Assembly: GCF_017114945.1 (NCBI RefSeq)
Contig: NZ_JABXKQ010000066.1
Coordinates: 99,242 to 131,241 of the forward strand
DNA: 32,000 nucleotides
Direction of reading: 5' to 3'
Origin: Nostoc sp. JL34
GTDB lineage: Bacteria; Cyanobacteriota; Cyanobacteriia; Cyanobacteriales; Nostocaceae
Part shown: piece after piece, positions 1 through 32,000 of the stretch
Layout: each line of letters opens with the position of its first letter
Position numbering within the stretch: the first letter of the stretch is position 1
The notes under the pieces: generated by a model
Database searches by the model: none
What the model was told of the DNA's origin: nothing
What the model saw: the letters and a program-made list of their open reading frames with translations, nothing else
Position numbers and translations under genes: made by a program

Positions 1-402
1 TCCCGATTTTGGATTTTGGATTTTGGATTTTAGATTTTCTTCCCCTGCTTCCCCTGCTTCCCCTACTTCCCCTACTTCCCCTACTTCCTCTACTTCCTGC
101 CTTTGTGTCTTTGTGTCTTTGTGTGAAATTTCATCCGACAAATCAAATGTCACCGTGACGCTAGCCTCAATCGAAGCACGTCCTTTAGCCGTTTGAGTAT
201 TATTTACCAAATCCGGCAAGCGTTCGGCTCGCATTCCCTTAGAACTGGAGAGTCCCAGGCAAAAGAGCAGTGCATCTAAGATATTGGACTTACCCGAACC
301 ATTTGGCCCAGATATGACAGTACACCCCGGTAGCAAAGGGACAGAAGTAGTGCCACCGAAGGATTTGAAGTTCGTAAGTTCCACGCGCTTGATGTGCACC
401 AT
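1..402 (-). CDS. smc: SMC chromosome-segregation ATPase, N-terminal fragment (gene continues beyond the left edge)
   Basis: Absent from the ORF track because it is truncated. Reverse complement from the ATG at 402..400 reads [66 protein letters not shown]..., an SMC head with Walker [10 protein letters not shown]. The frame stays open to nt 1. Confidence 0.8.
4..124. repeat. Three abutting microsatellite arrays: (GGATTTT)x5 at 4-38, (CTTCCCCTR)x~7 at 39-99, (CTTTGTGT)x3 at 101-124
   Basis: Direct reading of the first two sequence lines. All three arrays lie inside the open smc frame and translate on the minus strand as ...[42 protein letters not shown]. Confidence 0.9.
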
Positions 403-879
403 AGGCGCTGGTTCCCTGGGCTAATGAAGAACAAGTGTATCAACTAATTAAGAATTCGCAAGAGGGTAAGGGGGAGAATTGGAAATTATAGTAGACGCGT
501 TGCGGTGAGCCTGCAAGTTTCACCCAAAAGGCTTACCGCAGGCGACGCTCAGTGTACGGCAAAATTTTTGATGTCGCAAACTGACCATCAAATTTTCCCA
601 GAGCAGACAGATAATATCATGTCCGACTAATTACTTGTAATTCAAAAATTTGAAATAGGATCAAGGCATTCTGATACAGTAATATGAGTTGCTAAGTAAC
701 AGGGGGAGGAAGTGAAAAAAGCAACTCACCCCAATGTTAGAGGGTATTAAAAGCACTAAATGAATTTATAATATAGTAATCTTTACAATTGAAAAAACGT
801 AGAAAGAAAGTCATCTTTACTACCTCAATCTGTTGTCTGTGATATGGTTCTTAACCCAAAATATTTGTAGAACTTAGTA

Positions 880-1701
880 ATGAAGAGATTAATTAAAGGT
901 CTGCGCGAATTTAAATCTAGCTATTTTTCGACACATCAACAATTGTTTGAGCAACTTTCACAGGGTCAAAAGCCCAGAGTATTATTTATTACCTGTTCTG
1001 ATTCGCGTCTCGATCCAAATTTAATTACACAAGCCCAAGTTGGTGAATTATTTGTCATTCGCAATGCAGGTAACATTATTCCACCGTATGGGGCAAGTAA
1101 TGGCGGTGAAGGCGCGACAATTGAATATGCTGTTCAAGCTTTAGATATTCGCCAAATTATTATTTGTGGTCACTCTCATTGCGGTGCAATGAAAGGATTA
1201 ATGAAGTTACACAATCTCAGCGATGAAATGCCGCTTGTACATGATTGGCTTAAATATGCAGAGGCAACTAGAAGGCTAGTTATAGACCACTACAGTCACT
1301 ACGGCGAAGAAGAACTGCTAGAGATTATGATTGCCGAAAATGTTCTTACTCAAATTGAGAATTTGCGGACGTATCCAGTGATTCACTCTAAGCTTTATCA
1401 GGGAGAACTTAGCATTTATGCTTGGATTTATCACATTGAAACAGGAGAAGTTTTCGCATACGATCCCCAGAAGCACGCTTATGTTTTGCCTCAAACTCAG
1501 CTTGCAGATTTGGAGATAGATGAGTCGTTTAGAGGTCAGGTTTCAAATACCAATGTAGTAGTGCGTTACCCTCAAAACCCGCAAGATGATGTTCAACCTT
1601 ATGAGAAACAGTCTGTTTCTCCATTTGAGTGGTTTCCAATGAGACAACTTTCTCCAGAGCAGATGGAGCGAATTTATCGAGGTTCAAATAATGGAAGTTG
1701 A
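880..1701 (+). CDS. ccaA: Beta-class carbonic anhydrase, CcaA/IcfA-like (carboxysomal type) with C-terminal extension
   Basis: Beta-CA zinc-ligand motifs C39-S-D-S-R and H98-S-H-C101-G. The RNAGNIIPPYG and CGHSHCGAMKGL blocks match CcaA of Synechocystis/Synechococcus as I recall it. A ~70-aa tail beyond the catalytic core ends in ERIYRGS. Confidence 0.8.
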   Translation: MKRLIKGLREFKSSYFSTHQQLFEQLSQGQKPRVLFITCSDSRLDPNLITQAQVGELFVIRNAGNIIPPYGASNGGEGATIEYAVQALDIRQIIICGHSHCGAMKGLMKLHNLSDEMPLVHDWLKYAEATRRLVIDHYSHYGEEELLEIMIAENVLTQIENLRTYPVIHSKLYQGELSIYAWIYHIETGEVFAYDPQKHAYVLPQTQLADLEIDESFRGQVSNTNVVVRYPQNPQDDVQPYEKQSVSPFEWFPMRQLSPEQMERIYRGSNNGS

Positions 1702-1815
1702 AAGATGAAAATATAGAATTTCAAACATCTCTTAGAGGGTTAGAGGTGGGATTTTGTACCTTACAGCTATTTCAGGTAAGGGAACTCCAAGAAATAAATT
1801 ATCCAATATTGGACT

Positions 1816-2076
1816 GGGCGGGCAAGATGCCATTGGTGTCAAGTTAAGCTCAAACTTCCTATGTCAATAAGCATTTAGGCTTAAAAATTCGGTTTTCAAG
1901 GGACAAAAAACGAACTTTTTCATGGACTATTAATGCTTTGTTTATTAGCATCACTACCAGCTTGCGTATAAAAGTCAGAAAAAAGTTCACCTTTATACTT
2001 CGTTCCTAACAAAACCTATCGTTGACAAATGGGTTTTAACCTTAAGTTGACACTAATGGCAAGATGCCCACCCCAC
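1816..2076. mobile_element. MITE-like unit 1 bounded by inverted repeats CATTGGTGTCAAGTTAAG / CTTAAGTTGACACTAATG
   Basis: 1831-1848 and 2041-2058 are inverted copies (16/18). The outer GGGCGGGCAAGATGC / GCAAGATGCCCACCCCAC flanks are also related. There is no ORF inside. Confidence 0.6.
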
Positions 2077-2146
2077 AAGAGTTAATTGAATATTTTTTTA
2101 TTTGGAAGTCCCTAAATAGACCACACGGTAGGCGCACAACATTGCT

Positions 2147-2340
2147 CATTGGTGTCAACTTAAGCTGAAAGCCTTTCAAATCTCGTTTCCAGCCCAGAGG
2201 CTGGAAATGCAACTCAAAAGCGGTTCTGCCGCCAGCAAGGGAGGCGGAGCCTCTAGGAAAGCATTCTCCGTCGGAGACTGGGAACGAGACAATGAGACAG
2301 CTCGTTCTAGGCTGGCTTTACCTTAAGTTGACACCAATGG
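2147..2340. mobile_element. MITE-like unit 2 with the same terminal inverted repeat (perfect 18 bp)
   Basis: CATTGGTGTCAACTTAAG at 2147-2164 is the exact reverse complement of 2323-2340. The unit lies in tandem with unit 1 and carries a nested palindromic element. Confidence 0.65.
2181..2290. repeat. Nested small palindromic dispersed-repeat element (Nostoc SDR-like)
   Basis: TCTCGTTTCCAGCCCAGAGGCTGGAAATGC (2181-2210) pairs with GCATTCTCCGTCGGAGACTGGGAACGAGAC (2261-2290). Inner partial pairing is CTGCCGCC..GGCGGAG. The whole element sits inside MITE unit 2. Confidence 0.6.
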
Positions 2341-2464
2341 GTATGCCGTGCCCTTACGACAGATGTGGTTCAAATACATGAAAATTGCTGTATTTAACCG
2401 AGAACAGCTATATAAAGTTACTCAAGTGGTATCAACTACCTATTCCTTACTTCTATTTAAGGAA

Positions 2465-2503
2465 GTAAAAAATAGAGACTTACACAGATGTAAGTCTCTA
2501 TTT
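2465..2503 (-). terminator. Rho-independent terminator of the BON lipoprotein gene
   Basis: Perfect 14-bp stem AATAGAGACTTACA / TGTAAGTCTCTATT (2471-2484 / 2489-2502) with a 4-nt loop. It is followed on the minus strand by a T-run (A-run 2467-2470 on the plus strand). Confidence 0.75.
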
Positions 2504-2544
2504 GGCTTTCATACCGATGCGAACTGAAAGCTTCAGTTATTCTT

Positions 2545-3003
2545 TTATGGTTTTTTCACAGTTTCAACTTTTGCTTCTACCTTCACTGTTTTCACACCTT
2601 GAACTTCTTTAACCAAGGTTTCAGCTTTTTTGAGTTCTTCAGCAGAAGTCGCTGTGCCTTTGAGGATAATTTCACCCTCTTTGTTTTCAACTTGTAACTT
2701 ATTACCTGGTAAGCCTTTGTTCAACTTTTGACTAACTTCGGTTTTTAAATCACCCTTGGTTTTTGTTGCTGCGGTTTTTTCAGCACTAGTTTTAACTTTA
2801 GTGCTTGTACTAGCTGCTACAGGAGTCGTTTCTGTTCCTGGAACTTTGGCAGTTTGATTTGTCTGAGAAGCTGGTTTTGCTGGTGCTTGAGCTGCTTCAT
2901 TAGTAGTGCTAGGAGTTTCCGAACCAGTTTTAGGAGCCTCTTGACAGCCAAAAGTACCAACTACCAAAATGCTACTAACTAGTAATGGAATTAGCTTTTT
3001 CAT
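2545..3003 (-). CDS. Lipoprotein with Thr/Ala/Pro-rich linker and C-terminal BON domain
   Basis: I prefer the ATG at 3003 (MKKLIPLLVSSILVVGTFGC, lipobox-like) with GGAG 7 nt upstream. The C-terminus LQVENKEGEIILKGTATSAEELKKAETLVKEVQGVKTVKVEAKV fits the BON pattern. Confidence 0.7.
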   Translation of the reverse strand: MKKLIPLLVSSILVVGTFGCQEAPKTGSETPSTTNEAAQAPAKPASQTNQTAKVPGTETTPVAASTSTKVKTSAEKTAATKTKGDLKTEVSQKLNKGLPGNKLQVENKEGEIILKGTATSAEELKKAETLVKEVQGVKTVKVEAKVETVKKP

Positions 3004-3484
3004 TATCATCTCCGAATTGAGTCCTTGAAGCAATTAATTGAGGTGTGTGTCATGGTGAGGAGCAGATGTTAAAAAACAATTAAATGTGGAGCAACAAAAG
3101 CACCCAAGCAGGCACTCAGGTTACTGAAAATTGAAATTTGGACAATTTCTTGAGGCTAAGATTTTACAGCCACTTTTTAAAAGCGCCAATTCAATTTTCT
3201 TGACTGTTACTGACCAGTATAGGTCTGCATACAGTCTGTGGTTATCTGTCAATTTAACGCAGATGCTAAGGGGCTTTATAAAGCTGAGACTGTGCCGCTT
3301 TACAGTGGTGAGTCGATATTATCAGATTTGAGCCAATTTGGCGATGTCTATAACGGGCATAGCTGCAACAACTAAAAACTTCAGCGTTTTTGCAATCCTG
3401 TGTCAGCAGACTTACAAACAAAATGTTACTTTATAAAACTATGGCTTACTTACAATGCCCTAAATAATCAGGAAATATTAACCA

Positions 3485-4405
3485 ATGCCCTACCTTACTT
3501 CCGCCAGCGAAATTCGTGCCATTATCGCTGAATATACCAATGCTAAAACGCTGTGGATAGATACAGAAGTCGCTGACTATAAAAGTCGTAATCCCCGACT
3601 ATCGCTGATTCAGGTATTAGATAATCCTCAAGATATGAGTGGCGATCGCGTCTATCTTTTAGATGTCCTAGATCAGCCTAATATTATAGCTGAATTTATT
3701 GAAGAAATTATGATAAAGGCTGCCATTGAAAAAGTTTTTCACAATGCTAGTTATGATATCAAGCTTCTCGGTAACAAGAAAGCCAAAAATATAACCTGCA
3801 CTTTGGAAATGGCAAAAAAAATTCCCTACTATCTTTTACCATTACCCAACTACCAACTCAAGACTATAGCTACTGCACTTTGTAGCTTTAACAATATCGA
3901 CAAACAAGAACAAAAAAGCGATTGGGGAAAACGTCCCCTAACTGAAGAACAGATAGAGTATGCTTACTTAGATTGTATTTATCTTGCTCAAATCCACTTA
4001 AACTTGTTAGGATTACAAGCCCAAGCCAGCCCCGAACCCGCAACTGAAGACTTAATATCACTAAGTACCAGATACTCGCAACTTGAGCAGCAATGGAAGT
4101 TGTTGAATTCAGAATTTGAGCATTTGCAAGAACGGATGAAAAAAGCTATGCAAGCTCAGAATATATCTGAAACTTCTGATTATAAGCTGACTAGTTATGA
4201 GCGCACTACAGTCAAAGCTACTTTTACAGAATTGGCAAGGCTAGCACAAACTCAAGGTATTAATTTAGATTTTCCAATCACACTAACCCAGAAACTCCAA
4301 AAAGATTTAGGGCAAAATCTAGAACAACTTTCTGTGGATATTGACAAAACCACCTCTTGGCGGCTAAATACCAAAACTCAAGAGAGTCAAACTGAGGATG
4401 AGTAA
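3485..4405 (+). CDS. DEDDy-type 3'-5' exonuclease domain protein (RNase D/WRN-exo like) with C-terminal coiled-coil region
   Basis: Exo I WIDTEVAD, Exo II HNASYDIKLL and Exo III YAYLDCIYL motifs occur in the right order and spacing. Confidence 0.75.
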   Translation: MPYLTSASEIRAIIAEYTNAKTLWIDTEVADYKSRNPRLSLIQVLDNPQDMSGDRVYLLDVLDQPNIIAEFIEEIMIKAAIEKVFHNASYDIKLLGNKKAKNITCTLEMAKKIPYYLLPLPNYQLKTIATALCSFNNIDKQEQKSDWGKRPLTEEQIEYAYLDCIYLAQIHLNLLGLQAQASPEPATEDLISLSTRYSQLEQQWKLLNSEFEHLQERMKKAMQAQNISETSDYKLTSYERTTVKATFTELARLAQTQGINLDFPITLTQKLQKDLGQNLEQLSVDIDKTTSWRLNTKTQESQTEDE

Positions 4406-4638
4406 ATTGTTCATCAGGCTACAAATACCAGATTTTATAGAGTTATTGTAAAGAATAAATCTGGAAATTTTATCATTCCTGCCTCCGGCTTTTTCTTATA
4501 AATCTATAAAATATCAGGGAACTTTGTCAATTGACTTTAAACGTTTATCAAAAGTTAGAATAATTATTGAGTTAAAGAATTAAAATCTAGATTTTGGTAT
4601 TAATTCCATTCAGGTGTTATGGCAGTTTATATTAACTT

Positions 4639-5481
4639 ATGAGACGGCGTTTATTTGGGCAAAAGCGAACAAGGGTAAATACTTTATTTACCATAGCTAT
4701 TTTTACTACATTGACTGCAATTAGCAGCGTTTCTTGTAGTAAGAATGACAATGTATTGGTGACAGAAATAGGAGTTAGTCAACCTAGTCGTCGTTCAGCT
4801 ACAACTTCTAAAGGTGGAGAATTCTATATTCAGGGAAAGAATCAGCATTTAAATGGTGACTTGCAAGCTGCGATCGCTTCTTATGGTAAGGCAATTAGTC
4901 AAAATTCTCAGTATGGGGCTGCCTACAACGGTCGAGGACTAGCCTACTTTGATCTGGGAGACAAAGAAAAAGCGATCGCAGATTACAATCAAGCCCTTCG
5001 CATCAATCCTAACGACGCTGAAGCCTACAATAACTTAGGAAATGCCCGCGCTTCACTAGGAGGTAACAGAGAAGCGGTTAAAGATTACAGTGAAGCGATT
5101 CGCCTCAATCCCAACTATGCCGAAGCCTATAATAACCGGGGAAATGCCCGCGCCACCAATGGAGACAAAAAAGGGGCAATAGACGATCTTGACCAGGCGA
5201 TTCTCCTCAACCCCAAATATGCGATCGCTTATAATAACCGAGGAAATGCCCGTGCTGCCAATGGAGATCCCCAGGGGGCGATCGAAGATTATAATGAAGC
5301 TATTCGCATCAATCGTAACTTTGCCCCTGCCTACAATAACCGGGGAAATGCCCGCGCTACTAATGGAGACAAACAGGGGGCACTCAAAGACTTACAACAA
5401 GCAGCAAGCATTTTTCAAAGTCAGGGTAACAACGACTTATACCAACAAGTGATGAATAATATCAAAGAACTTGGACAGTAG
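4639..5481 (+). CDS. Exported/lipoprotein-like TPR repeat protein
   Basis: N-terminal hydrophobic segment ends in SSVSC. It is followed by at least 6 consecutive 34-aa TPR units with the recurring pattern AEAYNNRGNARAxxGDxxGAIxDxxxAIxLNP. Confidence 0.85.
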   Translation: MRRRLFGQKRTRVNTLFTIAIFTTLTAISSVSCSKNDNVLVTEIGVSQPSRRSATTSKGGEFYIQGKNQHLNGDLQAAIASYGKAISQNSQYGAAYNGRGLAYFDLGDKEKAIADYNQALRINPNDAEAYNNLGNARASLGGNREAVKDYSEAIRLNPNYAEAYNNRGNARATNGDKKGAIDDLDQAILLNPKYAIAYNNRGNARAANGDPQGAIEDYNEAIRINRNFAPAYNNRGNARATNGDKQGALKDLQQAASIFQSQGNNDLYQQVMNNIKELGQ

Positions 5482-5501
5482 GCAAAAGTAGAGCCAACAT
5501 G

Positions 5502-5650
5502 AAAAGGGCGGTTAGAAACCGCGTCTACACGAGGCTTTACCCACCTACGTGGGTTAAAAAAACCTCATTTTTCATTAGTCCGCGCAGGCGGACTTTGTTT
5601 GTGTAGCCGCGTTCACGCAGTGTGCCGCAGGCAATTCCATTCGCTAAGGC
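5502..5650 (+). repeat. Dispersed ~130-150-bp MITE-like element, copy A
   Basis: AAAAGGGCGGTTAGAAACCGCGTCTACAC...TAGTCCGCGCAGGCGGACTTTGTTTGTGTAGCCGCG...AATTCCATTCGC is collinear with 15917-16040. Copy A has an extra ~21 nt (TTCACGCAGTGTGCCGCAGGC). It contains the internal hairpin AGTCCGC/GCGGACT. Confidence 0.8.
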
Positions 5651-5680
5651 TTAAGTTTACTTGTTTATGCCTTGACAAAA

Positions 5681-7249
5681 TCACATCCCAGAACCAATGT
5701 GAATTCGATCCTCAACTTCCGCAAATTTTTCCTGTGCCTGCTGTTCAGTACTCAATAGGGAAACGACAATTGCCACAATAAACGCCAGTGGGATACTAAT
5801 TAATCCAGGATTTTTCAGCGGGAAAGGTGCAGAAGCGTGCTTGAGAATCGTTACCTGAATAGTCGGTGAGAAATAAATCAGCACTAAAGAGGAGATAGTA
5901 CCTACTAACATACTCGCAACTGCACCATTGGTAGTGAAGCGTCGCCAAAGCATTGATAAGAGCAATGCTGGGAAGTTTGCACTAGCAGCGATCGCAAATG
6001 CTAAACCTACCATATAAGCCACATTTTGCCCTTTAAACAAGATGCCCAGGAATATCGCCACTAACCCCAAAACCATTGTCGCACCACGAGCCACTTTCAG
6101 TTGTTCTGACTCGTCAGCATGACCCGATCGCACTACGTTCACCCACAAATCGTGGGACAATGCAGCCGCACCTGAGAGTGTCAACCCAGCAACAACTGCC
6201 AAAATCGTCGCAAAAGAAACAGCGGCGATAAAACCTAAGAAAGCATCACCACCGAGAAATTCTGCCAACATTGGCGCAGCCATGTTACCACCAGTACCAA
6301 TTTTCTCGATGGCATCTTTACCTACCAGTACCATCGCTCCAAAGCCCAGGATGAAGGTAAGGAGATAAAAAACGCCAATAATAGCTGTAGCGTAAGTAAC
6401 AGAGAGCCGCGCTGCTTTGGCGTCGGGTACTGTATAGAAACGCATTAGGATGTGAGGTAATCCAGCAGTGCCGAACATCAACGACATCCCTAAAGAGATA
6501 GCATCCAAGGGGTTAGAAACCAGTTTGCCCGGAGCTAATACACCTGTATACTTCTGGGATGCAGCGGCGAAAAGAGCAAGTGGGTTAAAGCCAAATTGTG
6601 CCAGTACCAAGATAGCTAGTAAGATAGTTCCGCCGAGCAACAGAACTGCTTTGATAATTTGTACCCAAGTGGTGGCAATCATCCCGCCAAAAATCACATA
6701 AGCCATCATCACGCAACCGACGATAACCACAGCTAATTCATAATCAAAGCCAAACAACAGTTTGATTAGCTCTCCAGCGCCTACCATTTGGGCAATTAAG
6801 TAAAAGCTAATCACTACCAGCGTTCCGATCGCAGATGCGATCCGTACAGGTTTTTGCTGCAAGCGATAAGCCACTACATCGGCAAAAGTGTATTTACCTA
6901 AGTTACGTAGTGGTTCGGCAATTAGGAACATGACAATCGGCCAACCCACCAGGAAGCCGATAGAATAAATTAAGCCGTCAAAACCGTTGAGTGCCACCAG
7001 CCCAGCAATACCTAAAAAGCTAGCTGCACTCATAAAGTCTCCTGCTAGGGCCAGCCCATTTTGGAAACCGCTGATTTTACCGCCAGCTGTATAGAACTGT
7101 GCCGTATTTTTGGTCAGCTTTGCTGCCCAATAGGTAATGCCTAAAGAACTGACAACAAACAGAAAAAAGAAAGCGATCGCCAACGGGTTAAACTTACCAA
7201 GATTGGTAATATCCGCCGCTAATAGCGGATCGAACCACACACTATTCAT
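5681..7249 (-). CDS. actP: Cation/acetate symporter, sodium:solute symporter family
   Basis: 522-aa polytopic membrane protein. It lies immediately downstream of a DUF485/YjcH-type gene, as in the E. coli yjcH-actP arrangement. The overall sequence pattern is SSS-family. Confidence 0.8.
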
Positions 7250-7302
7250 GCTTTTTTGGTTTAGGATTTTGGATTTGGGACTAGAAATTGCTAATAGCTA
7301 AT

Positions 7303-7578
7303 TTACTTACGTGTCAGCCTTGCGATTTGGTCGTCATAACTACTATTTGCCCAACGCACGTAGATAAAAATTAATACCCATGCTGAGACAATTACCAACG
7401 CCCCTAGTAAAATTCCGAGGCTAAGGCCAGGAAATACTAATGACCCCAGCAGAGGCTTATTGAACGCGATTAATAGGATAAAGCCGAAGTAAATAAACAT
7501 CATGGCTCCACTGAGAATCAGGGATACCCGCCAACGTTCAGCGGCGAGAGCCTGGAGAGCCTTTGTGCGATCGTTCAT
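7303..7578 (-). CDS. yjcH: DUF485 (YjcH-like) small inner-membrane protein, ActP partner
   Basis: 91 aa with two TM helices. Typical RWRVSL..YFGFILLIAF and C-terminal YVRWANSSYD pattern. Lies 53 nt upstream of actP on the same strand. Confidence 0.75.
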   Translation of the reverse strand: MNDRTKALQALAAERWRVSLILSGAMMFIYFGFILLIAFNKPLLGSLVFPGLSLGILLGALVIVSAWVLIFIYVRWANSSYDDQIARLTRK

Positions 7579-8081
7579 GTCTTCCTTTAGGTTGAGAAGA
7601 TTAGGTCAGATTGTCTCATTGAAGTTGATTTCTGCGTAATTTTCTTAAAGATTATTAGTAAATCTATTGCTATGTCAGGTAATAAAATTAACTTTGCAGA
7701 GCGATATATCAAAATAAAAAGAGAATAGTAGCTCTGTTTTGAGTCAGAGACACATAACTATAGATGCAGTTAGATACAAATAAACTGATCTATCTGTAAG
7801 TTGTAATTTTATGTGCTAAAAGTGCTGAATTATACTAAAAACATAGTCGAGAGATCAAAAAAATTAAAATAAATACGTACATCAATAAGAATTTAAAGAT
7901 AATTTACTTTAGCCTTTTTTTGTTATTGTCTTTACAGATTATAGTGAGTGTTATTTTTTTAATGTCTTCATCCAAAAGTTCAATTTCTTCTACAATTAGT
8001 CCAAAGTCTAGCTGTATTTTAGGAAATCTCTAATAATAATAATTACCATTATAACAATCTTTAATCACTCGCAATAAATAA

Positions 8082-8112
8082 GAACCCTAACTTATTAAAT
8101 AAGTCGGGGTTC
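8082..8112 (-). terminator. Rho-independent terminator of the orphan gene
   Basis: GAACCCTAACTTATT / AATAAGTCGGGGTTC form a long hairpin. On the minus strand it is followed by TTATTTATT. A second 8-bp hairpin (GCAATTCT..AGAATTGC, 8121-8148) sits between it and the stop codon. Confidence 0.65.
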
Positions 8113-8158
8113 TGCGGGTTGCAATTCTCACGAATCAAATAGAATTGCTATATATAAT

Positions 8159-9550
8159 CTAACTATCTATACACACAGAAGTAAGTTTGCTATAAAATTC
8201 AGTCTTGGTATAGATGCTGATTATACTATCACCAACTGCAAAAAAAGTACCTTCTTGCTCATATTTAGAAAATTGCAAATTAGGGTATTTAGCAGCAGCT
8301 TCATCAGCACTCATGGCTTTTGCTTCAATTTTATTTGGCAATAGTCCAGTAGAACCAATGTAAAATACCAAGGGAGAGATTTTATCTTGGTAGATATTTT
8401 CTACATATTGTTCTAGCTTTTTATTAGCCGCTGTTAAAGCTGTAACCATTTCTTCTTTACTAATCTGCTTACCAGCTTGTTTATCCGGCAATAACTGCGC
8501 CAAACTATCAGCACCAACTTTCTTAAGAATACGTCCAACAATACCATTTTGCTCAAGTCCAAGAAAATCATCAAAAATTGGTTTCATCAACTCGTCAACT
8601 TTTGTAATCTTGGTGCGTGATGACAATAACCTCTGCCTAACTGCAAGATTCTGATTAAATGCCATCTCAAAACTCGGCTTCATGATAATTTCTCCAGTTT
8701 CTTTGTCATAAAGACGATAGATTCTATTGAGAAACCTGTTAGCAGAAGGGAACTTATTCAGGTTCAGGATATCTTGACTGCCGATATCAATTTTATAGCT
8801 AAATCTTGAGTCAATAGTTCCATTAACTAAAGCTTCGTTGATATCAGCATATTCGTTAGTTGTCGGAAAGTTAATGTAAATATTCTTGGACAGATAGTGC
8901 TTTTTAAACTCATCTAACTGCGCCTCGATAAATACATCTGACTCCTTTTTCAAGTGAGCGCAAATAATACTAGTCAGTACTTTAATTTCTGCTAATTCAT
9001 TGAATAGTCCATCAATACTACTGTAACGACTATTAGCACCTACAAGCGGCAAGTTATCTAACTGAATGGTATATTCAGCCCTGAAGTCAAATTCTTCTGT
9101 ATCCAGAATGCCTTTTACTTTTAGTAAGTCAAAGACTTTTTTACTGCTGATTTTTACTTGTAAGGACTTCACATTTATTTTTCCGTCACTTACAAGCGTG
9201 TAATTATTAAAGGTGTTGAGGTCATTTACTAGCAAACCTGCTACCTCAAGAGTGGGAGTTTGGTCTTCAAATTTGGCAAGTTTGACTTTCCGTTTAACAA
9301 GCATGTTGATAGTAGCAGTATTGCGGTTAAACTGAAACTCACCCATACCAACATATTCAGCATTATCGATATATTCTGTTCGCAACCAAGGTTGGAGCAG
9401 TTCTCCATTTTCGTTTCTAACACCTCTAACACGCTTGATACCTGTTCTTTGATAATGCTCTTGCAGGTGCTTGATATTGACAATAATATTGTGGCGATAT
9501 TGGGCAAAAATTTGGATTAGTTCTACTAGAGAAATTTTCTGATTCGTCAT
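8159..9550 (-). CDS. Hypothetical protein, no recognisable domain (orphan, moderately AT-rich)
   Basis: Long uninterrupted ORF. I prefer the ATG at 9550 (MTNQKISLVELIQ...) preceded by GGAAGA over the TTG at 9604 used by the track. No Walker, nuclease or TM motif is recognisable by eye. It has its own terminator. Confidence 0.6.
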   Translation of the reverse strand: MTNQKISLVELIQIFAQYRHNIIVNIKHLQEHYQRTGIKRVRGVRNENGELLQPWLRTEYIDNAEYVGMGEFQFNRNTATINMLVKRKVKLAKFEDQTPTLEVAGLLVNDLNTFNNYTLVSDGKINVKSLQVKISSKKVFDLLKVKGILDTEEFDFRAEYTIQLDNLPLVGANSRYSSIDGLFNELAEIKVLTSIICAHLKKESDVFIEAQLDEFKKHYLSKNIYINFPTTNEYADINEALVNGTIDSRFSYKIDIGSQDILNLNKFPSANRFLNRIYRLYDKETGEIIMKPSFEMAFNQNLAVRQRLLSSRTKITKVDELMKPIFDDFLGLEQNGIVGRILKKVGADSLAQLLPDKQAGKQISKEEMVTALTAANKKLEQYVENIYQDKISPLVFYIGSTGLLPNKIEAKAMSADEAAAKYPNLQFSKYEQEGTFFAVGDSIISIYTKTEFYSKLTSVCIDS

Positions 9551-9942
9551 CTTACTATCTTCCATTTTCAAGCTACGGTTACTGAAGTCTATTCTTCTTC
9601 CCAAATAAGCTGTTATAATCTGCTAAAATTTAAGTACAAAAACACAATAATTTGATGCCAAATAAATGCTAAAATTGGCATATCCTACACAAATATTGTG
9701 CGCTCATAATTAGATCCACGAACTAGCTATTATGGGCGTTCAGTTACTACAAACTTTGAGCATCGCCTGGTAAACTGTGCGTTGCATACTCACCAGATAT
9801 TCTTACTTTTATAGTACAATTGTATCATATAAATGCCAAGTTGTGTAGGCGCAGCCTGTGATAAACATCGCTCTGCAATGAGGTTTTATATCAAGTCCGG
9901 TTAATTACTTATGATTACCGCAAAAGTCAGGAAAACCTCTTT

Positions 9943-9972
9943 CTCCCTGCTCCCTGCCCCCTGCACCCCTGC
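9943..9972. repeat. C-rich CCCTGC-type microsatellite (intergenic)
   Basis: CTCCCTGCTCCCTGCCCCCTGCACCCCTGC. This is the same motif family as the arrays inside smc (39-99) and lysC (21799-21881). Confidence 0.7.
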
Positions 9973-10206
9973 GGTCTAAATGATAAGTCTTTACCCGAAC
10001 ATGATATTATGAGGCTACCGATGATTTATGCCATACTGCGGAATAACGCCAGAATAGATGCTTCCTTACCCTTGCGCCTCTAAGTCAGTTCGGATAAATT
10101 CGTTGTGTTTGCGATAGGAGCAGATACTTGTCTGTGCAAAGATGCTCTATGATTGTGGCGATCGCTTAATAGGTCAAAATCATTACGAGTTATTTTGAGT
10201 CCACAT

Positions 10207-11877
10207 TTAGGCTCCGGGTTTGAAATAATCAAAGAGGCGATCGCCTGAATCGGCGCGAATCAATGCCACAACTACATCTGGTAAGGTGGCTAAACTGGGG
10301 TAAACCAAATAACGTGGTTCCCAACGGGGGCGGAACTTCTCTTTGTAGGCGTGTAATCCCTGGAAATTGTAGAAGCGATTCAAATGCCCGTAAAGATAGT
10401 GCAATACTTTCTCCAAGCGGCGCGATTCTGGGTTATCTCCAACTCCCGCAAGGGCAGAAAGACCGAAATTAAAGCTGTCGTAACCACAATCTTTAAAATG
10501 TTGCAGCAGGGAAATAAATAGAAAGTCCATTGTGCCATTTTCAAGAGACGGGCGGTGTCGCATCATGTCAATAGTGGCTTCGTTGAGTTGGTACTCCCGG
10601 AGAATGTTGGCAAAGGCGCTAATCTCACCTTCAGGATTATGCACCACAGCAATCTCGCACTCTCGCAGGTAAGCTTCGTCAAACCAACCCAAAGAAAAGT
10701 GTTTTTCCGAACCTTGTACCATTTTCAGCCATTCATCACTCACAGGTTTGAGGAGGTGCAATAAATTATTGGCTATCGGTGGTTGGTAAAATTCGATTCG
10801 GTATCCTAGCTTAGTTAAACGACTGATTGATGGTCTAAAGTTTTTACCGGCTTTTCCTTGTAAGGTAAAACTCTTCAGGTCAACGATCGCTTCTTCTCCA
10901 ATCTTGAGTACCTTAAACCCTAATGACTTGTAAAGCTGAACATCATCGGGCATAGTTTGGTAAAAGCCAGGATACCAGTCATTGCGCTGGCAAAACTGCC
11001 AGAAAGCAATAATTGTCTCTTTGCGGTCTTCAATGGGGCCTATGGGGTCTCCTAATGCGATCGCACCCCGTCCCTTAGGAACATAAGCAATTACACTATT
11101 ACCCGAAGGACTGAAATAATAACTTTTATCATTTAAAAGCGTCAACGCTGCTAAAGAAGAATATCCATATTGCTCGACAATTTCTTTTGCTCTTTGCCGC
11201 TCATTTAGAGTTGCTAGATTTCGCCAAAACACAGGTTGCAATAGCATTACTATTGCATAAGTAATAGTGACTGCGGCAATAATATAGATAGAATTAGCAA
11301 AAAATTCTCCAAATCGGCTTTTTGGTTGCAGTCCCCAATTATCCTCAGTGAAGAACATCGATAAAGTCTGAAGTACAGCTTCACGCCAATTAAAGTTTTC
11401 TGAAAACTTGCCGTCTAACAAGTAAAATCCAATAGTTCCGTATGCCAGCGTAAATAATAAAGCGCTGATCAGCACTCGAACTCCCCGTGCAATCGAAGGA
11501 CGGTCTGATTGCGCCGTGAAAAAAGGGCGCATCAAGATTAATTGCACTAGTAAAACTCCAGAGAGTAGACTTTCTTCATAGTCAAGTCCCTTCAGCAAGT
11601 GGCTGAAAATGGAAATCACTAGTAAAGCAATGGTAAGTAACCAGGCTATTCTTTTTCGGCGTAATAAATTAGTAGCAACTGTTAGTAAAACAAACCCAGT
11701 CAACGCTGAAAATATATGACCACTGGCACGAATTTCAAATGGTAAAAGTTCCTTTAACCAGTGATTTCGCTCATATAAGTTAGGTGTCACTGCTGACAAC
11801 AAATTTACTACTCCGACTAAACCTGTTAGGAAAGTTGCACTCCAAAGTCCAATCTGAGTTTTTAAATTATTAGTCAT
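10207..11877 (-). CDS. mprF: Aminoacyl-phosphatidylglycerol synthase (MprF C-terminal TM + DUF2156 synthase domain)
   Basis: About 6 N-terminal TM helices, then a soluble domain ending HAYKEKFRPRWEPRYLVYP. That ending matches the conserved MprF/LysPG-synthase C-terminal signature as I recall it. Confidence 0.75.
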   Translation of the reverse strand: MTNNLKTQIGLWSATFLTGLVGVVNLLSAVTPNLYERNHWLKELLPFEIRASGHIFSALTGFVLLTVATNLLRRKRIAWLLTIALLVISIFSHLLKGLDYEESLLSGVLLVQLILMRPFFTAQSDRPSIARGVRVLISALLFTLAYGTIGFYLLDGKFSENFNWREAVLQTLSMFFTEDNWGLQPKSRFGEFFANSIYIIAAVTITYAIVMLLQPVFWRNLATLNERQRAKEIVEQYGYSSLAALTLLNDKSYYFSPSGNSVIAYVPKGRGAIALGDPIGPIEDRKETIIAFWQFCQRNDWYPGFYQTMPDDVQLYKSLGFKVLKIGEEAIVDLKSFTLQGKAGKNFRPSISRLTKLGYRIEFYQPPIANNLLHLLKPVSDEWLKMVQGSEKHFSLGWFDEAYLRECEIAVVHNPEGEISAFANILREYQLNEATIDMMRHRPSLENGTMDFLFISLLQHFKDCGYDSFNFGLSALAGVGDNPESRRLEKVLHYLYGHLNRFYNFQGLHAYKEKFRPRWEPRYLVYPSLATLPDVVVALIRADSGDRLFDYFKPGA

Positions 11878-12087
11878 TAGTCTAATAGTATTAATTAGAA
11901 GGAAATAAGTTATAAGTTAGGAGTTTTGGCTCTAGCAATCTTTTTATGGACTAACGGAATAAACAAACTAGGCTTATAGGCTGTGTTACCTTATACAGAT
12001 GAAGTTTTAATATTTAGAATTTTATCTATAATACCTTAATTTTAATCCTGTAACACCAGGGCAGCGTAGAACCTGAATTTTAAAATT

Positions 12088-12990
12088 TTAACTCTTGACT
12101 TTTTTAAACTGTTCACCTACATAGGAGAGCGAATCTTTGAGATGTTTGTGAAAGTAGTTCCAGCCTACATTTGCACCAGACAAACCATGACCTCCAGGAA
12201 ATGCATAAAATACGTGAGCAATGCCTAATTTATTTAAGGTTTCGTTGAAGGCTTTAGTAGAAGCCAGCAAATTAGTATCGTTCAGACCTGCATCCAGGTA
12301 AACACGCAATCGCTTCCTATCTTCAACTGGTAGCTGTTGCACAATTTCTTGGGGACTATTTTGGGAACCGCTGCTATCAGTAAAGTAACCGCTATGGCTA
12401 AACAAAATCTGGAAGTTGTTGAGATAGCGTAACCCAATATTAAAAGCCCCCCATCCACCAGAAGACAGACCTCCTAGCGCCCAAAACTGAGGTTCTTCTA
12501 AAGTGCGGTAGCGCGACTTGACAACTTGTACTAATTCTGAGCCAATTAAAGTCCCTACTTTGCCATTTGGCCCATCAAAATAATTGGGGTCGTATAAAGG
12601 ACTGGAACCGCGATTATCATTACCATCAGGTGTAATCACAATCGATGGCGGTAATTTTCCACTTTGATAAAGTTCATGCAGTACGTCTAAGACTGCATAT
12701 TTATCAGCATAAGCACGGGCATCATCATGACCACCGTGTAGCAAGAATATCACGGGGTAGCGCTTTTGCGGATTTTTGTTATAACTAGGGGGCAAAATCA
12801 CACCGTAGTTACGGACTGCACCCATTGCTTGGGAGTTGAAGCTTGCTAATTGAAACTTTAGCCCAGTATTTGCCTTTTTGTGGGGTGGGTCTAGTTGTGG
12901 CGCACCTAAGATGAATACATAATAATAACCAGCGGTAGTGAGAAGTGCGATCGCTCCCACCAAGCTAATTAAAAGTTTAGAAATCTTCAT
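12088..12990 (-). CDS. Membrane-anchored alpha/beta-hydrolase, putative-esterase (esterase D / Ag85-like) family, paralogue 1
   Basis: N-terminal TM anchor, YPVIFLLHGGH oxyanion block and nucleophile elbow GGLSSGGWGA. Collinear with the neighbouring gene (LPPSIVITPDGNDNRGSSP, ILFSHSGYF). Confidence 0.75.
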   Translation of the reverse strand: MKISKLLISLVGAIALLTTAGYYYVFILGAPQLDPPHKKANTGLKFQLASFNSQAMGAVRNYGVILPPSYNKNPQKRYPVIFLLHGGHDDARAYADKYAVLDVLHELYQSGKLPPSIVITPDGNDNRGSSPLYDPNYFDGPNGKVGTLIGSELVQVVKSRYRTLEEPQFWALGGLSSGGWGAFNIGLRYLNNFQILFSHSGYFTDSSGSQNSPQEIVQQLPVEDRKRLRVYLDAGLNDTNLLASTKAFNETLNKLGIAHVFYAFPGGHGLSGANVGWNYFHKHLKDSLSYVGEQFKKVKS

Positions 12991-13122
12991 ATTATTTTAG
13001 CATTAAAAAAATCACCTCCATCAGAACTTAATATAGTTAATCTGCTGACAAATGGCAGCAGGGTTTTCCACATTGACGTTTAAATATCAGCAGTTTTGCA
13101 AAATAAGATTATTTTTTCACTG

Positions 13123-14100
13123 CTAATTTTTTTGAGTATTTTTATTCTGATTAATACCTAAATTACTAGCCCTGTGTGCTATTTCAGCAGATCGGAATTG
13201 CTCACCGACAAAAGTCAATGAATCTGCTAAATGTTCCCGCCAGTATTGCCAAGTGTGACTGCCAGGAAACTGACGAAATAAATTATAAATTTTGAGTTTG
13301 TTTAGTACTTGAGTAAATTGTTCAGCTTGGTGAATTTCTTCAATATCTGATGTACCCGAATCCAGGTAAATTTTCAACTTTTTTTGAGATTGTTGGGGAA
13401 CGGTTTTAATATAAGTTATTGGGCTATTTATGGGGCCGCTTTTATCATGAAAATAACCACTATGACTAAATAAAATCGAGAAATGATTCGGGTTGTGTAA
13501 TCCCACATTCATTGCTCCCCAACCACCAGAAGATAAACCACCTATTGCCCAAAAATCTGGATTAGTTCGGGTACGATAACGGCTTTGTACAACTTTTACT
13601 AACTCATCTCCCACGGCTGTGGAGACTTTACCGTTTGGGCCATCGATATATTCAGGATCTCGGTAGGGACTAGAGCCACGTTTGTCGTTGCCATCTGGTG
13701 TAATGATGATGCTGGGTGGCAACTTACCTGTAATATAAAGTTGTTCCACAGTCTTGAGAGCTTCTCCCTTGTTCTGAATCAGCCAATCAGTGGGGTTCCC
13801 ATGTCCACCGTGGAGGAGAAAGATTACAGGATAACTTTGTTTTGGATTTTGCTCATAGCCAGGAGGTAAAGAAACACCGTAAGTGCGACTTGCGCCCATC
13901 ACTTGACTATGGTAGGTTTCAATTTTGTAGGTTAGGAGAGGAGCAGATTTGCTAGTATTACGCTGGGTTGGAAGAACGGAAGGCGTTGTTTGTAAATTCT
14001 GCTGTTGCGGTGGTTTTGCTACCACACTTTGGGATAAATTACAGCCAACTAGGGATAATACTGATAATAGCAATAGAATTTCCGATAGTTTGTAGTTCAT
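13123..14100 (-). CDS. Lipoprotein alpha/beta-hydrolase, putative-esterase family, paralogue 2
   Basis: Signal peptide with lipobox LSLVGC. Same blocks as paralogue 1: YPVIFLLHGGH, LPPSIIITPDGNDKRGSSP, GGLSSGGWGA, ILFSHSGYF. Confidence 0.75.
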   Translation of the reverse strand: MNYKLSEILLLLSVLSLVGCNLSQSVVAKPPQQQNLQTTPSVLPTQRNTSKSAPLLTYKIETYHSQVMGASRTYGVSLPPGYEQNPKQSYPVIFLLHGGHGNPTDWLIQNKGEALKTVEQLYITGKLPPSIIITPDGNDKRGSSPYRDPEYIDGPNGKVSTAVGDELVKVVQSRYRTRTNPDFWAIGGLSSGGWGAMNVGLHNPNHFSILFSHSGYFHDKSGPINSPITYIKTVPQQSQKKLKIYLDSGTSDIEEIHQAEQFTQVLNKLKIYNLFRQFPGSHTWQYWREHLADSLTFVGEQFRSAEIAHRASNLGINQNKNTQKN

Positions 14101-14239
14101 CTTTGAAGACTAATTATAAACTTACTTTTTAACCAATTGGCGATCGCGTGATTAACCAACTCTGCCATTACCATTTGTCAATGCTGTGTCAAGGTGATGG
14201 AAAGTTTGCGACTGGTTGTCAAGTCAAAAGGACTTTTAA

Positions 14240-15181
14240 ATGCTTGAAAAGCTGCGACTCAATATCAGCACACTGTTTGGCTTGCTGCTGCTGGTACTTT
14301 CTTTGTGGGCGATCGCTAGCGAATTGCGTGCGTATAATTATCGTGATATCCTCAACTCTCTAGCTGCTATTCCCAAAAGTCGCTTAAGTTGGGCAATTTG
14401 GCTGACAGCTTTGGGCTATCTGGTGATGATTGGGTACGATATCTTAGGTTTTAACTACATTAATCGTTCCCTAAGCTGGAATAAGATAGCTTTCACTAAC
14501 TTTATTAGCTCTGCATTTAGCAATACTATAGGTTTTGCCTTGCTAACTGGCAGTGCTATCCGTTATCGATTTTATGCTAATTGGGGAGTGTCAGCAGTTG
14601 CGATCGCTCAAGTAATTGCCTTCGCCAATTTTACCTTTTGGTTGGGGATGTTTGCCGTTGCCGGTTTATTGTTCCTCATCAATCCCCTCAAAATTCCCAC
14701 TCAACTACATTTACCTTTTGCTACTGTGCGCCCCATCGGCGTAATTTTTCTGCTATTGGTTGCGGTTTATTTACTAGGAAGTATTCTTCTTAAACAACCA
14801 TTAATAATTCGTGGGCATGAATTTCGATTTCCTTCTTTTAAAATCTCCCTGGCTCAAATAGCAATTTCTAGTTTTGACTGGATTCTTGCGGCGGCGGTTC
14901 TTTATGCTTTACTTCCTAGCAATATATCTTTGTCATATCTAGACTTTTTGGGAATTTATTTACTAGCGATGTTTGCAGGTGTGGTTAGTAATGTCCCCGG
15001 TGGTTTGGGAGTATTTGAAACTATAATTTTGCTGATTCTCTCCTCAAAAGTTTCGGCGGCGGCAGTTTTGGGTTCAATGTTAGCTTATCGGGGAATCTAT
15101 TATTTCTTACCTTTGCTAGTAGCGACAGGTTTGCTAGGACTTTATGAAATTCGATTTAGAGCAGGGAACTTACAAAAATGA
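14240..15181 (+). CDS. Lysyl-PG-synthase-TM / flippase-type membrane protein (MprF N-terminal domain as a separate gene)
   Basis: 313 aa with about 8 TM helices. The FSNTIGFALLTGSAIRYRFY block is typical of the MprF N-terminal (UPF0104) domain. Divergent from esterase paralogue 2. Confidence 0.7.
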   Translation: MLEKLRLNISTLFGLLLLVLSLWAIASELRAYNYRDILNSLAAIPKSRLSWAIWLTALGYLVMIGYDILGFNYINRSLSWNKIAFTNFISSAFSNTIGFALLTGSAIRYRFYANWGVSAVAIAQVIAFANFTFWLGMFAVAGLLFLINPLKIPTQLHLPFATVRPIGVIFLLLVAVYLLGSILLKQPLIIRGHEFRFPSFKISLAQIAISSFDWILAAAVLYALLPSNISLSYLDFLGIYLLAMFAGVVSNVPGGLGVFETIILLILSSKVSAAAVLGSMLAYRGIYYFLPLLVATGLLGLYEIRFRAGNLQK

Positions 15182-15461
15182 ATAACCTGTAAAGTCAAGT
15201 TTCAGTATGAATACTAACAGATAGATCCCCGATTTCTTGAAGAAGTTTGGGATCTAATAATTTCAAGTAAGTAAAATCGATAAGTACTGCTAATTTTAAA
15301 GGCGATATCTTCACAACTAGCGGTGAAAAATCATAATTTTTGCTGAGGCGATCGCTAAACAAATCCCACAAAAATAGTAACAAGTTAGTTGCAAATTTTG
15401 AAGTAGATTTCCATAAATCATTATCAAAATTTGGTTTTACTGTTTGTGGAGAGGAATAGTC

Positions 15462-15851
15462 ATGAAAAACAAAGTATTGTTTGGTGCCATATTTATGGCA
15501 ACTTGGGTAGGAACATTAATTCCTAGCGCTTTTGCGGCTTCACCCTGTTCTGTGGGACAAAAGGCTGAAGTTCTTTGGAAGCAAGCATGGTATCCGGCAA
15601 CGGTACTTAAGGTTAATGATGATAAGTGCTATATTACCTACGATGGTTACAGCAGTTCCTGGAATGAATGGGTTGGCGCTACACGCTTTCGGGCATCATT
15701 TGAAGTTGGAGATGCAGTGAGAATTTTGTGGAAGGGAAAATGGTATCAAGGGCAGATTTTAGAACTTAGTAACGATCTTTATAAAATTACTTATGATGGC
15801 TACGATAGCTCTTGGGATGAGTGGGTTGAACCTTCCAGAGTAAGCAGATAG
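15462..15851 (+). CDS. Secreted protein with two tandem Tudor/Agenet-like (SH3-fold) repeats
   Basis: ATG at 15462 preceded by GGAGAGGA. Signal peptide MKNKVLFGAIFMATWVGTLIPSAFA. Two repeats: GQKAEVLWKQAWYPATVLKVNDDKCYITYDGYSSSWNEWV and GDAVRILWKGKWYQGQILELSNDLYKITYDGYDSSWDEWV. Confidence 0.65.
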   Translation: MKNKVLFGAIFMATWVGTLIPSAFAASPCSVGQKAEVLWKQAWYPATVLKVNDDKCYITYDGYSSSWNEWVGATRFRASFEVGDAVRILWKGKWYQGQILELSNDLYKITYDGYDSSWDEWVEPSRVSR

Positions 15852-15875
15852 GGAATATTTCACTTTTATAAGTTT

Positions 15876-15910
15876 AAAGGGACGATTTCACTTGTTGAAG
15901 TCGTCCCTTT
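15876..15910 (+). terminator. Terminator-like hairpin after the Tudor-like gene
   Basis: 10-bp stem AAAGGGACGA / TCGTCCCTTT with a 15-nt loop. The trailing T-run is weak (AAATTT). Confidence 0.45.
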
Positions 15911-15916
15911 AAATTT

Positions 15917-16040
15917 AAAAGGGCGGTTATAAACCGCAGCTACACAGACAAAACCCACCTCCGTGGGTTTCAAACCCTCAATTTTCCTTAGTCCGCAGAG
16001 GCGGACTTTGTTTGTGTAGCCGCGAATTCCATTCGCCTTG
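15917..16040 (+). repeat. Dispersed MITE-like element, copy B
   Basis: AAAAGGGCGGTTATAAACCGCAGCTACAC...TAGTCCGCAGAGGCGGACTTTGTTTGTGTAGCCGCGAATTCCATTCGCC. Same orientation as copy A. It sits directly upstream of the NLR operon. Confidence 0.8.
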
Positions 16041-16092
16041 GCTCTGTTAAACTGAGAACCATAAATAAAATCTCGTATACTTTGGCAAACTT

Positions 16093-16545
16093 ATGGAGCC
16101 AGTATCACTGACAGCCGCTGCGATCGCAACTTTGGTAATCACCAAAGCCTTTGAAAAAACTGGGGAAATCATCGGCGAAAAGGCTTGGAACGAAGGCGAA
16201 AAGTTGTTAGTTCTGCTCAAACGCAAGGAACCTAGCACGGCGAAGGTTATTGAACAGGCTAAAACACAACCTTTAGATTATGGTCAAGCTTATCTCATTG
16301 GGCAGCAGGTAGAGGAAGCGGCGAAGAAAGATCCTGAGATTGCTCAAGCTGTGGAAGCTGTAGCCAATGAAGCACAAACGCAGATTAATCAAATAGTTAT
16401 AAAAGGAATTCTGGTAAAAGGTAAAGCTAAAGTCGGTAATATAAATTTGTCAGCCACAAGAGACGGTTCAGTGAATCAAGAAGCGGTGGTTGATTCTCAA
16501 TTTGGCGGCGATCTTGATCTTGGTAATGTGGACATGAAAGTCTAA
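16093..16545 (+). CDS. Small all-helical protein with hydrophobic N-terminal helix and C-terminal NLR-matching motif (Bell-domain-like effector candidate)
   Basis: 150 aa. N-terminus MEPVSLTAAAIATLVITKAF, about 100 aa helix-prone, Gly/Asn/Gln-rich tail ending SQFGGDLDLGNVDMKV. The stop codon is 4 nt from the NLR start codon. Confidence 0.6.
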   Translation: MEPVSLTAAAIATLVITKAFEKTGEIIGEKAWNEGEKLLVLLKRKEPSTAKVIEQAKTQPLDYGQAYLIGQQVEEAAKKDPEIAQAVEAVANEAQTQINQIVIKGILVKGKAKVGNINLSATRDGSVNQEAVVDSQFGGDLDLGNVDMKV

Positions 16546-16549
16546 AATC

Positions 16550-18796
16550 ATGAGCAAAAATCACAGCCCAGAAGAAATTTTACAGAGCATTCTCCGAAAT
16601 GTACAAGTAGGCGGCAATCTGACTACAGGCGATATTACCCAAATCCTGAATTTACTGGTTATTATTCAACAGCCAGACGTTTTCAAACCAAAGGAAATTC
16701 CTCAAAATATTCCTCGTGGTAGTATAGTCAAGTTTGTTGGACGTGCTGAGACTTTAGTGAGTCTGCACGAAAGGCTACAACACAGTTCTCAAGTGGTGAT
16801 TGCTGCGATTGAGGGTATGGGAGGAGTCGGGAAAACAGAGTTAGCAACTCAGTATGCACTGATTCACCTGTTACTCAACACTTACCCAGGTGGTATCTGT
16901 TGGTTACGCGCTAGAGATGAAGATATTGGGCTTCAGATATTGCAGTTTGCCATAGCTAAGTTAGGACTAAAACCACCAGAAGATTGGGATTTACCAAAGC
17001 AAGTTGATTTTTGTTGGTCACGCTGGCACGATGGGAATGTGTTGGTAGTGCTGGATGATGTCAACGATTACCCCAAAGTAGAGCAATATTTACCACCACA
17101 ATCACCCCGGTTTAAGCTGCTAATTACCAGCAGGTTACAGTTAGATTTTTCCCAGTCATTTACTCTAGATGTTTTAAGTGAGTCCGCAGCACTGGAACTT
17201 TTACAAGAGTGGGTGGGAGCAGAAAAAGTCGCACGAGAATTAGAAGATGCCAAAGAAATTTGTCAGCGTTTAGGTTGTTTACCTTTGGCGCTGAATTTGG
17301 TGGGGAGGTATGTGAAAAAGCGGAAAATCTCTTTAGCAGAAATGTTGCGGCGGTTAGAAGAAAAAAAGTTAACTCATGAATCTTTAGCACGGGATGAAAA
17401 AGACTGCACTTGGACGCTGAATGTCAAACGAGGTGTTGCTGCTGCTTTTGAGTTAAGTTGGGAAGAATTAAATGATGATGCCAAGGAGTTAGGTGTTTTA
17501 CTGAGTTTATTTGCTTTAGCTCCTATTCCCTGGGGACTGGTAGAAAGTGTAGAAATGGGGAAAGATGCTGAACAGTTGGAAGATAGCAGAGTTGAGTTAG
17601 AGAGTTTGCATCTGCTTCAAGGTGAGGACAGCTACCAACTACATCAACTCATTCGGGAATTTTTTCAACTCAAGCAGGCTGAGTTCAATCAAGTGGAGGA
17701 ATTAAAGCGATCGCTTTGTCGGGTAATGGTAGCAGTTGCCAAAGAAATTCCTTACACCCTTACCCTGAAGCAAATTAGCGATGTCACCCCCGCTATACCT
17801 CATATAGCTGAAGTAGCGAACAATCTTATTCAATACGTCAGCGATGATGATCTAACTTTACCTTTTATTGGTAACGCTCGATTTTACCAAGGTCAAGGGT
17901 TGTATAACCAAGCTTTACCTTGGTATAACCAGTGTCTAGAAGTTACCAAAAAACGCTTAGGAGAGGAACACCCATTTGTTGCAGAAAGCCTCAACAACCT
18001 AGCTTTACTCTACGAATCTCAAGGCAGATACAGCGAAGCCGAACCTCTTTACATCCAAGATTTGGTACTCACGCGTAAGCTGCTGGGCGAAGAACATCTA
18101 GGTGTCGCCACTAGCCTCAATAACCTAGCTGTACTTTACAACTCCCAAGGCAGATACAGCGAAGCTGAACCCCTTTACATCCAAGCTTTGGCACTCACGC
18201 GTAAGCTGCTAGGCGAAGAACATCTAGATGTCGCCCAAAGCCTCAACAACCTAGCTGTACTCTACGATTACCAAAGCAGATACAGCGAAGCCGAACCCCT
18301 TCACATCCAAGCTTTAGCACTCAGGCGCAAGCTGCTAGGAGAAGAACATCCACATGTCGCCTCTAGCCTTAACAACCTTGCGGGACTCTACTTTCCCCAA
18401 GGCAGATACAGCGAAGCCGAACTCCTTTACACTCAAGCTTTGGCACTCAGGCTCAAGCTGCTGGGAGAAGAACATCCAGATGTCGCCCAAAGCCTCAACA
18501 ACCTAGGGTATCTCTACTCTTTTCAAGGCAGATACAGCGAAGCCGAACCCCTTTACATCCAAGCTTTGGCACTCAGGCGCAAGCTGCTGGGAGAAGAACA
18601 TCCATTTTTTGCCATTAGTCTTAACAATTTGGCAAAACTTTTTCACTTACAAGGAAGTTATACCGAAGCCGAACCATTGTATCTGCAAGCATTAAAGATT
18701 TTTGAGCAACAATTACCGATGAACCATCCTTGGACTGTTAAGTGTCGTGAATATCTGGCAAATCTTCGCGATCGCCTCCCTCCAAATCCAGAATAA
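16550..18796 (+). CDS. STAND NTPase of NB-ARC type with C-terminal TPR array (bacterial NLR-like)
   Basis: Walker A GMGGVGKTELA and Walker B VLVVLDDVND. NB-ARC-like helical region, then at least 6 kinesin-light-chain-type 42-aa TPR pairs (LNNLAxLYxxQGRYSEAEPLY). Only about 60 aa precede the P-loop domain. Confidence 0.9.
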   Translation: MSKNHSPEEILQSILRNVQVGGNLTTGDITQILNLLVIIQQPDVFKPKEIPQNIPRGSIVKFVGRAETLVSLHERLQHSSQVVIAAIEGMGGVGKTELATQYALIHLLLNTYPGGICWLRARDEDIGLQILQFAIAKLGLKPPEDWDLPKQVDFCWSRWHDGNVLVVLDDVNDYPKVEQYLPPQSPRFKLLITSRLQLDFSQSFTLDVLSESAALELLQEWVGAEKVARELEDAKEICQRLGCLPLALNLVGRYVKKRKISLAEMLRRLEEKKLTHESLARDEKDCTWTLNVKRGVAAAFELSWEELNDDAKELGVLLSLFALAPIPWGLVESVEMGKDAEQLEDSRVELESLHLLQGEDSYQLHQLIREFFQLKQAEFNQVEELKRSLCRVMVAVAKEIPYTLTLKQISDVTPAIPHIAEVANNLIQYVSDDDLTLPFIGNARFYQGQGLYNQALPWYNQCLEVTKKRLGEEHPFVAESLNNLALLYESQGRYSEAEPLYIQDLVLTRKLLGEEHLGVATSLNNLAVLYNSQGRYSEAEPLYIQALALTRKLLGEEHLDVAQSLNNLAVLYDYQSRYSEAEPLHIQALALRRKLLGEEHPHVASSLNNLAGLYFPQGRYSEAELLYTQALALRLKLLGEEHPDVAQSLNNLGYLYSFQGRYSEAEPLYIQALALRRKLLGEEHPFFAISLNNLAKLFHLQGSYTEAEPLYLQALKIFEQQLPMNHPWTVKCREYLANLRDRLPPNPE
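17963..18718 (+). repeat. Six tandem 126-bp coding repeats (42-aa TPR pairs) of very high mutual identity
   Basis: Units start at 17963, 18089, 18215, 18341, 18467 and 18593. Long stretches such as GGCAGATACAGCGAAGCCGAACCCCTTTACATCCAAGCTTTGGCACTCA recur nearly verbatim. Confidence 0.9.
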
Positions 18797-18862
18797 GCTA
18801 GTTTTGTGCAAAGCGCACCGTGATAAAACTGAAAAGTGCGATCGCCTAGACTAAAATTCATA

Positions 18863-18896
18863 TTGAATAAGTAAAAATGCCTGATTACTTATTCAA
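18863..18896. terminator. AT-rich hairpin between the NLR gene and the minus-strand repeat ORFs (possible bidirectional terminator)
   Basis: 11-bp stem TTGAATAAGTA / TACTTATTCAA with a 12-nt loop. Low G+C, so the call is weak. Confidence 0.35.
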
Positions 18897-19090
18897 AAGT
18901 AGCTTTTACTTCCTCAAAAGCAGCTTTCAATTTCGCATTTTAGTGTTTTCCACAAGCAAAAGCAGCTTTTACTTTCTCAAAAGCAGCTTTTAATCTCGCA
19001 TTTTAGTGTTTTCCACAAACAAAAGCAGCTTTTGCTTTCTCATTTTGGTGTTTGACGCAAGCAAAAGCAGCTTTTACTTTCTCAAACCCC
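18896..19090. repeat. Tandem repeat of 62/63/42/~28 bp built on the core AAAAGCAGCTTTT
   Basis: Units at 18896-18957, 18958-19020, 19021-19062 (lacks an internal 21 nt) and 19063-19090. The core occurs 7 times. Confidence 0.85.
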
Positions 19091-19253
19091 AGTTTGCTTA
19101 CTAATTTGAGTAATTCACGCATTCATTTTGGTATATCGTTGAGCCGAAAGCTGGCAATCGCACTTATGCAGTTGTGAATGATAGAGAGATGCAGCCCCCG
19201 CAATAAAAAATCAGCTACGATAAATCATATAATTATCTTCACAAAACATAGCA

Positions 19254-19472
19254 ATGTTAATTACATACACTGCAAAATATACAAAAACTAATAGCGGATA
19301 TATGGGACAACTCATTGAATGGCAAGAAGTCATTACAGAAGGAGAAACCTTAGAAGAATGCAGGGCTATGTTACAAGACGCAACCAAAGAAATGATTCTT
19401 GCCTATCGCCAACAAAAGAAAGAAATTCCCATAGGTGATTCTTTGCTCGAACAAATTCCTATAGAGGTTTGA
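19254..19472 (+). CDS. hicB: HicB-family antitoxin (short form, UPF0150-like, no DNA-binding domain)
   Basis: 72 aa, YTAKYTKTNSGYMGQLIEWQEVITEGETLEECRAMLQDA pattern. Overlaps the downstream hicA start by 4 nt. Confidence 0.7.
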   Translation: MLITYTAKYTKTNSGYMGQLIEWQEVITEGETLEECRAMLQDATKEMILAYRQQKKEIPIGDSLLEQIPIEV

Positions 19473-19663
19473 GTGTGTCAGTCAAACGAAAAGAGCTAAT
19501 TAAATACTTAGAACAAAATGGCTTTTATTTATTAAGGGAAGGAGGAAATCATTCAATTTATACTAATGAGATAAAAACTCTTCCTGTAAAACGGCATCGT
19601 ACCATTGATCGTATTACTGCTAATGAGATTTGCAAACAAGCAGGTTTATTACCTAATTTTTAA
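19469..19663 (+). CDS. hicA: HicA-family mRNA interferase toxin
   Basis: 64 aa, KRKELIKYLEQNGFYLLREGGNHSIYTN...ICKQAGL matches the HicA/YcfA pattern. TTG start at 19469 (or GTG at 19475). Confidence 0.8.
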   Translation: MSVSVKRKELIKYLEQNGFYLLREGGNHSIYTNEIKTLPVKRHRTIDRITANEICKQAGLLPNF

Positions 19664-19745
19664 CTGATCTGTTAGTTCATAGTGAAACACTAAAAGCAAA
19701 GGCTACCCTAGAAATCAGTATCACTCAAACCTTGAAGTTTCAACT

Positions 19746-20315
19746 ATGATAGCCTCGCCCCAACAAAACTACGTCACCGTTGAAGAATACCTCCAAATGG
19801 AGGAACAGAGCAATATCAAGCATGAATACATCGACGGCTACATCTACGCAATGGCTGGAGCGCTAGATCCACATGTTACCATTGCTGGAAACCTGTTTGC
19901 TCTCCTCCGTAATCATGTGCGCGACTCTGGTTGTCGTGTTTACATCGCTGACATGAAAGCCAGAATCGAATCTCTGAATCGCTTTTATTATCCCGATGTG
20001 ATGGTTACTTGCGATCAACGAGATCGAGAAACACCAGGTTATAAAAGATTTCCCTGTTTAATTGTCGAAGTTTTATCTAATTCTACCGAAGCCTTTGACC
20101 GGGGCGACAAATTCGCCGATTATCAAACACTCGAAAGTCTGCAAGAGTATGTTTTAATTAATACAAAACGTCAGCGAGTTGAGTGTTTTCGCCGCAATGA
20201 GCAAGGGTTGTGGGTTTTACAATCCTACACAGCAGAGCATCAATCATTTCGACTCAACAGCGTGGATTTTGAGGAAACAATGGCAGCACTTTACGAAGAT
20301 GTGATTTTTGAATAA
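19746..20315 (+). CDS. Uma2-family (DUF820) PD-(D/E)xK endonuclease
   Basis: 189 aa with EYIDGYIYAMAGA, YIADMKARI, YPDVMVTCD and CLIVEVLSNSTEAFDRGDKFADY blocks, typical of the cyanobacterial Uma2 family. Confidence 0.85.
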   Translation: MIASPQQNYVTVEEYLQMEEQSNIKHEYIDGYIYAMAGALDPHVTIAGNLFALLRNHVRDSGCRVYIADMKARIESLNRFYYPDVMVTCDQRDRETPGYKRFPCLIVEVLSNSTEAFDRGDKFADYQTLESLQEYVLINTKRQRVECFRRNEQGLWVLQSYTAEHQSFRLNSVDFEETMAALYEDVIFE

Positions 20316-20538
20316 GCTGTTACATATACAACTTGCACTATCAGGGCGCTCATGTTGCCCACCCCACAATCATATTGAAAAAAATATTAGTGCAAATTAA
20401 AGGCACAACAGCTTAATCAACTCATGATTGGGTATGCTACACAATTTTTAGTAAACTAAATATCTATTAATATCTTCAAGGCTTCCTAACCCGGCGGAGG
20501 CATTGAGCAAAACAGACACAATTGATTGCATAAAAGTT

Positions 20539-22395
20539 ATGGCGCTCATAGTTCAGAAATACGGTGGTACATCTGTCGGTTCAGTCGAACGGATTCAAGC
20601 TGTTGCACAGCGTGTTTATAAAACTGTTAAAGCTGGAAACTCTATCGTCGTAGTGGTTTCGGCGATGGGCAAAACCACCGATGGACTCGTCAAACTAGCT
20701 ACTGAAATTTCTCCAAATCCTAACCGCCGGGAAATGGATATGCTGCTTTCTACTGGTGAACAAGTAACCATCGCCTTACTCAGTATGGCTTTGCAGGAAC
20801 TCGGACAACCCGCAATTTCTATGACTGGCGCTCAGGTAGGAATTGTTACTGAAGCCGAACACAGCCGCGCTCGGATTTTGCATATTGAAACTACTCGCCT
20901 AACTCGCCACATAAATGCAGGTAAAGTAGTTGTAGTAGCAGGGTTTCAAGGCACATCCAGCGCCGGAGAGATGGAAATTACCACTTTGGGGCGCGGTGGT
21001 TCTGACACCTCAGCAGTGGCGATCGCAGCCGCATTAGGAGCAAGTTTTTGTGAAATTTATACAGATGTTCCAGGGATTCTCACTACAGACCCCCGCTTAG
21101 TTGCCGAAGCCCAGTTGATGGATGCCATCAGCTGCGATGAAATGTTGGAATTAGCTAGCTTGGGTGCAAAAGTGCTGCATCCCCGGGCTGTGGAAATCGC
21201 TCGTAACTATGGTGTACCCCTGGTAGTTAGGTCTAGTTGGACAGATCAACCAGGGACTTGGGTGACATCAGCCAAACCCCAAGGGCGATCGCTAATCAAT
21301 CTAGAAATTGCCCGTCCAGTAGATCATGTAGAATTTGACACTAACCAAGCAAAGGTCGCTTTGTTGCGCGTCCCCGACAAACCAGGCGTAGCAGCCAGAT
21401 TATTTGGCGAAATTTCTCGGCAAAAAGTAGACGTAGATTTGATTATTCAGTCAGTTCATGAAGGTAATAGTAATGACATTGCCTTTACTGTCACCACACC
21501 AATCTTAAAACGGGCAGAAGCAGTAGCAACAGCGATCGCCCCAGCACTGAGAAGTCAATCGAACCCCAAGTTGGAAGAAGCCGAGGTAATGGTAGAACAT
21601 AACATTGCCAAAGTCAGCATCGCAGGCGCAGGAATGATTGGGCGTCCTGGTGTCGCGGCAAAGATGTTTGCCACATTAGCCGAAGCAGGCGTGAATATTC
21701 AAATGATTTCCACCAGCGAAGTGAAAGTAAGTTGCGTAGTTGATGCCGCCCAATGCGATCGCGCCGTCCTAGCACTCCGTACCGCCTTTGAAATTGAGGC
21801 AGGGGAGCAGGGGAGCAGGGGAGCAGGGGAGAGTGCGTGTATAGATTCCCCTCTGCCCCTCCGCCCCTCCGCCCCTCTGCCCAATTGTCCTCTAGTTCGC
21901 GGTGTCGCCCTCGACTTAAAACAAGCGCGTCTTGCTATTCGCCAATTGCCAGATCGGCCAGGGATGGCGGCAAAATTGTTTGGATTATTAGCACAGCATA
22001 ATATTAGTGTTGATATGATTATCCAATCTCAGCGCTGTCGGGTGATTGATGGGGTTCCCAGGCGAGATATTGCCTTTACAGTCTCGCAGATGGACGGGGA
22101 AAGTGCAAAAGAAATGCTGATCCAAGTAGCGGCAGAATTAGGATGGGGTGAAGTTGTTTTAGATAGTGCGATCGCTAAGGTGAGTATTGTCGGTGCAGGT
22201 ATGGTAGGCCAACCAGGTGTTGCCGCAAAAATGTTTGAAGCGCTAGCCCAACAGCAAATTAATATTCAAATGATTGCCACCTCAGAAATAAAAACTAGTT
22301 GTGTCGTGGCGCAAGAACAAGGTGTTAAAGCTTTACAAGCCATTCACACTGCTTTTGGACTGGCTGGTAGTGAGAAATTTGTTGTGCCAGCATAG
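20539..22395 (+). CDS. lysC: Aspartate kinase, cyanobacterial long form with duplicated ACT-domain pairs
   Basis: ATG at 20539 gives the canonical MALIVQKYGGTSVGS start (the track uses an upstream TTG). Kinase core is followed by two homologous ACT-ACT regions (VALLRVPDKPGVAARLF... and LAIRQLPDRPGMAAKLF...). Confidence 0.9.
   Translation: MALIVQKYGGTSVGSVERIQAVAQRVYKTVKAGNSIVVVVSAMGKTTDGLVKLATEISPNPNRREMDMLLSTGEQVTIALLSMALQELGQPAISMTGAQVGIVTEAEHSRARILHIETTRLTRHINAGKVVVVAGFQGTSSAGEMEITTLGRGGSDTSAVAIAAALGASFCEIYTDVPGILTTDPRLVAEAQLMDAISCDEMLELASLGAKVLHPRAVEIARNYGVPLVVRSSWTDQPGTWVTSAKPQGRSLINLEIARPVDHVEFDTNQAKVALLRVPDKPGVAARLFGEISRQKVDVDLIIQSVHEGNSNDIAFTVTTPILKRAEAVATAIAPALRSQSNPKLEEAEVMVEHNIAKVSIAGAGMIGRPGVAAKMFATLAEAGVNIQMISTSEVKVSCVVDAAQCDRAVLALRTAFEIEAGEQGSRGAGESACIDSPLPLRPSAPLPNCPLVRGVALDLKQARLAIRQLPDRPGMAAKLFGLLAQHNISVDMIIQSQRCRVIDGVPRRDIAFTVSQMDGESAKEMLIQVAAELGWGEVVLDSAIAKVSIVGAGMVGQPGVAAKMFEALAQQQINIQMIATSEIKTSCVVAQEQGVKALQAIHTAFGLAGSEKFVVPA
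21799..21881. repeat. G-rich octamer array / spacer / C-rich octamer array (imperfect palindrome) inserted in frame in lysC
   Basis: (GCAGGGGA)x4 at 21799-21830, a 17-nt spacer, then CCCCTCTG CCCCTCCG CCCCTCCG CCCCTCTG at 21848-21879. Encodes ...EAGEQGSRGAGESACIDSPLPLRPSAPLPN between the two ACT pairs. Confidence 0.85.
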
Positions 22396-22416
22396 AACTA
22401 AATTTGGAATTGCTGA

Positions 22417-23295
22417 TTATCTATTTTTGGGATGCCATTTTTCCATCATGGCTACTATTTCCGAAAGTCGGCGTTCACCACACCAAACTAAATCAAGTTT
22501 TTTCAGTTGTTCGAGGCTGATACCACCTTCTTCGTCGGCAATGTGGTGATATTCTTTATCTCCCATTGCTGCTAATAAATGCCCAAAGATAATCATTTCA
22601 TCGAACTGGGGATTTGTCTCTGGATCGTTCAAGATTAGCATTGCTCGTTCCTGGGACAGTTCTTGAAGAATATTGAAAATAAATCGTGTGGGAAAGTCCG
22701 CATCCTGAAGTTGAGGGTGACGCGACACTAATCCAGCCAACAGCACTCCTAGATAAGCCGCTGCTTGGGAATTATTTAGTACCTGCATCTGTTGGCTGGC
22801 AATCTCAGTCAAATTGGTAAAAAATGCACACCCTAACTGCTGTTCAATGGTAGTAACTGGATCTAAGATTAGCGAGGATTCTAACTGTGCTTCAAATGAT
22901 GCCCGATGCTCCTGTGGCACTTGGCTAAGTAAGATTTGCTTGGCGCGATCGTTTACAATAATCCTGCTATCAGATCCAAAGCTAAAGTCTTTGCCAGGTT
23001 CTAAACCCGCACCCAATAAGGTTTGAAAGACGTTACTTTGAGCTTTTTCCCCCATCTGTTGATATTGGGCTTGTCCAAGAAAAATTTGACAAAACCAACT
23101 GTGGCTGTCAGAATCGCATTCGAGCATTACCTGGTTAACAATCAAATTAGTTAACTTATCCGATCCCAGAATAGGTTGCCACTCTCCAATCAAACTCTTA
23201 ACGGCAGATGTATCGCGTTGATTCAGCGCCTTGAGCAATTGACGCTTCGCGGTAGCTGCTAAATCTTTTTTTTGCCTAAAGATGTTAATTTTCAA
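22417..23295 (-). CDS. Hypothetical protein (no recognisable domain)
   Basis: 292-aa ORF convergent with lysC, with stop codons 21 nt apart. TTG start as given by the track. The first in-frame ATG is at codon 57, so the start is uncertain. Confidence 0.5.
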   Translation of the reverse strand: MKINIFRQKKDLAATAKRQLLKALNQRDTSAVKSLIGEWQPILGSDKLTNLIVNQVMLECDSDSHSWFCQIFLGQAQYQQMGEKAQSNVFQTLLGAGLEPGKDFSFGSDSRIIVNDRAKQILLSQVPQEHRASFEAQLESSLILDPVTTIEQQLGCAFFTNLTEIASQQMQVLNNSQAAAYLGVLLAGLVSRHPQLQDADFPTRFIFNILQELSQERAMLILNDPETNPQFDEMIIFGHLLAAMGDKEYHHIADEEGGISLEQLKKLDLVWCGERRLSEIVAMMEKWHPKNR

Positions 23296-23550
23296 TTTTC
23301 TATATAGGGTTATAGATAATTCAAATTCAAATTGTTATTTTTCTACCCCATTCGATGATTAGGTGTCATGAGTGGGATTGCTGAAGAGTAAGGAGCAAAA
23401 TAACCCCCTTATATACGCATCCATCTTTTCAAGTTTCTTTTAATACACACATGCTACTTAAATTTGGTAATATGTAACCGTATTAAGTCTGTAACATTCC
23501 GCTCATCAATAACAATATTAGCTAATAACTAATACTTTTATCTGCCAAAA

Positions 23551-23599
23551 TGGCATTGATTTTTTTAAAAAAATATTTTTTTTAAAAAAATCAATGCCA
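23551..23599. promoter_or_regulatory. 49-bp near-perfect AT-rich palindrome in a divergent promoter region
   Basis: TGGCATTGATTTTTTTAAA (23551-23569) is the exact reverse complement of 23581-23599. The central AAAATATTTTT is itself nearly symmetric. It lies 52 nt upstream of the kinase ATG. Confidence 0.6.
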
Positions 23600-23651
23600 G
23601 CAATAACACGTCAGCTATAATCAAATAATTTATAAAACTATATTTATATTG

Positions 23652-25712
23652 ATGAATAGTCATTTACTAGATGGACATTATCGAATACTAAAAGTTCTCA
23701 ATGATGCGGAAAAGGGGAAAACCTATTTAGTTGAAGATGTTAATCTTCCTGACAGCCAATTTATAGTAAAGCAGTTACGTCCTCCTAGTAGCAATCCTCA
23801 AACTTTAACAATACTGCACCGCTTGTTTGCCAGTAAGGCAGCAACTTTAGAAAAGCTCGGACAGAAACACGATAAAATCCAAAAACTAATTGCTTATTTT
23901 GAAGAAAATGAAGAATTTTATATAGTCCAAGAATTCATATCTGGTAATCCTTTCAGTGACGAAATTATCCCGAAAGAAGCTCTGAGAGAAGACCAAGTTA
24001 TTACTTTTTTATCAGAAATATTAGAAAATTTGGTTGTTGTACATAGCTATGGCGTAATTCATCGGGACATTAAACCGACAAATATTATTCGCCGAGAATC
24101 AGATAAAAAGTTAGTTTTGATTAATCTAGGTACTGTTAATGAAGCCATTACTAATACCGTTGACAATCTCGAATATATGCCTATAGAACAAGTTAACGGC
24201 AACCTCAAATACAACAGCGATATATATGCTTTAGGGATAGTTGCGATCGCAGCACTGAGAGGTTTACCTGCAAACGAAATATCTAATTTGCGAAATCAGA
24301 AAAATCGACTGACGGGTGAAATAGTTTGGCGAAACAAAAATCTCAAAGTTAACAAAAAGTTAGCAAAAATTATTAATAAAATGGTGCGTTTTGACCATCG
24401 GAAGCGCTACCAGTATGCAACTGAAGTTTTAGACGATCTGAAAAAGTTAACAAATGTTGATGACGATCAGCAAAAACAGCATCAGAAAAAATTATTACTA
24501 GTTCTAACGGGAGTCGCTGGCTGTATCACACTTGTTGTTGGAGCGTTGCAATTTAGGTTGCCAAAACCTGTAAGTGACGCTGAACAGGCATTATACCAAG
24601 CGGGTGTAAATAAATATGATGCAGGAAACTATGAAGGAGCAATTGAAGATTTCAATCAGGTTATTGAATTAGATCCACAAAACGCTCTGGCTTATAATAG
24701 GCGAGGCGATGCTTATTATCGATTAGGAGACTACGAGCAAGCGCAAGCAGATTCTAGCCAAGCCATTTTGCTCAATCCTCAAGATGCTAATGCCTATTTT
24801 GATCGAGGATTTGCAATTTCTGAATTAGGTAAGTACAAAGAAGCGATCGCAGACTATACCCAAGCGATTAAGTTAAATTCTGAGAATGCTTATGCTTATT
24901 ATGGCCGGGGGTTAGCCCGTGGTCAACTGAAGGATAATAAAGGAGCAATTGGAGATTTTAGCAAAGCGATCGCTCTCAAACCTCAGTATACCGAAGCCTA
25001 CTTGCAGCGAGGGATTCTCCGCCGTCGTCTAAGACTTCCACAGGGAGCAATCCAAGATTTTGATCGAGTAATTAAGATTAATCCCAGTGACGCCAAAGCT
25101 TATTATCAAAGGGGTTTAACTCAATCTGTTAATAAACAAAAATATGCCGCAGTTAAAGATTATACAGATGCAATCAACATCAATCCCAAATATATAGAAG
25201 CCTATCTTAATCGTGGTGATGTTTACAGTGATTTGGGAGATAACCTTGAAGCTACTGAAGATTACAACACTATTTTACAGATTGATCCTAAATTTATTGC
25301 AGCTTATATTCACAGAGGTATTCACCACTTTTCTTTCGGAGATTATAAAGGTGCTATTGAAGATTACACCGCAGCCCTGAAACTAGATCCTAATAATATA
25401 GCAGTTTACAACAATCGTGGGAACGCCTATCTGGAACTGGGAAATAAAAAAGCTGCAAATCAGGATTATTCACGAGCGATCGCAATTAATGCTAACAATG
25501 CCTTAGCCTATTATAATCGGGGTGTAATTCGCACTAAGCAGAAAAATAAACAGGGTGCGATCGCAGATTTCAAAAAAGCTGCCAAACTATTCCAACAGCA
25601 AGGAGAAAAAGATAGTTATCAAGATGCACAGAGAGAAATTGCAATTCTGCAAAATAATTCTGCACCAGCACCAACTACTCGCCCGAAATCCGGGAAAATA
25701 GAAAAAAATTGA
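23652..25712 (+). CDS. Hanks-type Ser/Thr kinase-like domain (degenerate motifs) - TM helix - multi-TPR protein
   Basis: VIHRDIKPTNII catalytic loop and FIVKQL lysine are present. The Gly-loop reads NDAEKGKT and DFG is NLG. TM segment LLLVLTGVAGCITLVVGAL, then about 10 TPRs. Confidence 0.85.
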   Translation: MNSHLLDGHYRILKVLNDAEKGKTYLVEDVNLPDSQFIVKQLRPPSSNPQTLTILHRLFASKAATLEKLGQKHDKIQKLIAYFEENEEFYIVQEFISGNPFSDEIIPKEALREDQVITFLSEILENLVVVHSYGVIHRDIKPTNIIRRESDKKLVLINLGTVNEAITNTVDNLEYMPIEQVNGNLKYNSDIYALGIVAIAALRGLPANEISNLRNQKNRLTGEIVWRNKNLKVNKKLAKIINKMVRFDHRKRYQYATEVLDDLKKLTNVDDDQQKQHQKKLLLVLTGVAGCITLVVGALQFRLPKPVSDAEQALYQAGVNKYDAGNYEGAIEDFNQVIELDPQNALAYNRRGDAYYRLGDYEQAQADSSQAILLNPQDANAYFDRGFAISELGKYKEAIADYTQAIKLNSENAYAYYGRGLARGQLKDNKGAIGDFSKAIALKPQYTEAYLQRGILRRRLRLPQGAIQDFDRVIKINPSDAKAYYQRGLTQSVNKQKYAAVKDYTDAININPKYIEAYLNRGDVYSDLGDNLEATEDYNTILQIDPKFIAAYIHRGIHHFSFGDYKGAIEDYTAALKLDPNNIAVYNNRGNAYLELGNKKAANQDYSRAIAINANNALAYYNRGVIRTKQKNKQGAIADFKKAAKLFQQQGEKDSYQDAQREIAILQNNSAPAPTTRPKSGKIEKN

Positions 25713-25813
25713 AATTATGAATTACTTTGACATTTTATCTGTAGTTGTAGTCAAATAAATTATAGCTCAATATGAGTCACCGTGTTTTCTGACGACTCAA
25801 TTAGGATTGCTAT

Positions 25814-26794
25814 ATGCTAATTCTCCTGACTTTTTATCCAGATAACCTGGAAATATTCACTAGTAGAGATGTCGATACAGTACTGAAAAGAATTGATAGT
25901 TCTCAGAATATTTGGTTGCGCTGTATTCACTTCCGCGATCGCACTGGAACAGCCAGAATTATCAAGCACTTTGGACTCAATCCATCTCGTGTTAACATGA
26001 TTTTCAACCATTCCCCTCTAGGAATTGATGAAGACGTAGAAGATTGTTTGTTTGACAGCTATGAAATCCTAACTCCTCAAATAAAAAATCACGAGTTTGA
26101 GGTTGTGTGTGGCAATATTGTGGTTGGAAATAATTTCATCATCACTTTTGAAATTACTGAACTAAAAATTCTCAGCATTCTAGCTAATAATCTCCAAAAG
26201 CGAACTCTAGATATTCAAAAATTGGGAATTGACTATCTTTTTTATCTCATATTTAAAGATATTTTGAATAATTACGAAACTGTATTTAACTATATTTCTA
26301 GAAAACTTGATGATTTAGAAGATGAAGTTTTAGACAATTCCGGTGATGAATCAACGTATCAAAAAATTGCCACCATGAGGCAATCCACTCGTTCTGGACG
26401 CCGTAATTTTCAAAGCATCAAGTTACTTATGGCTATTATGGATAATGAAGATTTCCAATGGATCAGTCAGCCAGTGAAGGAACTATTCAATCAAGAATTG
26501 GTTCATCATGTTGATAAACTCTGGCAAGAATATCAAGCTCTAAGAGCCTGGATGTCAGAATTAATGGAAATTCAACGCGATAATATTGCTAGTAAAACCG
26601 GTGAACGAATTAATCGCCTGACTATTCTCTCGACCATATTCTTACCAATCACTTTTATGTCTGGTTTCTATGGGATGAACTTCAAATATATGCCGGAATT
26701 AGAGCAACCTTGGGCTTATCCTGTTGTGATATGCGTGATGACATTAATTGTGATTGGTAGTATTGTCTATGCTAAACAACAACGTTGGTTGTAG
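25814..26794 (+). CDS. corA: CorA-family divalent-cation channel
   Basis: 326 aa with two C-terminal TM helices flanking the signature FYGMNFKYMPEL (GMN motif). Confidence 0.85.
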   Translation: MLILLTFYPDNLEIFTSRDVDTVLKRIDSSQNIWLRCIHFRDRTGTARIIKHFGLNPSRVNMIFNHSPLGIDEDVEDCLFDSYEILTPQIKNHEFEVVCGNIVVGNNFIITFEITELKILSILANNLQKRTLDIQKLGIDYLFYLIFKDILNNYETVFNYISRKLDDLEDEVLDNSGDESTYQKIATMRQSTRSGRRNFQSIKLLMAIMDNEDFQWISQPVKELFNQELVHHVDKLWQEYQALRAWMSELMEIQRDNIASKTGERINRLTILSTIFLPITFMSGFYGMNFKYMPELEQPWAYPVVICVMTLIVIGSIVYAKQQRWL

Positions 26795-26818
26795 CATCTA
26801 TAAAGTTACGAACAAAAA

Positions 26819-26852
26819 GAACCCCGCCTGCTTGAAAAAGTCGGGGTTTTTA
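26819..26852 (+). terminator. Rho-independent terminator of corA
   Basis: AACCCCG (26820-26826) / CGGGGTT (26842-26848) stem followed by TTT. Confidence 0.6.
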
Positions 26853-26938
26853 GCCCGTCGGTGGAGAGCAAATCAAATAGGATTCCTATATATACTTTCT
26901 GTAAGTAGACTGAATCCACCCTAAAACGGTAAAAAAAC

Positions 26939-28447
26939 GTGAATTTACCATTGATTATTCGTGCTGAAGAACACAACGATAAAACAGCGATTCTCGTTCC
27001 GAGAGGCTGCGCCAACGCGACAACGGATGGAGCATTTAGCTATCAGGATTTGCTCCACACTTCCAGTCAAATAGCGACAAGTCTTCTTCAAAATGCAGAA
27101 GATTTACAGGAACAGCTAGTTGCCTTTCTCATCCCGCCTGGGTTTGAGTATGTAGCCACTCAATGGGGAATTTGGCGGGCTGGTGGTATAGCTGTACCTC
27201 TGTGTATATCCCACCCGCGACCAGAATTGGAGTATGTAATTACTAATTCGGGAGCATCGATTATTGTTGCTCATCCTAATTTTGAGGATATACTGCGAGC
27301 GATCGCTACTGAACACAATTTGCGATTTATCCCCACTTCAGAAACACTCCCATCTAATATTGGTCGCCTCCCAGAGGTAGATATCACTAGACGCGCCTTA
27401 ATTCTCTACACCAGCGGTACAACGGGTAAACCAAAGGGTGTAGTTACGACTCACCAAAATATTCAAGCGCAAGTTACTAGCTTGGTTACCGCTTGGGAAT
27501 GGACATCTAGCGATCGCATTTTACATATCCTGCCCCTACATCATATTCATGGAATTATTAACGTACTGACTTGTGCTTTATGGGCTGGGGCGGAGTGCCA
27601 TATATTGAGCAAATTTGATGCAGAAACCGTTTGGAACCGAATTTGTGACGATGACTTAACCCTATTTATGGCAGTACCAACCATTTATGTAAAGCTAATT
27701 GCTGCTTGGGAAACTGCCTCTATGGAACGCCAAAAAAGGATGTCAGAAGGCTGTGCTAAAATGCGTCTGATGGTTTCTGGCTCGGCAGCATTACCAGTTC
27801 AAGTTTTAGAAAAGTGGCAGACTATCAGCGGCCATTTTCTGCTAGAACGCTATGGTATGACCGAAATCGGTATGGCACTATCCAATCCTTTACATGGTGA
27901 ACGGTTGTCTGGATATGTTGGTAAACCTCTACCTCAAGTTGAAGTAAGATTAGTAGATGAGAACGGAGAGTTAGTTTCACCCGGAACCCCAGGAGAGATC
28001 CAAGTGAAAGGCCCTGGAGTGTTTCTAGAATATTGGCAAAACCCTGAAGCAACCGCCAAAGCCTTCCAAGATGGCTGGTTCCGTACTGGAGATACCGCCG
28101 TAGTTGAGAACGACAACTACCGAATTCTGGGACGGATGAGCGTAGATATCATCAAAACTGGAGGGTATAAAGTTTCAGCTTTAGAAATTGAAGAGGTATT
28201 GCGATCGCATCCAAATATTCAGGAATGTGCAGTGGTTGGGGTTGCTGATTTAGAGTGGGGTGAACGGGTGTGTGCCGCGTTAGTATTGCAAGGTTCACAA
28301 CCTTTAACATTACAAGCTTTCAGGAGTTGGGCAAAAGAGCGATTGGCTGTTTATAAAGTGCCAACCCAAATTTTGATAGTTGAAGAATTACCGCGTAATG
28401 CGATGGGGAAAGTGACTAAGCCGACGGTGGTTGAGCTATTTTGCTGA
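26939..28447 (+). CDS. AMP-dependent acyl-CoA synthetase/ligase (MatB/ACSF3-like)
   Basis: GTG start. AMP-binding signature LYTSGTTGKPKGV, plus GEIQVKGPGVFLEYW, WFRTGD and a C-terminal GKVTK lysine motif. Confidence 0.9.
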   Translation: MNLPLIIRAEEHNDKTAILVPRGCANATTDGAFSYQDLLHTSSQIATSLLQNAEDLQEQLVAFLIPPGFEYVATQWGIWRAGGIAVPLCISHPRPELEYVITNSGASIIVAHPNFEDILRAIATEHNLRFIPTSETLPSNIGRLPEVDITRRALILYTSGTTGKPKGVVTTHQNIQAQVTSLVTAWEWTSSDRILHILPLHHIHGIINVLTCALWAGAECHILSKFDAETVWNRICDDDLTLFMAVPTIYVKLIAAWETASMERQKRMSEGCAKMRLMVSGSAALPVQVLEKWQTISGHFLLERYGMTEIGMALSNPLHGERLSGYVGKPLPQVEVRLVDENGELVSPGTPGEIQVKGPGVFLEYWQNPEATAKAFQDGWFRTGDTAVVENDNYRILGRMSVDIIKTGGYKVSALEIEEVLRSHPNIQECAVVGVADLEWGERVCAALVLQGSQPLTLQAFRSWAKERLAVYKVPTQILIVEELPRNAMGKVTKPTVVELFC

Positions 28448-28567
28448 TAGCGATCGTTAACGCCCAATTGGGCTTGTCCTCTCCGAGATTCTTGTGCAGC
28501 ACATGAGCGGGTAGGCGGTGACTCACGCGCAGTTCTTGCAAGATTGACTTCGGGTTCTGAGCAAGAG

Positions 28568-28653
28568 GCCTGACAAGTCGATGAAGCGGACGGACGAAAT
28601 ATGTTGGTAAGGCTGCTGACGTTGCTTGCCGCCGCTTATCTTAGTCGTTAGAT
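28568..28653 (+). other. attC-like 86-nt imperfect palindrome, site 1
   Basis: Starts GCCTGAC and ends GTTAGAT (GTTRRRY). 12-bp stem gat-G-aagcgg-A-cgg / ccg-ccgctt-atc with two bulged bases on the 5' arm and unpaired spacers of 5 and 6 nt next to the terminal boxes. Confidence 0.5.
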
Positions 28654-28828
28654 TGCCAGATCACAGAAATTCAAAAGGCTTGATAGATCAAAATATGATC
28701 GCTCTTCCCTAACTGGTTCCTCACCTTTTTGGGGTATCCTTCGGTGTTTTGAGTGGATACCAGAAGAGGTTTTACTGGATAAGTGATCTCTTCGGATAAC
28801 ATGAGAAAGTCAACAGCTTAATGCCAAT

Positions 28829-29302
28829 ATGAGCGAAACTGTTTACATCGAAACCAGTATTGTTGGCTACTTGACTGCTAGACCCAGCAACAACTTGATT
28901 CTGATGGCTAATTTAGAAGCTACGCGGGAATGGTGGGACACACGTCGCGATCAGTTTATGCTCTACATTTCTCAAGTGGTTTTGGATGAAGTAGCACGAG
29001 GCGATACAGAGATAGCAACAAAGCGACTTGAAATAGTGCGTGATTTTCCTTTGCTTGAAGTAAGTGAAGCTGTTCAAAATTTAGCAGCACAATTTATCGC
29101 AAAAAGTAGCCTTCCACCGAAAGCCGCTGACGATGCGCTTCATATTGCTGCGGCTACAGTTTACGGATTGGACTATCTGTTAACGTGGAACTGTAAACAT
29201 ATTGCTAATGCTCAAATCCAAAAAAAGCTAGCCCAAATCAGTCTTGATGCCGGATACGAGTTGCCAACCCTTTGTACACCCTACGAACTAATGGGAGAGT
29301 AG
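28829..29302 (+). CDS. PIN-domain protein (VapC-like toxin candidate)
   Basis: 157 aa. VYIETSIV N-terminus, LDEV, ADDALHIAAA and LLTWNCKHI blocks sit where PIN acidic/Asn residues occur. Confidence 0.6.
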   Translation: MSETVYIETSIVGYLTARPSNNLILMANLEATREWWDTRRDQFMLYISQVVLDEVARGDTEIATKRLEIVRDFPLLEVSEAVQNLAAQFIAKSSLPPKAADDALHIAAATVYGLDYLLTWNCKHIANAQIQKKLAQISLDAGYELPTLCTPYELMGE

Positions 29303-29304
29303 AT

Positions 29305-29496
29305 ATGTGGAAAGATGAAATTCTTGAAGAGATTTATAGAATACGAGAAGAACATGCAAAGGCTTTCAACTACAACTTACAAGCAATTTGTGATGATTTG
29401 AGACAAAAGCAAGCTGCAAGTAATCGGCAGATCATTTCACAGCCACTCAAACAATCCAGTGAGCAAGATAGCAAGTCGCAATACCCAACTAACTAA
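29305..29496 (+). CDS. Small partner protein of the PIN gene (antitoxin candidate, unknown family)
   Basis: ATG at 29305 lies 2 nt after the PIN stop and is preceded by GGGAGAG. 63 aa, MWKDEILEEIYRIREEHAKAFNYNLQAICDDLRQKQ. The track ORF begins earlier, at an internal out-of-context start. Confidence 0.45.
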   Translation: MWKDEILEEIYRIREEHAKAFNYNLQAICDDLRQKQAASNRQIISQPLKQSSEQDSKSQYPTN

Positions 29497-29615
29497 AAGT
29501 TATCTGTTAGGTGTTGCGGTCTATCTGGGGTGAGAGGAAAGAGTTCTTGGTGTCGATTTAGTTGAAGTTTCACCAGAGGAAGTTCAGAAGGCGCTCCTTG
29601 GTTTTTAGCTGCCTC

Positions 29616-29701
29616 GCCTAACAAACGCTTGCACCGGACGGTCGATATACGCTGATGCTGAGTTACACTTTATCTGCCGTCGGTGAAGCTAGCCGTTAGA
29701 C
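29616..29701 (+). other. attC-like 86-nt imperfect palindrome, site 2
   Basis: Starts GCCTAAC (RYYYAAC) and ends GTTAGAC (GTTRRRY), pairing 6/7. 13-bp stem gctt-G-cacc-G-gacgg / ccgtc-ggtg-aagc with two bulged G on the 5' arm. Same length and orientation as site 1. Confidence 0.55.
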
Positions 29702-29762
29702 TACCAACCCGCATTATATCGAAGGGATTAAGCAATCAAAGAAGGAGCGCCTACCTAATTTC

Positions 29763-32000
29763 TCACCCCTTTGGTGTTTTGGGCGGACACCAAAAGAGAT
29801 TTTTACTAGACACACCAAGGGATTCCAAAATTCCTCGCATTACCTCTGTGCAGTACATCCAGTGTCCCAAATCGTCATACATGCGATCGGGATTAAACTC
29901 GACATTGTAATGCAGCACATTGGGAAGGTCTAAAAACTGATCATCGCTTTGGCGAGAAAGAAGCAAGAGATGAAATGGCTTCCCCTGGCATTGTTTTTCC
30001 AGCTTGTTCACCAAATCTATCACACCACCGCGATCGCTAATTCCTGTGCGGACAAAAAGTACTTTGTCGCAATGCCGCAGTGCGTACCAAAACCTTTCAG
30101 AGCGCGCTGTGTACCGAACGCGCATCCGTTCATGGACGGGAGACATATCGCCCGTTGGGTCGTCTGTCTCTTCAACTTCATGGGCAAAGGATAAACCTGA
30201 CCACTTACTATGGTAAATTCTGCCTGCTTCTAGGCTGTAGTGGAGGAAGGCAGGGTTCCACATATCAGCAAAACCGTTTTCGATCGCATCTGCAACATCT
30301 GCAATATTGGTGGTGCGTGTCAAATCAAAGGGAAAGGCGGGGCCATCATACTCCATTTTATACAGCATCATGCGGACGGCACAGCGATCGCCAAGGGGAA
30401 GAATCGCCACACGGCTGATATCCGATAATTCACATTTGTATCGGAAAAACACCGCAGACTTAGGTGGTGCTTTCACCCGGCTTTCTAGCCCATCCTTACC
30501 AATCATCATCGTGCGAAAAGGGACATCGGGATAAAGCGGATCTTCATAAACACCCGATGGCATAGCTTTAAGTGCGTTGCAAACCTCCGTCCACATCGGC
30601 TGGATGTTGTACTCGTTATCTGATTCGTTGATTATCCAGATGTGGCGATCGTCCGCTTGCAAAATCCCCAGATGTCCGTCATAGAATAAAACGTTGTTCT
30701 GCGAAAAGAGATTGAAGGCGGCGCTATATTCTAGATCGGTATTAGGGGGGATGTTTATTGTAGTTGCGATCGCGCCATCCTCTTGCACGGCAAAGAAAGG
30801 GAGTGTTCCTGGCTTGACAGACTTCGCAATGTAAATACCTGGTATCAATCCTGCCTGACTTTGTAGTACAGTTTGTAGTTTGTGCCAATAGGGAGCGATC
30901 GTGTAGCTGTATTGCGATGTATTAACAATCCGTAAACGCTTTTCTTCTATACAGACAGAGACATGAAAGCCTCCATTATCAAAGTAGATGGGAAATTCAT
31001 TCGGTTGCTGGAAGCGTTGTTTTTCTTTTGCTAATTCGTCTTTGTCGATGTCGAATAAATGGTGGTCGATCTGCTGATACATGAGGCTGTGACCGACTGT
31101 ATTCGGGTGAGCCTGATCAAATGATGTCCCCGCTTTCCATCGTCCTTGCCCATCATCCAGGGCTGTGAACCAATCCAGTACAGTCACGCCCCAACTTAGC
31201 ATCCGTTTGTGTGTGTCTCGGATCAGCCGGTAATGTTCTAAGGAATAATCACCGTTGGGATAGACTCCGCCTAGAATCGGGATTGCTCCGATGTCGCGGG
31301 TCATTTTCACAAGCTGCTGCAAGCCACTTTCAAACCGCCGCTGTACTGCCCGCCGTTCATGAGGGGAACAGTAAGCTAACCCTTCGTTACCCAGAGATAG
31401 GGCAATGATGACGATATCCGGTTTTTCTGGGGTGACAAACCAGGGGAATCGAGCGATCGTTCTGCTGACATTCGCCCCCACCTCCGACACATTTACGAGT
31501 TGATGCCCATATTTTTGCTGTAAAGCCTGTGCCAATAGCCAGACCCAACCTTGCAAAAACCAGGCTTTATGACCTAATGCAACGGAACTACCAATGACTA
31601 CGATTTTTAACCCTTCAGACTCTTCATCTAGGGGTCTTTTAACAGCAGGCTTCTCAAGGTATCCAAAGGGGTAAGGTTGTAAATAACCGAATGCACCATC
31701 ATCCACAATAATTGTGTTGGAATGATCCTTATGATCAACCGGAATCCATCGGTTTATATCTCCTAAGCTCTCCCATCGGGCGTTGCCGTTTGCATCGAGA
31801 AGCACGTACTTATACTCAACTCTTTGGAGATTGCCTGAGTCTTGAATGTCAATATCTATCCACCATAAAGGATAGCGATCGCTACTTGTACGCAGATTCA
31901 CACATTTTCTGATATCCCAAAATCCCAACTCTGGAGTAGAACCGACAAGACCAATGGATTCGCCCGTTTGAGTGTATGCACTGATCTGGAATCGATACAT
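29763..32000 (-). CDS. Multidomain protein: N-terminal CBM20 starch-binding module - SGNH/GDSL-like hydrolase - unknown middle region - C-terminal DUF1796 (papain-like fold) domain
   Basis: The ATG is exactly at the window edge. CBM20 pattern: GESIGLVGSTPELGFW...YPLWW...VEYKYVLLDANGNARWE..NR. SGNH blocks: VVIGSSVALG, LSLGNEGL, DQAHPN. DUF1796-like: ILPLGDRCAVRMMLYKMEYDGPAFPFDL. Confidence 0.8.
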   Translation of the reverse strand: MYRFQISAYTQTGESIGLVGSTPELGFWDIRKCVNLRTSSDRYPLWWIDIDIQDSGNLQRVEYKYVLLDANGNARWESLGDINRWIPVDHKDHSNTIIVDDGAFGYLQPYPFGYLEKPAVKRPLDEESEGLKIVVIGSSVALGHKAWFLQGWVWLLAQALQQKYGHQLVNVSEVGANVSRTIARFPWFVTPEKPDIVIIALSLGNEGLAYCSPHERRAVQRRFESGLQQLVKMTRDIGAIPILGGVYPNGDYSLEHYRLIRDTHKRMLSWGVTVLDWFTALDDGQGRWKAGTSFDQAHPNTVGHSLMYQQIDHHLFDIDKDELAKEKQRFQQPNEFPIYFDNGGFHVSVCIEEKRLRIVNTSQYSYTIAPYWHKLQTVLQSQAGLIPGIYIAKSVKPGTLPFFAVQEDGAIATTINIPPNTDLEYSAAFNLFSQNNVLFYDGHLGILQADDRHIWIINESDNEYNIQPMWTEVCNALKAMPSGVYEDPLYPDVPFRTMMIGKDGLESRVKAPPKSAVFFRYKCELSDISRVAILPLGDRCAVRMMLYKMEYDGPAFPFDLTRTTNIADVADAIENGFADMWNPAFLHYSLEAGRIYHSKWSGLSFAHEVEETDDPTGDMSPVHERMRVRYTARSERFWYALRHCDKVLFVRTGISDRGGVIDLVNKLEKQCQGKPFHLLLLSRQSDDQFLDLPNVLHYNVEFNPDRMYDDLGHWMYCTEVMRGILESLGVSSKNLFWCPPKTPKG

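Follow-up and report, generated by a model that had tools for sequence, protein, structure and literature searches.

Two neighbouring genes of Nostoc sp. JL34 raise the question of whether a small helical protein and an NLR can signal to each other through a short motif that both carry at their termini, as an initial annotation of this DNA had proposed. Both lie on the + strand of the 32,000-nucleotide stretch analysed here (the window). ORF1 (16093–16545, 150 aa) ends with a TAA stop codon at 16543–16545 and is followed, after the 4-nt spacer AATC (16546–16549), by ORF2 (16550–18796, 748 aa), whose frame differs from that of ORF1. The co-directional pair and its 4-nt gap were as annotated, and the peptides and codon strings quoted there, GGCGGCGATCT and GGCGGCAATCT included, were all found in the sequence. 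ORF1 and ORF2 are probably co-transcribed. Just 5' of ORF1 is a promoter-like site (CTGAGA-18-TATACT, 16052–16081, + strand), recognized by consensus match alone, with a terminator-like hairpin (15990–16007) 5' of it; as eight promoter-like sites were observed versus 6.1 expected from shuffles, the site is no evidence of function. ORF1 was found on nine contigs from several assemblies and is identical on all of them, and at all six ORF1 places shown the NLR is 748 aa long, indicating that the pair is not decaying. The genes around ORF1 are common to these six places except for a HicA/HicB-like pair. They are mostly housekeeping genes, with no recognizable defence island around the pair, and a PADLOC-DB 2.0 scan reported no defence system, its matches being limited to a generic TPR model (E 1.2e-14) and, weakly, to ZorB (E 0.014). 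No Bell homologue was present in the phage collection.

ORF2 reads as an NB-ARC/TPR NLR with a BASS4 motif at its N-terminus. The NB-ARC domain (Pfam PF00931, E 6.4e-18) covers residues 70–275 (16757–17374, + strand) and contains a Walker A motif GMGGVGKT at residues 89–96 (nt 16814–16837) and a Walker B motif LVVLDD at residues 165–170; GCLPLAL is also readable in the translation. Pfam marks seven TPR_12/TPR_10 stretches in ORF2 (TPR_12, E 1.5e-96). In the TPR sensor region (17879–18763, + strand), six 42-residue units share a mean identity of 72%, with variation clustered at six positions, and the coding DNA forms a tandem repeat (126-nt unit, 5.1 copies, 85% matches) whose copy number differs between relatives. 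In fungi, high internal identity of repeat units together with copy-number change is the hallmark of fast-evolving NLR sensors. In the Pfam search, nothing except the motif lies N-terminal of about residue 60, so that the absence of an effector domain, as originally described, was borne out. Judged from these features, ORF2 appears to be an intact STAND ATPase of the NB-ARC/TPR type.

The partner, ORF1, is a candidate effector in which a Bell domain is followed by a double BASS4 motif at the C-terminus. Almost all of its 224 homologues come from Nostocales, and it is identical to a 'hypothetical protein' of unclassified Nostoc (P0137). Its relation to Bell proteins follows from its homology to published Bell-side proteins: it shares 43% identity (E 1.1e-25) with P0098, the representative of the 90% cluster containing OYD94771.1 (P0128), which is a Bell-side entry in Table S2 of Dyrka et al. 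2020. Bell domains are recognized by a first helix that is hydrophobic and by an acidic second or third residue, and were modelled as all-helical, five-helix bundles of ~100 residues (Dyrka et al. 2020). ORF1 starts with M-E-P-VSLTAAAIATLVITKAF, placing an acidic residue (E2) before a hydrophobic first helix, VSLTAAAIATLVITKAF. AlphaFold2, run on a 50-sequence alignment, predicted five helices (residues 8–21, 29–45, 47–58, 63–79 and 81–105), with pLDDT values of 77–89 across residues 30–100. Homology to the published set, the five predicted helices and E2 with hydrophobic helix 1 all mark residues ~1–96 (16093–16380, + strand) as a Bell domain. Pfam, NCBIfam and PADLOC searches assigned ORF1 to no family, the best matches (L23, E 0.11; ZorB, E 0.014) being noise, and Pfam holds no Bell model for comparison. 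Among PDB sequences, the Bell profile matched designed coiled coils alone (E ≥ 0.016). Foldseek comparison of two AlphaFold2 models with the PDB gave no match with E < 0.5, Bab (9H9V) was not among the matches, and Rx-CC, NRG1 CC-R and Bcl-xL appeared as non-significant ranks only; we therefore make no fold claim for ORF1. In the solved Bab 'Babybell' structure, helix 1 is cupped by the other helices; Bell folds show large topological variation according to the authors of that work, and the Bell N-terminus is similar to the N-termini of HeLo, MLKL and CC domains.

The motif shared by the two proteins spans 22 residues and is longer than the version first annotated. In the disordered tail of ORF1 it occurs as two pseudo-repeats, R1 (residues 98–119, INQIVIKGILVKGKAKVGNINL; 16384–16449, + strand) and R2 (residues 127–148, VNQEAVVDSQFGGDLDLGNVDM; 16471–16536, + strand), joined by the 7-residue linker SATRDGS, and in ORF2 it occupies residues 10–31 (ILQSILRNVQVGGNLTTGDITQ; 16577–16642, + strand). 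Pairwise comparison within the window gave marginal likeness: local-alignment scores against the NLR N-terminus exceeded those of 95–99% of composition-preserving shuffles, with p values of 0.049 for the tail, 0.020 for R1 and 0.0096 for R2. An independent BASS4 HMM, for which 14 published motif rows were used and the orthologous pair was omitted, was searched against 509 six-frame segments representing the whole window. It matched only ORF2 (residues 10–31, 32.5 bits, E 8e-10) and ORF1 (sequence E 1.6e-6; R2 22.8 bits, domain E 1.8e-6), the next best segment scoring E 0.77. This profile check of both termini upheld the proposed shared motif. R1 is weak against the same HMM (3.8 bits); it is kept in all two-repeat homologues, and in the orthologue it was the equivalent stretch that Dyrka et al. 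2020 set against the NLR motif in their alignment. The published family is characterized by a motif at the C-terminus of a Bell-domain protein and the same motif at the N-terminus of an NB-ARC or NACHT protein within 5 kb, mostly collinear; here the NB-ARC protein follows on the same strand after 4 nt. Two repeats with a 5–6 residue linker were present in 52 of 53 BASS4 Bell proteins, so the two-repeat effector and one-repeat NLR noted at the outset are the BASS4 norm; this layout had already been remarked upon (PMC8086366).

Of the BASS4 loci, 15 have an NLR whose N-terminus is intact, and every one of these carries the motif on both sides. Co-variation of the motifs within gene pairs, which the initial annotation had put forward as a check, was not seen at fine scale inside BASS4; specificity held at class level only. 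Among 18 two-gene loci, tails scored 36.0 against NLR motifs of their own class versus 22.8 against the other class, whereas within BASS4 cognate pairs scored 34.7 and non-cognate pairs 35.9 (permutation p 0.92). Some NLR motifs (NVQARDITVKSITQ) scored at background against their own tails.

By motif class and gene content, the pair is of the Bell/BASS4-NLR type already catalogued by Dyrka et al. 2020, who had entered OYD94771.1/OYD94772.1 as BASS4. The DNA of the tail-plus-NLR module is 85–100% identical to relatives of that pair, and the NLR motif of ORF2 differs from the published OYD94772.1 motif, ILQSILQNVQVGGNLTTGNITQ, at two residues. The published pair has the same motif class, the same two-repeat tail (INQIVLKGVEVKGKAKVGDINL...VNQEAVVDAKFGDDLDLGNVNM), a near-identical NLR motif and likewise an NB-ARC/TPR receptor, and its genes are collinear, 6 nt apart compared with 4 nt in the window. 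The window pair differs in its Bell domain, which shares ~43% identity with the cluster of OYD94771.1 and belongs to another paralogue clade; in the published BASS4 table, the R1 of the orthologue was aligned alone. The novelty first claimed for the pair was therefore overstated, as the 2020 catalogue already contained its kind, its motif class and an orthologous pair of tail and NLR, and Dyrka et al. 2020 themselves proposed the same mechanism interpretation. One more cyanobacterial BASS4 Bell/NLR locus is a modest gain, with some value as an experimental handle.

The different ancestry of the Bell domain is visible at the DNA level. Nucleotides 16026–16390 are 80–95% identical to the BASS7-type loci L012 and L020 (92–95% in the Bell domain), whereas from nt ~16400 onward the sequence is 73–100% (mostly 85–100%) identical to L069, a locus type with a 153-aa Bell partner, and the tail and NLR N-terminus share only 13–29% identity with L012. 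This puts a recombination breakpoint at about 16380–16400 (+ strand), where Bell domain and BASS tail meet. Read from these alignments, the window locus is a chimera that took its Bell domain from the paralogue clade of the BASS7-type loci, and the tail and NLR were inherited together as a module across the Bell swap. L003, L004, P0003 and P0031, from Tolypothrix and further Nostoc, are related chimeras that have a different junction. As one NLR-plus-tail module is naturally combined with two very different Bell domains (~43% identity), it can be asked whether the tail alone sets the specificity of activation.

What the pair does is best explained overall as amyloid signalling between a Bell/BASS4 effector and its NLR, a reading that we consider fairly likely. 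In its favour are the motif class, the receptor architecture, the Bell features of ORF1, the class-level specificity, the joint inheritance of tail and NLR, the two-repeat norm, the TPR variation, the identity of ORF1 on its nine contigs and the E. coli precedent Bab; against it stand the equal scores of cognate and non-cognate BASS4 pairs, the low HMM score of R1, the lack of a significant structural neighbour for the Bell model, and the housekeeping surroundings with no PADLOC system. By analogy with HET-S/NWD2 and E. coli Bab/Agp, binding of a ligand to the hypervariable TPR region would lead to oligomerization of the NB-ARC domain, and the oligomer would assemble the NLR-side repeats into a cross-beta nucleus. 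This nucleus would template the R1-R2 tail of ORF1, and refolding of the tail would release helix 1 of the Bell domain, which is hydrophobic, to damage the membrane. Death or growth stop of cells in the filament might then serve abortive infection or another altruistic response. In the literature searched, amyloid experiments cover BASS1, BASS3 and BASS11 only, and we found no report of amyloid formation by BASS4 peptides, no toxicity, defence or allorecognition role for BASS4 or any cyanobacterial pair, and no established function for Bell/NLR pairs. The closest experimental support comes from E. coli Bab/Agp, a pair that works with BASS11 and whose sensor is not an NLR (bioRxiv 10.1101/2024.11.07.622273).

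The HET-S/NWD2 system of Podospora anserina likewise has an effector that begins with a helical, membrane-targeting domain and carries two pseudo-repeats of ~21 residues at its C-terminus; the adjacent NLR has one repeat at its N-terminus and lacks an effector domain, and HET-s is the motif closest to BASS4 in a PCFG grammar analysis (PMC8086366). However, no sequence homology to HET-S is detectable, with neither HeLo nor any other Pfam family in ORF1. The fungal receptor is of the NACHT/WD type, whereas ORF2 is NB-ARC/TPR, and the linker between repeats is ~15 residues in HET-S compared with 7 in ORF1. Unlike HET-S, the window pair is bacterial and has no known allelic prion partner. The pair may work like HET-S/NWD2 while standing outside that system, whose HeLo and NACHT/WD domains it lacks. 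Bab/Agp from E. coli ECOR25 also pairs a small Bell-related helical effector carrying a C-terminal amyloid motif with a neighbour-encoded protein that activates it through the same motif at its N-terminus. Abortive infection was demonstrated for this pair, with Bab killing E. coli once activated (bioRxiv 10.1101/2024.11.07.622273). Its motif is a single BASS11 repeat, compared with the two BASS4 repeats of ORF1; it lies within a prophage defence island, and PDB searches matched ORF1 to no entry by sequence or by fold, the Bab structure 9H9V being absent from the hits. ORF2 further resembles the antiviral Avs and bNACHT proteins, STAND ATPases that sense through repeats and undergo ligand-driven oligomerization leading to cell death. 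Those proteins contain both sensor and effector, whereas here the effector is a separate protein coupled by a short motif, and no Avs or bNACHT model was matched in PADLOC.

Chance likeness between low-complexity ends of unrelated neighbours would account for pairwise shuffle p values of only 0.01–0.05, but this is highly improbable, and the independent BASS4 HMM and the locus comparison effectively refute it: the profile gave E values of 8e-10 and 1.6e-6 for the two proteins, every other segment of the window staying at 0.77 or above, and the motif recurred on both sides in 15 of 15 loci. A genuine contact could still be an ordinary stoichiometric one, such as beta-strand pairing or adaptor docking, that recruits ORF1 with no self-propagating amyloid. 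The lack of fine co-variation of cognate pairs, the NLR motifs that barely resemble their partner tail and the missing experimental record of BASS4 fibrils in the literature searched all favour such a contact. Against it, the motif matches BASS1, BASS3, BASS11 and HET-s, which do behave as prions, in its composition (Q, N, G and V/I alternation), its length of ~22 residues, its layout as pseudo-repeats and its place at the termini, and amyloid templating typically goes with loose matching of sequence; we regard a stoichiometric contact as unlikely.

Amyloid signalling might also proceed as proposed and end in something other than death, the Bell domain having an effect on the membrane or on regulation that is reversible, for example arrested growth or a signal for development or symbiosis within the filament. 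Such an output would suit the housekeeping neighbourhood with no recognizable defence island, the many carriers that are lichen or plant cyanobionts, and a literature that holds no toxicity data on cyanobacterial Bell domains. It is nevertheless somewhat less probable still, given the likeness of the Bell N-terminus to HeLo, MLKL and CC domains and the killing of E. coli by the Bell relative Bab on activation. Lower again we place the prospect that the locus is a recombination accident, a foreign Bell domain joined to a BASS4 tail and NLR that may no longer work as a unit. The mosaic with its breakpoint at ~16380–16400 and the different expression layout that is normal in the donor Bell clade fit an accident, but neither ORF is disrupted, all nine contigs with ORF1 carry it in identical form and the NLR has the same length in the six places shown. 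Moreover, the chimeras in Tolypothrix and other Nostoc indicate that the swap is tolerated and retained.

The expression layout of related loci was surveyed in the Bell clade that donated the Bell domain of the window and in more distant clades, with 73 loci read. The Bell-BASS gene stopped at UGA in all 73, followed by C in 69 and by A in 4, never by U or G. The sensor encoded downstream continues in the frame of the Bell gene at 70 of these loci. Examples of the in-frame type are L020 and L025 of Nostoc punctiforme NIES-2108, L081 of Nostoc sp. C052 and the plasmid locus L099 of Allocoleopsis PCC 7113. These same-frame sensors (NB-ARC/TPR, NACHT, nSTAND1/WD40 or a membrane-anchored PsbP-like protein) carry no motif of their own and often lack a usable start codon. 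Bell genes with a UAA or UAG stop were two-gene forms in 20 of 20 cases, and in 19 of these the partner had its own ATG and motif; the remaining one was a 5'-truncated NLR. Together, the UGA stops and the same-frame, motif-less sensors suggest stop-codon readthrough. We tentatively propose that programmed UGA readthrough could yield an abundant Bell-BASS effector and a rare Bell-BASS-sensor fusion from one mRNA, and that the window locus may be a recombinant between both architectures. On this view the window pair, with a motif copy in each gene, would be the two-copy form of a system that its sister loci seem to run with a single copy and a leaky stop codon. We found no description of UGA readthrough in Bell loci in the literature.

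A candidate recoding hairpin 3' of the in-frame UGA (CCCC-loop-GGGG in an outer CCGCAAA/TTTGTCGG stem) was rejected as a recoding signal because the same nucleotides occur inside two-gene NLRs. Selenocysteine insertion at the UGA was set aside, there being no conserved 3' hairpin across lineages. In close Nostoc loci, variability at the three codon positions of the post-UGA linker (0.117/0.094/0.078) was not coding-like; pN/pS of the linker was below 1 in eight of nine distant-lineage comparisons, with small counts. True Bell-NLR fusions, with the UGA replaced by a sense codon, were absent from the best 120 of 432 matches in a 5.8-billion-protein collection and from the best 150 of 254 representatives. 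P0360 is a deletion fusion.

The survey suggests that many Bell loci with no receptor-side motif may be single transcription units with a UGA between effector and sensor, rather than orphans. Half of the Bell-side motifs were partnerless in the 2020 survey (Dyrka et al. 2020), and readthrough, if true, might partly explain them. It would also add to the rare bacterial examples of programmed recoding, and would provide a built-in effector-to-sensor ratio for the amyloid amplification step.

ORF1 (window positions 16093–16545, forward strand, 150 aa, stop codon TAA) and ORF2 (16550–18796, forward strand, 748 aa) are separated by the spacer AATC and lie in different reading frames, confirming the co-directional layout described in the initial annotation. 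Upstream of ORF1, a terminator-like hairpin (15990–16007) and a weak promoter-like site (16052–16081) are present as consensus matches only. ORF2 contains an NB-ARC domain (residues 70–275; Pfam, E = 6.4e-18) with Walker A (GMGGVGKT, 89–96) and Walker B (LVVLDD, 165–170) motifs; GCLPLAL is readable in its translation, and seven stretches were matched by TPR_12/TPR_10. As only the shared motif precedes approximately residue 60, ORF2 itself lacks an effector domain, as had been claimed. No family in Pfam, NCBIfam or PADLOC matched ORF1. Its N-terminus, M-E-P followed by a hydrophobic stretch, fits the published Bell signature, in which residue 2 or 3 is acidic and a hydrophobic helix follows. 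AlphaFold2 with a 50-sequence alignment predicted helices at ORF1 residues 8–21, 29–45, 47–58, 63–79 and 81–105, with a pLDDT of 77–89 over residues 30–100 and a disordered tail (pLDDT ∼33); the topology was unchanged when a shallower alignment was used. A Foldseek search of this model against the PDB, including the Bab structure 9H9V, returned nothing significant, and a profile search of PDB sequences with the Bell domain returned designed coiled coils only. Bell membership is therefore based on sequence homology and the signature rather than on fold comparison.

The motif shared by the two proteins spans 22 residues, compared with 13 in the initial annotation, and occurs in three copies: the pseudo-repeats R1 (residues 98–119, INQIVIKGILVKGKAKVGNINL) and R2 (127–148, VNQEAVVDSQFGGDLDLGNVDM) of the ORF1 tail, and a single copy in ORF2 (10–31, ILQSILRNVQVGGNLTTGDITQ). 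Smith-Waterman comparison with composition-preserving shuffles gave p = 0.049 for the tail against the NLR N-terminus, and 0.020 and 0.0096 for R1 and R2 against the same N-terminus; evidence from the window alone is thin. Dyrka et al. 2020 tabulate aligned BASS4 motifs (Supplementary Table S2). From 14 of these rows, with the window's closest pair excluded, we built a BASS4 HMM and ran it without filters against all 509 six-frame window segments that reach 30 aa or more. The only matches were ORF2 (32.5 bits, E = 8e-10) and ORF1 (sequence E = 1.6e-6; R2 22.8 bits, R1 3.8 bits), the third-best segment having an E value of 0.77. This family-level test is decisive, and the claim of a shared terminal motif stands.

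ORF1 and ORF2 very probably constitute a BASS4 Bell/NLR pair, and by family membership and architecture the initial interpretation was right as a classification. Such pairs are an already catalogued kind, to which the window adds one more example. One of the pairs tabulated by Dyrka et al. 2020 (Table S2) is that of OYD94771.1 (Bell side KSNETINQIVLKGVEVKGKAKVGDINL, NLR side ILQSILQNVQVGGNLTTGNITQ, gap 6 nt). OYD94771.1 is our Bell homologue P0128, in the cluster of P0098, which is 43% identical to ORF1 (E = 1.1e-25); its full sequence also contains R2, which Table S2 left unaligned. P0137, a ‘MULTISPECIES hypothetical protein’ from unclassified Nostoc, has the same sequence as ORF1, which is found unchanged on nine contigs. 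The six places listed have common neighbours and the 748-aa NLR, one of them without the HicA/HicB-like pair. BASS4 was present in 53 of 300 collected Bell-like proteins and as two repeats in 52 of these, bearing out the proposed two-repeat effector tail; with its limits set by the HMM envelopes, the inter-repeat linker has 6 residues in most cases.

A scan of relatives with one genome per species yielded 80 loci from 215 relatives, almost all Nostocales. At least five different tails are attached to the Bell domain: two-repeat BASS4, BASS7-like (...ENWQGINIKGGTNTISGNTFNF), ...NYGGNVGNVSNDNRNQTFNF, BASS5-like (...KLAEKIGIVVQGGTVNI) and ...LPNLKAVFQGNTIQGDVTF. Different tails occur on near-identical Bell domains, and the same tail occurs on Bell domains that are only ∼43% identical. 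We compared window positions 16026–16400 with five loci (L012, L020, L069, L073 and L078). Positions 16026–16390 are 80–95% identical to the BASS7-type loci L012 and L020 (92–95% over the Bell domain), whereas from ∼16400 on the window is mostly 85–100% identical to L069, which belongs to the 153-aa Bell family and has BASS4 and an NLR; tail and NLR N-terminus share only 13–29% identity with L012. The breakpoint lies at the Bell/BASS border, and tail and NLR moved as a single unit. The window locus is a mosaic, with the upstream region and Bell domain from a BASS7-type clade and the tail and NLR from the 153-aa Bell/BASS4 clade. We read this co-inheritance as the best in silico support for the view that the two motifs are functionally coupled, and the window pair is a natural Bell swap that is usable as an experimental handle. 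Two loci encoding 158-aa proteins (L003, L004) represent a related chimera with a junction 8 residues longer.

Co-variation of tail and NLR motif was assessed in 18 two-gene loci (15 BASS4, 3 BASS5). Tails scored 36.0 against NLR N-termini of their own class and 22.8 against the other class, but within BASS4, cognate (34.7) and non-cognate (35.9) scores did not differ (permutation p = 0.92). The motif is therefore conserved across pairs and matched by class, but no residue-by-residue tracking of partners was seen. Bell tails are almost invariant in these loci and NLR motifs come in several variants, some of which, such as NVQARDITVKSITQ, are at background score against their own tails. Such loose matching is compatible with loose amyloid templating, yet lends it no positive support. 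No intact NLR lacking a Bell gene was found among the BASS4 loci compared.

In the proposed mechanism, a ligand would induce NB-ARC oligomerisation, the clustered NLR repeats would nucleate a cross-beta fold, this nucleus would template R1–R2, and Bell helix 1 would be released to damage the membrane. This is the mechanism already proposed by Dyrka et al. 2020; we consider it likely as a whole, the steps from oligomerisation to membrane damage being those we infer. Its experimental backing comes only from relatives: BASS1 and BASS3 showed prion behaviour and formed fibrils, and the E. coli BASS11 pair Bab/Agp confers abortive infection against T5 (bioRxiv 10.1101/2024.11.07.622273). According to that study, the function of Bell/NLR pairs ‘remains to be elucidated’. 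On the sensor side, ORF2 has six TPR units of 42 residues with a mean identity of 72%, varying mainly at unit positions 7, 10, 17, 20, 21 and 39 (counting from 0); the underlying DNA comprises 5.1 copies of 126 nt with 85% matches. By analogy to fungal NLRs, high internal repeat identity has been tied to binding specificities that diversify rapidly (Dyrka et al. 2020). The Bell protein of locus L001 is 99% identical to ORF1, yet its NLR has 1330 aa and 11 core motifs, compared with 6 in the 748-aa NLR of the window; that of L002 has 958 aa. TPR unit number is strongly variable among near-identical loci (window positions 17960–18675; L001, L002, L072, L074).

A more novel lead than the window pair is the in-frame UGA architecture of sister loci. 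In loci of the donor Bell clade with BASS7-like or ...QTFNF tails, the Bell gene stops at TGA and an NB-ARC/TPR frame runs on directly after the stop in the same frame (...NTLNF, stop, LQSPEGERAKLNPPTGIPQNLPLSGVLEFVGRE...GMGGVGKT); these sensors have no receptor-side motif. With more distant lineages added by exact protein (L088–L098) and annotated plasmids (L099, L101), the frame stays open after the stop for 100 codons or more, or as far as the contig end, in 70 of 73 Bell genes ending in TGA. These are spread over six Bell clusters of <70% identity, with NB-ARC, NACHT+HEAT, nSTAND1+WD40, TM+PsbP-like or unclassified partners. Loci whose Bell-BASS gene ends in TGA, all outside the window, include L005–L063, L066, L077, L080, L081, L088–L090, L093–L099 and L101. 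All 20 TAA- or TAG-ending Bell genes are two-gene forms; 19 have a partner with an ATG and a motif of its own, and in the other, L068, the NLR is 5′-truncated.

Programmed UGA readthrough, which would produce abundant Bell-BASS protein and, rarely, a fusion of Bell-BASS to the sensor, is the best, if tentative, explanation of the TGA loci. Readthrough is commonest at UGA and varies with the +4 base (PMC5289835). In the TGA loci, C follows the stop in 69 of 73 and A in the other 4, with U and G absent, and the junction TTC-TGA-CTA-MAG-TCG remains conserved as an island even between flanks that have both diverged. Counted against readthrough, variability by codon position in the linker shows no coding-like pattern among close loci. 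Between distant lineages, linker pN/pS was 0.26–1.0 and fell under 1 in 8 of the 9 comparisons, with few sites. Also against it, Bell-NLR fusions with a sense codon in place of UGA were absent from the 120 best of 432 hits in a collection of 5.8 billion proteins and from the 150 best of 254 representatives. The in-frame sensors often have no canonical start codon at all: ATG, GTG and TTG are absent before the FVGR motif in 3 of 52 Nostoc loci, the gene caller's start in L089 is a Met inside the P-loop, and the RefSeq start in Allocoleopsis PCC 7113 is ATT, with no canonical start in the first 80 codons. Alternatively, translation might terminate and reinitiate at poor start codons, or a stop codon might have split what was once a fusion. 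The Bell/BASS literature that could be searched makes no mention of readthrough, and the window pair itself falls outside this reading. In some loci, the partner behind UGA is a membrane-anchored protein instead of an NLR, either PsbP-like (L077, 4436 onward; L095; L096) or a Pro/Ser/Thr-rich ORF (L037 and L040, 4376–5131), and these partners share the conserved linker L-[QK]-S-P-E-x-E-R-x-K-x-N-P.

The locus lies in no recognisable defence island. PADLOC detected no defence system in the window, the remainder of which is ordinary chromosome, with lysyl-phosphatidylglycerol synthase parts, two esterases, an Agenet/Tudor-like protein and aspartate kinase as neighbours. Genes for a HicA toxin with its UPF0150-like (HicB-like) partner and for a Uma2 endonuclease (19254–19663 and 19746–20315) follow just downstream of the NLR; as the HicA/HicB-like pair is missing in the otherwise syntenic L085, the locus varies at its downstream edge. 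Positions 18894–19086, past the NLR stop codon and ahead of the HicB-like gene, hold six copies of a ∼25-nt unit (CAAAAGCAGCTTTTACTTTCTCAAA) spaced by 21 or 42 nt. Upstream, positions 15444–15851 encode a 135-aa protein with a hydrophobic, signal-peptide-like N-terminus and two Agenet/Tudor-knot-like halves, domains better known from eukaryotic chromatin readers. The region from this gene to ORF1 (15841–16030) contains clustered short direct and inverted repeats and palindromes (15866–15925, 15965–15977, 15990–16007) and is the sole upstream part that differs from L001 (25–57% identity versus 92–100% on both sides). No Bell homologue was found in the phage collection; homologues with 42–55% identity, all annotated as hypothetical, occur on eight cyanobacterial plasmids, namely NC_019761.1, NC_019773.1, NZ_CP091916.1 and five others.

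Follow-up and report, generated by a model that had tools for sequence, protein, structure and literature searches.

Two 86-nt sites in the chromosome of Nostoc sp. JL34 are, as judged from their sequences, genuine integron attC sites, and the region in which they lie is very probably a small CALIN, that is, a cluster of attC sites without a nearby integrase. The stretch of DNA that we analysed (the window, 32,000 nucleotides; Table 1) had been the subject of an original prediction that described two co-oriented 86-nt sites bracketing a PIN gene pair, with no integrase nearby. Both sites are present where it had placed them, on the + strand and 1048 nt apart, and no integrase appears in the gene tables of the window and the 7.3 kb beyond it (within ~39 kb). 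A tblastn search with IntI against the window, L001 and L003 returned nothing better than E 0.58. The locus agrees with the definition of CALINs given by Cury et al. (2016; PMC4889954), since two same-strand attCs lie within the 4-kb limit and no intI is nearby. Like CALINs, it carries no antibiotic-resistance gene in its cassette content, and the possible origins are the same, namely insertion at a secondary site, loss of the integrase or rearrangement. It differs in being minimal, with two intact sites and one decayed site between conserved core genes, and in having a main cassette that related species, having lost every intact attC, also carry as a fixed element of this locus. The intI gene with attI beside a cassette array that makes up a complete integron is absent from the locus.

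Table 1. Features of the attC-bearing region (positions in the window)
Feature	Position	Strand	Basis or remark
Acyl-CoA synthetase-like AMP-binding enzyme, upstream flanking core gene	26939..28447	+	Domain search; syntenic in relatives
Lineage-specific non-coding DNA 5' of site 1	28470..28567	+	Homology of relatives stops between 28441 and 28469
attC site 1, intact	28568..28653	+	GCCTGAC...GTTAGAT, 86 nt
Hairpin element, non-coding duplicate of CBM20-GDSL 3' end	28706..28790	+	In PIN leader
PIN-domain (VapC-like) gene, 157 aa	28829..29302	+	Pfam PF01850, 27.1 bits (cut-off 23.6)
Small partner ORF, 63 aa, putative antitoxin, starts MWKDEILEEIYRIREEHAKAFNY...	29305..29496	+	Follows PIN in every inspected homologous locus
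Vestigial attC of PIN cassette	29466..29549	+	Profile match, E 5e-5; starts at PIN ATG + 637
ORF-less spacer, vestigial attC to site 2	29550..29615	+	Specific to the lineage of the window
attC site 2, intact	29616..29701	+	GCCTAAC...GTTAGAC, 86 nt
CBM20-GDSL-DUF1796 gene 3' end, ...GILESLGVSSKNLFWCPPKTPKG*	29763..29855	-	Pfam domains; source of duplicated hairpin element

The layout of the two sites follows that of published attCs, in which an unpaired central spacer of ~5-6 nt per arm separates the R and L boxes, and the arm that bears AAC in the top strand has extrahelical bases at positions 16 and 23/24, separated by a stem of 6 bp (PMC5027507). The 5' arm of site 1 consists, in order, of R'' GCCTGAC, spacer AAGTC, GAT, bulged G16, AAGCGG, bulged A23 and CGG, and its 3' arm of CCG, CCGCTT, ATC, spacer TTAGTC and R' GTTAGAT. 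The corresponding elements of site 2 are R'' GCCTAAC, spacer AAACG, CTT, bulged G16, CACCGG, bulged A23 and CGG, followed by CCG, TCGGTG, AAG, spacer CTAGCC and R' GTTAGAC. The pairing 7-nt terminal boxes and the 4-6 nt unpaired spacers that had been predicted are therefore all present in both sites, with the + strand as top strand and the - strand as the presumed recombinogenic bottom strand. Site 2 matches both RYYYAAC and GTTRRRY; R'' of site 1 has G for A at position 5, which gives a G.T with its partner, and the same G occurs in two of the 50 family members described below. In the register of our covariance-model alignment, the extrahelical bases of both sites are G at nt 16 and A at nt 23, with 6 bp between them. 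The two single-base bulges predicted for the 5' arm, the first of them at nt 16, are thus confirmed, but the second bulge of site 2, which had been put at G21, is instead A23 beside a G.T pair. On the bottom strand of published attCs these positions are usually G16 and a conserved T23, G16 being no absolute requirement (PMC5027507). Both window sites have T at the second extrahelical base and C, rather than the usual G, at the first.

The two sites share 52 of 86 bases without gaps (chance, 22 ± 4) and are 69% identical with gaps, and four compensatory pair changes lie between them. The view that structure rather than sequence is conserved was overstated, since at 60-69% identity the sequence is conserved too.

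We trained a covariance model, CM R1, on 50 attC sites from other cyanobacteria, leaving the window sequences out. CM R1 matches site 1 with 73.1 bits (E 2e-17) and site 2 with 58 bits (E 3e-13), in both cases at full length and exactly from the first to the last base of the site. Both scores lie inside the range of 49-78 bits given by attCs at IntI-bearing loci. The next-best match in the 32-kb window has 12.4 bits (E 0.55), and no further attC copies were found there. A sequence-only HMM made from eight attCs of three integrase-bearing integrons likewise finds site 1 (E 9e-15) and site 2 (E 4e-7) and nothing else in the window. Thus, an attC covariance model, here our own cyanobacterial one, recognizes both sites significantly, as would be expected from the original prediction. 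A strict finder based on regular expressions and pairing missed site 1 owing to the GAC in R'' and returned two low-scoring false matches.

The family to which the sites belong adjoins bona fide integron integrases. When site 1 and its flanks were compared by blastn with 7.3 Gb of plasmids, the one match was an attC in a cassette array of Kovacikia plasmid pB, where a protein annotated as an integron integrase is encoded 8 kb away. This integrase (L023/L024) scores 468 bits against TIGR02249, for which the cut-off is 265. Arrays with the same attC family occur in Kovacikia, Leptolyngbya, Chroococcidiopsis, Nodosilinea and Calothrix, and integrases adjoin the family in the first three of these genera. 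At the IntI loci L025 and L026/L027, a member of the family follows each cassette, always in the same orientation, and comparison of L027 with L026, both from Chroococcidiopsis, reveals a precise 583-bp cassette indel whose edges are the GTTA of two R' boxes. Site 1 closely resembles the first attC in the integron of Leptolyngbya FACHB-541 and is 80-84% identical to attCs of metagenomic multi-attC arrays; the match to these metagenomic relatives covers the attC alone. In an alignment of 50 attC sites, 86% of cells are paired, a level reached in none of 500 shuffles and compared with 27-48% in slid controls, and helix 2 is 91.5% paired with compensatory changes in 10 of its 12 pairs. (An earlier MAFFT and RNAalifold analysis of five Kovacikia sites, which recovered outer pairs only, is superseded by this alignment.) The extrahelical columns of the family are G in 49 of 50 sites (top-strand nt 16) and A in 48 of 50 (nt 23), in agreement with published attCs, in which 6 bp separate the bulges and the bottom strand has a conserved T (PMC5027507). 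Family membership, the arrays adjacent to TIGR02249 integrases, the covariation and the cassette-precise indel at R' GTTA together lead us to regard sites 1 and 2 as integron attCs, as had been proposed. We infer that their family is the one represented in the cyanobacterial integrons and taxon-specific attC model described previously (Cury 2016; Ghaly et al. 2021, PMC8352920); unlike those integrons, the window locus has neither an integrase nor an array.

The PIN gene and its small partner, both of which read in the same direction as the flanking sites, as had been predicted, make up what their distribution identifies as a widespread cyanobacterial integron cassette. The PIN protein, which the source annotations call a VapC family toxin, has 6684 homologues across cyanobacterial orders, and the best 120 of these are 83-100% identical. 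Of 80 homologous loci, 34 have an attC whose start lies 624-638 nt beyond the PIN ATG, and eleven have two or more attCs. IntI remnants lie beside the PIN genes of L073 and L107. The prediction that the PIN pair is an integron cassette is supported by this fixed offset, by the multi-attC arrays and by the intI remnants. With regard to type II (VapBC-like) toxin-antitoxin (TA) systems, the PIN toxin is present, but an upstream antitoxin with a DNA-binding domain is not, the partner being downstream. The partner, which has no match in Pfam, NCBIfam or PADLOC, is presumably the antitoxin. Chromosomal integrons typically carry TA cassettes (PMC11023631), and the PIN cassette resembles those of the V. 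cholerae superintegron in being a two-gene toxin module co-oriented with its attC and in occurring also, as in superintegrons, in arrays with other TA cassettes (Zeta, BrnT and HepT/MNT in L026). It differs from them in that the toxin gene comes first and the partner second, the latter matching no known antitoxin family, and in that the Nostoc cassette is solitary and domesticated and does not stabilize a large array. A conserved cassette leader, hairpin element or site-upstream DNA was sought in other genera, and the leader was matched only in close Nostoc relatives.

The cassette's own attC is neither of the two intact sites. A profile built on the attCs located after the PIN pair in L041, L044 and L045 has a single match in the window, at 29468-29530 (envelope 29467-29549), and the start of this vestigial site is offset from the PIN ATG exactly as in those three loci. 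Its R'' has decayed from ATAACAA to ATAGCAA, its arms are unpaired, and an R'-like box, GTTCTTG, stands at 29543-29549; CM R1 does not detect it. The ~1.05-kb interval between the GTT boxes, which had been interpreted as one mobile cassette, is therefore composite, with site 2 closing a separate, ORF-less stretch. The spacer in front of site 2 would, together with that site, make a mini-cassette of ~150 nt; in L003 it holds a DDE_5 insertion sequence (IS), at 29560-29566 in window terms. The non-coding DNA in front of site 1 may be a remnant of an upstream cassette; no ORF in it and no relative of it were detected, including in metagenomic attC loci.

Comparison with related genomes bears on the same point. 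The PIN pair lies between the acyl-CoA synthetase gene and the CBM20-GDSL gene in syntenic positions in relatives, and N. punctiforme, T. brevis and other Nostoc genomes have it at this locus without intact attCs. Since several Nostoc and Tolypothrix genomes thus share the locus, we consider the pair long fixed there in both genera. An indel of exactly the segment between the GTT boxes, which the original prediction proposed to look for in syntenic loci, was not seen against these relatives. The lineage-specific DNA covers about 28470-28781 and 29534-29746, and its limits differ from the G|TT crossover points, so that the comparison does not demonstrate clean IntI-mediated insertion of sites 1 and 2. 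L004, which at first looked like the same PIN protein in another context, was considered as evidence of mobility and rejected, as it is a rearranged version of this locus and keeps 105 nt of the CBM20 3' end.

When single-stranded, the - (bottom) strand of each intact site is expected to form the bulged hairpin recognized by integron integrases, in which the R boxes pair, the central spacer is unpaired and extrahelical positions 16 and 23 are set 6 bp apart. An IntI supplied in trans would be expected to recombine site 1 with site 2 at G|TT of the R' boxes, with a 1044-bp circle (28652-29695) as the predicted excision product. In this proposal, the cassette of PIN gene and partner is one that circulates widely among cyanobacterial integrons, and the copy at the present locus has been fixed for a long time and retains only a decayed attC of its own. 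Sites 1 and 2 are presumably still competent for recombination. The two intact sites may have been acquired in this lineage or may be what is left of an eroded array.

The alternative with the strongest claim, to which we give somewhat less than an even chance, is that the sites are inert relics in a genome without IntI and that the interval is immobile, so that the region matters only as a resident PIN TA locus. The absence of IntI within ~39 kb and of any Nostoc protein among the top 120 IntI homologues is in keeping with such a fossil state, as are the fixation of the PIN pair across Nostoc and Tolypothrix, the decay of the cassette's own attC, the lack of presence/absence polymorphism of the interval among 10 near-identical contigs, and the fragmented intI of Calothrix L107. 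It is harder to reconcile with the scores of both sites, which are like those of attCs in integrase-bearing integrons, whereas the old attC is beyond detection by CM R1. This difference between intact and decayed sites suggests that the intact ones came in recently or are still under constraint. Other Nostoc genomes (L087, L091 and L097) have cassettes of PIN paralogues whose attCs are intact, which also argues against inert relics.

Local segmental duplication of a unit made of attC, spacer and CBM20 3' end, by which the sites would be paralogues rather than independent cassette ends, is improbable. A copy of the CBM20 3'-end element does follow each attC after ~50-65 nt (28706-28790 and 29746-29813). 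These copies match at 53 of 67 bases, with none of 2000 shuffles as good, so that the hairpin element is significantly duplicated, and nhmmer aligns ~200 nt of the two copies with E 3e-14. The attCs themselves tell against a common duplication, because their 69% identity is only at the level of the family (median to the pool, 65-66%), 22 of 67 foreign attCs are closer to site 1, and 17 closer to site 2, than the sites are to each other, and the four compensatory pair changes separate them. In addition, the spacers after the attCs are not significantly alike (167 of 2000 shuffles as good), and L004 has the upstream hairpin copy and no attC. Besides the window, only L004 has that copy, which is absent from L011, L018, L020 and L022. 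The CBM20-GDSL protein has the same C-terminus in L011 and L020, with a single residue changed further upstream in L020, whereas its versions in L022 and L018 have one substitution each and read a few codons further; DNA differences among relatives over this 3' end are mostly synonymous.

There is next to no chance that the sites are an unrelated structured repeat resembling attC (a MITE, REP-like element, terminator or small RNA gene), for although Nostoc intergenic regions are rich in repeats, a 32-nt imperfect inverted repeat, I12 (29579-29610 / 29731-29762), encloses site 2, and fold z-scores are weak, family members occur one per cassette and co-oriented in arrays beside IntI and bound a precise cassette indel, the sites match none of 4227 Rfam families at gathering or E<=1 thresholds and have no more copies in the 32-kb window, and no such inverted repeat surrounds site 1. 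The idea of a MITE based on I12 was rejected for this last reason. As single-stranded DNA, site 1 has a fold z-score of ~0 and site 2 one of -1.5 to -2.2, not significant alone, and the z-scores of their 240-250-nt contexts are likewise weak; folding energies are uninformative for short bulged stems.

We therefore return to the reading of the region as a small CALIN with two intact attC sites. CALINs, TA cassettes and cyanobacterial integrons are already known, and no established concept is changed. The attC sites were correctly recognized from raw sequence in a phylum whose integrons are little studied, and the cassette of PIN toxin and partner is now documented across many cyanobacterial orders, with a fixed place in the chromosome of Nostoc. 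The locus exemplifies the domestication of a cassette, in which its own attC decays or gives way to short tandem repeats and newer attCs stand alongside. A bolder proposal, which we regard as rather unlikely, is that a Nostoc lineage in which no integrase is detectable recently gained two ORF-less mini-cassettes, each with an intact attC, flanking an anciently fixed TA cassette, and that there is a cyanobacterial attC class with C at the first extrahelical base. If true, the recent gain would mean that integron-type recombination is still going on in Nostocales, whether in trans or at genomic sites other than attCs, and the attC class would point to a co-evolved integrase specificity. Sites 1 and 2 offer a concrete substrate pair with regard to whether cyanobacterial integrases accept C at this position.

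The family shares much with class 1 and Vibrio attCs (attC-aadA7 and VCR; PMC5027507), namely the RYYYAAC/GTTRRRY boxes, a 4-6 nt spacer, an L box of 3 bp, extrahelical bases 16 and 23 that flank a stem of 6 bp and lie on the top-strand AAC arm, T as the second extrahelical base of the bottom strand, a variable terminal loop and a location at the cassette 3' end. Unlike them, it has C as the first extrahelical base of the bottom strand (49 of 50 members and both window sites), a nearly fixed length of 86 ± 2 nt and considerable sequence conservation (TAACAA..TG.A.CGGACG..).

Two co-oriented 86-nt sites had been predicted to bracket a gene pair encoding a PIN-domain (VapC-like) protein and a 63-aa partner, and both are present, with the terminal boxes (R'' and R'), unpaired spacers, and doubly bulged stems that had been described for each. 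Aligned without gaps, the two sites share 52 of 86 bases (22 ± 4 expected by chance). Their minimum free energies do not stand out by themselves (z ~0 for site 1, -1.5 to -2.2 for site 2), and an Rfam search with the sites gave no match. A second repeat lies in one copy approximately 50-65 nt downstream of each site.

Features of the locus around the PIN gene pair (window coordinates)
Feature	Position	Strand	Remarks
AMP-binding enzyme gene	26939-28447	+	upstream of site 1
Site 1	28568-28653	+	86 nt, GCCTGAC...GTTAGAT
PIN-domain ORF	28829-29302	+	157 aa; same orientation as both sites
Partner ORF	29305-29496	+	63 aa; same orientation as both sites
Site 2	29616-29701	+	86 nt, GCCTAAC...GTTAGAC
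CBM20-GDSL-DUF1796 gene	ends at 29763	-	downstream of site 2; opposite to PIN pair

The search with an attC covariance model that the original prediction called for was conducted with a model built here (R1), based on 50 distinct aligned cyanobacterial attCs, all from other organisms. Across these 50 sites, 86% of cells conform to the proposed pairing (91.5% in the inner helix), with compensatory changes in 10 of the 12 inner-helix pairs; 0 of 500 shuffles reached the observed level, and slid controls were only 27-48% paired. An unfiltered R1 search of the window recovered both sites at their exact 86-nt intervals, with 73.1 bits (E 2e-17) for site 1 and 58 bits (E 3e-13) for site 2. These scores lie inside the range for attCs of integrase-bearing loci, and the third-ranked match in the window scored 12.4 bits. 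In the family register, both sites carry a bulged G at nt 16 and a bulged A at nt 23, 6 bp apart on the AAC-carrying arm; A occupies its column in 48 of the 50 sites. In the published attC geometry, a 6-bp stem separates extrahelical bases at 16 and 23/24, and a bottom-strand T is conserved (PMC5027507). The window sites agree with it in bulge positions, 6-bp stem, and bottom-strand T, and the sole difference is the first extrahelical base, which would be a bottom-strand C instead of the usual G. That base (column 17 of A3, the alignment of the 50 sites) is top-strand G, and thus bottom-strand C, in 49 of 50 cyanobacterial attCs, whereas it is usually bottom-strand G in class 1 and Vibrio attCs. 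The bottom-strand C may be characteristic of the attC/IntI lineage in cyanobacteria.

We also searched 7.3 Gb of plasmids by sensitive blastn with site 1 and its flanks. The single match spans only the site and comes from a cyanobacterial plasmid, pB of Kovacikia minuta, where it sits within a row of co-oriented small genes, each with a ~86-nt site of the same layout at its 3' side. The match is 8 kb from an annotated integron integrase whose protein scores 468 bits with TIGR02249 (cut-off 265). Integrase homologues are frequent in cyanobacteria, and the same site family occurs 3' of cassettes in two further integrase loci, those of Leptolyngbya FACHB-541 (L025) and Chroococcidiopsis (L026/L027). 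A 583-bp acetyltransferase cassette distinguishes the two Chroococcidiopsis strains; its edges lie inside the GTTA motifs of two R' boxes, the hallmark of a cassette gained or lost through an integrase. An HMM built from eight integrase-locus sites, none from the window, matched only sites 1 and 2 in the window (E 9e-15 and 4e-7). The HMM, the covariance model, the site family next to integrases, and the published geometry all bear out the attC reading, and the identification of sites 1 and 2 as attC is firm.

Homologues of the PIN protein number in the thousands; the top 120 share 83-100% identity with it and represent many cyanobacterial orders. Among 80 PIN loci sampled from reference genomes, 34 have a same-strand attC that starts 624-638 nt past the PIN start codon and either directly follows or overlaps the partner ORF. 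At least two attCs are present in eleven of the PIN loci, and integrase remnants in two (L073 and L107). From the fixed offset, the multi-attC loci, and the integrase remnants, we conclude that the PIN pair is an integron cassette in wide circulation. Chromosomal integrons typically carry toxin-antitoxin cassettes (PMC11023631). Pfam, NCBIfam, and PADLOC gave no recognisable domain for the partner, and we infer that it is a putative antitoxin. In L107 (Calothrix sp. CSU_2_0), the PIN cassette lies inside a four-attC array and is flanked by integron integrase fragments at 5175-5504 and 6888-7109 (- strand); these are not colinear, and the locus is therefore a degraded, rearranged integron in a member of Nostocales. 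L073 has, at 3990-4160 between the intI remnant and the first attC, four ~34-nt direct repeats (TACGGAAAGTTTCGGGGTAATTCCGGTAAAAGGGG) and an inverted copy, which could be integrase-binding repeats of an attI region.

The cassette attC begins 637-638 nt past the PIN ATG in L041, L044, and L045, the closest relatives with an attC. At precisely this offset, the window sequence is homologous but degenerate (ATAGCAAGTCGCAATACCCAAC...GGGGTGAGAGGAAAGAGTTCTTGG versus ATAACAAGTCGCTGCACCCGACCGG...CGGCGGGTGAGTTTGGTCGTTAGG in L044). A profile of the three attCs matched 29468-29530 (envelope 29467-29549; E 5e-5) and nothing else in the window; the R1 search of the window did not detect this decayed third site. 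Since a decayed attC occupies the PIN cassette's own offset, site 2 is not that cassette's attC, and it closes a separate ORF-less stretch of ~150 nt. The proposal that the ~1.05-kb interval is one cassette is right in that the PIN pair is a cassette type, but the interval is composite. In an otherwise identical assembly (L003, GCA_054880575.1), a ~1.5-kb IS with a DDE_5 transposase (10739-12256) is inserted in the stretch that separates the decayed attC from site 2, at the equivalent of window positions 29560-29566. The 7-nt overlap of the two flanking alignments suggests a target duplication. Apart from this IS, no presence/absence or other polymorphism was found among ten near-identical contigs.

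The PIN pair is likewise preceded by the AMP-binding gene and followed by the CBM20 gene in N. punctiforme PCC 73102 (L011), Tolypothrix brevis (L020), another Nostoc (L022), and Nostoc C052 (L018; amidase gene added). None of these four has an intact attC at the syntenic locus. A decayed attC is still recognisable in L018 and L020, and 21-nt tandem repeats (e.g. CGCCGAAATAGCAAATGAGTT) take its place in L011 (4640-4840), L022 (~3640-3740), and the close Nostoc relative L004 (10640-10843). The decayed R'' region (ATAGCAA) seems to be where these repeats originated. We rejected L004 as a different context of the PIN pair; it is the same locus rearranged, still including 105 nt from the 3' end of the CBM20 gene. 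In L018 (~3600-4760), the partner ORF is broken after ~39 codons by a ~1.2-kb insertion, apparently an IS, beyond which its 3' part resumes. DNA specific to the window lineage covers ~28470-28781 and ~29534-29746, with an intact attC mid-way in each. The edges of both stretches lie off the G/TT crossover points of the R' boxes, contrary to the expectation that segment borders would coincide with the GTT boxes.

The two intact sites may be gains of this lineage, perhaps through secondary-site insertion, an origin discussed for CALINs (PMC4889954), or they may have survived from an eroded array. The repeat beside each site bears on a third explanation. Downstream of site 2, the element is coding sequence for the conserved CBM20 C-terminus (...LFWCPPKTPKG, stop), in which differences between species are mostly synonymous. 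Its counterpart after site 1 (28706-28790) matches 29746-29813 at 53 of 67 positions (0 of 2000 shuffles as good) and is a decaying non-coding duplicate of the CBM20 3' end. The duplicated part, inside the PIN leader, comprises the last ~20 codons of the gene, the stop codon, and ~17 nt beyond. It is unlikely that this duplication took in the attC and so made both intact sites, because they are no closer to each other (69% identical) than to foreign attCs (22 of 67 are closer to site 1 and 17 of 67 to site 2), the spacers between each attC and its element have no significant similarity, L004, which alone shares the 28706-28790 copy, has no attC there, and the 80-84% identity of site 1 to attCs of metagenomic multi-attC arrays ends at the attC boundaries.

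As had been predicted of the vicinity, a search of the window and 7.3 kb beyond it turned up no integrase. The element has the defining features of a CALIN (PMC4889954), a cluster of attC sites lacking an integron integrase, and is an already known kind of element. Its current mobility is doubtful because the synteny is fixed.

Other repeats are present in the window. A dispersed repeat of ~130-150 nt (families D9, D17, and D19; 74-91% identity) occurs at 5502-5651 and 15917-16043, 10.4 kb apart, and contains a small hairpin (GTCCGC..GCGGAC). A tandem array of six or more 126-nt units (66-84% identity) spans 17832-18761 and is followed at 18894-19086 by short 63/42-nt repeats of CAAAAGCAGCTTTTACTTTCTCAAA. 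In an AT-rich intergenic stretch, at 23551-23599, a 3-nt loop separates the arms of a perfect 23-nt inverted repeat (TGGCATTGATTTTTTTAAAAAAA / TTTTTTTAAAAAAATCAATGCCA).
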